From: Candidatus Poribacteria bacterium
GTDB taxonomy: Bacteria > Poribacteria > WGA-4E > WGA-3G
Length of the DNA: 64,000 nt
NCBI GenBank assembly: GCA_963665235.2
Contig: CAXXLX010000001.1
Location: 1,888,001-1,952,000 of the forward strand
Direction: 5' to 3'
Shown: positions 1 through 64,000 of the stretch, piece by piece
Layout of the letters: each line of letters opens with the position of its first letter
Position numbering within the stretch: position 1 is the stretch's first letter
The notes under the pieces: generated by a model
Database searches by the model: none
The model's input: only the letters and a program-made list of their open reading frames with translations
What the model was told of the DNA's origin: nothing
Made by a program: the position numbers and the translations under genes

Positions 1-32
1 GCCCGCTATTACCCCGACACAACAATTTACCG

Positions 33-63
33 TTAGCAGCCATGGAGTGGCTGCCCTATTTTT
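33..63 (-). terminator. Probable intrinsic terminator hairpin of the fadD-SDR transcript, separated from the SDR stop by the inserted element
   Basis: GCAGCCA-TGGAG-TGGCTGC inverted repeat with an adjacent A/T run. Confidence 0.45.
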
Positions 64-73
64 AGCGAATCAT

Positions 74-563
74 CAAAATCTTCGGATTGGAAACCCCCAG
101 CATTTATGCGGGGGAGGAAAATCCGCCTCCTTTTAAAACTATCCCCAAAGGGGGAAGAGAAAACAAATGAACTTTGTTCATTTGTTTTCTCCTTCGGGTT
201 GTTTTTTCGCCACAAACCCGTAGGCGTTCCTCGCTGACTGTGCTGCTTCGTTCAACAGAACTCGCACTTTCTGTTTACTTGACCTGACACGGTTTACTTA
301 TGACACTTTAAGAAAGCAGGTAAGTCTCCTTTCGGAGTATATATTGCCCCATCCCGATCGCGATACCCGCATGAACCCAACCCTTGGGGAGCAGGCTTAG
401 CTATAGAAACTACCACTTGACTATAGCGTTTTAATGGATACGTTGAGGCTGCCACGCCTCGATATCGCGATATATTACGGTAGTAAAAATCTTAATCCTT
501 GACAGGGAACGTGTGTGGCTACGCTTTGTCAAAGCACCCAAGCTTTAGCTGGGTGATCTTTAC
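74..563 (-). mobile_element. Non-autonomous IS200/IS605 element of IscB type (omegaRNA/HEARO-like RNA plus internally deleted ORF remnant)
   Basis: Minus strand starts GTAAAGATC-ACCCAGCTAAAGCTTGGGTG (hairpin; GTAAAGATC can pair with downstream GATTTTTAC). It has an omegaRNA-like 3' segment TGGCGAAAAAACAACCCGAAGGAG...ATG, then right-end hairpin TTCCTCCCCCGCATAAATGCTGGGGGTTTCC, followed by ATGA. Confidence 0.6.
190..563 (-). ncRNA. Putative omegaRNA/HEARO-like structured RNA
   Basis: Several nested stems (GTAAAGATC/GATTTTTAC, CACCCAG/TTGGGTG, TTGACA/TGTCAA, ACTACC/GGTAGT, GAGGC/GCCTC); no long ORF. Confidence 0.5.
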
Positions 564-579
564 AGCTTACTTCTTTCCT

Positions 580-1341
580 TCAATCGTCCAATTCAACAAT
601 TTCGCCTGCCATATTGCGATGCATCGTCGGCCGGATGACCAATTCAGGGATATTGCTCCGTTGTGGCAGATTAGCGATGAGCAGAATTGCCGCTGACGTT
701 TCGGAAACGTCTACCATCATCGTCCGAGCGTCAGCATCCGGTGGAATCGGACGTTTGTCCAAAATTGGTGTTGCCACCTCACCCGGGATGACAACACTCG
801 CTCGGATACCGGTATTTCTTAAGTCGTTGTTCAGGAATTCGGTGAAGTTGATAACCGCTGCCTTCGCTGCGCCGTACGCAAATCCGCTAAACGGCCCAGG
901 CGTAACCGCCGCAAGCGACGAAATATTGATAATCGTCCCGGATTTCGCTTTCAGCATCGCTGGCACGACTGCTTGCGTACAGAAAAACGTGCCGATGAGG
1001 TTCGAATCAATGACTGACCGGATCTCTTCGGGAGTCGTGTTGAGAAGCCTCCGGTTATGTGAGCTGTGGCCCGCATTGTTTACAAGCACATCAATCCGCC
1101 CAAATTTCTCAAGCACATCATCCACCATCTGTTGGACACCGTGGTAATCAGCGACATCGAGTGCGTAACTCGCTGCTGTTCCGCCTGCTGTCGTAATTTC
1201 TGTTTTCACAGCCTCCAGCTTGGGTTCTGTTCTACCGACGATTACAACGTTAGCACCTGCTTGTGCCATCTTTCGGGCAGCATCGCGGCCAATTCCACTA
1301 CCGCCGCCTGTGATAATACAGACCTGTTCCTCTAAACTCAT
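580..1341 (-). CDS. Short-chain dehydrogenase/reductase (SDR)
   Basis: TGGGSGIG Rossmann motif, NNAG, catalytic YGAAK. Confidence 0.95.
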   Translation of the reverse strand: MSLEEQVCIITGGGSGIGRDAARKMAQAGANVVIVGRTEPKLEAVKTEITTAGGTAASYALDVADYHGVQQMVDDVLEKFGRIDVLVNNAGHSSHNRRLLNTTPEEIRSVIDSNLIGTFFCTQAVVPAMLKAKSGTIINISSLAAVTPGPFSGFAYGAAKAAVINFTEFLNNDLRNTGIRASVVIPGEVATPILDKRPIPPDADARTMMVDVSETSAAILLIANLPQRSNIPELVIRPTMHRNMAGEIVELDD

Positions 1342-1363
1342 GTTTTACCTCTTCGGTGTAATC

Positions 1364-3133
1364 CTATTCGTCGCCATACATGTCCGCTATCAGGTCGCTG
1401 TATCTTTCCATAATGACGTTACGCTTTAATTTTAGCGTTGGTGTCATCTCATCTTCTTCTTGAGAAAATTCCTTCTCAAGCAAGGTGAATCGACGGACCT
1501 GTTCAAAGTCGGAGAAATCTGTCAAACGTTCCTGAATTTCCCCCTGAATCAACTGTTGGACTTCACGCGTTTTGACCATTTCGGCCTGCTCGCTTGTGTC
1601 AATGCTATTCTCCTTCCCCCAGGCTTTGAGTGCTTCGAAGTTTGGTACAATCAGTGCAGCGAGGTTTTTACGTTCGTTGCCCATCAGCAGAATTTGGTCA
1701 ATAAATGGGCTTTGCACCAATTCACTCTCTATCGGTTGCGGTGCGACATTCTTACCATTGGAAAGGACGATAATATTTTTCTTCCGGTCGGTAATTTTAA
1801 CGAACTCGTCCTCGTCAATGATACCGATATCGCCAGTGTGGAACCATCCATCGGCATCGATAACTTCCGCTGTTGCGGTGGGATTGTCGAAATACCCTTT
1901 CATGACGTGTGGGCCGCGCGTCAAAATCTCACCATCTTCAGCGATTTGGACTTCGACCCCGGGCACGGTTGGCCCGACGGTGCCAAATTTCCATTTTTCT
2001 GGATAGTTGAGGCTAATAACAGGTGAGGTTTCTGTTAGACCGTATCCCTCTAAAATCAGTATTCCCGCTGCGTGGAAAAATTCTGCGATAGATTGGGGTA
2101 ACGCTGCGCCGCCTGATATGAAAAATCGCAACCTGCCGCCTGTTGCCGCCTTCAATTTTGTGAAGACTAACTTGTCTGCGAGGCCAGCCTTGATTTTCAG
2201 CGGAACGGACGGTTTTTTGCCGTGTTGAATTGCGGAACTTACGGCTGACCCGACGGATACCCCCCAATGGAATATTTGCTGTTTCAGAGATGACCCGGCT
2301 TCAACCTGCCGCAGAATTTTATCGTGCATCGCTTCGTAAAGCCGGGGAACGCTTAACATCACCGTCGGAGAAACCTCCCGCATATTCTCGGCAACCGTGA
2401 ACATGCTTTCGGCATAAGCGATTTTCGCCCCGGAGCACAGCGGTATATAATGCCCCCCAAGCCGTTCGAAGACATGGGACAATGGCAGAAATGATAATAA
2501 CACATCCGTTTCATCTATGGAAACACGTGTTTTGCAGGCTTCAAGGTTTGAAATAAAATTCGCGTGCGTCAACATTACCCCTTTTGGGTCGCCTGTTGTG
2601 CCTGACGTATAGATAATTGTGGCGATGTCATCCTCATTTATAGGTACACCTGTTTCAGAGGCTTCCTGTTCGGTGAACGTCTTAAAACTGATAATATCCA
2701 GCGGGGACTCATCCGCTTCCTCAATTGAATCGAACAGAATAATCTGTGTAAGTTCAGGTAACTCCGACTGGATATCGGTTACCTTTTCCAACTGCTTTTC
2801 GGTTGAGACACAGATAATTTTCGCGCCGGAATGCTTCAAAATGTAGCCAGCTTGTACTGGTGTCAGCGTTGAAAAGAGTGGTACAGTTATCGCGCCTGCG
2901 CTGAGAATGCCGAAGTCAGCGATTGCCCATTCCGGCCGATTTTCGGATAAAATGGCGACCCTGTCCCCTTTCTGAATTCCGTGGGCGATTAATCCGCTGC
3001 GAAATGCTGCAACGGATTCACCCAGGGTGGCATAGGAGATGTCCTGATATGTCTCCCCTTTCGGTTTATATGCCAAGGCAGGTCTGTCGCCATATTGCTG
3101 AATTGCGCTTTCTAACATAGCGGTGAGCGTCAT
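1364..3133 (-). CDS. fadD: Long-chain fatty acid--CoA ligase (AMP-dependent synthetase)
   Basis: IIYTSGTTGDPKG, EGYGLTET, GWFHTGDIG, DRKKNII motifs. Confidence 0.92.
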   Translation of the reverse strand: MTLTAMLESAIQQYGDRPALAYKPKGETYQDISYATLGESVAAFRSGLIAHGIQKGDRVAILSENRPEWAIADFGILSAGAITVPLFSTLTPVQAGYILKHSGAKIICVSTEKQLEKVTDIQSELPELTQIILFDSIEEADESPLDIISFKTFTEQEASETGVPINEDDIATIIYTSGTTGDPKGVMLTHANFISNLEACKTRVSIDETDVLLSFLPLSHVFERLGGHYIPLCSGAKIAYAESMFTVAENMREVSPTVMLSVPRLYEAMHDKILRQVEAGSSLKQQIFHWGVSVGSAVSSAIQHGKKPSVPLKIKAGLADKLVFTKLKAATGGRLRFFISGGAALPQSIAEFFHAAGILILEGYGLTETSPVISLNYPEKWKFGTVGPTVPGVEVQIAEDGEILTRGPHVMKGYFDNPTATAEVIDADGWFHTGDIGIIDEDEFVKITDRKKNIIVLSNGKNVAPQPIESELVQSPFIDQILLMGNERKNLAALIVPNFEALKAWGKENSIDTSEQAEMVKTREVQQLIQGEIQERLTDFSDFEQVRRFTLLEKEFSQEEDEMTPTLKLKRNVIMERYSDLIADMYGDE

Positions 3134-3154
3134 AAAATAATACCTCCTGATTGT

Positions 3155-3586
3155 CTATTCATCGCCATTCGAGCGTAACAGGTGTATTCCGATAGCACCA
3201 TTTAGCAATGGAAGTATAGCATCAAAGATAATCCATATCGTCGATTGGGTTTCGGGGCCAATGGCTGTAAAGGTTTCAGCGTTGAGCAAAATGAACCAAT
3301 TCCAGAAGAAAATTATAGCGGCAAACATGAAACCGTAGAATAACGTGTTCGCTGCGATAAACTCTTGAACACTGGAGCTCTCGTTGACTTTTTTCATGCG
3401 AATGTAGCTGAATATTATCCCCAGTACTATTGAAATAGCAGAAAGTGGGTTGATGTAACCCCAAATAGAGCTATACAGATTAGCGTCGGTAGAAGTGTGG
3501 TATATCGGTTCAATGACTGTGTGAATTGCGACTATTGCTGCGATGGCGATGTGAACAACGCCTATGACTTTCTTGAGGCCTTCCAT
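3155..3586 (-). CDS. Hypothetical 4-TM membrane protein
   Basis: Four hydrophobic segments; start moved to MEGLKK after an AAGGAG RBS. Confidence 0.75.
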   Translation of the reverse strand: MEGLKKVIGVVHIAIAAIVAIHTVIEPIYHTSTDANLYSSIWGYINPLSAISIVLGIIFSYIRMKKVNESSSVQEFIAANTLFYGFMFAAIIFFWNWFILLNAETFTAIGPETQSTIWIIFDAILPLLNGAIGIHLLRSNGDE

Positions 3587-3806
3587 GATATTCTCCTTCC
3601 CTAATTGGGTTTGTAACGTATATTTCGTGATAGCACCCAACGCCTAAAGGCGACCGTGTGAAAACTTTCACGGAGCACTATCCCTGCCTACAACGAAATT
3701 TCCGGACATTTTCTTAATTTTAGCAAAAAGGCGATTAAATGTCAAATGCAAAAATTAAACCACCATGAAAATTTTTTGACTTTTTACGGAAAATTTATAC
3801 TTTTAT

Positions 3807-4357
3807 CAAGTCCCCCGCTACAAAACCCCCGTGCTTTAGCTGGGGGATGTAGTAGCGGCGCATGAGTTGAAAATTTCATTTGACTTTCTGTCGAAAATAT
3901 GGTATAAGATATACAGCTGCTGGTAGAGAATTAACGACTTTAGCAACCTTGCTATTGTTCTCTACCACCCACGTTAATGGGCAGAGCAGTTGCAGCGAAC
4001 CACAGACACTGCCAGCGGTATAAACTCTAAATATAGACCGGAATTCCCTGTAAACAAATATAGGACTAGCTGTCCTGCGAAGTGCCCAAATACGTGAGCG
4101 CTACTTAGCTGCCTGATAGTCCCCTGGAGGATACAGCTATCTGAGTGCACCGCACTAAAAAACTTGTCCTGATTTTTCCGCTAAACGGAAATTTTGTATT
4201 GTAGGGCAGGGCATTGTCCTACTTGAGTAGAACGTGTTAGACTTGTTTTGTAAGTCCTTTTTGGACAACAACCTACAAGCGTCGTTTGTTGATGCCACAA
4301 TCTACCCAGAGAAGCATTGGGCTCTTTCTAAGAATCCCCCTTGCTTTAGCATGTCAA
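3807..4357 (+). mobile_element. Non-autonomous IS605/TnpB-type element without a protein gene; right-end hairpin damaged
   Basis: TTTAT precedes left-end hairpin CCCCCGTGCTTTAGCTGGGGG. The right end AGAATCCCCCTTGCTTTAGCATGTCAA resembles tnpB right ends with the GGGGAG arm deleted. A reRNA-like segment starts GTAGGGCAGGGCATTGTCCTAC. Confidence 0.55.
3880..3908 (+). promoter_or_regulatory. Sigma70-type promoter inside the IS605-like element
   Basis: TTGACT-17 bp-TATAAG with extended -10 TG. Confidence 0.6.
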
Positions 4358-4455
4358 TGTTGATTGCAAGTAGGCGTGGTCAAGAGGGTTTCCACCCACT
4401 GCCGCAATACCACAAGTTGGCTAAAACCCTCTAAAAAATATAAGGAGATTTAAGT

Positions 4456-5652
4456 ATGAAAATAAGAGGCGTTACAACATTCGCGTTTGTAGTGGCAGTT
4501 GTTTTGGCTCTGGGGCTTTCCGGTTGCGAGAGGGCTGACGATGGCATCATTGACCTCAACAACGTCACAGAAGTTTTAGAAAATAACAAAGTGGAAGAAA
4601 TTAACATCGGCATTATCGTATCTCAATCAGGGAAAGATGCCGCACCCTATGGGTGGCCAATGCTACACGGTTTTCATTTGGCACGAGAAGAGATTAACAA
4701 GGCACGAATCGGCAATGCAAGACTCAAGTTCCAGGTTGTAGACGACGAGAGCTCTGCAGCAGGCGCGAAGGCAGCTGTCCAAACATTGGTTGAAGCCGGT
4801 GTTCCTGTCATTGCCGGAATTGCTATCTCAACTTACCTCAAAGAGGCTTTTCCAGTTGCACAAGACGCGGGAGTAGTCGCTTTCAGTCCTGTCTCCTCCG
4901 CTGCTGGTCTAAGCAAAGAAATTGGAGATTTCGTCTTCCGTGCTGCTATCGCTACAAATATAGTCATGCCGAGTGGTGTGATGACGACTCAGAGCAAACT
5001 TGGCTATACAAAAGCGGCAGCGATATATGATGAGATTGATGCCTATTCCACAAGCAGCAACGAGGAGATAAGCAAAGCACTTGAAGCAAACGGGGTTGAG
5101 ATAATTGCTACGGAAACCTTTAGCACCGGCGACACCGATTTTTCCGAGCAATTAACCAAGATAAAGGATATGGCACCTGAGGCTGTCTTCATTTCTGCGC
5201 TGGCATCAGAGATACCTGAGATTATCAAACAGGGACGCGCGCTTGGAATTCCCGATACTGTTCACTTTATTGTGCCCGATTTAACCCAAAGCGAAATACA
5301 GCAAGCGGGTGATGCCGCCGAAGGAGCAGTAGCTTTTACGGGGTGGTCCAGTTTTTCTGACACACCCGGAAATCAGGATTTCATCGAGAATTATCAGATG
5401 AAATACAAAAGAGCACCGTTACCCTGGGCAGCACAGTCTTATGCAGCCCTGCACATTCTCGCTGACGCAATTAAGAACGCAGAGAAAAATCCAGATGGAA
5501 TGAGAGATGCAGCCGGAATTCGAGATGCACTCGCGCAAACTCAGGATTTTCCTACGATTTTAGGGGACTTCTCTTTTGATGCCGATGGCGAAGCTATATA
5601 CGACTCGACTGTACTTATCGTTAAGGATGGAATGCTTCAACTCTTTGAGTAA
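4456..5652 (+). CDS. ABC transporter substrate-binding lipoprotein, LivJ/LivK-like (Peripla_BP_6)
   Basis: Lipobox LSGC, VVDDES, DTDFSEQLTKIK, AAQSYAA, FDADGE; no permease genes adjacent. Confidence 0.9.
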   Translation: MKIRGVTTFAFVVAVVLALGLSGCERADDGIIDLNNVTEVLENNKVEEINIGIIVSQSGKDAAPYGWPMLHGFHLAREEINKARIGNARLKFQVVDDESSAAGAKAAVQTLVEAGVPVIAGIAISTYLKEAFPVAQDAGVVAFSPVSSAAGLSKEIGDFVFRAAIATNIVMPSGVMTTQSKLGYTKAAAIYDEIDAYSTSSNEEISKALEANGVEIIATETFSTGDTDFSEQLTKIKDMAPEAVFISALASEIPEIIKQGRALGIPDTVHFIVPDLTQSEIQQAGDAAEGAVAFTGWSSFSDTPGNQDFIENYQMKYKRAPLPWAAQSYAALHILADAIKNAEKNPDGMRDAAGIRDALAQTQDFPTILGDFSFDADGEAIYDSTVLIVKDGMLQLFE

Positions 5653-5677
5653 TCCCCAACCCCTCACTACACGTACC

Positions 5678-5720
5678 AAAAGAACCGTTATCAGCCACTT
5701 CTGCTAATAACGGTTCTTTT
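5678..5720. terminator. Bidirectional intrinsic terminator
   Basis: AAAAGAACCGTTAT...ATAACGGTTCTTTT between convergent genes. Confidence 0.75.
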
Positions 5721-5729
5721 GTTTAATGC

Positions 5730-5776
5730 TACTATAGTTTGGACAATATCCGTGAGCCTGATGCCCGATTTCCAAA
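5730..5776 (+). repeat. Dispersed repeat / MITE end, inverted copy at 55857-55901
   Basis: TACTATAGTTTGGACAATATCCGTGAGCCTGATGCCCGAT matches the reverse complement TACTGTAGGTTGGACAATTTCTGTGAGACAGATGCCCGAT. Confidence 0.6.
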
Positions 5777-5885
5777 GCATTTCTCATTTTTCTATAAGTT
5801 CCTCACACAAATGCAAATAGCAGAAAATAGACTCAAATGGGTTTTGCAAAGCGCAGTCCCAGCGGGGCGGAATGTTTATAGCATG

Positions 5886-6034
5886 TTGGCTAATGGCTAA
5901 TGGCTGTTAGCAATTAGCAAGAGAAAGAAACAAAAGGGAGAAACCTCTAACGCGCGTCAGATATGTGTTTAGAATCACAAACCTCTTGCCAATTGCCAAT
6001 CGCCAATCGCCAATCGCCAATCGCTAATTGCTAA
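5886..6034. repeat. Heptamer-armed palindromic element
   Basis: Left arm (TGGCTAA/TAGCAAT)n, right arm (TTGCCAA/TCGCCAA/TTGCTAA)n, core ACGCGCGTCA...ACAAAC(C)TCTTGC also present at 55767-55852. Confidence 0.75.
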
Positions 6035-6053
6035 TTTCGCGTCGTATCAGGAA

Positions 6054-8978
6054 TTAATTCCGTGCTTCAGGCGTAACTTTCAACTTTACCTCTTTTCCAT
6101 CTCGCATCACAACGACTTCAACAGGGTTTCCAATTTTGACAGCGTCAAGGGCGTACGTATAATCATAGATATTGGTAATCTTTTTACCGCCAAATTTAAC
6201 GATGATATCCCCGCCCTTTAATCCCGCTTTATCGGCGGGCCCGCCAGCGCGAACTCCGGAGAGTTTGACTCCCGCACCTTCTGTGGTATAATCAGGGATT
6301 GTTCCCAGATATGCACGCAGTGTATCGCGGCTGCCCTCTTCAGACCTGCTCCGTTCTACCTTTACATATTCAGGACGCGTATCGGCACTGACAAGGTCCG
6401 AAATAATTCCGTAGGCCAAGCTTGAGATACGTTCTAAACCGGTATAGTTAAGCGTGCTTGCATCATCGGTTGGACGGTTGTAATCTTCGTGGGCCCCTGT
6501 GAAAAAGTTGAGGACCGGCACCTCTTTCGGATAGAAGGCGGTCACATCCGTTGGCAAATAGGGGTCTTCTTGCAACGTTAGATTAAAACCGATAGGCACG
6601 TTCCGCTTTTCAATGAGCTTTGTCCAGATAGGTGATGAACCGACCCCTTGCAGGATAAGTCTGTTTTCGCGCAGTCGTCCGACCATATCGAAGTTGATGT
6701 AGGCTGCAACGTTCTCTAAGGGAAGCACGGGCGCGTTCACAAAGTGCGTAGAGCCGATGAGCCCAAGTTCTTCACCTGACCAGAGTGCGAAGATAATGCC
6801 TCTGTTGAATTTTTCTGGCATTTGTTGACTAAACATCGTTGCAAGTTTCAAAACGACAGCGGTGCCGGAAGCATTATCATCCGCCCCGTTATGGATTTGT
6901 CCCTCTTCCCCCTTTCTTGCAAGTGAGCTGATTTCACCGTGTCCGATATGGTCATAGTGTGCCCCGACGATGATATACTCAGCCTCATCTGTTTGTTCGG
7001 TTAACGTTGGCGGGATAATCGCGAGGACATTTTTATCCGTTTTCTTAACCTTTTCAATGGAAACATCAATTTTGATTTTAACGTGAGGCAACGGGAATTG
7101 ACCGACAAAGTGCGGATTTTCAACATCAAGTCCGGATTGAACCTCTTTCAAGGTTTTACCGGACGGTGCAAAAAGCGCGTTTGCGATGGTATCGGTGATG
7201 GAAGCAGCGACAATACCAGAGTCGGCAAGGCTGCTGTCAAAATCGAGCGGTATTAATTTGCCACCGTTTGGCGAATTCGGTCCGGCGACGACAAGAAATG
7301 CCTTGGCACCGTGTTCACGTGCCAGCATCGCCTTGTAACGGAGCCCCGCATACCGATTCAGGAGCTGCCTCCGTTCAGCGTCAACCGCTTCTGGAACATA
7401 GCGAAGGGCGACGACGATTTTATCCTTTACATCCAGACCCGCGTAAGCATCGTATCCCTCACCCATCTCCCCCGGAACGGAAAGCCCATATCCGACGAAC
7501 ACGACCTCCCCCTCAACGCCGCCGTTGCGTGAGAAGGAGAGCGGCAGGAAGTCTTTTTCAATTGTAAATTCAGTGCCTGTCTCGGTTTCGTGGGACCTGT
7601 GTGTGATATGAAAACGATTTTCATGAGGTATCACCTTTCTACCCGCTGTGAATTCAAAGGTTTGAAAATAGCTGTCCTCCTCGCCTGCGGGTTTGAGGTT
7701 GCGTTGCATAAATTGGGCAGCGATGTAATCCGCTGCGCGTTTCGCGCCATCTGTGCCGGTCATTCTTCCTTGTAGAGCATCGTCAGCTAGGAATTGAACG
7801 TGCTGGCGGAGGGTAGGCTCCGTTTTATCTGTCAATTCAGCAGCTGCATCCGCGGTCTGTGGAATTTCTGAAATTTGGCTCCGCGGTGCTGCGTAAATCG
7901 CTTTCAGCGCAGCGTTGTGGCTCCAGGAGGCGAGATAGAGTTGTGAAACCTCTTGACTGTTACGATTAGAGGTCCAGCACAATCGATTTCCATCGGGTGA
8001 AAAGACCGGTAGTCCATCAAAACCATCGGTTTCGGTAACGCGAATAGGTTCATGTCTGCCCTTTGCGTCGACGAGATAGAGCTCGAAGTTGGAAAATCCG
8101 AGTTTGTTGGAGGCAAAAATGACGTATAACCCGCTTGGGTGGAAATAGGGTGCCCAGGACATGCTATCGAAATCTGTCAACCGTTGGACCCCTGTGCCAT
8201 CCAAGCGCATCGTGTAGATATCGGATTTGCTGCCATCAGGTGTGAAATGCCGCCAGACGATGTGTTGTCCATCTGGGGTAAAGAAGGGCCCGCCATCGTA
8301 TCCTGGCCAGTCGGTTAAGCGTCTCTGATTGGTGCCATCCGCATCCATGATATAAATTTCACCAAAATAGGCGGGGTCAACTTCGAGCTGTTTCAGGTCT
8401 TTAGGTGTAAGTTGACTTTTCGGGTATGCGTCCCGCAGTGAACAGAACACGATGTGTTCACCATTGGGGGAGTATGAGGCTTCAGCATCGTATCCGTGCG
8501 CGTCTGTCAACTGTGTCAGGTCGCTTCCGTCTCGGTTTGCGCTGAAGATGTCCATCGCTTCGTCGTAATCCCAGCTATAGCGACGTTCTTTTCCGGAGGC
8601 GCGGAACTTGAGTTCCTCCACCTGTTTCGCCTTTGCGAAAACGTCGTGGTGTGTAGAGGCGTAAAGTACCTGCTCGGTTCCGGGTCGAAAGAAAGCACAT
8701 GTTGTTTTGCCAACCCCGGGTGAGACGCGATGCGTATCGCCTGTTAGTAGGTTTAAGAGGTATATTTGATAGAACGGGTTGTCAGGTTCGCGTTCGCTTT
8801 GAAAGATGAGCGCGTTTCCATCTTCGGAGAAATAGCCTTCTCCGGCACGCTTTCCATCGTACGTGAGTTGTCGGATATCGCTGAGAAATTGGGATTCCTC
8901 GGCGGAGACAGAAACGGTTAGGAGTAGCAAGCAGAAAAGAGTCAACCCTGTTCTAGCAAGGCATTTCACGAAACGCAT
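6054..8978 (-). CDS. Secreted M28-family aminopeptidase with TolB/PD40 propeller, PA and PDZ domains
   Basis: Signal peptide; PD40 repeats (YDAEASYSPNG, YDGGPFFTPDG); GAHYDH, GADDNASG, SGEELG, NFDMVG; C-terminal PDZ (YLGTIPD...GGPADKAGLKGGD). Confidence 0.92.
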   Translation of the reverse strand: MRFVKCLARTGLTLFCLLLLTVSVSAEESQFLSDIRQLTYDGKRAGEGYFSEDGNALIFQSEREPDNPFYQIYLLNLLTGDTHRVSPGVGKTTCAFFRPGTEQVLYASTHHDVFAKAKQVEELKFRASGKERRYSWDYDEAMDIFSANRDGSDLTQLTDAHGYDAEASYSPNGEHIVFCSLRDAYPKSQLTPKDLKQLEVDPAYFGEIYIMDADGTNQRRLTDWPGYDGGPFFTPDGQHIVWRHFTPDGSKSDIYTMRLDGTGVQRLTDFDSMSWAPYFHPSGLYVIFASNKLGFSNFELYLVDAKGRHEPIRVTETDGFDGLPVFSPDGNRLCWTSNRNSQEVSQLYLASWSHNAALKAIYAAPRSQISEIPQTADAAAELTDKTEPTLRQHVQFLADDALQGRMTGTDGAKRAADYIAAQFMQRNLKPAGEEDSYFQTFEFTAGRKVIPHENRFHITHRSHETETGTEFTIEKDFLPLSFSRNGGVEGEVVFVGYGLSVPGEMGEGYDAYAGLDVKDKIVVALRYVPEAVDAERRQLLNRYAGLRYKAMLAREHGAKAFLVVAGPNSPNGGKLIPLDFDSSLADSGIVAASITDTIANALFAPSGKTLKEVQSGLDVENPHFVGQFPLPHVKIKIDVSIEKVKKTDKNVLAIIPPTLTEQTDEAEYIIVGAHYDHIGHGEISSLARKGEEGQIHNGADDNASGTAVVLKLATMFSQQMPEKFNRGIIFALWSGEELGLIGSTHFVNAPVLPLENVAAYINFDMVGRLRENRLILQGVGSSPIWTKLIEKRNVPIGFNLTLQEDPYLPTDVTAFYPKEVPVLNFFTGAHEDYNRPTDDASTLNYTGLERISSLAYGIISDLVSADTRPEYVKVERSRSEEGSRDTLRAYLGTIPDYTTEGAGVKLSGVRAGGPADKAGLKGGDIIVKFGGKKITNIYDYTYALDAVKIGNPVEVVVMRDGKEVKLKVTPEARN

Positions 8979-9013
8979 CTCAATGTCCTCCAATTTCCAG
9001 ATTGTAATGTGGA

Positions 9014-9865
9014 TTACAGATATTGGTTTGCCATCTTTTTGAGAAAGGCGAGTCCATCTGTAGCGAGACTTTCGGCACTCGGTGCAATGTCACGCCAGAT
9101 ACACGTTGCAGCGGCAATCTCTTTGACCGCGGGTGTAAACGACTCAATGACGAGCCATCTATCATAGTTAACCTTGGCGAGTGCACTGAATACGCCATCC
9201 CAATCGACAAGACCTGTACCGGGGGTGCCGCGGTCGTTTTCACAGCAGTGCATGTGATGCAAAAACGTCCCTGTGTTTACAATTGCTTCCGCCTGGTCCT
9301 TTTCCTCTATGTTCATGTGGAAGGTATCGAGGTGAACTTTGAAGTACGGACTATCAACGGCTTCAGCGAGTTTAACGGCATCTTCGGCAATGTTGACGAA
9401 GTAGGTTTCAAAGCGGTTGAGCGGTTCGCTGGCAAGCGTGACTCCGTGTTTCCCACCGAATTCGGCGACCTCTTGTAACCCCGCAACGCACCACTCCCAC
9501 TCCTGTTGATTTCTGCCTCTGCCCACTAGTTTACCGACGGCACTGTACATCGGACCGACAAGCGTATCCGCTCCCAATTCGGCGATAACCTCGATTGTGC
9601 GTTTGAGATAGTTTTTTCCGTTTTCCCGAATGGCTGGGTCTTCGTCAATCGGATTTCTATCGCCTGCCATGATATTACACCCGATGGTTTCTAAGCCTGT
9701 ATCCTTAAGGATTGCTTGGGTATAGGGGATGTCGACCGTATCAGGGTCAAAAATCGGAATTTCGACTCCATCGAACCCCATGTCTGCAACTTTCGGAATG
9801 AGGTCCGCAGTTTCTCTATCGAACTTATCTGCCCAGAGTAATAAATTGACACCAAATTTTGGCAT
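9014..9865 (-). CDS. Sugar phosphate isomerase/epimerase, D-psicose/D-tagatose 3-epimerase family
   Basis: EPLNRFE, LDTFHMNIEE, ENDRGTPG, IESF metal-binding motifs. Confidence 0.9.
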   Translation of the reverse strand: MPKFGVNLLLWADKFDRETADLIPKVADMGFDGVEIPIFDPDTVDIPYTQAILKDTGLETIGCNIMAGDRNPIDEDPAIRENGKNYLKRTIEVIAELGADTLVGPMYSAVGKLVGRGRNQQEWEWCVAGLQEVAEFGGKHGVTLASEPLNRFETYFVNIAEDAVKLAEAVDSPYFKVHLDTFHMNIEEKDQAEAIVNTGTFLHHMHCCENDRGTPGTGLVDWDGVFSALAKVNYDRWLVIESFTPAVKEIAAATCIWRDIAPSAESLATDGLAFLKKMANQYL

Positions 9866-9953
9866 TTTCGGTTTTTCTCCTTCTCGCGGTTATATACTTT
9901 TTTGTAGTTTACCACAAATTGCAAAACGTTTCAAGAATTTTTGGCGGATACGA

Positions 9954-11660
9954 CTATCGGTTTGTATAGAGGAAATAGCAAATCATATCAGTCGCGTTTT
10001 TGTTCCCCTTGTTCTTGAGATTTTTCTGGTTAACGAATTCTAAGCGGGAACCGGCGGGCAAGAAAAGCGGTTTGCGGTAATGGTAAATATCGTGCCAATC
10101 GGTATCGGATGCTTTGATATGGAGCATTGGAATATGCTCACCTATCGGGGTTATTGCAATGATTTGCATGTCCTGTTTGGATATACCCATCGATGGATAG
10201 GCAGCGAACACATGGACATCTGTTTTAAACCGATACGAAGAGCCGTTTATCAGTGTTGCTGTGTGTAATTGGGCTGTCTCTGGCGTTTTGGAAAAATAAA
10301 GTCCGACCTGTAAGGTGTCACGTTCGTGATGTCCTGTGCCTTGATATAGGACATTTAAAATTAGATGCGCACCCTTTGGCAACAGATGTCCGACTCCCGC
10401 GGGCAAGGCAGGAGGGGCGACCCCGGGTGTCCATGCAGTTAGTATACCGTCAAACGTGTAATTGGGGGTTGCTTGTCCCCCGGAAGCAGTCGGTGTAACA
10501 GCCATTTTTTTACCAAAATTTGCGGTGATACCCCGGACCGATTTTCTATTCTCTAACTGAAAATCGATTGCCTGAACGGACATAGCTTTGTCGAAGCCTG
10601 TTGGGAGGGCAAACAGATGAGAGCCCCGTTTTCCCACAGGCAGTGCTTTAAAATCGAGCGGAATCTCGGTTACCCAATCCGGTTCACCGAGCGTCCATGT
10701 CCATGTCTCTGAGGTGGACGTTATGGGGGTGTGATGGATTGCTGGGCCTGCTGGCGTGTTGGTTTTAACCCATGTTGTTATCATCTCAATTTCGGTATCA
10801 GTAAGTCGTCGTTCGTTCTTGAAGTCGCCGTAGCCGTGTACCGGTTTCCATGGCGGCATGAGACGTGCTTGTGTGTATTCGGCAATTTTGGCACCGTGTG
10901 TCTTCGCATCGTCATAACTCAATAGTGCAAACGGTGCGAACCCGTTCTGCTGATGACAGGTTTGGCAGTTCTTTTGCAAGATAGGCGCGATATGTTCGCT
11001 ATAGGTTATCTGCTTTTGTGTGGCCTGTTCGGGAAGATGAATTGTGCATCCGAATGCGGGGGTCTCTTTGACCGGTACCGGTTTTCCATCAAGAACCGCT
11101 ACGAGCGCGTCTCTCAGGTAATTGTGCTTTATCCGTGTTTCATAACGGTTGTCGTCGATTGGGCCCCGGTAACGTAAAACCCCCCGCGAGTCGATGAGAT
11201 GTGCTTGTGGAGTCATCGTTGCGCCGAGGTGCCGTGCTAAACTGCCATCGGTATCCTTCACAATCGGGAACGGGAATTCTGCTTTAGCAAGGTATGCCTT
11301 GATGTCATCTACAGAATCGTTTTCGTTGGCGTAGACTCCGATAAGGGTGACGTGTTTGTCAGCAAATTTGGTATGCATCCGCTTTAATCGCATTGCATAT
11401 CGCTGCGCGACGGGGCATTCTGCGGCGAGAAATACAAAGATGGCTGGCCCCTGTGTGATAAGTAAACCTAAGCTGCGTGTGTTGCCCGGCAGTGTTGTGA
11501 AGGTAATGTCCGATAACTTCGTGCCGACCGGGACACGTTGTGAATCTGGCAATTTTTCCTGAATGACGCGATGTTTTTTCGGTATGGTATAGTCTGTTTG
11601 TGCATGCACTACTGTTGGTAGGATTAATATGAATAAGATTGTTGCAATTTTGCGTATCAT
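9954..11660 (-). CDS. Secreted redoxin + cytochrome c (CxxCH) + degenerate Cu-monooxygenase-like protein
   Basis: Redoxin ECPVA...GATMTPQ...YRGPIDD...GCTI; CQTCH; MPPW; C-terminal domain lacks the usual HH/HMH ligands. Confidence 0.8.
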   Translation of the reverse strand: MIRKIATILFILILPTVVHAQTDYTIPKKHRVIQEKLPDSQRVPVGTKLSDITFTTLPGNTRSLGLLITQGPAIFVFLAAECPVAQRYAMRLKRMHTKFADKHVTLIGVYANENDSVDDIKAYLAKAEFPFPIVKDTDGSLARHLGATMTPQAHLIDSRGVLRYRGPIDDNRYETRIKHNYLRDALVAVLDGKPVPVKETPAFGCTIHLPEQATQKQITYSEHIAPILQKNCQTCHQQNGFAPFALLSYDDAKTHGAKIAEYTQARLMPPWKPVHGYGDFKNERRLTDTEIEMITTWVKTNTPAGPAIHHTPITSTSETWTWTLGEPDWVTEIPLDFKALPVGKRGSHLFALPTGFDKAMSVQAIDFQLENRKSVRGITANFGKKMAVTPTASGGQATPNYTFDGILTAWTPGVAPPALPAGVGHLLPKGAHLILNVLYQGTGHHERDTLQVGLYFSKTPETAQLHTATLINGSSYRFKTDVHVFAAYPSMGISKQDMQIIAITPIGEHIPMLHIKASDTDWHDIYHYRKPLFLPAGSRLEFVNQKNLKNKGNKNATDMICYFLYTNR

Positions 11661-11698
11661 GGATTTAGCTTCTCTAATTATTGTTAGTGTTAATTTAA

Positions 11699-11782
11699 AG
11701 TATACCATTATTGTGTACAGATGTCAAATGTTTTTTTATTTTCAAAAAAAGAGTTGACATTTGAGCAGCGGTTTGGTACACT
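11699..11782. promoter_or_regulatory. Divergent sigma70 promoters
   Basis: + strand TTGACA(11754)-17-TACACT; - strand TTGACA(11727)-17-TATACT. Confidence 0.7.
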
Positions 11783-11833
11783 ATGGAGATGATGGCTGAC
11801 GAAAAATATAGCATCTACAAAGGAGAATTTTTG

Positions 11834-12496
11834 ATGTCACAACATGACCAGATTGCCCTTTTCAACGGTAAGGATATGACAGGTTGGCTCGCCAGGGGCG
11901 GAGCTGCACAACATGAATGGGCTGCTGTCGGTGCCGTTTCCCTGAATCCAGACGATAATAAACTGTTGGCAACGACCGCCGGTGAAGGAATCTTTTGCAA
12001 CGGGCCCACCGGGCGAACAGTCGATATTTACACGGAAGAGACACACGGTGATTGTGAGCTGCACGTTGAATTTATGGTGCCGCAGGGCTCCAATTCCGGT
12101 GTTTACGTGATGGGTCGGTATGAGATTCAGATATTGGATAGCTGGGGCGCGACTGAGCTCCACTACGGTACGTGTGGCGGTGTTTACTGTCGTTGGATTG
12201 ATAATAAACCTGTTGATGGCGTACCGCCGCGCGTCAATGCTAGTAAGCCGCCGGGGGAGTGGCAGACGTTTGATATCAACTTCCGTGCACCCAAGTTTGA
12301 CGCGGATGGCAATAAGACTGCAAACGCGCTTTTCGTGGAGGTCTTGTGGAACGGACAGGTGGTCCACGAAAACGTTGAGGTTGCTGGTTGTACACGGGGG
12401 GCGATGTTAGGAGAGGAAGCGGCGACGGGGCCCTTGCTTTTACAGGGTGACCACGGGCCGGTTGCTTATCGCAACGTGGTTTTGACCCCGGTTTAG
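11834..12496 (+). CDS. DUF1080 (3-keto-disaccharide hydrolase-like) protein
   Basis: LFNGKDMTGW, GSNSGVY, YEIQILDS, GEWQTFDI, LQGDHGPVAYRN. Confidence 0.9.
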   Translation: MSQHDQIALFNGKDMTGWLARGGAAQHEWAAVGAVSLNPDDNKLLATTAGEGIFCNGPTGRTVDIYTEETHGDCELHVEFMVPQGSNSGVYVMGRYEIQILDSWGATELHYGTCGGVYCRWIDNKPVDGVPPRVNASKPPGEWQTFDINFRAPKFDADGNKTANALFVEVLWNGQVVHENVEVAGCTRGAMLGEEAATGPLLLQGDHGPVAYRNVVLTPV

Positions 12497-12506
12497 ACTG
12501 GACAAT

Positions 12507-13028
12507 TTACAGTGGGCCCGGAGGATGCAGGATATGATACGTTGCAACGGCAAGAGCGACGTGTACATTTAAGGAGCCGATTTTGCCGTACATCGGGAGG
12601 TAAATTGCTAATTCGCATGCATCTAAGGTCCGTCGGGAAACGCCGCGGTATTCGTTACCGACGACGAGGCATACTTTTTCGGGATATTCCACGGTGTGAT
12701 AAGGCACGGCATTTGACGCGACCTCAAGGGCACATGTGAGATACCCCTCTTCTGTGTATTTTTCAACGGCCTCGGCGGCGTATTTTATGGTGCGCCAGGG
12801 GACTCTGCGATGTGTGCCGCGCCCAATACCGGCGATGGTGGGATGTGGCGGGTGCGCGCTAATCCCAGCTAACACAATTTCGCGGGCTCTACATGCATCT
12901 GCAATTCTAAAGGTCGCGCCAACGTTAACCGGGTCTTCAACATCTTGTAGGACAAAAACGAGCTCAACCGCTGGCGAACCGTCCTGTTTTAAAAAACGTT
13001 TGAGTGCGTTGTTTCGTAACTGCTTCAT
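12507..13028 (-). CDS. SpoU/TrmH-family RNA methyltransferase
   Basis: DPVNVGATFR, VVGNEYRGVS, PMYGKIGSLNV. Confidence 0.9.
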   Translation of the reverse strand: MKQLRNNALKRFLKQDGSPAVELVFVLQDVEDPVNVGATFRIADACRAREIVLAGISAHPPHPTIAGIGRGTHRRVPWRTIKYAAEAVEKYTEEGYLTCALEVASNAVPYHTVEYPEKVCLVVGNEYRGVSRRTLDACELAIYLPMYGKIGSLNVHVALAVATYHILHPPGPL

Positions 13029-13051
13029 TATTTTAAGGAATTATTTGGATT

Positions 13052-14111
13052 ATGGAAAAACTAAAACTCGGCATTATTGGTGCAGGTGGTATCGTCTGCC
13101 GGATGCATCTACCCGATTTAACGAACGGAACCGATTTTGAGGTAGCCGTAATTGGCGGTAGACGTGAACACCGTTTAAAATATCAGTGTGAAGAATTTAA
13201 CATTCCACGTTGGACGCAGGATTACGATGAGATTATCGCCGATGAGACGCTGGATGCGATTCTTGTCGGTACCCCGCATCCCCTGCACGTTTCGTGGGGA
13301 GTGAAGGCGTTAGAAGCGGGTAAGCATGTCCTGATGCAAAAACCGCTCTGCGGGGATATGGACGAGGCGAATCAGTTTGTCGCTGCGGCGGAAGCGAGTG
13401 GCAAAACGGTAATGTGCCTTCCACATTTCGGTGCGTCTATCTACAAAATCCGCGAACTTATCGCTGAAAATGCTATCGGCCGCGTATCCGGGGCGAGAAT
13501 GCGGAGCAGCCACGGTGGTCCAGAAATCTATTATGCTGAAATTCGCGACATTTTCGGTGAAACCGAGGACGATTTATGGTTTTTTGATGCTAAACAGGCT
13601 AGCGTCGGTGCCCTTTTTGATATGGGGGTTTACGCTGTCTCTGGTCTCGTTGCGATGCTCGGCACCTTCAAACGGGTGACCGGCTTCGTCTCCACGTTTC
13701 GATAAACCGACTGAACTAGAGGATGTCGCTACGCTGGTGCTTGAGATGCAATCGGGTGGCATTGTCACAGCCGAAACGAGCTGGTGCGACCCAGCACGTA
13801 CAGGTGAATCAAGTATCCACGGGACTGCTGGTAAATTTACAATGCCCGGTAAAGATGGCGCGGCAGTAACGCAGTGGACTCCTACCTCCTATACCCGCGA
13901 ACACGCGCCTGTTGATACTAAGTCAGTTGATTGCAGTGATGCTGCCCCGAAAGGTATGCATGCCCATTTCGCTGAACACATTCGAGCTGGCACACAACCG
14001 CCGCTCTCCAATGTTTACACCGCACGGCATGTGACTGAAATTATGCTTGCAGGACTCAAATCCTCTGAAACGGGAAGGGCAATTGAACTGACGACAACTG
14101 CTGACCAATAG
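13052..14111 (+). CDS. Gfo/Idh/MocA oxidoreductase split by a 1-bp frameshift near 13697 (probable sequencing error)
   Basis: GIIGAGGI, GKHVLMQKP, GALFDMGVY; removing one T in ACGTTTCGATAAA joins ORF 13052-13705 to ORF 13737-14111 (TFDKPTELEDVA). Confidence 0.85.
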
Positions 14112-14126
14112 TTAGGAAAACTGGAC

Positions 14127-14181
14127 AGATGTCTTCATGTGATAAAGGGCAGAAAGTGCACCTACATGACATGAAGACATC
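14127..14181. terminator. Hairpin between convergent genes
   Basis: AGATGTCTTCATGT...ACATGAAGACATCT. Confidence 0.55.
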
Positions 14182-14188
14182 TCAATAT

Positions 14189-14626
14189 TTAACCTAAACT
14201 CGCGTGAAATTCGTACCAATCGTCAAGGTTGTTAAGGTTAATCGCGTCTAAAATTGTTCCATCGTCTTCAATACCGCTTGCGCCGAGGATGCTCGTCCGG
14301 GTATCGTCGTCGTGATGGTACCCCTCAATTGCGGCGTTCAACTCGGCGACTGCGTCTTCGTCAAGGCTGCCACCGCTCTGCTCTAAGACCCATGCCTCAA
14401 ATTGCGGATAGGTGGGTGAATTGTCCTGGATATATGCCAGCGTTTCGTCTTTGTCGAGACCGAGAGCATCTAATACCATCTGATCATAACCCATTCCGCA
14501 TGCTGGATACTCTTCATGAAGAACGCCCTTGGCATCCATCAACACTTTTGACCAGAACCGGGGGAGGTGCAAGACACCGAGGGGACCAGCAACCCCGGAA
14601 CTGATTGTCGGAATCATTCCTGCCAT
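14189..14626 (-). CDS. DUF5069-like protein
   Basis: GPLGVLHLPRFWSK, EYPACGMGYD, LNNLDDW; start at MAGMIP after AAGGAG. Confidence 0.75.
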   Translation of the reverse strand: MAGMIPTISSGVAGPLGVLHLPRFWSKVLMDAKGVLHEEYPACGMGYDQMVLDALGLDKDETLAYIQDNSPTYPQFEAWVLEQSGGSLDEDAVAELNAAIEGYHHDDDTRTSILGASGIEDDGTILDAINLNNLDDWYEFHASLG

Positions 14627-14783
14627 TTTGTTTTCTCCTTTTGTTGTTATTGCGATAGACACTGTTGCCCATCATGTGCAAATCTTCGGACGTAGTTTGC
14701 AAGTCTATCTTACAAACCGTTTTGATTATAGCACGAATTTTAAAAAAAGTGTAACAAAATTTTGGAAGTCCTGATTTTAAAAG

Positions 14784-14850
14784 TGGAAGGATGGAAGATT
14801 GGAAGGATGGAAGGATGGAAGGATGGAAGGATGGAAGATTGGAAGGATGG
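14784..14850. repeat. 8-bp tandem repeat (TGGAAGGA/TGGAAGAT) x8
   Basis: Directly visible. Confidence 0.95.
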
Positions 14851-15032
14851 ATTTCGCGCGTGTGTTGTCTGAATGCACATCGCATTTGAGCAAGTACGCC
14901 GCAAATCACGGATTATCGCGGAGGACACGGAGGCCGCGGCAAGAAGAGGTTTTCGAGCATGAAACATATTACCTGTCTGGGTTTAAGCGGTGGGACATTG
15001 CGTTTTGTATAAACATATCGCCCTTGAGGAGC

Positions 15033-15053
15033 GGGAAACCGTTTGCCCGAATA
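15033..15053 (+). repeat. 21-bp direct repeat, left boundary of the defence island
   Basis: GGGAAACCGTTTGCCCGAATA, identical at 29298-29318. Confidence 0.85.
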
Positions 15054-15089
15054 CTGGGGCTAAGCCCGGGGCCGGTCGGTGCGGTTTTT

Positions 15090-15235
15090 TCTGTGTCCTC
15101 TGTGTAATCCGAGATTCTGACAAATCAAAAACGCGGACATGCTTTTGTACAAAAACTTTACGCACTCGTATGCTGGCGATGCGTTCTTGGCAGAATCGCG
15201 GGTTGGCGCGGATTACACGGATTTCGCGGGTTGTC
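15090..15235. repeat. 9-mer (CGCGGATTA-like) repeat element, two facing copies
   Basis: TCTGTGTAATCCGAGATTCTGACA (reverse) and CAGAATCGCGGGTTGGCGCGGATTACACGGATTTCGCGG. Confidence 0.7.
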
Positions 15236-15278
15236 ACTTTGCAACATCAAGTTATCTGCTAAGCGGACAGCTTTTTAT

Positions 15279-16073
15279 CTATGGAGGCGTTAGCAGTGCG
15301 GCGATGTCCTCTGGTAGTTTAACATCATGTTTCTGTTCGAAGTCGGCAACGTTCGCGTAGGCGTTGTGAAATAAAGCAACGATATCCTTTTCCATGTCTT
15401 TGGCAGTTGCCAGGTCCGATTTTGCTTTTTCCCACTCTTGCAAGTGTAAAAATGCCATACCGCGATTGTAATATGCCTCGGCAAAATTCGGTTTGCGTTC
15501 TATTGCCGCGTTATAGTCTTCAATTGCCCGTTGATACTCGCCTTTTCGCGAATAAGCACTACCCCGACCGTTATAGGAATCTACAAAGTTCGGTTTAAGT
15601 TCTAGTGCCTTGCTATAGTCTACGATTGCGTTATTATACTCCTGTCTTTCAAAGTAAACGATGCCACGGTTGTAATACGGATAGGTAAAACTGGGCTCGA
15701 GTTCTATTGCTGTGTTATAGTCCTCAATAGCCCGCTCAATTTCACCTTTGAGTTTATAAACTATCCCACGATTGTTATATCCCACAGGCAAATTAGGCTC
15801 TAACCTTATCGCTTTGTTACAATCTTCGAGGGCGCGCTCGTAATTCCCTTTGATACGGTATGCGCTACCCCGATTGCTGTATGCCTCGGCATAGTTTTCA
15901 TCGCGACTAATAGCTGTGTTGAAGTCTTTAATAGCACGCTCAATTTCGCCTTTATTAGTATACGCAATGCCGCGGTAGTTATAAGGCCTGGCAAAACTGG
16001 GTTTTTCCATAATTAGTTTGGTAAAACGTTCGATAGCCCTATCGTTAGGATCTTGTCCAATTTCGGTCTTCAT
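15279..16073 (-). CDS. Tetratricopeptide repeat protein
   Basis: About six 34-aa AY(N/Y)NRG...AIEDYNKAIEL repeats. Confidence 0.95.
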   Translation of the reverse strand: MKTEIGQDPNDRAIERFTKLIMEKPSFARPYNYRGIAYTNKGEIERAIKDFNTAISRDENYAEAYSNRGSAYRIKGNYERALEDCNKAIRLEPNLPVGYNNRGIVYKLKGEIERAIEDYNTAIELEPSFTYPYYNRGIVYFERQEYNNAIVDYSKALELKPNFVDSYNGRGSAYSRKGEYQRAIEDYNAAIERKPNFAEAYYNRGMAFLHLQEWEKAKSDLATAKDMEKDIVALFHNAYANVADFEQKHDVKLPEDIAALLTPP

Positions 16074-16075
16074 GT

Positions 16076-16768
16076 TTATGCCTCCGTTATGTTTGGCGTT
16101 GAGCCCATCGAGTCTTCTTCGGCTTGATAAATCTCTATAGAGGTTTTCTGATGGCTGCCTTGCTCTCTAATAAACCCATGGAGATCATTGTAAACGGTTT
16201 GTGTTGAGATACCGTGCTGTTTTCGCAGATGGTCTAATATCGGTTCCTTGAGTGATGCGGGAATGTCTATTACAGCGAAGTGTTCAGGTTCAATAAACCC
16301 CTTCGGTGGCCGAACGAATATACTTTTCTGTGCTATGATACGGTTTTGCGGGTTCCGAGGTTCTTTAATCTGATATTTTTCGTTTATCTCCTCACTTCTC
16401 TCCAACAAAATAATCCGGCCGGATTTTCCAAGTGAACCGTCACAGGCGAAAAAGAGAGCGATGTGGTTGTCTGTCGTAAAATCCACAAGATTGGTATGAC
16501 CGCCGTAGTGTTGGAGTTCTGTCAAGATTTCAAAACTATCTTCCTTGTAGGTATAGGCTTTAGCCACTTCCAGAATGTCTACTTGGATAGCTTCTATATC
16601 GAATTCCTCTGTTCCAATTTCTTTCTGGCATTCACGCCACAGACTTGAAGATACTTTCTCATAGTGTTGAGGTTCGCCGCGATAGATGAATCCGCCATCG
16701 GCGGTTGTTTCTGCTATCTTACTGACTATCTCTAAAATGCTGTTGCGTTCGGTTTCTTGTGTGTTCAA
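16076..16768 (-). CDS. FRG domain protein
   Basis: FIYRGE, LQHYGGHTNLVDFT, IALFFAC, NRIIAQKSIFV; TTG start after GGAGAG. Confidence 0.88.
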   Translation of the reverse strand: MNTQETERNSILEIVSKIAETTADGGFIYRGEPQHYEKVSSSLWRECQKEIGTEEFDIEAIQVDILEVAKAYTYKEDSFEILTELQHYGGHTNLVDFTTDNHIALFFACDGSLGKSGRIILLERSEEINEKYQIKEPRNPQNRIIAQKSIFVRPPKGFIEPEHFAVIDIPASLKEPILDHLRKQHGISTQTVYNDLHGFIREQGSHQKTSIEIYQAEEDSMGSTPNITEA

Positions 16769-16805
16769 ACTTGCTCTCCATGATGCGAATTTCCGCTGAT
16801 GTTAA

Positions 16806-16834
16806 ATTATAGCATGTCCGCGTTCGCTTGTCAA
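16806..16834 (-). promoter_or_regulatory. Consensus sigma70 promoter for FRG-TPR
   Basis: TTGACA-17 bp-TATAAT. Confidence 0.8.
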
Positions 16835-16850
16835 TTTCAATTTTGCGGGG

Positions 16851-16897
16851 TTGTCAGAATCACGGATTATCACAGATTACACAGATTTCGCGGATTA
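16851..16897 (+). repeat. 9-mer repeat element
   Basis: TTGTCAGAATCACGGATTATCACAGATTACACAGATTTCGCGGATTA. Confidence 0.8.
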
Positions 16898-16917
16898 TTG
16901 AGTTTGGTATCCGAACG

Positions 16918-17322
16918 TTATTTGCCGAATGCCAGGGCGAAAAGTACCTCTATCAGGTAAAAAACAGTAAGCGTGATAGAAAAAATGGCCGATAACCAAT
17001 TACATTTCGGTTTACCTTTGTGCTTGCTGAGATTCATTTCGAAATCGGTGTCAGTTTGTTGGCGGATTTCGTTGTAGACCTGTCGGAACAGTCGTTCCTG
17101 CCAGAGAAAGTACCCGTCCAGAATCCAAAATCCCGCGATGGTAAGTAAAACTCCCAAAACAAAATATGCGCCTTGCCCGGAGTTCTCTATAGCGCTTAAA
17201 ACCCTGGCTGCAACAAGGAGCGTCACGCTCCAACTTTTTACAAGAAGACTGTTCCGGCCTAAACGGTTAATAACGACTTGCGTCATTTCCAAATGCTTTA
17301 CGACTTTTTCAGTGCCGTCCAT
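16918..17322 (-). CDS. Small TIR-associated membrane protein (about 3 TM), paralog 2
   Basis: HLEMTQVVINRLGRNSLLVKSW...FWILDGYFLWQERLFRQVYNEIR; close paralog of 19598-20005. Confidence 0.85.
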   Translation of the reverse strand: MDGTEKVVKHLEMTQVVINRLGRNSLLVKSWSVTLLVAARVLSAIENSGQGAYFVLGVLLTIAGFWILDGYFLWQERLFRQVYNEIRQQTDTDFEMNLSKHKGKPKCNWLSAIFSITLTVFYLIEVLFALAFGK

Positions 17323-17371
17323 GAATCTATCCTCCTTTACCAGATTTGCAGGCTGATTGTGCGTTTGTTAA

Positions 17372-17400
17372 ATTGTAATGCTTATAAGTGAATTTGTCAA
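17372..17400 (-). promoter_or_regulatory. Sigma70 promoter for membrane protein paralog 2
   Basis: TTGACA-17 bp-TACAAT. Confidence 0.7.
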
Positions 17401-17474
17401 TACATTTCTAAGGGAAATGCACGGTTTTAGGGGTGAATTTCTAATTGGCAGGGTTAGGGGTTGGCGTTTTCTTA

Positions 17475-17682
17475 TTGTCTGAATCGCGGATTATCGCGGA
17501 TGACGCGGATTGCCTGTCTTGTCTGAATCGCGGATTATCGCGGATTACACGGATTTCGCGGATTATTGCCTCTGATGTCGGCAAGTTGTGTTATCTAAGA
17601 TTCCTAAAATGTTACCTATACACCGGATGCAGCTTTCTCAATGCGATCCGCCTAAAATCTGTGTCATCCGATAAATCCGCGA
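17475..17682. repeat. 9-mer repeat elements (two direct copies, one inverted)
   Basis: TGTCTGAATCGCGGATTATCGCGGAT twice, plus inverted ATCTGTGTCATCCGATAAATCCGCGAT. Confidence 0.8.
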
Positions 17683-17705
17683 TGAGGTTATTTGAATAAG
17701 TGTTC

Positions 17706-18755
17706 TTAAACGTTCAAAGAAAAACGAAGTCTTTCGTCCGCAGCAACCAATTTCTCCATTAAATACGTAATATCTACCCATTTTAGTTGTTTGGGGATCG
17801 TTCTTTCCTGGCTTATTATCCAACTAAGGATTAGACTGAGGTCAAATGCGTTTCTAGCTGGTGCGAATTTTTCTAGTACTTTTTCTTTCTGTACATAATT
17901 TCGTGGCTCGCTCGGATATGATGTAAGTTCGGAGGGTGGTGGAATCTTATTGGTACCATCAGTTTCTTGTGCTTCATCTGTTTTAACTTGAATATCATAT
18001 CCTTCCGTAGCGATATGGTATGCCCTTGCTGCCCTTTCGTAGTCCCATTTGTTTTTAACATCATTATCAATCCAATGTGCTAATGTTTGCAGGTTTACCT
18101 CAGCTCTTTTCCAACGCTTGTAAAATTCGCGCTCACCTGAAAGTTTTGTAAGATGATTTTTTAAGAATGAATAGATTTCATCTGCAATTATATCTGAGTC
18201 TAACTCCTTTTCGCTTTTGCGTTTTATCTTTTTGAACTTTACTTCCTGTGAAGATAACATCCCGTAAGGTATTCGGGTTCCGTATGTAGGTTCATACCAG
18301 CTTAGGCGGATATCTAAGGCTGTTCCCGGTTTTACTGCATTTAATCCGCTAATTTCAAGGAGAAGCGGAAAGTGTTCTGCTTTATCCAGTTCAGAGGGTT
18401 CTAATGTAAAACTGACCCACATACGTTCACCGTATTCTGTAATACGCAAAGTGGCTTCGGGAGACCGTTTATCAGACGCGACTAACTTCACTGCATGCAC
18501 TAATGCCTTGAATACGTCTCGGTGTTGGATAAGTCGGTATTGTTTTGAAGCGGTGCATACCGGTATGTCCTGACGATCTTTAATAAATTCAGCATCGATG
18601 CTGAGAGATTCACGTATTATGTTGTCAAGGTATTTATTGGTGCCGCCATTATGTAGACTAAATGGAACTCTTTTGAAGTGTGGAATCCAATTTATTAATT
18701 CGTTAACCGGTTTTTTGTGTACAAATGCTTCTCTACCTTCCCATTTTAGTGTCAT
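17706..18755 (-). CDS. Divergent DUF932/DUF945-like protein
   Basis: SKQYRLIQHRDVF, YGERMW resemble the DUF932 N-half; NS.DG and R.VC.NG motifs altered; start MTLKW after GGAGG. Confidence 0.5.
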   Translation of the reverse strand: MTLKWEGREAFVHKKPVNELINWIPHFKRVPFSLHNGGTNKYLDNIIRESLSIDAEFIKDRQDIPVCTASKQYRLIQHRDVFKALVHAVKLVASDKRSPEATLRITEYGERMWVSFTLEPSELDKAEHFPLLLEISGLNAVKPGTALDIRLSWYEPTYGTRIPYGMLSSQEVKFKKIKRKSEKELDSDIIADEIYSFLKNHLTKLSGEREFYKRWKRAEVNLQTLAHWIDNDVKNKWDYERAARAYHIATEGYDIQVKTDEAQETDGTNKIPPPSELTSYPSEPRNYVQKEKVLEKFAPARNAFDLSLILSWIISQERTIPKQLKWVDITYLMEKLVAADERLRFSLNV

Positions 18756-18955
18756 ATTACACCTCCATATCAGTGTTTTCCACAATCGTAATCTGCTTTC
18801 TGCCGTGCTGCCATTTCTATCGCAGCATCAGATTTTGCTGGCACGGGTTCCGGTTCGGGTTCAGAAAACGCAGTCTCAACATCTTCCTCAAGATAACCCT
18901 CAACGCTTTCAGGTTAGGACTGCACTTCTTCAACAGGTTCAAGTTATGTTCCCTT

Positions 18956-18984
18956 AGTATATCATACAATTAAACGATTTTCAA
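18956..18984 (-). promoter_or_regulatory. Sigma70 promoter
   Basis: TTGAAA-17 bp-TATACT. Confidence 0.55.
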
Positions 18985-19026
18985 GGAAAAAGAATTCGCA
19001 CTGGTTTGTATGTTGGCGGTGCGTTA

Positions 19027-19072
19027 TTGTCTGAATCGCGGATTAGCACGGATTACACAGATTACGCGGATT
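19027..19072 (+). repeat. 9-mer repeat element
   Basis: TTGTCTGAATCGCGGATTAGCACGGATTACACAGATTACGCGGATT. Confidence 0.8.
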
Positions 19073-19095
19073 GAAAGAGGATTCGCGATCTGTAG

Positions 19096-19581
19096 CTATC
19101 TGCCTGCTTGTTTGGCGGCTTTCTCTATCCAGTTTCCAAGGTTGGCATAACCGTTATCAGTAACCCAGTCGTAGTACGAACAACAAGGGTAAACAGGGTT
19201 AGTGGTAGGTCTAAAGTTAAAGGGGGATTGACTAAAAGGACATGCTCCTTTAGGCGATGTCCAACCGTACCTGTTTTTAACATTATTGATGTGCACCCCA
19301 AGCAAACCATTGCCCTTTTCAATACTTTTCTCGATTTCGTACTTGACCCATCTGCTATTAGCAGTTTGACTGCCAATCAGAACACACGTCACAGACGTAC
19401 CGTCCATCTGCTTATCTATCCATCGCTTGATGGCAAGATCAGTATTTCTTTTTAGTGTTTCGATTTCGGCACTATCAACAAAACCTGCTGCTGTGTAACT
19501 GCCTTTCGCAACCCAACTGTATCGGACTTGATTGACGCGCCAAACATCATCCCAATCAAAACTGAAAAATACATGTCTCAT
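19096..19581 (-). CDS. ThsB-like TIR domain protein (MTH538/DUF1863)
   Basis: RHVFFSF..DDVWRVNQVR, TSVTCVLIG, SRWVKYEI (catalytic Glu), GNGLLGVHI, YDW...GY.N. Confidence 0.9.
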   Translation of the reverse strand: MRHVFFSFDWDDVWRVNQVRYSWVAKGSYTAAGFVDSAEIETLKRNTDLAIKRWIDKQMDGTSVTCVLIGSQTANSRWVKYEIEKSIEKGNGLLGVHINNVKNRYGWTSPKGACPFSQSPFNFRPTTNPVYPCCSYYDWVTDNGYANLGNWIEKAAKQAGR

Positions 19582-19597
19582 AGCAACTCCACATAAA

Positions 19598-20005
19598 CTA
19601 AAAAAAATAGACAATTGCACAGACAAAAAAGACTTCGATGAGATAAAAAATGACAAGTGTTTGGGAAAAAATAGCGGAGCCCCGGTTACACTTCGGTTTA
19701 TCTTTGTGTTTACCAACATTCATCTTGAAGTCGGTGTCAGTTTGTTGGCGGATTTCGTTGTAGACCTGTCGGAACAGTCGTTCCTGCCAGAGAAAGTACC
19801 CATCCAGAATCCAAAACCCCAGGATGGGGATCAAAAGCACCAGAGCAATATATGGATTTTGCAGCTCCTGTTTGGCGATTAAGACCATTGCTGCAACAAG
19901 AACCGTCATGCTCCAACTTTTTAAGAGAAAACTGTTGCGCCCTAAACGGTTAATAACAGCTTGCGTCATTTCCAAGTGTTTTACAACTTTTTCGGTGCCA
20001 TTCAT
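19598..20005 (-). CDS. Small TIR-associated membrane protein (about 3 TM), paralog 1
   Basis: HLEMTQAVINRLGRNSFLLKSW, hydrophobic helices, LDGYFLWQERLFR; lies between two TIR genes. Confidence 0.85.
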   Translation of the reverse strand: MNGTEKVVKHLEMTQAVINRLGRNSFLLKSWSMTVLVAAMVLIAKQELQNPYIALVLLIPILGFWILDGYFLWQERLFRQVYNEIRQQTDTDFKMNVGKHKDKPKCNRGSAIFSQTLVIFYLIEVFFVCAIVYFF

Positions 20006-20061
20006 GAATCCATTCTCCTTATGTTTGTGGCCGCTTAATAGTCGCCATTTAAACGACCTAT

Positions 20062-20637
20062 TTACCGCAATCCATGTTCTTTTTGTAGTTCGTACGCTTT
20101 TCCTAAAAGCCAACTACCGGAGCGCCCTCTCTTAATCCTATCGAAAATTTCCGAGATAGTCTCAGCCCAATTTTTTACATCATCAAGACTTCCGAGTGGT
20201 GTTCCTAAAGAGATGAACTCAGGATGGTTACCTGATGTGACTAAATGTGCGATAAGAGGATTAGGAGCTAGATCTGGAAAAGGGCCAGGCGAATTTTGGA
20301 ATGGCTTAACGAATCTCTGGCGTCCTCGGGCTCCGCCAATCTCATATGGGGGCCACGGCGATGTGAAAGTTTGTGGACTAATTACACCTAAAAGTGCCGA
20401 TGCCACATCTAACCCTTCTTCAACGCAACGTGCAATTTCATGATGGGGACTATCCTCTGGCAAGCGCGCATCTTTTTTGTCAAACCAGATGTCAAGTTCG
20501 TATGTGTTCTGGACTATATCTGCACATTCTTCAGCCCATTCCGCGTCTGGTGATTTATTCCTATAAGAGATAAACACGATCTTTGTTGTTGAAGATATTG
20601 TAGATCTCCTAAATTCACAGTAGTTTATTCCCGGCAT
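20062..20637 (-). CDS. TIR domain protein (TIR_2-like)
   Basis: VFISYRNK, DIWFD, EEGLDVASALLGVIS, SPWPPYEIG (catalytic Glu). Confidence 0.8.
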   Translation of the reverse strand: MPGINYCEFRRSTISSTTKIVFISYRNKSPDAEWAEECADIVQNTYELDIWFDKKDARLPEDSPHHEIARCVEEGLDVASALLGVISPQTFTSPWPPYEIGGARGRQRFVKPFQNSPGPFPDLAPNPLIAHLVTSGNHPEFISLGTPLGSLDDVKNWAETISEIFDRIKRGRSGSWLLGKAYELQKEHGLR

Positions 20638-21062
20638 TTTAACTTGCCTCCATTTAGAACATTTTGATTGATAACAGCACTGCGGGAATGTAGAGACACC
20701 TCCCTGAACATTTCCGCCCTGCTGCCAATTGATTTTAAATTTACCATATCTAATAAAAAAAAAGCAAGAAAAAACTAAACTTATTTTTTACCTGATTTAC
20801 CAGAAGGCACGTTCTTCAGGATAACCAATTTCTGTCCAATAGAGCGAAACTCTGATGGCCCAACGGATATGTGAGAGTGTCCAGTCCATCAAAAACGACA
20901 ATCGGTTCTAAATCGATAAATTTCACAGATCTGCTTGTCCTAAAAACCCGAGTACTCCATATAATCCGCGACTCAGACACTCCCCTCCACAATCGCAATC
21001 TCATCTTCTGTTAAATTATACAATTGATATACCCGTTTGTCAATCTCTTCTTCCTGCATAGC

Positions 21063-22385
21063 CAGGGCCATTTAGTTTTAGGAATTTTTTTCCTATCTGT
21101 TATTATTTTGATTTGGACAGATGCAGCGTGACTTTTTTCGCTGCATCTGCTATACTTCACTGTAAATAAAATAATCCTTTTTTTTAGGAAGGTTGAAGTA
21201 TGTTACTCAGTATATTATCACAAATTGTAGATCCACGCAAGGCAAAAGGCAAACGGCATCCTTTGGTTTCCATCCTTGCTCTTATTATTATCGGTTTTCT
21301 GTGCGGTCATACAGGTTATACGTCTATAGCGACCTGGGCCCGCAATGAACCTGAACTGGCTGAAGCGTTAGGTTTCCGTTGTGGGAAGACCCCGTGTCCT
21401 GCCACGATTCATAATCTGTTTAAGCATCTTGATATAGAAAGTTTAGAAACCGCCCTAACCGAATGGGTGTCTTTACAACTTGCGGCTCTTGAAGGGACAG
21501 ACCCCTCGGGTTTGAAAGGCATTGCTATAGATGGTAAAGAACTCTGCGGTTCCATAGACATAGACACCGGCCGCCGAACCCATTTACTCTCCGCTGTCTG
21601 TCATGAGTTAGGGGTTACCCTTGCACAATGTGCCGTCAGTCACAAGACCAATGAGATACCTATTTCCCGGCAACTGCTGGAAAAGTTTGATGTCAAAGGA
21701 AAAGTGGTGACAACGGATGCTCTATTGACCCAACGTGCTTTTTGTAAAGAACTTATCAAACAGAAAGCCTATTATGTGCTGCGTGTCAAAAAGAATCAGA
21801 AACAGATGTATATCGATATTGTGTGGGTCTTTGCCCCCCTTGTAGAGACGGACCCCCCCGAGGTGCAAGCACGCAGACTTCAAAACGCACACACGCAAGC
21901 AGGGGCACACCTACAAACGCACACCGATGTTGAAGAAACACGCGGATTTATCATCACACGCATCCTAACAGCTAGCACAAGCGTGTCAGATTATATTGAC
22001 TGGCCGGGTCTTGCACAAGTCTATCAATACAAAGTGCAGCGCGTCAATACCAAAACAGGTGAATGTGAAACTTCTATCCAGTATGGTATCACTAACTTGT
22101 CGCCCGAAGAGGCAACAGCGGAAGACTTGCTAAAACTACACCGAGAACATTGGACGATAGAAAACAAATCCCACTGGGTTCGAGACGTGGTTTTAGGAGA
22201 GGATGCCTCAAAAGCAAGAACAGGCAGCATCCCCCAAGTCATGGCAGCTTTACGCAACACCGCACTGGCAGTCTTACGATTTGCCGGTTATACGAAAATC
22301 ACCGAGACAATACGATCTTTCGCCTCAAAACCTAAACTCGCAGTTAACCTCATCACATGAAAATTCTTAAAACTAAATGGCCCTG
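21063..22385 (+). mobile_element. ISAs1-family insertion sequence with 10-bp target-site duplication
   Basis: TIRs CAGGGCCATTTAGTTTTA / TAAAACTAAATGGCCCTG; TSD CCTGCATAGC at 21053-21062 and 22386-22395. Confidence 0.95.
21200..22360 (+). CDS. ISAs1 (H-repeat) DDE transposase
   Basis: DPR...RHPL, IAIDGK, TNEIP, VTTDALLTQ, VKKNQ, HWTIENKSHWVRDV. Confidence 0.95.
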   Translation: MLLSILSQIVDPRKAKGKRHPLVSILALIIIGFLCGHTGYTSIATWARNEPELAEALGFRCGKTPCPATIHNLFKHLDIESLETALTEWVSLQLAALEGTDPSGLKGIAIDGKELCGSIDIDTGRRTHLLSAVCHELGVTLAQCAVSHKTNEIPISRQLLEKFDVKGKVVTTDALLTQRAFCKELIKQKAYYVLRVKKNQKQMYIDIVWVFAPLVETDPPEVQARRLQNAHTQAGAHLQTHTDVEETRGFIITRILTASTSVSDYIDWPGLAQVYQYKVQRVNTKTGECETSIQYGITNLSPEEATAEDLLKLHREHWTIENKSHWVRDVVLGEDASKARTGSIPQVMAALRNTALAVLRFAGYTKITETIRSFASKPKLAVNLIT

Positions 22386-23653
22386 CCTGCATAGCGGTGT
22401 CCGCATTTGGATTCCCCGCTTTCGCTTCAAGAATTTCATCTACTAAATCAATAATAGGGGTTTGTTCCTTTTTTGCCGGCATAGCTATGGGTAATTCGCG
22501 AACAACCTTAACCTTCACTTGTGCTTGGCTCTTGCCCTGTTCTTGTGATATCGAATGATAGATATAGTTCATCAAACGACTATTAAATAACGCCAGAAAA
22601 TACTTTAGGTCCGTTTTTTGAGATTTGGGGAGAATCGTATGCAGCGTGTTATCTGTGTAAAAACGTCCCAATTCGGCTTCGCTATGATAGGCCACTATTA
22701 AATCATCGTCAGTTTGACGCATAAGCAAACGTTCGGGTTGATGATGGTTCCTAATATCACCGCGAAATTTCCAGTATTCGTTTCGTTTACTCGGTTTTCC
22801 CCCTCGACCAATTCCGGGAATTGGTAGCGGCTCGTAGTTGACATCACAGAACATGTATTTGGCTTTTGAGGAAGTCCACTGCACCGAGTATTTTTGAATT
22901 TGCCTTCCTTGTAAGAGGCGATGTCTGCACCCGTTGTCTTCCGAAAAGAAAATTTTAGATCTGACATTTCCTGAATCAATTCCAGTGTCCAAGACCTCAC
23001 AGTATTTTCCCACCTTATCAAGTGCCAAAAGTCTTAACACCCAATCGTTTTTTGCACTTAACAGGAATTTAGAGTCTGGTATTTTGTTGATCGCTGCGTA
23101 TTCTACTGCACCGTTTGAGTGGTATTGAAAATCGGGAAAGTTCATTTCTCCGCTCATGTAGGAATGCTGATCTTCTACCTCCGATTTCAACAAAATAAAA
23201 ATAGCCGTATAGATAGTGGCTTCAAATGTGTTCGCTGGTGCCTTGACTAAATGAAGTAACCTATTTTCCAAAAACAGGTTACGAATCCTACGTTTTGTGG
23301 GCAGCGCGACGTAACTGTCATTAGCAATATATGCAAAAATCCTATTCTCGGCAGTAAGCTTAAACCCAGCAAAGATAAAGTAGTCGTATAAATCACCTGC
23401 CCAGCCGTAACTCTCTCTGAGCTGGTTACGCATTGTGAGAGATAGGTGTTCACCTTTTGCATAAGGCGGATTGCCAATCACTACATCAAATCCATTTGCA
23501 ATGCCAAACATCCGTTCCGAGTCAAACCAATCAGCAGTATCGTTTTGGTCATAAATATCCCATTTGGCGATCTTTTCGGCATCATCTGCTGGCATACCGA
23601 CATATTTTAGCTCGGTTGCCAATTTTGTTCGCAATCTTTTATCCTTAGTCTTA

Positions 23654-23802
23654 TACCATTTTTATTAATTATTCTATCATTACCGGTTGTTAGAAATGAA
23701 ACGGAGAACGGAAGACCCAAACTAAAAGTTTATGCTACAATAAAGAGCACAAACTGGAAGTTTATGCTACAATAAAGAGACATTTTCAATTAGAAATGGT
23801 AT
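23654..23802. mobile_element. About 150-bp MITE flanked by TA (IS630/Tc1-mariner-like), copy 1
   Basis: Termini TACCATTT...AAATGGTAT, TA duplication, internal tandem AAACT..AAGTTTATGCTACAATAAAGAG; inverted near-identical copy at 63034-63182. Confidence 0.88.
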
Positions 23803-25965
23803 TACATGCACGTTTGCGTTTGCGGGTAGTGGCGTGGAAGTGCTGTTCACGGTTGTTAAGCAGTTCACGTTCCAAACGTTGTGCCTTTTCGCTTGTTAGT
23901 GTCGGGTTCAGATCTATCAGCGTGTTGGCAGCGATAAACCGCGTCTCTAAATTCGGCAACGGTTTAATACCAAAATTCTCTGCGTTCTGCATCGGTTCCT
24001 GCTCAATTGCAAGCGAGATAAAAAAGCGGAGTTTAGCGATTTGACACGCAATCGGTTGGATATCCACCCCGAAGATAGTGTTTTGGATTAGGTATAACTT
24101 CCGTCCGAAGTCTGAATCTCGGTAACGCTCAAAGGTAGCACTGATTTCGGTAAGTTCGACATCGCGTTCCTGTTGGTCGGACGTATCAAAAGCCTCGGAT
24201 GCGCGTTGTGTCGCAAGTTCCTTCTGCAATTTTTCCCATCGGGTGTTATCTGGGTCAAGCCGCCGGAGTGCCAGTGTCAGTTTGTGGAGCATTCCCATTG
24301 GGAACGCACCGGAACCGACCGCCGGATCGAGGACTTTAAGTTCGGAAATTGCTCGGACGATTGCGTCTGTCTCGACATCGTCAAACCATTCGCTTGCATC
24401 GTCAAACTGCTGTGCATAGTCGAGGAGATAGTGTAACCGCTCCTTCCAGAGTTCTGCGTCGCCGTCGGTTGGGGCACACTTTTGGGAGAGCGTCGCGACC
24501 AATGCTGTCCTCTACCATATAGTCGACGATAGCACGTGGGGTGTAGTAGGAGCCTGTCTGTTTTCGTGCCGTTGCCCCGGTTTCTGGATTGTAGGCGGCG
24601 AGTAGGTTTTCAAACACCTTGCCGAGCAGCTCGGGGTCCAGTGCCACCTCCTGCTCTATCGGTGTGTTCTCCTCAACGGTGAATTTGTAATGCTCAAGTA
24701 GGGGGAGGAGTCCTCGGTTTTTGTCAAAAAAGAGGCGGTTGGGGATAGATAGTTTGTGGTACTGATTATCAGAGAAACAGTCTATTCTGTAGCTCTTTTC
24801 ACCTGTTGCTTTGAAGGTATCCAGACAATCGAACAGTCCGCCGTTGATGAAGGGGGTTTGTGCAAAGAGGGATAGCAGTTTATCCGGGTCGCGCATCTGT
24901 GCTTTATATCGGTAGCAGGAGAAATCGCGGTTCGTATCGTAGGTTTCTTTGCTAAACCTACGTTTGTCTATTTCGGTGTTGAGTGTAGCGAAAAAGAGGT
25001 TTTGTAGCACGGCGCGATAGTAGGAGTCGCCGGTATCAAAATTATCCTCTTTGAGTAGGTCTTGGATTTGTGTTTTGTTGAACAACTCCTCAGCCACCAA
25101 CCCTGTTGCTTGATAAACCAGATAAAGAGCAGTCGTGTGATGAGGCGGATGACATGCTCCTCCGGTTTCTATGACACGGTTTTCATCTGTCGGGAACGTC
25201 GATTCTTTAACTGCCCATTCAAACCATGCGAACAGTTTTCGATAGAACTGTTTGTTGAGTTCTTCGGTGTCCAGTTTGGCGAGCCAGGCAGCGAGTAATC
25301 CGTCGAAGTTTTTCGGTTTTTTGTTGCTAACCATCCACTCTGCACACGTTTGTAGAGAAAGTTCGGAGAGGATATCGCGATGTGCGCGATGTGGGTTGTT
25401 GAGGCGGATGTCTTTGATGAGGGTGACCTGTCCGAGCACATCGCGGTCGCCATCAATTTTGTCTGGACGACGGTCGGCAAAGGCAACCGTCAAACGAGCC
25501 CCCGCGCGAAACAGGATCACAGTGGGTGTGAACATACGTTTGTTAATTTCTCGTGTGAACGTAGCGTATTTAGTCCGGGAGTAGGTGTTATCTTTCAATT
25601 CCACTGCACAGAAAAGGAAACTTTCTATGTTTCCCTTATCAAACGACCCTGCCTCAAGAAGCGTCAACTGCTGCTCCCTGGCGACTTCGTCGCTTGTGAA
25701 TTGGAACACTATTTGGACAGATTCGACGTTGTTGCGGAATTCCTGTTCGGTCTTAGTGTTGACGTTCTCTGCTGGAAAATCTTCAATAAATTCATCTACT
25801 GAGTCGATGCGTTCATGTGTGCGTTCACTGCGGTACCCCAAGGTTGCCAGGAGGTTTTTTGATTTTTCAAGAAAATCGCCGGTGGACATTGCTGATAGTG
25901 AGGCGTTAATTGCATTTCTGCTCGTCATGTGCGTAATCTCTGCTATTCTGTTGAGAAAATCAAGG

Positions 25966-28900
25966 TTATGGCGTTGTGATAATTAGCCATGTCACCAATT
26001 CAAAATCGCTGGAATCTGTAGGAGCCTCGGATGCGACAGGCAATCTGAAACCGCGCGGGCCGCCCCGCCCCAAATTTTGCCTTTGCGTCTTTTTATGTGA
26101 ACGTGTGATATGTGCAATAACAGTGTCCAGCAGCTTGTCGTAATCTTTCATATTGTTGCCGTGCTGGGTTTCTTGGTCGAATTGAAGGCATAACCTTTCT
26201 AATACCTCACGTTTTCCGACAGCGGAAGTTTCAAACAGCTCTAACACCTGTTTGGCGTTTGCACAGCCGTAGCGGATATCCCCGTTTTTGCGGATGTAGA
26301 CTGTATAATACGGATAGATGGGGCTCGGTGTTTTTTTCTCTTTGTCTGTTGTAGTGTTAAGTTGGCGTAGGAAGAAGATAACCCCGTTTTCCGTAGGATT
26401 GTTTCCGTTATCGGTAACCGCGTACGCCCCATCCGGCGTGTTTTCCAATTCTGCCCTATTTTTTTCCAGATATTTTAGCAGCTGTGCGAAGAAGTAATCC
26501 AGTGTGAAATCGCTTAGGACAACGCCATCAGAGAGTTCATCTAAATCCAACACCTCTTCCCGGAGCTGCTGCAGCTGTTTATCACGGAAATTGAGTTCCA
26601 TCTGTGCCTGTTGGTATGTAAATTCATTTAGCGGGTCATCATCGCCGCTTGCAGCGGTATCCGCGAGTGCCATACGAGCGGCGACGCGGCACTGTAATCG
26701 GAGATACACCTCCATGTCTTCGGTAGGCCAATAGTTAATCATTTTGACCGCTGTATTGCGGCTGCCGATTCGGTCAATCCGTCCAAACCGTTGAATGATA
26801 CGGACAGGATTCCAGTGAATATCGTAGTTCAGCACCGTATCACAATCCTGAAGGTTTTGCCCTTCGGAGATGCAGTCTGTAGCGATGAGAAGGTCTATGT
26901 TTTCAGTTGTGCTGTCGCTGCGGACTCTTGCGCGTGGAGCAAAGTTAGTTAGGATAGCGTTAAAGTTGTTTTGTCCACAAGTGGTTCGCGTCAGGTCCCC
27001 GGAGACCATCGCCATCTTCAGTCCTAATTCAGTAGCGAGGGGTGTCAATTGGTCATAAAGATAGAGTGCGGTATCTTTGAAGGTAGTGAAGATTAGCAGT
27101 TTGCGATTAGTTTTTCCATCCATATCGGTTGTTGGATTTTGTGCCTTGTTTCGGATGTGCACTTTAATTGCTTTAAGTTTTCCGTCCCTTTCAGGGCTAA
27201 TGGCTTTGACGTTGTCCCATGCGGCGGTTAAGGTTTTTTTATCCTTGATGAGGTCTTGCTTCCAACGGTTGCAATCTAATTCGCTGAGGTGGTACGGATT
27301 TTTGGCACGGTTGACTAAAAATTCCTCATCTTCCTCATCCTCATCGGGGAGGACATCGGCTTGTGCATCAGGTATATTGCGGTTTTGCTGGAACCGTTCG
27401 ATTTTTTCCAGCATTGTACCAATTTTATTGATGGTGCGTTCAAGCGTTTGGGAGAGGGAGTGTGCGGCACTCTCCAAACGTTTGAGGAAGTTGGTTTGCA
27501 TCATACCGATGAGGAATTTCTCACGGTCTTCCTGATTGAAGCGGAGTCTCTCTTTTTCATCTGCAAGTCGTTGTTTTGCGGCTGCGCTAACGACATAACT
27601 TGAGGGTCTATAAATAGACAGCGCAAATTCCCCTATCTGGTCCGTCAAAGCTTTGTAGGAGAGTGCGCCGGTGAGGTCGGTAGGCGGGTAGCAATTTTCT
27701 GGGTCGAGTTGTTGCGGAAATTCGCCTATTTTATCCATCTCTTCAGCATAGAATCGCTGGATATGTTTTCGGGAGCGAGCGATAGAAATTCCGCCGAGTA
27801 ATTGAAAAAAGTCCGCGCCCAATGTTTCAAAGAGTTGTGCCTTGTCTCTTATGTTGTTCTCGGTTGCTTTGTCTTCCCATGTCTTAAATGCTTTTTGTGC
27901 CTGCCGAATTAAATTGCCGATATTGCTTATGCCTAGGCTCTCTCTAAAGACATCCTCGCGTTTTTCAGTCATGAGATGGATTTGATTACGTAGGTCGGTA
28001 AGAGAGGTATTCACCGGGGTTGCGGAGAGCATCAACACTTTGGTTTTTGTTCCTGCCTTGATGACCTCCTCCAATAGGCGGGAATAGCGACTGTGTTTAA
28101 CGATGTTGTCATCGGCATCGCGAGTAGGTTTGGTATCGTTTCGGAAGTTATGCGATTCGTCGATGACGACTAGGTCAAAGTTGCGCCAGTTGAAATTTGC
28201 CAAATTGACTCCCCCAGCATCGCCGCTATAGCGGGAGAGGTCGGTATGTGATAACAACGTGTACCCGAATTTGTCCTCAAGGAACGGATTGGATTCTTGT
28301 GCATTGTGTGCGGGGTAGAGAGCCCAATTTTCATTTAGTTTTTTAGGGCAGAGGACGAGTACACGTTCGTTTCGCAATTCAAAGAATTTGATAACTGCAA
28401 GTGCCGTGTAGGTTTTTCCCAGGCCGACGCTATCTGCCAGGATACAACCGTTGTGACGTAATAGCCGGGCGATTACACTTTTCGCTCCCTCTTTTTGGAA
28501 TTCATACAACTTTTTCCAAATTTCTGTATCGTAGAGATGTGTATCTTCGAGGGTCTGTTCGTTCGTTTTTCGGGTTTTAATTTCTTCTCGGAACAGTTCG
28601 TAAAGGGTTTTGTAATAGATAAGTTCGGGTGGATGATTCCGCCCAAGCTGCTCCAATTTTGCAAGGACTATCTCTTTGACATCTTCAACCAGGGTATCGT
28701 CATTCCAGATTTCGTCGAACCACGCCTTGAGGTCTGTGCGGTCTCGGTCGCTGTCCACCTCAAGGTTAAGTTCAATGTTGCTGGTATCTGTGCTCAGTCC
28801 GAGCCCACGCATCGTAAAATTGGAGCTGCCGAGGATAGCTTTGTCTATGCCGTTGTTAGCGATGTGATACATTTTCCCATGGAGTAGATTAGATTTACGG

Positions 28901-29253
28901 GTCGTTCGGATTTCCACCTTCTCCTTTATCCATTCGGCACAAGCTTTGGCAAGCGGTTTTTGTCGGAGCTGCTGGTTGAGTTCCAACCCTGTATCCGTTA
29001 TGGTAAACGCCTTTCTGTCACTGTTTATCGGGTCGAGATGTTTGATAAAATCGGGTTCGCCGAATAGGAAGCGGAGTTCGTCTATTTTGTCTAAAGCGTG
29101 TTGCAACTTTTCATAGGCGTAGATGGTGAAATAGGCGGATACAATGGAGAGCGTGGAACCGTTTTGAATGTGCTGTTCTAGAAAATTATGAACCGTTCCG
29201 CGGCGGAGGTTGTCTCGGATAGCGGATTTGAGGCGTGGGTTTTTATCTGCCAT
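25966..29253 (-). CDS. SNF2-family helicase with N-terminal PLD-like nuclease domain
   Basis: LHGKMY...GSSNFT (PLD); LADSVGLGKT, VIDESH, LSATP, SEGQNLQ, QRFGRIDRIGS. Confidence 0.92.
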   Translation of the reverse strand: MADKNPRLKSAIRDNLRRGTVHNFLEQHIQNGSTLSIVSAYFTIYAYEKLQHALDKIDELRFLFGEPDFIKHLDPINSDRKAFTITDTGLELNQQLRQKPLAKACAEWIKEKVEIRTTRKSNLLHGKMYHIANNGIDKAILGSSNFTMRGLGLSTDTSNIELNLEVDSDRDRTDLKAWFDEIWNDDTLVEDVKEIVLAKLEQLGRNHPPELIYYKTLYELFREEIKTRKTNEQTLEDTHLYDTEIWKKLYEFQKEGAKSVIARLLRHNGCILADSVGLGKTYTALAVIKFFELRNERVLVLCPKKLNENWALYPAHNAQESNPFLEDKFGYTLLSHTDLSRYSGDAGGVNLANFNWRNFDLVVIDESHNFRNDTKPTRDADDNIVKHSRYSRLLEEVIKAGTKTKVLMLSATPVNTSLTDLRNQIHLMTEKREDVFRESLGISNIGNLIRQAQKAFKTWEDKATENNIRDKAQLFETLGADFFQLLGGISIARSRKHIQRFYAEEMDKIGEFPQQLDPENCYPPTDLTGALSYKALTDQIGEFALSIYRPSSYVVSAAAKQRLADEKERLRFNQEDREKFLIGMMQTNFLKRLESAAHSLSQTLERTINKIGTMLEKIERFQQNRNIPDAQADVLPDEDEEDEEFLVNRAKNPYHLSELDCNRWKQDLIKDKKTLTAAWDNVKAISPERDGKLKAIKVHIRNKAQNPTTDMDGKTNRKLLIFTTFKDTALYLYDQLTPLATELGLKMAMVSGDLTRTTCGQNNFNAILTNFAPRARVRSDSTTENIDLLIATDCISEGQNLQDCDTVLNYDIHWNPVRIIQRFGRIDRIGSRNTAVKMINYWPTEDMEVYLRLQCRVAARMALADTAASGDDDPLNEFTYQQAQMELNFRDKQLQQLREEVLDLDELSDGVVLSDFTLDYFFAQLLKYLEKNRAELENTPDGAYAVTDNGNNPTENGVIFFLRQLNTTTDKEKKTPSPIYPYYTVYIRKNGDIRYGCANAKQVLELFETSAVGKREVLERLCLQFDQETQHGNNMKDYDKLLDTVIAHITRSHKKTQRQNLGRGGPRGFRLPVASEAPTDSSDFELVTWLIITTP

Positions 29254-29297
29254 GTGGGAAACCTATATACAACGGGCGATGAATCGCCTTTAGGAGT

Positions 29298-29392
29298 GGG
29301 AAACCGTTTGCCCGAATAATGTATCGCGTGCTAAGCACGCTCGGACAGAAGATAAGCACGGTATCGCGTGCTAAGCACGCTCCTACAGAAGA
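29298..29392 (+). repeat. Right-boundary 21-bp direct repeat plus two REP-like units
   Basis: GGGAAACCGTTTGCCCGAATA; GTATCGCGTGCTAAGCACGCTC..ACAGAAGA twice; related units at 39810-39867. Confidence 0.75.
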
Positions 29393-29432
29393 GGATTTCG
29401 GTCTTTTATAGCATAGGGTGTGTCCACGACTT

Positions 29433-30311
29433 TTAACCATCTTGGGCGGCTGCGCCACTGACAATTTCTGATATTTCTGTTGTGATTTGGGTTTGACGTG
29501 CTCTGTTACGTTGTAGGACCAATTCGTCGATGAGCTCTTTCGCTTTTTGGGTAGCGTTTTCCATCGCTGCCATTCGGGCGGCTTGCTCCGCTGCGTTGGA
29601 GTCTAATAACACCTTCCACATTTGCATGTTCAGATGCTTACCGAGCAGCATCTCAAAGAGTTCTACCTGCCCCGGTTCATAGATATAATCGAGAAAAAGT
29701 TCATCGCCTTCGGGGGTTTCAGGGACAAGGGGGAGCAGCTGCTCAACGAGTACTGTCTGGAGGATAGCAGATTTGAAGTTGTTATAGATAACCTCAACCT
29801 TGTCAATTTCTTTGTCGATATAGAGGTGTTCAAATTCATGAACGACATCGACAGCCGTTTGGAATTCAAGTTGGCGGAAGATATTGATGTATGCATCGGT
29901 GATGTCGTATCCGCGGCGTGAAAAATGTTCCTGTGTACGTCTGCCTATGCAGATAAGCGTCACGTCTGCACCGCCCTCCTGATAATGTTCTATCCGTTGT
30001 GTGGTGGTCCGGATGACGTTGCTGTTGAAACTTCCGCATAACCCCCGGTCGCCGGAGACAGAGATGATACAGACATGTTTGAGTTCTCGGACCTCAAGCA
30101 GGGGATGTGTCAACGCTTCTGTCTCAATGTCCATCTGTGAAATCAGATGTCCGAGGATAGTGTTGAGTTTATCTGCGTAGGGGCGCGTTGCGGTAATGTT
30201 TTCTTGTGCCCGACGGAGCCGCGCGGCAGCGACAACGCGCATTGCATCGGTCACCTGCTCAATGTTTTTAATACTGGCGATGCGTCGCCGAATTTCTCGT
30301 AGGGTTGCCAT
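29433..30311 (-). CDS. atpG: ATP synthase F1 gamma subunit
   Basis: MATLREIRRRI, DRGLCGSFN, EQAARMAAMENAT, RQTQITTEISEI. Confidence 0.97.
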   Translation of the reverse strand: MATLREIRRRIASIKNIEQVTDAMRVVAAARLRRAQENITATRPYADKLNTILGHLISQMDIETEALTHPLLEVRELKHVCIISVSGDRGLCGSFNSNVIRTTTQRIEHYQEGGADVTLICIGRRTQEHFSRRGYDITDAYINIFRQLEFQTAVDVVHEFEHLYIDKEIDKVEVIYNNFKSAILQTVLVEQLLPLVPETPEGDELFLDYIYEPGQVELFEMLLGKHLNMQMWKVLLDSNAAEQAARMAAMENATQKAKELIDELVLQRNRARQTQITTEISEIVSGAAAQDG

Positions 30312-30313
30312 GG

Positions 30314-31918
30314 CTATTCACCTTCTGCCGGGGTTTCTTCTGTCGCTGGAGTGGCATCTTCAGATTGCGTGTCCTCTATTTGGATTTGCGGCATCGGTGT
30401 GTCACTCCAATTTTCCTTGAACGTTTTAACAGCAGCGTGTAAGGTTTGTAGCAATTCATCGCTCAGCACTCCGGTTTCCGAGATTTCGGAGAGGAGCTCC
30501 GCGTGATTCCTGTCGAGGTATTGCAGGAATTCTGCCTCAAACCGGGCGACTTCTGATTCTGGTACATCATCTAAGTAGCCGTTAGTGCCGCAGAAGATAG
30601 AGGCGACCTCGCGTTCAACAGGCATCGGTTGATATTGCGGTTGTTTTAGCAATTCCACGAGCCGTGCCCCGCGCAGGAGCAGCGATTGTGTTAATGCATC
30701 CAGATCGGACCCGAATTGTGCAAAGGCAGCAACCTCGCGGAAACTCGCCAAATCGAGTTTAAGGGTGCCCGCCACCTCATCGGCTTTCATGGCTTTTACC
30801 TGTGCGTCACCGCCAACACGCGAAACAGATATTCCGACATCAATTGCTGGTCTCACCCCTTTGTTGAATAGGTCCGTTGTGAGATATATCTGTCCATCGG
30901 TGATAGAGATAACGTTTGTGGGTATATAGGTAGTCAAGTCGCCTTCAAAGATTTCGATGATAGGGAGTGCGGTAAGGGAGCCGCCGCCCAATTCGTCGCT
31001 AAGTTTTGCAGCGCGTTCTAACAGGCGTGAGTGGAGATAAAAAACATCCCCGGGGTATGCTTCGCGCCCCGGTGGTCTACGTGAAAGGAGCGACATTTGG
31101 CGGTATGCCCATGCATGTTTCGTTAAGTCATCGTAGATGATGAGTGCATGTTTGCCGTTATCTCGGAAGTATTCGCCCATGGAGGTGCCAGAGTAGGGGG
31201 CGATATACTGGAGCGGAGAGGGGGCACTTGCAGCGGCGGAGACAATGGTCGTATACTCCATTGCATTGTGTTCCTGAAGGGTGTTTGCAACTTGTGCCAA
31301 CGTAGAGCCCTTTTGACCGACAGCGACATAGATGCAATAGACATCCGTGTTTTTCTGGCTCAGAATAGCATCTATTGCAATAGCAGTTTTGCCGGTTCGC
31401 CTATCCCCGATGATGAGTTCCCGCTGTCCTCTACCGATGGGTGTTAGGCTGTCAATCGCTTTTAATCCTGTGTAAAGCGGTTCACCGACCGGTTGCCGTT
31501 GAACGATGCCTAGTCCTTTCTGTTCGACGGGGAGTGTGTGTTCCGTATGGATTTCTCCCAATCCATCAATCGGTTGTCCGAGGGCATCGACGATGCGTCC
31601 GAGGAGGGCTTCGCCTACGGGTACTTCAGCGAGTCTTCCGGTGCGTTTGACGGTATCGCCTTCATGTATGAGTTGGTCTTCACCGAACAGTACGCACCCG
31701 ACGTTGTCCTCTTCAAGGTTAAAGGCGATGCCGTATATATCGTTTGGGAATTCAATCATTTCGCTTGCCATTGCGTTAGCAAGCCCATGCACCCGTGCGA
31801 TTCCATCGCCGACCTCGAGCACAGTGCCGGAGTCATAGATGTCTACGTCCTGTTCGAACTGTTGGAGCTGTTGTTTAAGGATATTTGATATTTCGTCCGG
31901 TCGGACTTCTCTTGCCAT
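30314..31918 (-). CDS. atpA: ATP synthase F1 alpha subunit
   Basis: [44 protein letters not shown]. Confidence 0.98.
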
Positions 31919-32018
31919 ATTTTTAACATTCCTTGCGGAGATTTTTGTTTTCTGATGTTATTCAACAGAGCCCTCCGCTGTAGCCTTTATTAACATTCCT
32001 TATTCCGAACCGCGTCCG

Positions 32019-32558
32019 CTAGCCTTTTGCGAGTTGTTGTTTCAAACGTTGGAGTTGTGTTGCGACGCTTGCGTCAAAAACGGTGTCCTCCAACTGTACG
32101 ATGAACCCGCCTTGGATTTGTGCGTCCGTTGTGGTTTCCAACCTGACCTGTTTTCCGGAATATGCGCTGAGCTGTTGTGATAGTTGTCCCTGCTGTTCTG
32201 AGGTCATGGGGACAGCCGTTGTGACGTTTGCGACGAGTCTGCCGGCGGCTTCATCAACGATACCCAAAAAGACCTCCGCTATCGCCACGAGATGTCGTTC
32301 GCGTTGTCTTGATGCCAAAAGCCGTAAGAAGTTAAGCGTCAGCGGGTGGAGCGTATCGGCGAAAAGCTGTTGAAACATATCTCCCTTCGCTTGCGGTGAC
32401 AAGATGGGACTGCTGATGAATTGCGCGAATTCTTCGGATTCTTCAATTAGCAGCAGCAGGCTGTTTACGTCCGCCACGATGGGTTCCACGGCGTTCTGTT
32501 CGAGTGCTGCCTCATATAAGGCACGTGCATAAGGTTTTGCGACCCGAATGACTCTCAT
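32019..32558 (-). CDS. atpH: ATP synthase delta subunit
   Basis: AKPYARALYE, IQGG...VFDASV; operon position. Confidence 0.95.
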   Translation of the reverse strand: MRVIRVAKPYARALYEAALEQNAVEPIVADVNSLLLLIEESEEFAQFISSPILSPQAKGDMFQQLFADTLHPLTLNFLRLLASRQRERHLVAIAEVFLGIVDEAAGRLVANVTTAVPMTSEQQGQLSQQLSAYSGKQVRLETTTDAQIQGGFIVQLEDTVFDASVATQLQRLKQQLAKG

Positions 32559-32576
32559 AGTTGGTTTTCACCTCAG

Positions 32577-33170
32577 TTAAGGGGCAATCTCAGGCAATCG
32601 GTTAATGGATGCATCAATAATATGCTGATGTTTTTCGGTATTGAGTTCAGCACTGATAATTTTGCTTGCTGCATCAATAGCGAGTTCGGCGACAACGCCG
32701 CGCAATTCAGCGATAGCTTCATCCTTTTCGCGCTGGATTTCTGCTCGGGCTCTTTCGATTTCAGCGGCAGCCTCTTGCCGTGCTTGTGTGAGAATTTCTT
32801 GCCGTTCCGTGTTCCCCTGCTCTATTGCTGCTTGGATTTTCGCCTGCGATTCAGTTTCCACATCGCCGAGGCGTTGTCGGATTTCAGCATTCAGGCGGTC
32901 CAACTCCTGTTGGTCGTTCTCTAATTTTTCGAGTCGAGCCGCTGTGTCCTGCTGGCGTTCCTCTAAGAGCCCACCGACCCTGCCGAAGACGAACTTCCAT
33001 AACACAAAAAGCACGACAAGAAAGCCGATGACCTGGAGAAGGATTGTCTTTCCATCAATGCCAAGTTGTGCTAGTACGCCCCCTTCACCGGAGGGAGCGT
33101 CAGCGGCGAATGCACTGGCGATACATATCCCGATTAGAATGAGACACCCTGCATATATTTTTCTTCTCAT
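32577..33170 (-). CDS. atpF: ATP synthase Fo subunit b
   Basis: TM QVIGFLVVLFVLWKFVF followed by coiled coil; signal-like N-terminal extension; start approximate. Confidence 0.9.
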   Translation of the reverse strand: MRRKIYAGCLILIGICIASAFAADAPSGEGGVLAQLGIDGKTILLQVIGFLVVLFVLWKFVFGRVGGLLEERQQDTAARLEKLENDQQELDRLNAEIRQRLGDVETESQAKIQAAIEQGNTERQEILTQARQEAAAEIERARAEIQREKDEAIAELRGVVAELAIDAASKIISAELNTEKHQHIIDASINRLPEIAP

Positions 33171-33254
33171 GGGTTTCCTGTACGCTGATGCGTGCTTTTC
33201 CAACAAGTTGGGGGCACTTTAGCGGATGCCCCAATTTGTTGGAGGTTGGGGTTA

Positions 33255-33569
33255 TTATTCCCCGAGGTTGTCAACGACTTGATGGGTTTCCCCGCGTTTC
33301 GCGTCCGCTTCGATCATCCCTTTCAGCATCTCATCTGCTGGAAGTTTTGCCACCAAGATAAAAAACATTAAAAGCGCGTAGATAACAAGTGATTCAATGA
33401 GGGCCAAACCGATGATCATCGCGGTCTGAATTTTAGGTGCTGACTCCGGTTGACGTGCAATCCCCTCAAGGGCGGTACTCGTTGCTTTGCCTTGTGCCGT
33501 TGAGGCAAAAATAACAGCGATTGGCAAACCCAATGTTGCACCAAACGCCAACACTGCTAGGTATATCAT
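33255..33569 (-). CDS. atpE: ATP synthase Fo subunit c
   Basis: AQG...EGIARQPE...GLALIESLVIYA. Confidence 0.95.
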   Translation of the reverse strand: MIYLAVLAFGATLGLPIAVIFASTAQGKATSTALEGIARQPESAPKIQTAMIIGLALIESLVIYALLMFFILVAKLPADEMLKGMIEADAKRGETHQVVDNLGE

Positions 33570-33647
33570 GAAATTTTTCTCCTCTGTTATGAGATTAGAC
33601 TGTCGCCGGGGTCTTGCAACCGGGGCAGTCGCTTTGTGAATTTAAAT

Positions 33648-34511
33648 TTAATGATGCGCTTCATGCGCTTCATCATCGTGCGTTACAAACAGCACGATAT
33701 AGATAGATGTTAGAATCGTAAAGACAAACGCTTGCAGAAAGCCTCCGAACAATCCGAAGAAAAGCATCGGGACTTGAACCGGTACGAATGGAATAGCATC
33801 AAGGATAAGGATGCCGAGTCCGAGCTTAGTAAGCTCTATAAGCACCGATTCTTCACCGAAGATGTTTCCGAAAAGTCGGATAGCAAGGGAGCCAGCCCGG
33901 GATAACTGCGCGATGACTTCAAGTGGAAACATTAAAAATCCTAACCAGGGTGGATTCCCGATTAGATGTTTGAGATATCCGCCGATTCCGTTCTCTTTAA
34001 TAGCGATGATTTGAACGCCCAACACAGCTGTTATGCCGAGGGCGAGCGTTGTATTTAAATCTGCTGTCGGGGATTGAAAACCTGGGACGAGACCGATGTA
34101 GTTTAACGCGAGAATAAACACGAAGCATGAACCAACGAAAGGCACATATTTTTTGCCGTGTTCACCGAGGATGCCTCCGAAGAAATCAATTAGTCCTCCG
34201 ACAAAAAGTTCGAGCAGGGTTTGCCCTTTTCCTTCCGGAAGCCGCTTCAGTTTTCGTGTTACAAACATGAAAAAGAGCGTTAGAAGGACAACGATAAAGT
34301 ATGTATTTGGAATCAGATCTGGTTGATGCCACCGATTCGGTTCCGGAATGATGTTATCAGGTAACACCCGTGAAAGTGAATAAAGCCAGGAGCGATGTTC
34401 ATGCTCTCCGCCGTGCGCGTCCTCATCTGAGGCTACATCATCCGCGGTGAAACCCCCTGCTGCTATCAGCATTAACCCGATAACCGTGAAAATAAGCGGT
34501 ATTTTTTTCAT
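33648..34511 (-). CDS. atpB: ATP synthase Fo subunit a
   Basis: PTADLN, SLAIRLFGNI, LQAFVFTILT. Confidence 0.96.
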   Translation of the reverse strand: MKKIPLIFTVIGLMLIAAGGFTADDVASDEDAHGGEHEHRSWLYSLSRVLPDNIIPEPNRWHQPDLIPNTYFIVVLLTLFFMFVTRKLKRLPEGKGQTLLELFVGGLIDFFGGILGEHGKKYVPFVGSCFVFILALNYIGLVPGFQSPTADLNTTLALGITAVLGVQIIAIKENGIGGYLKHLIGNPPWLGFLMFPLEVIAQLSRAGSLAIRLFGNIFGEESVLIELTKLGLGILILDAIPFVPVQVPMLFFGLFGGFLQAFVFTILTSIYIVLFVTHDDEAHEAHH

Positions 34512-34586
34512 GTGACGTGTATTACTGTTCTTCCTATCTTGAAATTGGTGTTTGTAGGTCAGGTTGAACGAAGATAAACCGGATTT

Positions 34587-34994
34587 TCACTGTGACTCCG
34601 AATCTTCGTTCGTCAGAATTCCGACCATCAAACCGATGGCTTTAAAAATGATGGCAATCTGGGTTAAAGCGATACCGCCCCCCAAGGCATAGTAATTCAG
34701 CCACTTCGCCTTAAATAGGAGAAAGAGACATACGCCTAACACCGCATACTTGCCGAAGGCGATGAAAATCAGCACGTATTTGGTTTTCAACGACTTTCCT
34801 GGCCGGATAAGCCTCCGAACCGTGAACGCAATCGACCAGAACACGCTGAGACTGATAGCACTTCCGATAAGAAAACTCGGAAGGACAGCACGGTTAAACA
34901 CTAGCAGTACGGCTGAAACTAAAACGGTTAGCAGAATTGTCAACACATAGACTTGCCGTATAAACCGAGCATCGACTTCAAAAGCGGTCTTCAT
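34587..34994 (-). CDS. atpI: ATP synthase subunit I-like 4-TM protein
   Basis: Four TM helices immediately upstream of atpB. Confidence 0.75.
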   Translation of the reverse strand: MKTAFEVDARFIRQVYVLTILLTVLVSAVLLVFNRAVLPSFLIGSAISLSVFWSIAFTVRRLIRPGKSLKTKYVLIFIAFGKYAVLGVCLFLLFKAKWLNYYALGGGIALTQIAIIFKAIGLMVGILTNEDSESQ

Positions 34995-34997
34995 GCG

Positions 34998-35279
34998 TCA
35001 CCTCTCCTCTGTAGGGGGATTGTCACGTTTCTGTTTTTCCATGCGTTCAAGTTGTCGATTCCAGCGCGCGACTGAGCGGAACATTTCCATGAAACCAGCG
35101 GCGACCCCCAGTCCAAACCCGATATACGAGCCGATTTCTGCACTCCCTAATTTCCCGCCAATCCATTTCCCTCCAAAATAACCGATACATATAGCAAGGG
35201 CAAGCGTTATCCCGATGGAAGCAAGGTCGAACATTCCTATATTTTCATGTTTGAATTGATTTAGCCGACGTTTTAACAT
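34998..35279 (-). CDS. AtpZ/AtpQ (ATP synthase gene 1) family protein
   Basis: 2 TM, GYFGGKWIG...GFGLGVAAGF. Confidence 0.8.
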   Translation of the reverse strand: MLKRRLNQFKHENIGMFDLASIGITLALAICIGYFGGKWIGGKLGSAEIGSYIGFGLGVAAGFMEMFRSVARWNRQLERMEKQKRDNPPTEER

Positions 35280-35413
35280 GACAAGTTGCTCCCATAAGAT
35301 GAAAACGGTGTTAGAAACAGATTGCCTCTTGCTCTGCTAGGCAGTGATATATATTATACCACAAAATCGGAGAGAATGCAAAAGAAAACGGAATTTTTGC
35401 GGTTACACGGTCT

Positions 35414-36853
35414 TCACTTGGATTGAATCAAGACTGCCCAATGCGCTTCGGTTGGTGCAGATAAGGTTATGCTATTGTCGTGAGAGATTTCCTCCGCTTG
35501 TGTCCATTCGCTTTTAGCGATATCTATCCATCTTATTGTGAGCGTTTCGGTATCTATGCGCTGTTCTCCCGTGCTCAGATTGATATCGACCGAGCCGCCG
35601 TTCGGAAAGTAGATAGCGTATTCACGTCCAGGGTTTGCGAATGCATAAGCCCCGTTATCTGCTCTATTGGAAAGCAGGTCATTGTGTGGCTCACATCTAA
35701 AAACGTCCATCTCATCCGTGAGAATTCGCATGCTTTTCAGGTGTGCCTGTGCTATTTCGCTCAAGCCAACGCCGCTATCGGGTCGGTGGAATCGTGCGGA
35801 TGCGAATCCGCCGAAGATATTTCTCCAAAACCGTTCTAATCCATCTTGAGTACTACCGAATCGTCCGCCATCTGCCCCGTAAATTTTAATGTTATTGATA
35901 GGACGGATTGGCGAGAGGTGTGTCCGAATCTTCTGGGCGTTATCCCAGTGCCGTTGCCGTTTCTGATGATTATTCTGAGATATATCACAAAAGGAGTAGG
36001 TTTCCGGGTGGTCAAACGTAGCTTTATGTTTATCATCGGATAAATCCCACGGATCCCACATTTCGGTAGTTTCCACAACGCGTCCTGCTGCTGTTGCCTG
36101 TTTCTGTATATACGTTGCCCAATATTCTCCCCATGCAGCGGTGACAGCCGTTTCGTTGTCCATGCAGTAGAGGATATGCCCGTAGGGGAGCGTCTCCGCG
36201 AGCAGTTTATCCACAAATTTCTCCTGATATTTCAGGACAATCTGCTGATTACGTTCTTTCGGTACAGACCAGAAAAAGTTGTTATCCGTTGCAACAGGAT
36301 GGGTTTTTACAACGGTCGGTAATCCTGTCTCCTCTGCGGTGTAATTGCTGTTATTTTTGGGATTGAAAGGGTTTGCCGCCCAAGGCTCTCGGTAATAGTT
36401 GAAGGTTGCCCACACCTCAATTTGGACGATAATATCCATCTCATGTGTCCAGGTTATGAAGTTCCGAAAACGGTTCCAAAATTCTTCGTTCCACTGATTT
36501 AAGTCATATTTTTCACCGACCTTTTTAAAGGGGGGTACATCGCCTTCATCAACCCAACTCATCGTGGAGCGCACATAGTTCCCACCGACCGACTTCAACA
36601 GTTCAAGGTGTTCTTTGAGATTCGGAATCTGAAACAGATTGTCCTCAACGGAACCGCCGATTAGGAGAATCGGTTCACCCTTATATTGCCAATAACGTGG
36701 GTTTTCTTTATAAATCTGAATTCGGTTTTTTTCCATATCTCTATCCTTTTCGACTTCGGCATCCTCTGCTGCCGCTGCACAAACGGATACGACTATGAGC
36801 AGTGCTAGCACAAGCTTGCCGATAGCTAAGCGTGGGGCCCACAGGTTTTCCAT
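35414..36853 (-). CDS. Secreted glycoside-hydrolase-like protein (DUF6298/DUF4038-like TIM barrel, C-terminal beta domain)
   Basis: Signal peptide; NPRYWQYKGEP, GNYVR, YDLNQWNEEFW, DNE, YAIYFPNGG. Confidence 0.65.
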   Translation of the reverse strand: MENLWAPRLAIGKLVLALLIVVSVCAAAAEDAEVEKDRDMEKNRIQIYKENPRYWQYKGEPILLIGGSVEDNLFQIPNLKEHLELLKSVGGNYVRSTMSWVDEGDVPPFKKVGEKYDLNQWNEEFWNRFRNFITWTHEMDIIVQIEVWATFNYYREPWAANPFNPKNNSNYTAEETGLPTVVKTHPVATDNNFFWSVPKERNQQIVLKYQEKFVDKLLAETLPYGHILYCMDNETAVTAAWGEYWATYIQKQATAAGRVVETTEMWDPWDLSDDKHKATFDHPETYSFCDISQNNHQKRQRHWDNAQKIRTHLSPIRPINNIKIYGADGGRFGSTQDGLERFWRNIFGGFASARFHRPDSGVGLSEIAQAHLKSMRILTDEMDVFRCEPHNDLLSNRADNGAYAFANPGREYAIYFPNGGSVDINLSTGEQRIDTETLTIRWIDIAKSEWTQAEEISHDNSITLSAPTEAHWAVLIQSK

Positions 36854-37066
36854 AAGAGTTGTCTCCTGCATACAAGGCAGTTTCAAAAATTGTTATCAAG
36901 ACGATATATATTATACCGTAACATTTGACGCGCAATCCGGCTGTTCATGGATAGCACACGGATATCCGTGAAAATTCTGAAATGTCTGGATATCCCTCCC
37001 GCGAAGACTCTTTTCTTGCACACAGCTAGCATTTGGTGGTATACTACATGAAAAAGTAAGACTGAG

Positions 37067-37927
37067 GTGATTCTAATGGATAGCTATCTAAAGTTAGTTC
37101 TAGAATGCGGTTTGTATTGTATTGCAAACGCGTTCAGTTGTAGTATGATAATGTGTGTGCTTATGATGTGTAGTATAATAGGTTGTGCAGTTCAATCCCC
37201 TACTGAAAAGATGGAATGGGGTTACGAAGCGGAGAATGGCCCGGAGGTTTGGGGGCAACTCAAGCCGGAATATATCCTTTGCGCGGTAGGGAAACATCAA
37301 TCCCCTATTGACATTGTGAACGCTACGCCAGCGGAACTTCCCCCGCTTACTCACGTATACAATTCATCGGTAGGTATGAACATTCGTAACAATGGCCATA
37401 CAATTGAAGTTACGTATCCGGAGGGAAGCTGGATTGAGGTCGATGACACGCGGTACCAGCTGCTTCAATTCCATTTCCACGCGCCGAGCGAACATACGGT
37501 GGCAGGTAAACTGTTCGATATGGAGATGCACCTCGTTCACAAAAGTAAGACTGGCGACCTGGCGGTGCTTGGGGTGTTCATTGAGAGTGGTGGTCATAAC
37601 GCCGCTTTTGAGCCTGTCTGGGACCATCTGCCTTCGGGCCCAGGTGAAACGCAGCATGTGGCGGATGTTACCATCGACCTGCGTAACATCTTATCACCAA
37701 TTGCGGAGGTAACCGAGGAGGGCCAGACTGTTTTTCCCAACTACTACCGTTACGACGGTTCACTGACAACGCCGCCTTGTTCGGAGGGTGTCAAATGGAG
37801 CGTGCTGACAACGCCTCTTGAGATGTCGGAAACGCAAATTATGGCATTCAAAGCGATTATCCATGACAACAACCGACCGGTCCAGCCGTTGAATGGACGA
37901 GAACTGCTTCAAAGGAGAGAAAAATGA
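37067..37927 (+). CDS. Alpha-class carbonic anhydrase (probable lipoprotein)
   Basis: QSPIDI, NNGHT, QFHFH..SEH, EMHLVH, GSLTTPPCSEGV, NNRPVQPLN. Confidence 0.95.
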   Translation: MILMDSYLKLVLECGLYCIANAFSCSMIMCVLMMCSIIGCAVQSPTEKMEWGYEAENGPEVWGQLKPEYILCAVGKHQSPIDIVNATPAELPPLTHVYNSSVGMNIRNNGHTIEVTYPEGSWIEVDDTRYQLLQFHFHAPSEHTVAGKLFDMEMHLVHKSKTGDLAVLGVFIESGGHNAAFEPVWDHLPSGPGETQHVADVTIDLRNILSPIAEVTEEGQTVFPNYYRYDGSLTTPPCSEGVKWSVLTTPLEMSETQIMAFKAIIHDNNRPVQPLNGRELLQRREK

Positions 37928-38172
37928 ATAATTATATGGACATCATCACATTCGAACCGGGCAAGCGCAGCGGGCAGCCCTGTATTCGCGGGATGCGAAT
38001 CACCGTCTACGATATCTTCGAGTACCTTGCTGCGGGGATGACAGTTGAGGAAGTTCTTGACGATTTTCCTGAATTGACTGAGATGGACATCCGCGCCTGT
38101 TTCGCGTACGCTGCAGATAAAAACAAATCGCAGATGATTGTTTTTAGTAATAGAAATAAGAAATTTGCGTAA
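37924..38172 (+). CDS. DUF433 protein (antitoxin-like)
   Basis: PGKRSGQPCIRGMRITV...EEVLDDFPEL. Confidence 0.92.
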   Translation: MNNYMDIITFEPGKRSGQPCIRGMRITVYDIFEYLAAGMTVEEVLDDFPELTEMDIRACFAYAADKNKSQMIVFSNRNKKFA

Positions 38173-38288
38173 GTTCTATTCTATTAACATGAGCTTGATA
38201 ATAAATGTCCGTTTGTTATTAGCAATTGGCAAAACGCAACATCAATTTTTTCCAAACAGGTCAGGCATGAACCCCCCGCCAGCAGTAT

Positions 38289-38317
38289 AAAAAAAGGCGA
38301 GGAACGCAACCTCGCCT
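38289..38317 (-). terminator. Terminator-like hairpin downstream of the FGE gene
   Basis: AGGCGAGG-TTGCGTT-CCTCGCCT followed by a T run on the minus strand. Confidence 0.55.
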
Positions 38318-38379
38318 ATAAACAACAACCTTAAACCCCTACCTGCCAAAGCAGATTGGAGACGTAAAGAGGTAAACAT

Positions 38380-39504
38380 TTAAGGCGTTACAGCCCTCAC
38401 ACAACGAAAACCGTTGGCATAGCTCGAGTACGGCGGCGCAGGGTTGTAGCGATAGGCGACCCGCACGGTTCGTCCTATAAAGTTCCAGGAGCCACCACGC
38501 ATAACGCGGGAACTTTTAACATCTTGATAATTATTTATTAATTCCTCGATACTATTTGCACCCGACAACGGATTCCGAGCAGGAGAAACCGAATAGAAAT
38601 TGGCGTTATACTCGTCCAAGCACCACTCCGAAACGTTACCAGCCATATCGAATAAACCGTACCGATTTGCAGTATATTTACCCACTGCCGTGGTATCGTT
38701 AATATGCTTATTGTAGTTTGCCTTTGTGGAAACCAGGGTATTGCCCCACGGATATTCTAGACCGGCTAAACCACCACGTGCAGCCTTCTCCCACTCCGCT
38801 TCTGTCGGCAGCCGTTTCTCCGCCCACTCCGCGTAAGCCATCGCACCATACCAACTTACGTATGTCACAGGGTGATTCGCATACACCTTTCTTGCACGAT
38901 ACTTACCGGATACGAACTCAATTTGAGAACGATCTTCACCAATATGATACCAAGTGATATCATCCTCAGGATGTTTACCTTCCTCAGCATGTTTACCTTT
39001 AGCATTGAGAAACTCAGCATATTGGGCGTTGGTGACCTCGTACTTATCCATGTAAAACGCATCTACGTAAACCGAATGAACCGGTTTTTCATTGTGTTCA
39101 CGACCTCCCATCTGAAATTCACCCTCGGGGATCAGCACCATTCCTTCAGGCGGGGACGAAATATCAGGTTCCTCGGGTTCGGGTACTGCAACAGTGTAGG
39201 TAAGTGAAGTAGCACCATCATCCCACGTGAGGACAAGGTTCAACGTGCCTGGCGTAAAAGGACCTCTTATTGTTGCATTCACACCAGAGCGGGATACTTT
39301 TCCGTTATTCGCTTTCAACCCTGTGGGGGTGCCATCAAAAGTAACGATAATCTTCCCATCTGTTTGAATCGTGCTGCCATCTGCGGGAATTGCTTTGGTA
39401 AACGACACCGTTTCTTCCTCTTCTGTCTCATCACAGCCACTAAAGGCAATCGCAAGGCAAGTGCCAAGTATAACTATTGATAAGAGATGAAAACATTTTT
39501 TCAT
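38380..39504 (-). CDS. FGE-sulfatase/SUMF1 (CLec-fold) domain lipoprotein with Ig-like N-terminal domain
   Basis: Lipobox FSGC; MDKYEVTNAQY, RLPTEAEWEKAARGG, DMAGNVSEW, RGGSW...GFRC; no FGE catalytic cysteine pair. Confidence 0.9.
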   Translation of the reverse strand: MKKCFHLLSIVILGTCLAIAFSGCDETEEEETVSFTKAIPADGSTIQTDGKIIVTFDGTPTGLKANNGKVSRSGVNATIRGPFTPGTLNLVLTWDDGATSLTYTVAVPEPEEPDISSPPEGMVLIPEGEFQMGGREHNEKPVHSVYVDAFYMDKYEVTNAQYAEFLNAKGKHAEEGKHPEDDITWYHIGEDRSQIEFVSGKYRARKVYANHPVTYVSWYGAMAYAEWAEKRLPTEAEWEKAARGGLAGLEYPWGNTLVSTKANYNKHINDTTAVGKYTANRYGLFDMAGNVSEWCLDEYNANFYSVSPARNPLSGANSIEELINNYQDVKSSRVMRGGSWNFIGRTVRVAYRYNPAPPYSSYANGFRCVRAVTP

Positions 39505-39634
39505 AAAATCCTCCCTTCTTTGTTCATTGTTTGAACCAGAAAAATCGTATAAATCTTGAAGTTCCACTGTTTTAACTCCGTTATATTCAGTTGATTCGTT
39601 GGATATGTATCCAGAGAAACCGATTCGCTTGGGT

Positions 39635-39766
39635 TTATTTCAATAGCCACATTTTCCGCACACTTTTCGTGCTGCCTGCCGCAAACTGATAGAAATAGAG
39701 GCCAGTAGCGACCGGTTCACCGACATCGTTTTTGCCATCCCAATAGGCGGCACGCGCCCGGTTCTG
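39635..39766 (-). pseudogene. Orphan 3' remnant of a FlgD/T9SS-like C-terminal domain gene
   Basis: Reads QNRARAAYWDGKNDVGEPVATGLYFYQFAAGSTKSVRKMWLLK* with no start; REP-like sequence upstream. Confidence 0.7.
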
Positions 39767-39969
39767 ACCCGCGGAGCAGGATGTTTACCTGAATACTAGA
39801 AAACGGAGGTCGCGAGCACAGCACGCTCCTACAGAAGACAGAAGCGCGAACACAGCTCGCTCCTACTCAGAACCCGAACCAACGCCCAACAGCCATGGAC
39901 CTAGCATATATTAGGTAGCGCTGCTTTTCACCTTCTGCACAATGGTGTTTGCGCTAAAGTTCTATTAGA

Positions 39970-42399
39970 TTAAAACGTGCGGGACCACTTAAAATTAGCC
40001 TGATATCCGCGTTCTTTCTCAAGAGCCCTTGCGAAGTTCAATCTGAAGATGCCAAGTTGGAAGCCGATGCCGAGGTTAACCTTCGGATAAACAGACTTTA
40101 TATCTTCCAAGTTTTCCCAGGCTTGCCCTATGCCCCAGGTTTGTCCTATGTCCACGAAAGGCACAATGAAAAAGTCGTTTGTTACACTATGCAGGTACTC
40201 CAAATTGAAGAGAAATCCGTTGTTTCCCACAAATTCGTAAAGTGAGTATCCGCGTAACGTTCCGGTGCCGCCAAGAACAAATTGTCGTTGATAAGGCAGC
40301 GGTGTAGTTGAAAGTCCGACCTTTAAACGTGTATCAAGGTAATTTTCTCCGATAGGGTGGTAGTTCCGCAGATGTACCACAAAACGCGTAAAATCATAGT
40401 CCGAACCGATATCAGAATTGGCGTGTTCGACAAGAAAAGTGTTATACCACTCGTTTTTATTTCCTCGGTTGTTAGGATGGTATCTGACAGCGGTATTTTC
40501 TCTTGTGTCAAAATCGTATTTTAGAGTGAAACTATGCATTCTTCCATCGTCTATTGGAAAATTTTGCTGTCCACTAGAAATCCAGTTTACAGCGGTATAA
40601 TCGGTAGGATTTCCTACGCTTTCATGTCCTTCCAAAAGCAGAGATAGTCCGAGTGTGTGCTTTAGGGATGCATGCTGCCATTGAAGTGACATCACACCGC
40701 CCTGCCTGACATAGTAGTTTTGAAAATCGTTCATAAAGAAAGCTCTCACGAACTGCTCGCTCTCGGTTAGCAAGATATCCCTATCTCTTACAGATGTCAT
40801 TCGATGGATTTGCGCTGCATAAGTCAGATTTGATTTATCACCGAATGACACTCCGCCACCAAGTCGGTAATTAGGCACGTTTCCCTGAGAAAAACTCATA
40901 GAACCGTATACGAAGGGGTTGAGTGTCAGGCGGGAGCCCATTCCGAAATCGTTTTCAGTTATGTCTCTATTTCGTCGAATCGTTTCGCCAGAGCTATGAA
41001 AAAAGAACGGATCGGCGTGCCACTGTTTTCCGAGTTCAACCCCACCACCGAGACGTAGTCCATCAACAGGATTCAAATCGCTGGTAATTGCAAATTTAGC
41101 GATTTTGTTGCCCTTAGAGGGCATTTCGAAGGCATCTATCATTCCTTGCATGTTAGACAATTTTGATGGGGGCAAAACCCGCAGCCAATTGCCATCGTTG
41201 CTGTATAACTTCTCCGCCCCGATATTTGACCAATAGGAATGTTCACCTGTGCGTTGCTGTTTCCTGTCAAAATTAATACCCATGTGAGTCGGTTCGGTCG
41301 TTTTTGGGTAATCCAGGAGTTGCCATGGAATTTCCATCTCTACCACCCATCCATCAGAGACGATGTCAGCAGCGACCTTCCACCGTTTAGTCCATTCAGG
41401 TTTTTTCGAGCGTCCCGGTGGGACCTGAATATATTTCTTACCCGATGGGTTTACCATAAACCTAATACGATGTGAAGGTTGATGTGTGTGAAACGGGTCA
41501 ATGCTAAAACAGACCGTATCCTCATTAGCAAAACGGAGCTGGTCTTTGGTTTGGCGTGCCACGATTTTATCGGGTTGGGAATCGTAGAGGTGCCATGCGA
41601 CGTAGATAGATTTGTCGGTATAAACAAGTTTTACGACTGTCTGATCTTGGACCGGTTTTTCAGTGGTGGCATGTGTGAATTGGATGGCTTGTGGTGCAGT
41701 TTTCCAACATTTATCATCAAGCTTTCCATCAATTTTTGGCGGTTTATCCGTTTTCACAGCCAACATCTCTTTTTGAGAGGTTTTCCTGTCTGGGTTTGCG
41801 TCTGTGCCTACTTTCAATTCCACTTTTGTTTTCAATGTGTCTCCGAGGTCGATATTGTCCATACCGAAATTACTTAAGTTTCCAAGCAATTCGCTAATGC
41901 GTTCCGGTGCGATTTCGCCGACAATGTTAACAAAGGTGACCTCCGCAGGTTTAGGGGACATCACGATGGCAAAGATACCGTAGGCGACATCTTCATCAAA
42001 AAGCAAGCTGATTTCAACTATCTCCGCCTTCTCCTTAATTTTGACGAGGATCTCCCAGTCATCTTGCTGCAATTTCTCTTGGTAATATTCAACCAATTTC
42101 AGCTCATCAACGGTAACGCTATCGTAGGTACGGACATAGATACCGTTAAGCATCTGTATCAACTCTGCCACGTCTGGGGTCGCGCTCAAAGATTTTGTAA
42201 CCAGGTTGATGAGTTTATCTGTTAAGTTGACTTCAACCCTCGCTTCGGGGGCATTCGGAAAATCGAATTGGACGAGTCCTTTTTTTTCCGTTTTATCTGA
42301 ACCTTTTTCTTCCGCTATTGCCTCATTGAGCGGCCCTGTAAACCATACCGCTAACAAAAACGCTAAGAACAATAGGGTAAGGTGTCTTTGGGGTTTCAT
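39970..42399 (-). CDS. Secreted chimeric protein: DUF4252-like + CBM9-like + BamA/TamA-like barrel segment
   Basis: Signal peptide; VEVNL...FVNIVGEI; PPKIDGKLDD..W, GWVVEMEIPW; LGGTGTLRGY, FVDIG; terminal Phe. Confidence 0.65.
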   Translation of the reverse strand: MKPQRHLTLLFLAFLLAVWFTGPLNEAIAEEKGSDKTEKKGLVQFDFPNAPEARVEVNLTDKLINLVTKSLSATPDVAELIQMLNGIYVRTYDSVTVDELKLVEYYQEKLQQDDWEILVKIKEKAEIVEISLLFDEDVAYGIFAIVMSPKPAEVTFVNIVGEIAPERISELLGNLSNFGMDNIDLGDTLKTKVELKVGTDANPDRKTSQKEMLAVKTDKPPKIDGKLDDKCWKTAPQAIQFTHATTEKPVQDQTVVKLVYTDKSIYVAWHLYDSQPDKIVARQTKDQLRFANEDTVCFSIDPFHTHQPSHRIRFMVNPSGKKYIQVPPGRSKKPEWTKRWKVAADIVSDGWVVEMEIPWQLLDYPKTTEPTHMGINFDRKQQRTGEHSYWSNIGAEKLYSNDGNWLRVLPPSKLSNMQGMIDAFEMPSKGNKIAKFAITSDLNPVDGLRLGGGVELGKQWHADPFFFHSSGETIRRNRDITENDFGMGSRLTLNPFVYGSMSFSQGNVPNYRLGGGVSFGDKSNLTYAAQIHRMTSVRDRDILLTESEQFVRAFFMNDFQNYYVRQGGVMSLQWQHASLKHTLGLSLLLEGHESVGNPTDYTAVNWISSGQQNFPIDDGRMHSFTLKYDFDTRENTAVRYHPNNRGNKNEWYNTFLVEHANSDIGSDYDFTRFVVHLRNYHPIGENYLDTRLKVGLSTTPLPYQRQFVLGGTGTLRGYSLYEFVGNNGFLFNLEYLHSVTNDFFIVPFVDIGQTWGIGQAWENLEDIKSVYPKVNLGIGFQLGIFRLNFARALEKERGYQANFKWSRTF

Positions 42400-42411
42400 C
42401 TGTCAGCCTCC

Positions 42412-42900
42412 TTATTTTTTGTCTATCAATATTCGGCCTGTGAGTCCAGCGTTGAATTGTCCGAAGGCGACTCCGTAAGAGAGGGAGTAGGCGTTTGCGC
42501 TGTAATTAGATTTACCGCCGTATTCGCCTTTTGCATCGTATAATTCGTAATCACTGACACCGAAATTCGTTGCAGCGATTCCGATGGAGCCATAAGTGCC
42601 GAGCATTTTGGTGAGTGCAATGAACGTATGGCTTCTATCTAAGGAAAGCCGCTGTGTGGAAATATTAAGATTAAGGTCGGATGATGAACCGAGGCCGGCT
42701 GGGTTCCAGACGGTGGCGGTAGCATCTTCCGCGATTGCTGTGAAAGCACCGCCTAAGCCAATTGAGCGGGCCCCTGCGCCGAGCCGTAAATGGGGCATAG
42801 CGTTAACTTCCCCTTCGGCAAAATAGACAGGCGCCACAGCTAGGATAAGAAGTAAAACGGGTATTACACCGCATAGCAATTTTTGCTTTGTGATAGACAT
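42412..42900 (-). CDS. PorV/PorQ (UPF0164)-like protein, C-terminally truncated
   Basis: GAGARSIGLGGAFTAIAEDATATVWNPAGL; only 162 aa. Confidence 0.7.
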   Translation of the reverse strand: MSITKQKLLCGVIPVLLLILAVAPVYFAEGEVNAMPHLRLGAGARSIGLGGAFTAIAEDATATVWNPAGLGSSSDLNLNISTQRLSLDRSHTFIALTKMLGTYGSIGIAATNFGVSDYELYDAKGEYGGKSNYSANAYSLSYGVAFGQFNAGLTGRILIDKK

Positions 42901-42975
42901 TTATATTCTCCTTCGTAGACGCGCTATCGGGGGTTGGACGTGATGTCCAGCCCCGATTTGCGGTCTATCGTTTAC

Positions 42976-43845
42976 TTAGCGCGTCAGAGCGAGCTTAAGA
43001 ATAGCGGTCTCTGGTTCGAAGCCATCGGCTACCGTAATCCGGCAGAAATAGATGCCTTGTGCCAGGTCTTCGCCACCGCTTGTTTTTCCATCCCAACCGA
43101 TTGCATCTGAACCGTCAGGCTTGTGGGTATACTCGCCTGCATCCCAGACTTCGTTATCTACAAGCACGCGGACAGGCCGTAACGTTGCGTCATAAATGAC
43201 AATCGTAACGGTTGACTGCCGTGCAAGCGTGAAGGAAATCCGAGTGTTGTCCTTGAACGGGTTGGGGTAGTTAATGGGAAGTGCTGCCAATATCGGTCCG
43301 TCCTTGACTTCAACTTCGTAGACAGCTTTAAGGTTTTTCCAGAACTGTGAGTCGGATTCCATCAGTTTTCCGAAAAGCGTTCCGAGTTTTTGGAAATCAA
43401 GCTTTCCGAAAATGTTCACGAAACTCGTGTTGTTTTTGTCGGTGAAGGAGATAAAAATGCCGTGTACTATCCCCGGTTCATCGGCAAAAAGCAGACTTAC
43501 GCGGAGTTTATCTTTAACCCGAATTATGTCTTCCCACTTTTCTGTTTTGAGGATGTTCTGATAGTGATGTGTCATCTCAGTTAGGTTTTCAGACTCTTTA
43601 GCATAACCCTGGATGAAGACACCGTCTATCATCTCCGCGTACTCCGCGTATTCAGGTAGATTTACCGTGAAATTGATAAAGAGCTTGAAAAATTTTTTGT
43701 CTAAATTGACTTCAACTGTAGGTGTTGGCGTGTTCGGCAAGTTCATCTCTATTTTGCCGCGAATTATTTCGGTTTCCGCTGTTCCGTTACAAAAAATGCA
43801 GAAGCAGAAAGCGAATAGGAGAGGTATAAGTCTAAACCGTTTCAT
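42976..43845 (-). CDS. DUF4252-like domain fused to FlgD Ig-like (T9SS CTD-like) domain
   Basis: Signal peptide; VEVNL...FVNIFGKLD; NYPNPF, VIYD, WDGK..G..LAQGIYF. Confidence 0.7.
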   Translation of the reverse strand: MKRFRLIPLLFAFCFCIFCNGTAETEIIRGKIEMNLPNTPTPTVEVNLDKKFFKLFINFTVNLPEYAEYAEMIDGVFIQGYAKESENLTEMTHHYQNILKTEKWEDIIRVKDKLRVSLLFADEPGIVHGIFISFTDKNNTSFVNIFGKLDFQKLGTLFGKLMESDSQFWKNLKAVYEVEVKDGPILAALPINYPNPFKDNTRISFTLARQSTVTIVIYDATLRPVRVLVDNEVWDAGEYTHKPDGSDAIGWDGKTSGGEDLAQGIYFCRITVADGFEPETAILKLALTR

Positions 43846-44504
43846 TGTGGATTTCCTCCTTGGTTGTTAGGTGTGACTGTATCCAAATTTTGAGAATGTT
43901 TCGCATCCGGCCCATCCCCGGTGAGGTTGTTAAGGATGCCGAGGCTCCTGTGAATCGCCGATGAAATATTTGCTGTCGGTTTTAAAGCGCGGCGAGGTGC
44001 CTCATCAATTTTGAGAGTGGCAAACCTATCATTGACAACAACGCCTGTTCTTTGAACCGCGTAATGCATCTTACTCATCGCATAGTTCCAATTGCTTTTT
44101 GCCTGTTCAATCGTAGCTTGTTGTTGATGCCGATGGATGCCGAACATGATTATTCCGACAAGACACACTAGGACACTTACGCGAAGAAGGGGTGAATGCA
44201 AGATATCCCAGAATGTGGATATAGGAAAAAACCGATGTATCCAGCTTCTACCGTGCGGGTACGTTTGAACGTAGGCGGCAACTTCGCTAAAGATATCCGG
44301 TGGGGCTATCGGTTTAGGCAGCTCCGTTAGTGCCTCATCGATAGCTTGTGCCAGTCCGAATTCATACTGGCACTGCTCACATGTTGCAAGATGGGTCGCC
44401 ATCAATGAATCGGTGGCAGTGTCCAGTTCTCCTGCCAGATATTCCTCTAGGGAGGCTTGGCATTCTTTGCAAGATATGGGATGTGCCGGTGTATTCTGTT
44501 TCAT
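43842..44504 (-). CDS. Zinc-finger (zf-HC2) membrane anti-sigma factor
   Basis: C...L..YL.GEL...HLATCEQC, one TM. Confidence 0.88.
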   Translation of the reverse strand: MKQNTPAHPISCKECQASLEEYLAGELDTATDSLMATHLATCEQCQYEFGLAQAIDEALTELPKPIAPPDIFSEVAAYVQTYPHGRSWIHRFFPISTFWDILHSPLLRVSVLVCLVGIIMFGIHRHQQQATIEQAKSNWNYAMSKMHYAVQRTGVVVNDRFATLKIDEAPRRALKPTANISSAIHRSLGILNNLTGDGPDAKHSQNLDTVTPNNQGGNPQ

Positions 44505-44507
44505 CGG

Positions 44508-45035
44508 TTATTTCTCCAATAGGCGGCTCAGTATTTGCCGCAATTTTTTTCGAGCACGGAATACTGTAGATTTCACAGTCCCCTCGGGTTGCCCCAGGAC
44601 CTCCGCAATCTCTTTAAAACTCATTTCGTCCAATTCCCGCATAATCACTACGGCTCGCGTAGCTGGGGGTAATTCATCAATTGCGCGATGGACCAGCTCC
44701 TTGAGCTCCTGTTTAGCGAGAATCTCATCCGGGGATGGGTTCGCCTGATGCGAATGTGTATGCAGGAGCATCTCAAGCGTTTCACCATTTTCTTCATCGA
44801 GATGTACCTGAAATTTGCGTCGCCTCAGTTGGTTAAAACAGAGATTCTGCACGCATTTCAGCAACCATGAGTGGACAGTTTCCTGTCTTAGTTTCGCTCG
44901 ATGTTCCCATGCCTTCATAAAGGTTTCTTGTGTCATATCCTTAGCATCCTCCGGATTTTTGAGCAGGTACAGCGCATGCCGATAAATTCGTGTCTGATGC
45001 TTCTGGACCAGTTCAAGGAATTCATCTTCTGTCAT
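44508..45035 (-). CDS. ECF RNA polymerase sigma factor
   Basis: DAKDMTQETFMKAW, SFKEIAEVLG.PEGTVKS...RAR. Confidence 0.95.
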   Translation of the reverse strand: MTEDEFLELVQKHQTRIYRHALYLLKNPEDAKDMTQETFMKAWEHRAKLRQETVHSWLLKCVQNLCFNQLRRRKFQVHLDEENGETLEMLLHTHSHQANPSPDEILAKQELKELVHRAIDELPPATRAVVIMRELDEMSFKEIAEVLGQPEGTVKSTVFRARKKLRQILSRLLEK

Positions 45036-45183
45036 ATTGCAACTCCATGCACTTTAGGGTTAACGCTACTACAAATAAGTTGCAAAAAAGTTGCACTTTT
45101 TTTATTTTTTTTGAAAATTGTGGAAATAAAAGAGGGTAACGGATGGATTTGACGCACACGTCCGGATGAAATCAAGGAAGACA

Positions 45184-45209
45184 GAGACAGGCTCAGTCGA
45201 GCCTGTCTC
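45184..45209 (-). terminator. Hairpin closing the nuo / tandem-array transcript
   Basis: GAGACAGGCTC-AGTC-GAGCCTGTCTC perfect stem. Confidence 0.7.
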
Positions 45210-45243
45210 CATCTAAGCGGGGGTTGTGAGAAGTCTTTAGCTC

Positions 45244-45435
45244 TCAGGCTTCCTCACTCGAATTTCGCTTGTATTCTTGCAATTCTTGTGTGATACGTTC
45301 TATTTCAGCTTCCGCTTTTTCTGCGCGCTGTTCTGCTTTTTCTGCGCGCTGTCTTTCTTCTTCAACGCGCTGTTCTGCTTTTTCTGCGCGCTGTCTTTCC
45401 CGTTCTGCGCGTTTTTTTGCTTGTAAATAATACAT
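45244..45435 (-). CDS. Stand-alone heptad coiled-coil tail peptide (array copy D)
   Basis: GGAG RBS then ATG: MYYLQAKKRAERERQRAEKAEQRV...SSEEA. Confidence 0.5.
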   Translation of the reverse strand: MYYLQAKKRAERERQRAEKAEQRVEEERQRAEKAEQRAEKAEAEIERITQELQEYKRNSSEEA

Positions 45436-45546
45436 GAGACGCTCCAATACTTTACAAAAAGCGATAATTAGCACTGTGAAAACGAATATGAAGTCCGGCT
45501 ACCAAGATAGAACGATACAGCGGGGGTTGTGAGAAACCTTTGGCTC

Positions 45547-46047
45547 TCAGGTTTCCGCACTCGAATTTCGCTTGTATTCTCGTGTGATACGTTCTATTTC
45601 AGCTTCGGCTTTTTCTGCGCGCTGTCTTTCCCGTTCTGCGCGCTGTTCGGCTTTTTCTGCGCGCTGTCTTTCCTGTTCTGCGCGCTGTCTTTCCTGTTCT
45701 GCGCGCTGTTCGGCTTGTTTTGCCCGTTTTTTTGCTTGTAAATAATACATGAGACGCTCCAATACTTTACAAAAAGCGATAATTAGCACTGTGAAAACAA
45801 AAAGGAAAGCGGAAAGGTGTGTCAGGATAGATTTCGCAATCGCCTGCGCCGTGGGGTTCGCCTTTCCACCTTCACTTACTTCACCAATTATAACCCAAGA
45901 AGCATATCCAATCAAGACTACTATAAAAATGTAAAACGCCGGATTTAACCATTTCTTCGGTATTCCACCAGGAAATGCGACGTATTCGTCCTCTTCCTCT
46001 ATATGTGGGTCCGAGGCGTGAACAGGTTTCTCGAGGTCGTTATCCAT
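45547..46047 (-). CDS. Hypothetical 2-TM protein with EQERQRA/EKAEQRA heptad tail (array copy C, intact)
   Basis: Two hydrophobic segments, internal GGAG-N6-ATG at 45750, charged 7-aa repeats. Confidence 0.8.
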   Translation of the reverse strand: MDNDLEKPVHASDPHIEEEDEYVAFPGGIPKKWLNPAFYIFIVVLIGYASWVIIGEVSEGGKANPTAQAIAKSILTHLSAFLFVFTVLIIAFCKVLERLMYYLQAKKRAKQAEQRAEQERQRAEQERQRAEKAEQRAERERQRAEKAEAEIERITREYKRNSSAET

Positions 46048-46194
46048 GAAAGTTTCCTATTGTAACCCTGAGTTTTGTGCTAGCTCTAACGTGAATGATG
46101 GTAAAACACCAATGAGCAACACGCCAATTGCAGCGAGAATTAATCCGGCTACTAAGATAGAACGATACAGCGGGGGTTGTGAGAAGTTTAGCCC

Positions 46195-46418
46195 TCAGGT
46201 TTCCTCACTCGAATTTCGCTTGTATTCTCGTGTGATACGTTCTATCTCAGCTTCTGCTTTTTTGCGCGCTGTCTTTCCTGTTCAACGCGCTGTTCTGCTT
46301 GTTCAGCACGCTGTTTTTCCTGTTCAACGCGCTGTTCCGCTTTTTCTGCACGCTGTCTTTCCCGTTCTGCGCGCTGTCTTTCCCGTTCTGCGCGTTTTTT
46401 TGCTTGTAAATAATACAT
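46195..46418 (-). pseudogene. Tail-only copy B; 1-bp deletion near 46260 (possibly an error)
   Basis: MYYLQAKKRAERERQRA...; frame shifts before AEAEIERITREYKRNSSEET. Confidence 0.6.
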
Positions 46419-46544
46419 GAGACGCTCCAATACTTTACAAAAATGATGGTAAAACACCAATGAGCAACACGCCACTTGCAGCGAGAATTAATCCAGCTAC
46501 CAAGATAGAACGATACAGCGGGGGTTGTGAGAAGTCTTTAGCTC

Positions 46545-47046
46545 TCAGGCTTCCTCACTCGAATTTCGCTTGTATTCTTGTTTGATACGTTCTAGTTCAG
46601 CTTCGGCTTTTTCTGCGCGCTGTTCGGCTTTTTCAATGCGCTGTTCGGCTTTTTCTGCGCGCTGTTCGGCTTTTTCTGCGCGCTGTTCGGCTTGTTCTGC
46701 CGTTTTTTTGCTTGTAAATAATACATGAGACGCTCCAATACTTTACAAAAAGCGATAATTAGCACTGTGAAAACGAATAGGAAAGAGGAAAGGTGTGTCA
46801 GGATAGATTTCGCAATCGCCTGCGCCGTGGGGTTCGCCTTTCCACCTTCACTTACTTCACCAATTATAACCCACTTACTTCACCAATTATAACCCAAGAA
46901 GCATATCCAATCAAGACTACTATAAAAATGTAAAACGCCGGATTTAACCATTTCTTCGGTATTCCACCAGGAAATGCAACATATTCGTCCGCTTCCTCTA
47001 TAGATGGGTCCGAGGCGTGAACAGGTTTCTCGAGGCCGTTATCCAT
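46545..47046 (-). pseudogene. Full-length copy A, frameshifted
   Basis: 23-bp tandem duplication CACTTACTTCACCAATTATAACC (46849-46894) and a 1-bp deletion near 46700. Confidence 0.75.
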
Positions 47047-47056
47047 GAAAGTTTTC

Positions 47057-48493
47057 CTATTGTAACCCTGAGTTTTGTGCTAGCTCTAACGTGAATGATG
47101 GTAAAACACCAATGAGCAACACGCCAATTGCAGCGAGAATTAACCCGGCTACTAAGGTTGATGGATATGGACTTAGCTCCAGCTCCTCCTCCGGTTCACG
47201 CATATACATCGTTACAACAACACGCAGGTAGTAAAACGCTGAAATCGCGGTATTGATAGCACCAACAATCACAAGTAGGTAGAGTTCTGACCCAATTGCC
47301 GCTTTGAAAATGTAGAATTTTCCGACAAATCCGGCTGTGGGCGGAAAACCTGCAAGAGATAGAAGCATCAGGGTCATAAACAGCCCGAGTAAAGGCTTGC
47401 GGAACCCAAGCCCTGCGTAATCCGAAATTGTTAAATTTTCACCATCGGCAGTTTTCGCCAAAATAACGGCACCAAACGCGCCAATGTTCATGACACAGTA
47501 GACAAGTAGGTAAAGCATTGCACTAGCCGTACCCTCCTCACTCACTGCTGCTAATCCTATTAGCACGTAACCCGCATGCGCTATACTTGAATAGGCGAGC
47601 ATCCGTTTGATGTTAGTTTGTGCAATGGCGATGATATTTCCGATGGTCATTGTCAGCATTGCCAAGAGAATGATAACACCACTCCATTCAGTTTGTATAG
47701 CAGGTAACGCCTCCATGAAAATTCGTAGAAACGCTGCGAATCCTGCTGCTTTCGGGCCTGCCGAGATAAACGCGGCAATCGTAGTCGGCGCGCCTTCGTA
47801 AACGTCTGGGGCCCACTGATGAAACGGCACAATGGCGACCTTGAAGCCAAACCCGACGATTAGCAGAAACATGCCCGCTAAAAGCATGAACGATTGACTC
47901 TCGGCTGTGAGCTGCGCTGCAATAGCCGGAATACTCGTTGTCCCTGTGGCACCGTAAATTAAGGCAATGCCGTATAGGAAAAACGCACTCGCGAACGCAC
48001 CAAGCAACAGATATTTCATCCCCGCCTCACTTGAAACAGGATTTGAACGGAAATACCCCGCTAACACATATAGCGATAACGACATCAACTCCAGGCCGAG
48101 GAACACGACAATCAGTTCGTTGCCCGCAGCCATCAACATCATGCCGAGCGTTGCAAGTAAGATAAGTAGGTAATACGGCCCCTGCTTTCTATCGTCTTTT
48201 CCTAAGTAATTAATCGAAAGCAACGCAACCAAAATTGTTGAAACGAGGAAGATAATGTTGAAAAAGAGCGAGAAACTATCTACCTTAAACATTTGGTTGA
48301 ATAGGGTTACATCCGTCCCCTCTTGTAGTATCTGCTGAATTGAGACCCATAGGGCAATCCCCGCGCCAACGATTGTCATCCACCCAAGCACCTTCTTTGA
48401 GATGGAATCAAACATGTCAAAGACAAGGACGATCAGCAACGTTGAAACGATGAGAAGTTGGGGCATCAGCATTGACCAATCAATTGCTGGCAT
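47057..48493 (-). CDS. nuoN: NADH-quinone oxidoreductase subunit N
   Basis: EAGMKY, GFKVAIVPFHQWAPDVYEGAPT, IKRMLAYSSIAH. Confidence 0.96.
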   Translation of the reverse strand: MPAIDWSMLMPQLLIVSTLLIVLVFDMFDSISKKVLGWMTIVGAGIALWVSIQQILQEGTDVTLFNQMFKVDSFSLFFNIIFLVSTILVALLSINYLGKDDRKQGPYYLLILLATLGMMLMAAGNELIVVFLGLELMSLSLYVLAGYFRSNPVSSEAGMKYLLLGAFASAFFLYGIALIYGATGTTSIPAIAAQLTAESQSFMLLAGMFLLIVGFGFKVAIVPFHQWAPDVYEGAPTTIAAFISAGPKAAGFAAFLRIFMEALPAIQTEWSGVIILLAMLTMTIGNIIAIAQTNIKRMLAYSSIAHAGYVLIGLAAVSEEGTASAMLYLLVYCVMNIGAFGAVILAKTADGENLTISDYAGLGFRKPLLGLFMTLMLLSLAGFPPTAGFVGKFYIFKAAIGSELYLLVIVGAINTAISAFYYLRVVVTMYMREPEEELELSPYPSTLVAGLILAAIGVLLIGVLPSFTLELAQNSGLQ

Positions 48494-48586
48494 TCAAAAC
48501 CTCCGTTTTTAAACTCCGATTTAACAAAACGTTGTAGCATTACGTTTTAAATAAATATTCTTCCTTTTATAGGATATGCTCTTCTA

Positions 48587-50080
48587 TCAAAGGAACACGA
48601 CTGTGACAATCACGAAGAGCGGGAACAAAATAGCGACGGACCATAACATGAACCCAAAGAAACTTGGCATCCGGATACCGCTCTGTTCGGCAATCGACTT
48701 TACCATAAAATTCGGTGCATTCCCGATATAGGTATTTGCCCCCATAAACACCGCACCGACAGAAATAGCCGTTAACAGGTCAACAAAGGCTTTGTGGCTC
48801 TCAGGCAACGATTCTATTGGTGTAGACAAAATTTCTGGGACCAAAGCTTCGCTGAGCCCCAACTTTCCTAGAGCCGTATTGAAGAACGTCAAATATGTCG
48901 GCGCATTATCTAGGAAGCTGGACAGGATACCCGTAATCCAGAAATAGTGAGAGGGCTGTTGAATTGCGGCTATTAAACCACTGAGCGCGCCTTTATCGCC
49001 AGCCTTTAGAATCGCTAACGCGGGAATAATCGTCATAAAAATTCCGGCGAAAACTTTGGCAACCTCCTCAATTGGCTCCCAAGAAAACGCGTTGGTTTGA
49101 CGTAATTCACCGCTAAAGGGTGTAAATTTAAGCGACAATAACCCCATAGCGACAATTAACACTTCACGGGTTATATTCTGCCACTCCACATGAACCCCTA
49201 GTATGCTAACTTCGCCTAACTTCAAAGTCCCGCTCATCAAGACAGCAGCAACGATGCCGAGCAGGAATATAAGATTGAACAGCCCATCCACGCGAATCGG
49301 TTCGTTTGTCCCATCATCCGGCACAACGCCACCTTCTCGTTTGAACATAAAGGTGTCAAATATAAAGAAGATAACAATCAATAGCGCGCTAATGAAAAGC
49401 ATGTGCGGTAAGAGTGCTGTCGTTGTCCAGAAAAATGGCACACCCCGGAGAAAGCCAAGAAAAAGCGGCGGGTCACCCAAGGGCGTTAAGGAGCCACCGA
49501 TGTTGCTCACAAGAAAGATGAAAAAGACTATCAGATGAACCTTGCTTTTACGATAGGCATTCGCACGAATCAACGGCCGAATGAGAAGCATCGATGCCCC
49601 TGTAGTACCTACCCATGAGGCAATGACTGTCCCAATCAACAACAGAATTGTGTTAACAATAGGCGTGCCCCGCAACGTTCCCCGTACGAGAATCCCCCCT
49701 GCCACTGTAAACAGGCCCCATAAAAGGACGATGAAAGGGATATAGTCTAACAGGTAAATGTGCAGAATATCGTAGAATGCTTTCCCTCTGAAAACAGCGA
49801 GATAGGGGATGGCGAAGCTTAACGCCCAGGCCAAAGACATCTTTCCCCCGTGATGGACCAGAAAGTGAGAATCGAACACAAGTGGAAAAATTGCTATCGA
49901 CAGAAGAATGCCGACAAACGGGATGATACTCCAAATGGGTAATTTGGCACCGTCTACGCCATGCCCATGGTGTGCAGCATCGCCACCGTGCTCGTCATCT
50001 GCACCGAATGCTAATGAAAACGGGAGCGCGAATCCTAAAATGACACAAATAATAAGACAAAATACAAATTTGGATTTCAC
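48587..50080 (-). CDS. Putative sodium:proton antiporter (IT superfamily)
   Basis: GTTGASMLLIRP, SNIGGSLTPLGDPPLFLGFL, SSFLDNAPTY, TYIGNAPNFMV; GTG start abuts the nuoM stop. Confidence 0.85.
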   Translation of the reverse strand: MKSKFVFCLIICVILGFALPFSLAFGADDEHGGDAAHHGHGVDGAKLPIWSIIPFVGILLSIAIFPLVFDSHFLVHHGGKMSLAWALSFAIPYLAVFRGKAFYDILHIYLLDYIPFIVLLWGLFTVAGGILVRGTLRGTPIVNTILLLIGTVIASWVGTTGASMLLIRPLIRANAYRKSKVHLIVFFIFLVSNIGGSLTPLGDPPLFLGFLRGVPFFWTTTALLPHMLFISALLIVIFFIFDTFMFKREGGVVPDDGTNEPIRVDGLFNLIFLLGIVAAVLMSGTLKLGEVSILGVHVEWQNITREVLIVAMGLLSLKFTPFSGELRQTNAFSWEPIEEVAKVFAGIFMTIIPALAILKAGDKGALSGLIAAIQQPSHYFWITGILSSFLDNAPTYLTFFNTALGKLGLSEALVPEILSTPIESLPESHKAFVDLLTAISVGAVFMGANTYIGNAPNFMVKSIAEQSGIRMPSFFGFMLWSVAILFPLFVIVTVVFL

Positions 50081-51658
50081 TTACTTCGTCTGCCCCTCCT
50101 CTTCAATTAACTGCAACGTCGCAGTCTCGACCTCTATCATAGCGTCTTGACGGGGAGCGTCTCCAACCACTGGGGTGTTTTGTACGCTATCTACTTTCCT
50201 TACCACTTCCTTCACAGACGCTTCCATCGGTTTCAGGAAGGAGTTTGGATAGACACCAATCCAGACGATGAATAGAAGTATCGGTAAGAGCACAACGATT
50301 TCGCGTGCGTTGAGATCCGGCAAAGCTTCGTTCGTTTTATCAAGTTTACCGAACATAACCCGTTGGAACATCCACAGCATATAAACTGCTGCCAGAATGA
50401 CACCTGTTGTTGCGAAGACGACGTACCATTTTGAAAACGCACCCTTGACGAAACTGCCCATAAGAATCATGAATTCGCCTATGAATCCATTAAGCCCGGG
50501 CAATCCGATTGAGGACAATGTGACAATCAGAAAGATGGCCGCGAAAATGGGCATCCGCTTTGCTAACCCCCCGAAATCAACAATCATACGGCTGTGGCGA
50601 CGTTCATAAATCATGCCTACCAATAGGAACAGTGCGCCTGTGCTTAAACCGTGATTAATCATCTGGAGCATACTGCCCTGGATACCTAAGTCATGCTGTG
50701 AAAACAGCCCCAGCACAACAAAACCGAGGTGACTGACACTGGAATAGGCGACCAATTTTTTCAAATCGGGTTGCACCATGGCGACCAACGCGCCGTAAAT
50801 TATGCCGATAACAGCGAGTGGCACTATCCACGGCGTGTAGGCCGCTGCGGCTTCTGGGAAGAGCGGTAAGCAGAACCGGACTATTCCGTACGTGCCCATT
50901 TTGAGCAGCACACCCGCAAGGATAACACTTCCTACCGTAGGGGCTTCAACGTGGGCATCCGGTAGCCAGGTATGGAATGGGAAAAGCGGCACTTTAATTG
51001 CGAACGCGATGAAAAACGCAAGGAATAGGAGGTGTGAGTGCTCGAATCCGCCTGTTTTTTCGTAGAGCGTTGTTAAGGCAAAACTATTGTCGTTCTGGAA
51101 GTATAGGTACAGAATACCGACCAGCATCAGGGCACTGCCAGCCATCGTATAGAGGACAAACTTCACCGTGGCGTAAATCCGCCGTTCGCCTCCCCAGACA
51201 CCGATGAGAAAATACATCGGAATCAACATGGATTCCCAGAATACGAAAAAGAGAAACAGGTCTAAGGCGCAGAACACCCCTAACATACCGGTTTCTAAAG
51301 CGAGCAGCGACATCATAAAACCGCTCACGCTTTTCTTAACCGAATCCCAGGCGGCGAGAATACACACCGGGGTGAGAAAGGTTGTGAGAAGCACTAACCA
51401 CAGCGAAATCCCATCAATGCCGATATGATAGTTTGTATTTAGACCGCTAATCCATTCTAGATTCTGGTGCAATTGTGGATTCGTTTGGAAACCCGCGATG
51501 TCTGCATCAAATCCGGTATAAACCCAGAGCGAGATAACGAATGTCAACAAGCTGATAGCAAGGGCAATCCACTTCACAACGGATGCACCCATCCCTCTGA
51601 GCAAAGCAATCGCTATCACGCCGAGCAGTGGTAAAAAAATAACTATTGAAAGTAGCAA
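50081..51658 (-). CDS. nuoM: NADH-quinone oxidoreductase subunit M
   Basis: GIDGIS, IKVPLFPFHTWLPDAHVEAPT, DLKKLVAYSSVSH. Confidence 0.96.
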   Translation of the reverse strand: MLLSIVIFLPLLGVIAIALLRGMGASVVKWIALAISLLTFVISLWVYTGFDADIAGFQTNPQLHQNLEWISGLNTNYHIGIDGISLWLVLLTTFLTPVCILAAWDSVKKSVSGFMMSLLALETGMLGVFCALDLFLFFVFWESMLIPMYFLIGVWGGERRIYATVKFVLYTMAGSALMLVGILYLYFQNDNSFALTTLYEKTGGFEHSHLLFLAFFIAFAIKVPLFPFHTWLPDAHVEAPTVGSVILAGVLLKMGTYGIVRFCLPLFPEAAAAYTPWIVPLAVIGIIYGALVAMVQPDLKKLVAYSSVSHLGFVVLGLFSQHDLGIQGSMLQMINHGLSTGALFLLVGMIYERRHSRMIVDFGGLAKRMPIFAAIFLIVTLSSIGLPGLNGFIGEFMILMGSFVKGAFSKWYVVFATTGVILAAVYMLWMFQRVMFGKLDKTNEALPDLNAREIVVLLPILLFIVWIGVYPNSFLKPMEASVKEVVRKVDSVQNTPVVGDAPRQDAMIEVETATLQLIEEEGQTK

Positions 51659-51732
51659 GAAAAACTCCTTCTAATGAGGTAAATCTAGTGGTCTGTCCAC
51701 ATTAAAATTATCTGTTTTATCCTTTTCCGCCG

Positions 51733-53634
51733 TTAATTAGCAAAAAACAGGTAATATGCAAGGAATAACACAATGCCCAACACCATCGAAACAATGTACA
51801 CCTGGACAAGTCCTGTTTGCAACCGTCGCAGTGTACCGCCAATCATTCGGATAAGCCCTGCCACGCCGTTGACAATGCCATCAATAAGACCGTTGTCTAA
51901 AAACCGCCACAGTAGATAGTGAGACCCGTTTTTGAGCGGCTGCACAATGAGCGTGTTATACACTTCATCAACGTAGTACTTGTTCGCGACAAGTTTCTGC
52001 AACGCGTTAGGAGGTTCCGCAGAGGGCACCCGATTTTTGTAACGCGTCCAAGCGAACCAAATACCCCCCAGACCGACAACCGCTGAAATTGCCATAAACA
52101 GAATCACACTCCCCGATGCCTCATAGTGCACCTCTGGAAAAACGTCCTTTGTGAAACCGTGGAACCAGCTATAATGTCCCCCTATACCTAAGAGCAAACC
52201 GATAATAGCAGAGGGGACAGCAAGGATAACCAACGGCACCCACATTACTGCCGGCGATTCATGGAGATGTGACTCAACATCCGCGTCAACGCGAGATTTA
52301 CCGTAAAAGGTTACGAAGATGAGCCGGAACATATAGAACGCTGTCAAGAATGCTGTGATTAATCCGATGATGTAAATCAATTTGGAACTGCCCCACGCGC
52401 TGTGGAGGATTTCATCCTTGCTCCAGAATCCGCTCAGGAAGGGGAAGCCGGCTATTGCTAAAGCACCGATGAGAAATGTGGCGTGGGTAATGGGCATCTT
52501 TTTCCGTAAACCGCCCATTTTTCGCATATCTAATTCGTTTGCCATTGCATGCATGACACTGCCAGCCGTTAGGAACATCAGACCTTTGAAGAAGGCGTGT
52601 GTTACCAGATGGAAAATCCCAGAAGCATATGCTCCAACCCCGACTCCGACGAACATATAACCTAATTGACTTACAGTTGAATAGGCGAGAATCCGTTTGA
52701 TATCGTTCTGTTTCAACGCAATCGTTGCAGCGAAGAACGCGGTTAAGACCCCAACCCAAGCAACAACCCATCCAGTATGGGCGATATTGTAAAGCACCGC
52801 GGAACGTGCTATCATATAGACACCTGCTGTCACCATTGTGGCAGCGTGAATTAATGCACTGACAGGCGTTGGGCCCTCCATTGCGTCCGGAAGCCAAACG
52901 TAAAGCGGAAGTTGTGCCGATTTCCCTACCGCACCGACAAAGAGCAGCAGCGTCGCAACTATAAGCGTGCTTGTGCCGAAAACTTGATTAAAATTACCTG
53001 CCTCGGCTGATGCAAAAATTTTGGTGAAGTCCAAGGTTTCAAACGCAGCAAACAACGTAAACATGCCGAGCAGAAATCCGAAATCACCGATACGGTTGAC
53101 AATAAACGCCTTTTTACCGGCATCTGTCGCAGACTGTTTCTCATACCAGAACCCTATCAGGAGGTAGGAGCAGAGCCCAACCCCCTCCCAGCCAACGAAC
53201 ATCAACAGGTAGTTGTTGCCGAGAACTAGGATGAGCATCGCAAACACAAATAGATTGAGGTAGGCAAAATAACGGGTGTATCCTGAATCGCCGTGCATGT
53301 ACCCAATTGAGTACACATGGATAATGAAACCAACACCTGTGATAACCAGCAGCATTACCGTCGTCAGCGCGTCAACGTGAAAACCGATATCAAAATTGAA
53401 CGACCCGACCGTAATCCATTTGTAGAGGATACCCTCCTCGCCTTCAAGCGAGGGGCCGCCGTTGACAATGCTGAAGAACGCAATCAGAGAACAGATAAAC
53501 GAGACGAATACCGCAAGCGCGCCTATCCACCCGCTCAATTTTTCGTTACCTTTCAGCCATTTTCCAAATAAGCCGTTAATCAGAAACCCGACAAGCGGGG
53601 AAATTAACAGGACAACAATGAGTACAAGTGACAT
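51733..53634 (-). CDS. nuoL: NADH-quinone oxidoreductase subunit L
   Basis: GKSAQLPLYVWLPDAMEGPTPVSALIHAATMV. Confidence 0.97.
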   Translation of the reverse strand: MSLVLIVVLLISPLVGFLINGLFGKWLKGNEKLSGWIGALAVFVSFICSLIAFFSIVNGGPSLEGEEGILYKWITVGSFNFDIGFHVDALTTVMLLVITGVGFIIHVYSIGYMHGDSGYTRYFAYLNLFVFAMLILVLGNNYLLMFVGWEGVGLCSYLLIGFWYEKQSATDAGKKAFIVNRIGDFGFLLGMFTLFAAFETLDFTKIFASAEAGNFNQVFGTSTLIVATLLLFVGAVGKSAQLPLYVWLPDAMEGPTPVSALIHAATMVTAGVYMIARSAVLYNIAHTGWVVAWVGVLTAFFAATIALKQNDIKRILAYSTVSQLGYMFVGVGVGAYASGIFHLVTHAFFKGLMFLTAGSVMHAMANELDMRKMGGLRKKMPITHATFLIGALAIAGFPFLSGFWSKDEILHSAWGSSKLIYIIGLITAFLTAFYMFRLIFVTFYGKSRVDADVESHLHESPAVMWVPLVILAVPSAIIGLLLGIGGHYSWFHGFTKDVFPEVHYEASGSVILFMAISAVVGLGGIWFAWTRYKNRVPSAEPPNALQKLVANKYYVDEVYNTLIVQPLKNGSHYLLWRFLDNGLIDGIVNGVAGLIRMIGGTLRRLQTGLVQVYIVSMVLGIVLFLAYYLFFAN

Positions 53635-53637
53635 GTT

Positions 53638-53937
53638 TTATCCTTTCAGCGAATTAACTTCATCTACATTAATGGATTGCCGATGTTTGAAGACGCTGAC
53701 GATAATTGCCAATCCAATCGCCACCTCGGCGGCAGCGACGGTCATGACAAAGAAAACGAAGACCTGCCCGGTTGTTTCACCCAGGCTGCGACTGATTGCA
53801 ACAAAGGCGAGGTTCGCCGCGTTGAGCATCAGTTCAATGCACATAAAAATGATAATCGCATTCCTGCGGACGAGGACTCCGATAACCCCAATCGTAAACA
53901 GGAGTGCGCTTAAAATTAGATAGTATTCCAGAGCCAT
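53638..53937 (-). CDS. nuoK: NADH-quinone oxidoreductase subunit K
   Basis: [22 protein letters not shown]. Confidence 0.96.
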
Positions 53938-53971
53938 ATAAAATCCTTTCCGTTTACCGTAAACGTGAAGT

Positions 53972-54511
53972 CTACCCGCTTTCAGGGTTGCTCGGCCGGT
54001 CACGTTTTACCAAGACAATAACCCCAATCAGGGCTGCAAGCAGTATCAAGGAGGTAACCTCAAAGGGGAGGAGATACTCGGTGAACAGAAGTTTACCGAT
54101 TTCGTAAGTCTCGACCGAGTGTTCAGGGGTATCTGCTGTAGCCGCTACCTGTTGTGCTGGAGCGTTGCGAGCATTCACTGCGATGTAAATCGCTTCAGCT
54201 GCAAAGAGAATACCTAAGACAATAGCAACGCCTTTCAACTTCCCCGAAAGTCCCCCGCTTGCTGAGAGGGTGCCTAAGTTTAGGAGCATAATTACAAAGA
54301 GAAACAGCACCATAATAGCACCCGCGTAAACTATCACTTGGGCAGCAGCAACGAAGTGCGCTCCCAATAAGACAAACAGCCCCGCTTGCGCGAAAAAGGT
54401 GACAACAAGGGACAGCGCACTATAAATCGGATGCCGAAACGAAATCACAGAAATCGCACCAATCAGTGAGACTCCCCCGAAAATGATAAATAGAATCTGT
54501 TCTGCATTCAT
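53972..54511 (-). CDS. nuoJ: NADH-quinone oxidoreductase subunit J
   Basis: [26 protein letters not shown]. Confidence 0.96.
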
Positions 54512-54524
54512 TAAGGTACGCCTC

Positions 54525-55715
54525 CTATTCTATCGCGTCTAAACCCGCTGCGGTAAGCCCAGGTGCACCACGGTCCGTTTCTACCTCAGGGGCTTTATTC
54601 ATGACAAGCAATCCCGCTACAATCGATACGACTATAGCTGCGGCAACTACGTTGCCGATACCTACCCAGAGAAGGGATTGCGTTGTTACCCATAAGGTAC
54701 CTGTTGCAACAATTGATGTGAGTGCCACCGGTAACAAAAATTTCCAACCGAAGTTCATGAGCTGATCATAGCGGAACCTTGGTAGTGTCCACCGTACCCA
54801 AATAAACACGAATAGGAAAATAGCTGTTTTAACAAAGAAGATGCCGAACGAAATAAGACCGCTCCATACCGGGCCACCCACGTTTTCCAAACCAAAGAAG
54901 TGCCACCCGCCTAAGAAAAGCGTCACTGTTACCGCGCAGCCGACAATCATGTTCATATATTCTGCCATGAAAAACATCGCGAATTTCATGCTACTGTATT
55001 CGGTATGATACCCCGCAACTAGTTCCTGCTCCGCTTCGGCAAGGTCAAACGGCAATCGGTTCGTCTCCGCAAATATCGCTGTCGTAAATGCCAGAAACGC
55101 GGGAAAATGAATCAGGATGTTCCACTGCCACGGATACGAACCCTGTTGAATCGCAATGTCCCGAAGGCTCAGGGAGCCTGCCAACATCAGTACACCGATG
55201 ATTGACAACCCTAACGTTAATTCGTAGCTTATCATCTGTGCAGATGAACGTAAACCGCCTAAAAGCGAGTACTTGTTGTTCGAGGCCCATGCACCTAACA
55301 CAACACCGTAAACGCCGAGAGATGTTATTGCCAAGATATACAAAATGCCTATGTTGACGTTTGCAATATGAAGCGGTATTTCATACCCCAATATGGTAAT
55401 AGAACTTCCGAACGGCACGACTGCAATTGTAACGAGTGCCGGTATCAACAACATTGCTGGTGCCATTACGTAAAGCGGTTTATCTACATGATTCGGGATA
55501 AGGTCCTCCTTAAAGAGGAACTTAATGCCATCGGCGATGGGTTGGAGCAATCCCTGCGGCCCAACACGATTAGGCCCGAGCCGATCTTGTATCCATCCAC
55601 TCACCCGACGTTCCGACCAAATCATCGCCATTACACCAATAATCAGCATGTGTGCAATGATGAGAATTTTGATTACAGAGCTGAGGATAAAAACATGAAG
55701 AGGCAAATTATCCAT
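54525..55715 (-). CDS. nuoH: NADH-quinone oxidoreductase subunit H
   Basis: QDRLGPNRVGPQG, ETNRLPFDLAEAEQELVAGYHTEYS, PRFRYDQLM. Confidence 0.97.
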   Translation of the reverse strand: MDNLPLHVFILSSVIKILIIAHMLIIGVMAMIWSERRVSGWIQDRLGPNRVGPQGLLQPIADGIKFLFKEDLIPNHVDKPLYVMAPAMLLIPALVTIAVVPFGSSITILGYEIPLHIANVNIGILYILAITSLGVYGVVLGAWASNNKYSLLGGLRSSAQMISYELTLGLSIIGVLMLAGSLSLRDIAIQQGSYPWQWNILIHFPAFLAFTTAIFAETNRLPFDLAEAEQELVAGYHTEYSSMKFAMFFMAEYMNMIVGCAVTVTLFLGGWHFFGLENVGGPVWSGLISFGIFFVKTAIFLFVFIWVRWTLPRFRYDQLMNFGWKFLLPVALTSIVATGTLWVTTQSLLWVGIGNVVAAAIVVSIVAGLLVMNKAPEVETDRGAPGLTAAGLDAIE

Positions 55716-55766
55716 AGTTTCTCCTTTTTGAGCCTGTCTATAATTGATAGACTTATGCTAATTTAA

Positions 55767-55901
55767 TAGCAATTAGCAATTAGCAATTTGGCAATTGGCA
55801 AGACAGATAAGACGCGCGTCAAAGATATTGTCCGCACTACAAACTCTTGCTAAAGGTTTGCATCGGGCATCTGTCTCACAGAAATTGTCCAACCTACAGT
55901 A
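55767..55901. repeat. Heptamer-armed element plus dispersed repeat between nuoG and nuoH
   Basis: (TAGCAAT/TGGCAAT)n, core shared with 5886-6034; adjacent repeat matches 5730-5776 inverted and overlaps the nuoG stop. Confidence 0.65.
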
Positions 55902-57537
55902 ATTTAATCCCCGCATCTCCGATTTTTTGATGCGTTGCGTCCGCGTATCCCGGTACATTTTCCGCAATTGCCAGGGCAATTTCGCCAGCAAAGTGATAGT
56001 TCATTTCACCACCGAGCTGCTTGGCGAGTTGCTGCGCAATTTCCCAGTCTACACGTGCTTCCCCAGGTGGGTCAATTGTCTTGCGAATCCGTTGTACCCA
56101 TCCGGTTGAATTGGTAAACGTGCCGTCTTTCTCGGCGAAGGTTGTCCCTGGAAGCACGACATCCGCTATTTGTGTAACGGCTGACGGCAACACGTCTTGC
56201 ACGATAAGAAACTCGACATTCTCTAGTGCGGTTTTTTCAGCGTCTTGAAGGGCACGTTCCGGGGCACCACTAACGAGGTAGACGACTTTCGCTTCGGAGA
56301 CCTTCTCCCAGAGCGCGTCCCCCTCTAAAACGACGTTCCCGTTTGTGGAGCCGAGTATCGTTCGGGCACCTGCGGTATTCGGGTTTTTGTCCGCTTCAAT
56401 CGTAAATTGTGGGAATTTATGTTCTTCGCCCGGCACTTGGCCAAAGAGCCCTATCTGTGTTATCTTGAGCACATCGTGTGCGAACTGCTGTAAGACGTAG
56501 TTGTCCTCATTTGTGCCTTGTGCAGAGCCGATAACGACAATATCATCAGCCTCTGTTTCTGAAAGTTTTTCCGTAATCACTGCCAGCGCGTCCGCCCAAT
56601 GCGTTGATACCAATTCATCCTCAACCCGTTTCATTGGCAGTTGAAGCCTGTCATCGCTGTTGACATAGCGGTAACCGAGTCGACCATCGTCACACATCCA
56701 GTGTTGATTAATATCCGCATGGAATCGGGGTTTGAGTCTATAAACGCCATCCTCTTTGTATTCCACGGTGATATTACATCCGACACTACACCCAGAACAG
56801 ACGCTGTTCTCCTGCTTCAGAAACCACGGGCGTGATTTAAATAGGAAATCCTTACTAATCAATGCGCCGACGGGACAGATATCAACTACGTTGCCTGCCA
56901 ATTTGTTATCCAGCAGTTGTAAAGGGACCCCTTCGTGACTTCGCGGAATATCAATTTCGTCGTGCGAACCGCGGTTAATCAATCCAAGTTCACCGCTGCC
57001 CGACACTTCGTCACAAAATCGGATACATCGTGTGCAGACGATACAACGCGTTGAATAGAGCAGCACATCCGGCCCCAAGTCCTTTTTCGGTGGAACGTTT
57101 TTGACCTCCACGTAACGACTTTTATCGTGTCCGTGCCGGTAGCTAAAGTCTTGCAGGTCACACTCTCCTGCTTGGTCGCAAACAGGACAGTCGAGGGGGT
57201 GATGTACTAGGAGAAATTCGAGGATATCCTCGCGCGCTTTTTTGACACGCGGGCTGTCTGTTTGGACGATAAAATCGTACTTTTCATCGTACTTTCTATC
57301 TGGCGGCATCGTTCGAACCGTAGTTGTGCAGCCTGTTGCCAATTGCCGGTCCGGTGCAGCCGACCCTGCTGGCGAAGTGAAGGTCTCAACGAGACACATC
57401 CGACAGTTCGCGGGACGACTCAAGCCTGGGTGATAACAGTAGTGAGGCACTTCAATGCCGTGCTGCCGTGCTGCCTCAACTATATTCGTTCCATCTTCAA
57501 CCTCTATCTCAAGGTCATTTAATTTAACTAATGCCAT
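55894..57537 (-). CDS. nuoG: NADH-quinone oxidoreductase subunit G (short form)
   Basis: CYHPGL...CRMC, HPLDCPVCDQAGEC, CIVCTRCIRFC, CSGCSVGC. Confidence 0.92.
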   Translation of the reverse strand: MALVKLNDLEIEVEDGTNIVEAARQHGIEVPHYCYHPGLSRPANCRMCLVETFTSPAGSAAPDRQLATGCTTTVRTMPPDRKYDEKYDFIVQTDSPRVKKAREDILEFLLVHHPLDCPVCDQAGECDLQDFSYRHGHDKSRYVEVKNVPPKKDLGPDVLLYSTRCIVCTRCIRFCDEVSGSGELGLINRGSHDEIDIPRSHEGVPLQLLDNKLAGNVVDICPVGALISKDFLFKSRPWFLKQENSVCSGCSVGCNITVEYKEDGVYRLKPRFHADINQHWMCDDGRLGYRYVNSDDRLQLPMKRVEDELVSTHWADALAVITEKLSETEADDIVVIGSAQGTNEDNYVLQQFAHDVLKITQIGLFGQVPGEEHKFPQFTIEADKNPNTAGARTILGSTNGNVVLEGDALWEKVSEAKVVYLVSGAPERALQDAEKTALENVEFLIVQDVLPSAVTQIADVVLPGTTFAEKDGTFTNSTGWVQRIRKTIDPPGEARVDWEIAQQLAKQLGGEMNYHFAGEIALAIAENVPGYADATHQKIGDAGIKLL

Positions 57538-57595
57538 AAATTTTACTCCAATGGCTTCGGTTTTTAGCCCTTAGTAGCCGTAGTGTGCCGGGGGT

Positions 57596-59071
57596 TTATA
57601 GGTCAGCAAACTCTTTCGGAATAAATCGCTGTTGGTATGCGTAATTTTCCTCCGGCGGTACGGTCGCTTCCGTAACAGGTAGGGTAACCAGTTTACCTTC
57701 TCGGATAGCGGCTTCAAATTCAGGACGGAATTTCCGCATATAACTCACTGCCGGCCACGAGACAGCAATGCCGAAAACACAGATAGTATTCCATGTCATG
57801 GTATCTACGTTCGCAATGTTATTCGCGACGTTCTCCAGCAGCTCAAGGTCTTCGTAAATTTCCTCTGTTTCGCCTGTATCCCCCCATCTGCCGCTTTCGG
57901 TGATGCCAAATTTTGGACGTGTGACGGTCGTCTTTCGACCTTCACCATCGGCAATCCGTTGCACAATATCACGTACCCACGGGGTGCCCCAGCGACACGG
58001 CGTACACTGTCCACACGACTCATGCGCGTAGAATTTCATGATGTTGAGCAGACAGTCAACGATGTTCCGCGTTTCGTTCATCACAATAATGCCCCCGGAG
58101 CCGAGCATTGATTTCGCGAGGGTTAGGGACGTAAAGTCTAGGCGTGTATCTAATTCGTAATGTGTCAAAATCGGTGCGGAGCTGCCACCCGGAATTACCG
58201 CCTTAACCTCCTCACCACGCAAACCGCCTGCGACTTCAATCAGTTCAGTGCAAGTCAAACCCAGCTCAAGTTCATAAACACCCGGTTCGTTGACATCCCC
58301 ACTGATACAGTAGAGTTTCGTGCCTGTATTCGGGTCCGCTTTTGGGGGGTCGGACCGCGTGTCAGCGTACGTTGGGCCCATGTCTGTGTACCATTCAACG
58401 CCATTCCCAACGATAAAGGGTAGGTTGCACAAGGTTTCCACATTCTGCACGACAGTCGGTTTTTGGAACACGCCTTGAACAGCAGGAAACGGGGGTTTGT
58501 TGCGCGGTTGTCCCCGTTTTCCCTCAAGCGATTCAATTAACCCTGTCTCTTCACCACAGATATAGGCACCAGCACCTGGGTGTGTATAGATGTCAACGTT
58601 TAGGTCAGTGCCGCGGATATTTTTACCGAGATACCCCTGCTCGTAAGCCTCTTTGATAGCAGCGTCTAACATCTTTTTGCCGAGCGTAAATTCGCCGCGG
58701 ATGTAGACATAAGTGGTCTCAATTCCCATTGCATAACAACAGATGAGGATGCCCTCAATTAACAGGTGTGGATTCTTCTCCAGGACATACCGGTTGCTGA
58801 ACGTCCCCGGTTCACTTTCGTCAGCATTACAACAGAGGTAGCGCGGTTCAATATCTTTCGGGACAAAACTCCACTTCGCCCCGGTTGAAAACCCTGCCCC
58901 GCCTCTGCCTTTCAACCCGGAATCCAGGACCATTTTAGCAATATCGTCCGGTTCATATTCGGCAATAGCCTTTTCAAAACGGGTGTAGCCCTCGTATTGG
59001 CGAAAGACATCAAATGTGTTAATATCGGGTACATCCAGATGCTCGTAGAGAATCCGTTTTTCTTGAAGCAT
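57596..59071 (-). CDS. nuoF: NADH-quinone oxidoreductase subunit F
   Basis: GRGGAGF, NADESEPG, GAGAYICGEET, ESCGQCTPCR. Confidence 0.96.
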   Translation of the reverse strand: MLQEKRILYEHLDVPDINTFDVFRQYEGYTRFEKAIAEYEPDDIAKMVLDSGLKGRGGAGFSTGAKWSFVPKDIEPRYLCCNADESEPGTFSNRYVLEKNPHLLIEGILICCYAMGIETTYVYIRGEFTLGKKMLDAAIKEAYEQGYLGKNIRGTDLNVDIYTHPGAGAYICGEETGLIESLEGKRGQPRNKPPFPAVQGVFQKPTVVQNVETLCNLPFIVGNGVEWYTDMGPTYADTRSDPPKADPNTGTKLYCISGDVNEPGVYELELGLTCTELIEVAGGLRGEEVKAVIPGGSSAPILTHYELDTRLDFTSLTLAKSMLGSGGIIVMNETRNIVDCLLNIMKFYAHESCGQCTPCRWGTPWVRDIVQRIADGEGRKTTVTRPKFGITESGRWGDTGETEEIYEDLELLENVANNIANVDTMTWNTICVFGIAVSWPAVSYMRKFRPEFEAAIREGKLVTLPVTEATVPPEENYAYQQRFIPKEFADL

Positions 59072-59107
59072 ACTTTTTCCTCTACAGATTGTCTCTTATC
59101 GTATCCT

Positions 59108-59159
59108 GTAGGTTGGATTGAACAAAGTAAACCCCAACAATGCGTTCTACTCAACCTAC
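59108..59159. repeat. REP-like palindrome
   Basis: GTAGGTTG...CAACCTAC. Confidence 0.55.
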
Positions 59160-59181
59160 GTTTGAATTCTTATAGCAAGTT

Positions 59182-59706
59182 TTAGCTTGCAAGCTGCGCT
59201 AAAAGTTCATCCACCTTTTCCGGTGTTAAATTTTTGTGTAGGTCTTCGTTAACCATAATGACAGGTGCGACATCGCAAGACGCGAGGCACTCTACCTTCA
59301 TAAGCGTAAACTTACCGTCAGCCGTTGTGCCTTTTGCGAGATTCGTTTCCGAGGCAACGTCTGTGCCTAATTTCGCTTTGAGGTGTTCTAAAACGAGCTT
59401 GCAATCCCGCAGGGCACACGGAAGCGTATGACAGACACGGATAACATATTCACCCACCGGTTCTTCAAAAAACATCGGGTAGAACGTCACCACATCTTTT
59501 ACCTTCATCACCGAGACCTCCAGCAGTCCTGCCACATATTGCATCACAGCCGGGGTGATATAGCCTTCCTGCTTTTGGGCGAGGTGAAGTGTCGGCAGCA
59601 TCGCCGCTTCCTTAATCGGATATCGCCCTATCAATTCGTCGAATTCACGTTGATTTTCTTCGTTAAACGCGAAAGGTGTTTCTATTTGAATGAGTTCATC
59701 TGACAT
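59182..59706 (-). CDS. nuoE: NADH-quinone oxidoreductase subunit E
   Basis: VVTFYPMF, CHTLPC, ECLASC. Confidence 0.95.
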   Translation of the reverse strand: MSDELIQIETPFAFNEENQREFDELIGRYPIKEAAMLPTLHLAQKQEGYITPAVMQYVAGLLEVSVMKVKDVVTFYPMFFEEPVGEYVIRVCHTLPCALRDCKLVLEHLKAKLGTDVASETNLAKGTTADGKFTLMKVECLASCDVAPVIMVNEDLHKNLTPEKVDELLAQLAS

Positions 59707-59721
59707 AAATATTTCTTTCCT

Positions 59722-60063
59722 TTAATAGTCCCCGTAAAACTGAATACGGTTGCCTTCCGGATCGCGGATATCGAAAATGGCATGTCCGTCGTTATTTTCA
59801 AGTTTCCGTAATCGCTTCCCTTTTGATTTCAGTCGCTGATGAACAGCACTCACGCTTTCGACGTGAAACATCAGTTTTTGTCTCCCTTCGTTGGGTTTGC
59901 TGGCACTATGGAGACACAACGTGCAGGCACCTGCCTTAAAACGGAAAAACCGGTGTTCTGGGAACGGCTGGTCTTCGTCTGGCACTAATCCGATAACGTC
60001 CCTATAAAACGCAATGACAGCCTTCATGTTTTTGACGAAAAGCATAACGCCTGTGAGTTCCAT
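59722..60063 (-). CDS. VOC/glyoxalase family protein
   Basis: FYRDVIGL...DPEGNRI. Confidence 0.85.
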   Translation of the reverse strand: MELTGVMLFVKNMKAVIAFYRDVIGLVPDEDQPFPEHRFFRFKAGACTLCLHSASKPNEGRQKLMFHVESVSAVHQRLKSKGKRLRKLENNDGHAIFDIRDPEGNRIQFYGDY

Positions 60064-60105
60064 GGAATCCTCCTAAACTAAAACAGATAATACGTTCTGA
60101 CAAAA

Positions 60106-61302
60106 TTACCGATCTAATTCGCCCGCGATGACGTTCAAACTTCCTAACACCGCCACCGTGTCGGAGACCATACCGCCTTCTAACATACGCGGCAGTGCCT
60201 GGAAGTGTAGGAAACTCGGCGGCCGGATACGAATACGATAAGCGGTGCCGCTGCCATCGCTGACTATATAAAAACCGAGTTCACCGTTGGGTGATTCGGT
60301 TGCACAATAGTGTTCGCCCTTTGGCGGCTGCACGCCGTGTCCATCCATAACAATTTTAAAGTGATGGATTAATCCCTCGATATGCCCATAAGCATCGGAC
60401 TTGTTTGGCATCGTAATTTTGTTATCCTCCAGGTTCACCGGTCCGTCGGGGAGATTCTCTAGTGCCTGTTTAATTATACCGCAACTTTGAATCATCTCCT
60501 CCATCCGGACGAGGTATCGGTCATAGGCATCGCCATTGGTACCGACTGGGACCTCAAACGTCAATTCATCATAACTGGAATATGGTTCAGCCTTGCGGAT
60601 ATCGTGTGCTATGCCAGTGGCTCGGAGACAGGGCCCTGTTAGTCCATAATTAATCGCATCATCAGCTGAAATAGGTCCAACGCCTTTTGTCCGGTCCATC
60701 CAGATGCGATTCTTTGTGAGGAGCGTATGGGTTTCTTTGAGTGCCTTCGGGAAGTTGGTGACGAATTGTCGTACATCTTCCTCACAACCGTCATAAAGGT
60801 CCCGGAGAACGCCACCGACGCGTGTGTAACTAGTTGTCAACCGTGCGCCGGTAGTCTTTTCAAAGATGCTATACAATTTCTCGCGTTCACGGAAGCTATA
60901 GAGGAATACTGAAAATGCCCCTAAGTCCAGTGCGGCAGTTCCCAGCCATAACAGATGGTCCGCGATGCGGGAAAGCTCTGCCATCAAAATCCGGATATAT
61001 TGACACCGTTTTGTAACTTCAATGCCGAGTAGCTGCTCGACAGCGAGCACATACCCAAAATTGTTGGATAACGGCGACAGATAGTTCATCCGATCGGTCA
61101 CAACGATGTATTGGTTGTAATCTAAGTGTTCACCTAATTTCTCGAACCCGGTATGCAAATAACCGAGATGCGGTGTGGCTTTCACAATAGATTCGCCATC
61201 TAATTCTAATACAATCCGAAGCGTACCGTGTGTTGCCGGATGTTGGGGCCCAAAACTGAGCACCATTTTCTCGCCTGTTGCCCGTTCCATCTCACCGTGC
61301 AT
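60106..61302 (-). CDS. nuoD: NADH-quinone oxidoreductase subunit D
   Basis: GPQHPATHGTLR, GYLHTGFEK, ESPNGELG, GELDR. Confidence 0.97.
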   Translation of the reverse strand: MHGEMERATGEKMVLSFGPQHPATHGTLRIVLELDGESIVKATPHLGYLHTGFEKLGEHLDYNQYIVVTDRMNYLSPLSNNFGYVLAVEQLLGIEVTKRCQYIRILMAELSRIADHLLWLGTAALDLGAFSVFLYSFREREKLYSIFEKTTGARLTTSYTRVGGVLRDLYDGCEEDVRQFVTNFPKALKETHTLLTKNRIWMDRTKGVGPISADDAINYGLTGPCLRATGIAHDIRKAEPYSSYDELTFEVPVGTNGDAYDRYLVRMEEMIQSCGIIKQALENLPDGPVNLEDNKITMPNKSDAYGHIEGLIHHFKIVMDGHGVQPPKGEHYCATESPNGELGFYIVSDGSGTAYRIRIRPPSFLHFQALPRMLEGGMVSDTVAVLGSLNVIAGELDR

Positions 61303-61361
61303 AAGATACTCCTTTCCTGTTTTGATTCACGTCCCTTGTTCGTTGCTGCTGCCATTAGCGG

Positions 61362-61907
61362 TTATGCGTTCTGCTTATCAAAGTTGAAACGTTCCCGTTC
61401 GCCCCGGCCGCGTAGCGGATAATCCTTTCGGAGGGGATGCCCCTCAAAATCGTCCGGCATTAAAATCCGGCGGAGGTCCGGATGCCCCTCAAAATGGATG
61501 CCGAACATATCGTACGTTTCCCGCTCCAGCCAGTTCGCGCCTTTCCACAACGCTGTCACCGATGGCACTTGCAAATCCGATTCATGCACCGGTACTTTGA
61601 CCCGTATCCGGGCCGTTTCCCCTTGATATGCATAGAGATGGTAGACCACCATGAATCTTGCATAATCGAACTGCATCAGCTCCGATTCTAATTTGGAATT
61701 GTCTACGGCTGTTACGTCCACGAGATAGGTGTACGCGAGTTCCGTTTTGAGGTATTCCAGTAGCGCGTAGCTGTTTTCTTTGCCAATGATGACGGTGACA
61801 CCGTCACGGTTTTCCGTGATTGCAATAATATTTTCCGCGTACTGCTCCTGAAGTTTTTGGATGACAAGCGGTTGCGTCTCTTCCGTAACCTCTTTTTCTT
61901 CAGCCAT
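61362..61907 (-). CDS. nuoC: NADH-quinone oxidoreductase subunit C
   Basis: [33 protein letters not shown]. Confidence 0.96.
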
Positions 61908-62395
61908 TATGCACCTTCAGCCCCTTTGGGGAGCGCGCCTTTCTGAATCTGCCGTTGTACCTGCATGACAGCATCGATTAAATCTTCGGGTCGCGGTGGG
62001 CACCCCGGGATGTAGACATCAACCGGAATGAACTGGTCAACGCCTTGGATTAAGGTATAGGTATCAAAGACACCGCCACAGGAGGCACAGGCCCCCATTG
62101 AGATAACCCACTTCGGTTCTGGCATTTGGTCGTAAATGCGCTTTAGGACAGGCATCATCTTGATGGAAATCCGCCCGGAAACGATGAGCAGGTCAGATTG
62201 CCGTGGCGAAAACCGAATCGCCTCTGAACCGAATCGAGACAGATCGAATTTTGAGGCGAGCGTTGCCATCATCTCTATGGCGCAACACGCTGTGCCGAAC
62301 GGCATCGGCCACAGTGAATTCTTTCTGCCCCAATTGACGACCTTATCGATGGTTGTCGTGAGAAAGTTGCCATCACCTCTATTTTCTAATCCCAT
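61907..62395 (-). CDS. nuoB: NADH-quinone oxidoreductase subunit B
   Basis: [29 protein letters not shown]. Confidence 0.97.
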
Positions 62396-62757
62396 GTTAA
62401 ACCTCCTTTCCGCCAAGCATAGATATAGCCTAGCAGAAGAATACCGATGAATATTAACATTTCAATTAAAATAAACGCCCCACTCACCCCATCGGATGGA
62501 TTGTTGAAGAACAGTGCCCAGGGATAGAGGAACACCACTTCAATATCAAAAATGATAAAAAGCATCGCGATGAGATCGAACCGGATGGTAAACCGTTGCC
62601 TTGCATCACCAACAGGATTCACGCCGGATTCATATACAGACAACTTGACCGGTGTCGGTTTTTTCGGTCCTAAAAGATGGGTTAGGGCGAGATTAACAGC
62701 CGCAAAGACGACTGCGAATCCCCCTAAAAGCACTATCGGGAGATAATCTGTTAACAT
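62386..62757 (-). CDS. nuoA: NADH-quinone oxidoreductase subunit A
   Basis: [25 protein letters not shown]. Confidence 0.96.
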
Positions 62758-63033
62758 TTGCTCTAATCTATCTGAAACCTTCGGCAATAGGAGAGCTGCC
62801 TCCCTTTGCCAGTAATTACCGCCGATGGGTAGTTTTGTGTTCAAACTTACAAACGAATTTGTGATACTACGTTATAGTTTTACATATTTTGAAAAAAGTG
62901 TCAAGTCTTTTTCAAAAAAAAGAGTGTGTAAAGTTTTTAACACGTCAGCTGCTATAAAACATAACGCCCCTCATAGGGGCTAGGAGAGGAGGGCGTTCTG
63001 TGCTTCTATAAGCATATCGTTCCTACACAACTA

Positions 63034-63182
63034 ATACCATTTCTAATTGAAAATGTCTCTTTCTTGTAGCATAAACTTCCAGTTTGTGTGCTTTATCGTA
63101 GCATAAACTTCCAGTTTGGGTCTTCCGTTCTCCGTTTCATTTCTAACAACCGGTAACGATAGAATAATTAATAAAAATGGTA
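63034..63182. mobile_element. About 150-bp TA-flanked MITE, copy 2 (inverted relative to copy 1)
   Basis: Reverse complement of 23654-23802 with few differences; TA at 63032-63033 and 63183-63184. Confidence 0.88.
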
Positions 63183-63971
63183 TAAGAAGGAGGGACGGAA
63201 ACCCCTGCTTCTATACAACGCAGTTACCGGAACCCGCAGCGAAGCCGTTACGTTGCGCCAAACCGCTTTGAACGCATTCCGATATGCCGGTAAAAGCGAC
63301 TTTAATTGACCCCAAGGTGTCGGCAGTTTCCCTTCAGGTGAAACAGATAGTGCCTTATCGTCTATCCAATCGGGGAAAGAATCGCTGCCCGGATGCTCTG
63401 TCAAACGTGTGAACTTACCGGTCGCAATATGATACTTGTACAGATTATAAGGGTGCAACAGTCCTTTTACCGGTTCCTTCAACTGGACTTTGTATGTGCT
63501 GAGAAGCACTGAGTTTCCGTTATCCATCCAGGCAAGTCCCGCACACCTATAGTTCTTTGGTATGAAGGCTAACCGCCGCGATGTTCCACGGTTGATATCG
63601 TAAATGAAATACTTATAGGCTTGTGGGATAAAGCGTCCTACACCATCTATGACCTCAAAGGTTTTTTCGCTTTGTAAATACAGTATCTGTTGGTCTCCAT
63701 TGGGTGCGGATGCCCATCTCGGGTAGACTCTATCGATAAGCGGTTGCTTTGGTAGTGGGGGTAGCAGTTCGTGTGGTTTGTGTCCATCCGCATCCATCAT
63801 CCAAAGATTGGAACCGGTTCTTCCAAGGATCGAAAAGGGTGTAAATACAATCTTCTTACCATCCGGGGACCAAACCGGCCAGTTCGCACCGAGCTCGGCA
63901 ATATGTTCAATTGCACCGGTTGCTAAATCCATCACACATATAAAAGATGTGCTTTTGTTGTTTCTTCTCAC
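63168..63971 (-). CDS. TolB/PD40 propeller protein with Poribacteria-type C-terminal motif (5' end probably outside the window)
   Basis: PVWSPDGKKI, RLTEHPGSDSFPDW, SVSPEGKLPTPWGQLK; current stop is supplied by the MITE. Confidence 0.75.
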   Translation of the reverse strand: MRRNNKSTSFICVMDLATGAIEHIAELGANWPVWSPDGKKIVFTPFSILGRTGSNLWMMDADGHKPHELLPPLPKQPLIDRVYPRWASAPNGDQQILYLQSEKTFEVIDGVGRFIPQAYKYFIYDINRGTSRRLAFIPKNYRCAGLAWMDNGNSVLLSTYKVQLKEPVKGLLHPYNLYKYHIATGKFTRLTEHPGSDSFPDWIDDKALSVSPEGKLPTPWGQLKSLLPAYRNAFKAVWRNVTASLRVPVTALYRSRGFRPSFLYHFY

Positions 63972-64000
63972 GTCTTGGTTAAAAACAATAGACGTGCCAT

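Follow-up and report, generated by a model that had tools for sequence, protein, structure and literature searches.

Within the 64,000-nucleotide stretch of Candidatus Poribacteria DNA analyzed here (the window), an operon in which two TIR genes enclose a gene for a small membrane protein is most likely an additional member of the already described type V Thoeris systems, catalogued in PADLOC as PDC-M50, and not a novel type of defence system. We consider it highly probable that the locus encodes a type V Thoeris abortive-infection system, in which a cyclic ADP-ribose signal is relayed to a ThsF membrane pore. According to the available part of a December 2025 preprint by Yirmiya et al. (bioRxiv 10.64898/2025.12.03.692087), type V Thoeris consists of ThsB and ThsF, and operons combining a TIR with a three-TM protein are validated as defence. 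In the same source, ThsF is a three-helix membrane effector, annotated as DUF2270 and modelled with AF3 as a heptamer that carries basic pockets between its subunits. The type V TIRs described there produced 3'cADPR on phage infection; when 3'cADPR was supplied, cells carrying the system of B. thuringiensis grew less well, and those carrying that of Bacillus sp. 1NLA3E did not. The original prediction had seen in this operon a TIR signalling type outside the named systems; this claim of novelty falls because the operon matches an already described system, the very outcome that the prediction had named as counting against it, and its membrane protein and second TIR are very likely ThsF and ThsB.

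Three open reading frames were observed, all on the minus strand and in the order TIR-a, membrane gene, TIR-b, and they form a genuine operon. TIR-a (20062-20637, 191 aa) is a TIR_2-type protein with a PYEIG motif and Glu99, serving either as a second sensor or as a passenger from another cassette. The membrane gene (19598-20005, 135 aa), of the thsF type (PDC-M50A), encodes a protein with three predicted membrane helices and predicted self-association. TIR-b (19096-19581, 161 aa), a thsB gene (PDC-M50B / ThsB1) with a KYEI motif and Glu82, is the likely cognate signal synthase. The intergenic gaps measure 56 bases between TIR-a and the membrane gene and 16 bases between the membrane gene and TIR-b. 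The arrangement originally predicted, two TIR proteins with catalytic Glu flanking a 135-aa membrane protein, was thereby found in place, and the Glu of the W-x-x-x-E-I motif is invariant in all six aligned TIRs, TIR-a and TIR-b included. TIR-a is preceded by a GGAGG site, and the ATG of TIR-b, from which its 161 aa are counted, by a GGAG site. Longer starts offered by the ORF finder (a 207-aa TIR-b and a 171-aa membrane protein) were dropped, as they overlap the neighbouring genes and relatives begin at the shorter ATGs.

A perfect sigma-70 consensus (TTGACA-17-TATAAT, 12/12 matches; 21015..21043, minus strand) sits ~380 bases upstream of TIR-a and, judged from the consensus match only, is likely the operon promoter; sigma-70-like sites are not enriched in number, there being 7 in the actual sequence and 10.3 on average after shuffling. 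In contigs of public sequencing runs, one of which is possibly the source of the window itself, the junction of TIR-a with the membrane gene is bridged in 4/4 runs from two studies and that of the membrane gene with TIR-b in 3/4 runs, with zero differing letters at both. A REP-like short repeat lies between genes at about 16840-16890, 17470-17570, 19020-19075 and 20960-21000; the genome contains 26 occurrences of its 18-base core, and the read depth and joints of the public runs pile up there.

The genes were assigned to families by profile searches. In Pfam, TIR-a belongs to TIR_2 (E 1.4e-7) and TIR-b to ThsB_TIR (E 8.9e-25), and a search of NCBIfam with the window genes returned nothing useful. 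Against the PDB, TIR-b reaches E 5e-36 with both 6LHY and 9B7D, in alignments that span the Glu region; 9B7D is titled 'Putative cyclic ADP-D-ribose synthase ThsB1', and 6LHY is the type I enzyme of B. cereus. The PADLOC search, proposed as a check by the original prediction, identified the membrane gene and TIR-b as a PDC-M50 pair: the membrane protein matches four PDC-M50A models (best E 1.2e-36), while TIR-b matches PDC-M50B (E 1.5e-54) and ThsB1 (E 4.1e-59). This pairing in adjacent genes was observed as model matches and not through the PADLOC rule file. The PDC sets are candidate systems of PADLOC (bioRxiv 10.1101/2024.01.29.577857), and the main text of that preprint, as available, makes no mention of M50. 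The literature search found no paper naming PDC-M50 and, judged by title, no related paper on Thoeris in Poribacteria. Among the homologues listed for the membrane protein, the nearest named relative is a Ca. Poribacteria protein (81%), and the 120 homologues shown in each of two lists include no protein from B. thuringiensis, Bacillus sp. 1NLA3E or Psychrilyobacter.

The 135-aa membrane protein contains both parts of the signature by which it was originally characterized, the HLEMTQAVINRLGRNS..KSW and LDGYFLWQERLFR motifs. The accompanying estimate of about three transmembrane segments agrees with three hydropathy peaks, beginning at residues 26, 53 and 117, and with three long helices (3-46, 52-86 and 115-134) in a monomer model of pLDDT 95.5. 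Foldseek returned no match to this model at E<=0.001, and VIA-align retrieved only generic helical bundles (best Z 9.8, rmsd 3.6, 118 aligned). Oligomer prediction, also among the checks proposed, favoured self-association: a four-copy model scored 0.51 against 0.00 for the best control, with runs agreeing in >=75% of contacts and a partner pLDDT of 75-82. The mark used was reached by 20/30 proteins solved as pairs and by 1/23 solved as single chains; a model of four copies is unlike this calibration set. In the model, adjacent copies pack laterally, with helices 1 and 3 of the first resting against helices 1 and 2 of the second; a ring would need this kind of contact. Across 116 diverse family members, conservation is 97-99% for Arg20, Lys29 and Arg79, and 84% for Thr116. 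The first three are candidate residues of the ligand pocket for which the original prediction proposed to look.

Whether this membrane family is ThsF was examined indirectly, through the DUF2270 label and, since a direct match to DUF2270 was not found, through the gene counts of a published island. In Pfam, PF10028 (DUF2270) does not match the membrane protein of the window, and it is weakly matched by 4/39 members of the family (best E 0.006). Alignment of the family with true DUF2270 by hhalign gave a probability of 1.3% with 6 sequences and of 21% with 30 sequences (E 0.001), and a TIR-seed match was found at 0/30 true DUF2270 loci. The available preprint text describes a Psychrilyobacter island with 7 ThsB, 4 ThsF, 2 ThsJ and 2 putative effectors (10.64898/2025.12.03.692087). 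A locus titled Psychrilyobacter sp. led to eleven genomes of its genus, and one of them (G156) matches the membrane-family alignment, with exactly four copies within 10 kb. One of these copies carries a stop, and the three open ones are 29-35% identical to the membrane protein of the window. The island further encodes seven stand-alone TIRs, four over the Pfam ThsB_TIR cut-off and three under the TIR_2 cut-off, together with two paralogous TIR-SLOG genes of 598 and 599 aa and two small ORFs of no named family. The counts observed agree with the 4 ThsF, 7 ThsB and 2 ThsJ given in the preprint for the same genus, possibly for a different strain. PF10028 has zero matches in the G156 genome at E<=1, and the membrane family occurs in 0/5 of a set comprising four Psychrilyobacter MAGs and one Propionigenium genome. 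Because the membrane family is the only four-copy non-TIR gene of the matching island, and PF10028 is absent there, this comparison of counts makes it very likely that the family is ThsF; the DUF2270 label of ThsF seems to be a remote annotation.

The membrane family is large and linked to TIR genes. It comprises 3,565 representatives (clusters at 50% identity, E<=0.001), and 137 plasmid records match it. The co-occurrence with TIR genes that had been anticipated was observed: a TIR is annotated in the fetched flank of all six plasmid loci examined from the top of these records, some of which carry two or three TIRs, and among the best 30 loci of the host phylum a TIR lies within 1.5 kb in 21 and none within 1.5 kb in 9. 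A Pfam check covered 5 of the 21 neighbouring TIRs in the phylum, and all of these linkage counts are descriptive, kin loci not being independent. In three proteins (P0361, P0399 and P0400), the membrane domain is fused with ThsB. Within the host phylum, the family is present in 80/151 genomes (own genome included, few by fragments only), often in several copies; this is unusually common when set against the 470 type V systems, in about 1.2% of genomes, reported in the accessible preprint text (10.64898/2025.12.03.692087). Other layouts also occur. A SLOG domain is fused at the N-terminus of the ThsF-type domain in P0385, P0397 and P0401, with a similar layout in P0285, and from their sequences such fusions are possibly effectors with a dedicated nucleotide-binding domain. 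In a Streptomyces plasmid locus (L008:2932-5387), the annotation places a HIT-domain gene between membrane gene and TIR.

A second thsF-type gene, absent from the original prediction, lies at 16918-17322 on the minus strand. It encodes 134 aa, is 74% identical to the first and has no adjacent TIR. An AGGAGG site precedes it, as does a near-consensus promoter (TTGACA-17-TACAAT, 11/12 matches; 17372..17400, minus strand; consensus match only). This copy retains the conserved basic residues and is without the first hydropathy peak. Its first membrane helix contains an arginine, Arg40, and a conserved Pro is replaced by Thr60; each of the two substitutions occurs in 0/119 close relatives. The gene is probably drifting, and it may have a modulating role. 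Between it and the operon lies a 359-aa ORF (17706-18785, minus strand), which varies between public runs, has no Pfam or NCBIfam match and matches PADLOC CARF3 weakly (E 0.007).

Judged by its neighbours, the operon seems to sit in a defence island. A type IIG restriction-modification gene (22288-25928, minus strand), split over three frames, is abutted at its 3' end by a DDE transposase gene (21200-22360), and an intact PLD-SNF2 helicase gene (25966-29253, minus strand) matches PADLOC C3a139 at E 3.5e-106. FRG and TPR genes were found downstream of the operon in the Pfam/PADLOC scan.

The relatives of TIR-a are found in another setting. Matches occur in 14/120 related genomes, with 12 strong loci at 43-53% identity, and in 11 of these 12 the relative closes a ThsB-X-TIR cassette (L136-L145 and L149, for example L139:389-2067); a member of the membrane family lies within 1.5 kb of 0/12. 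The X protein measures about 160-180 aa and has no Pfam match in the five of five scanned. An Atlas lead of 0.87 points from X to DUF6650 (the type VI effector ThsG), and hhalign gave 0.5% against only two DUF6650 sequences; searches for DUF6650 in two sets retrieved 0/401 and 2/401 genomes, too few for a good profile. The cassette may be an unnamed Thoeris type, and X may already be listed among the putative effectors of the preprint (10.64898/2025.12.03.692087). At two of the cassette loci (L144:115-1213 and L149:188-1286), the cassette is succeeded by one more ThsB TIR and by an Nmad2 gene.

Whether TIR-a has been recruited as a second sensor or is a passenger from a stacked cassette is therefore a near-even choice on present evidence. 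The chance that it serves as an additional phage trigger acting through ThsF stands at about one half. Somewhat below even is the chance that only thsF and thsB form the working unit, TIR-a being a leftover of a ThsB-X-TIR-a cassette that does not signal to ThsF. The cassette membership of 11/12 strong relatives, and the membrane family near 0/12 of them, argue for such a leftover, as do three further observations: X was not found in the genome of the window (best tblastn E 0.48); in the genome G035, a mere 3' relic of TIR-a (residues 142-191) stands upstream of a thsF-thsB pair that is 77% identical in DNA; and TIR-a ends about 10-16 residues short of its relatives. Nevertheless, its frame is intact, with Glu99, the GGAGG site and the perfect promoter upstream, its junction to the membrane gene is seen in contigs of two studies, and multiple TIRs per effector are common around the membrane family. 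A passenger TIR-a is compatible with a type V system and alters only the role of TIR-a. A more elaborate scenario appears unlikely to us, namely a module swap in which TIR-a from the X cassette would have been rewired to the type V pore: the ring would then read two TIR clades, perhaps through two cADPR isomers, and the second ThsF copy, with its promoter and its Arg in the first membrane helix, would join the ring and tune or damp it.

In the type V system that we favour, phage infection would cause TIR-b (ThsB) to convert NAD+ into a cyclic ADP-ribose signal. This signal would bind between the subunits of a predicted ring built by the ThsF-type membrane protein, and the ligand-bound ring would breach the membrane, so that the infected cell is stopped. 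By analogy with the characterized systems, the signal is probably 3'cADPR. That the window copy works as defence is likewise inferred from relatives, since defence, phage-triggered 3'cADPR synthesis and 3'cADPR toxicity (in 1/2 type V systems) all come from the systems covered by the available preprint text (10.64898/2025.12.03.692087). The original prediction of a membrane protein that is both receptor and pore-forming effector coincides with the type V proposal in that text and is probably right; its three-gene unit is more doubtful, the TIR-a clade being normally associated with another gene.

Other partners and other modes of action carry much smaller probabilities. The membrane protein might be a different one of roughly 30 predicted TIR-linked effectors, or a membrane half that needs a ligand-binding partner and answers another signal. 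The weak likeness to DUF2270, the SLOG fusions and the HIT gene beside the membrane gene in one plasmid locus would fit this; yet only the membrane family fits the four-copy effector of the island count, and its size, three helices and modelled self-association agree with ThsF. Moreover, one simple pattern found no HIT-like motif in the window, and 8 long fused forms of the membrane domain gave no match to a HIT domain, which leaves this alternative quite improbable. Even less credible is a system in which the TIRs act as toxins that deplete NAD+, with the membrane protein as their sensor or antitoxin. The available preprint text does caution that the TIR may be the effector in unverified configurations (10.64898/2025.12.03.692087); against this stand the close relationship of TIR-b to signalling ThsB1 structures, the 3'cADPR made by type V TIRs on infection and the common occurrence of stand-alone copies of the membrane gene.

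Signalling by the TIRs to a ThsA-type effector encoded at a distant site is extremely improbable. At the locus itself, such an effector had been predicted to be missing, and SIR2-SLOG and TM-Macro effectors are indeed absent among the neighbours scanned. The genome is 92.6% complete and encodes a single SIR2_2 protein, and the STALD and ThsA_Macro searches, whose control genomes were also without a match, found nothing in it; DUF6650 gave no match either, again with no match in a positive control. The distant partner is nonetheless disfavoured by the SIR2 protein itself, which has 920 aa, lies 1.25 Mb away and shows no SLOG match at E<=1e-4, and by the remaining three TIR_2 genes, located elsewhere in the genome, which encode one 464-aa TIR protein and two TIR-TPR proteins.

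As a system, the operon adds little to type V Thoeris, which is already described and, with 3,565 clusters, widespread. It is of some use as a natural setting in which to ask whether ThsF responds to a TIR that comes from a different cassette; the ThsB-X-TIR arrangement of its relatives also brings in an effector X without family assignment. Among known systems, PADLOC PDC-M50 has both of its components matched here over nearly the whole model length; the locus differs from it by the extra upstream TIR, TIR-a, which has no PDC-M50B match at E<=0.1. With type I Thoeris (ThsB and the SIR2-SLOG protein ThsA) it shares a close relative of the solved ThsB1 and the same likely signal, whereas no ThsA was found beside the window TIRs or in the genome searches. 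The nearest named Pfam family of the membrane protein is the 8xMP octameric membrane protein family (PF24838; E 0.002), also closest by Atlas features (0.88, a lead only); at 18 bits against a cut-off of 30, it is at most a distant relative. True 8xMP proteins stand beside TIR genes in two related loci (L146:742-1263 and L148:2179-2694), one of which also holds a thsF-type gene. In the case of type V Thoeris, the DUF2270 label was not recovered directly for the window effector, and the locus stands apart in that its effector gene is flanked by two TIRs that belong to different clades, and that another copy of the effector stands alone at a distance of 1.8 kb; in common with that type, a ThsB-type TIR with catalytic Glu adjoins a small three-helix effector that is predicted to form a homo-oligomer.
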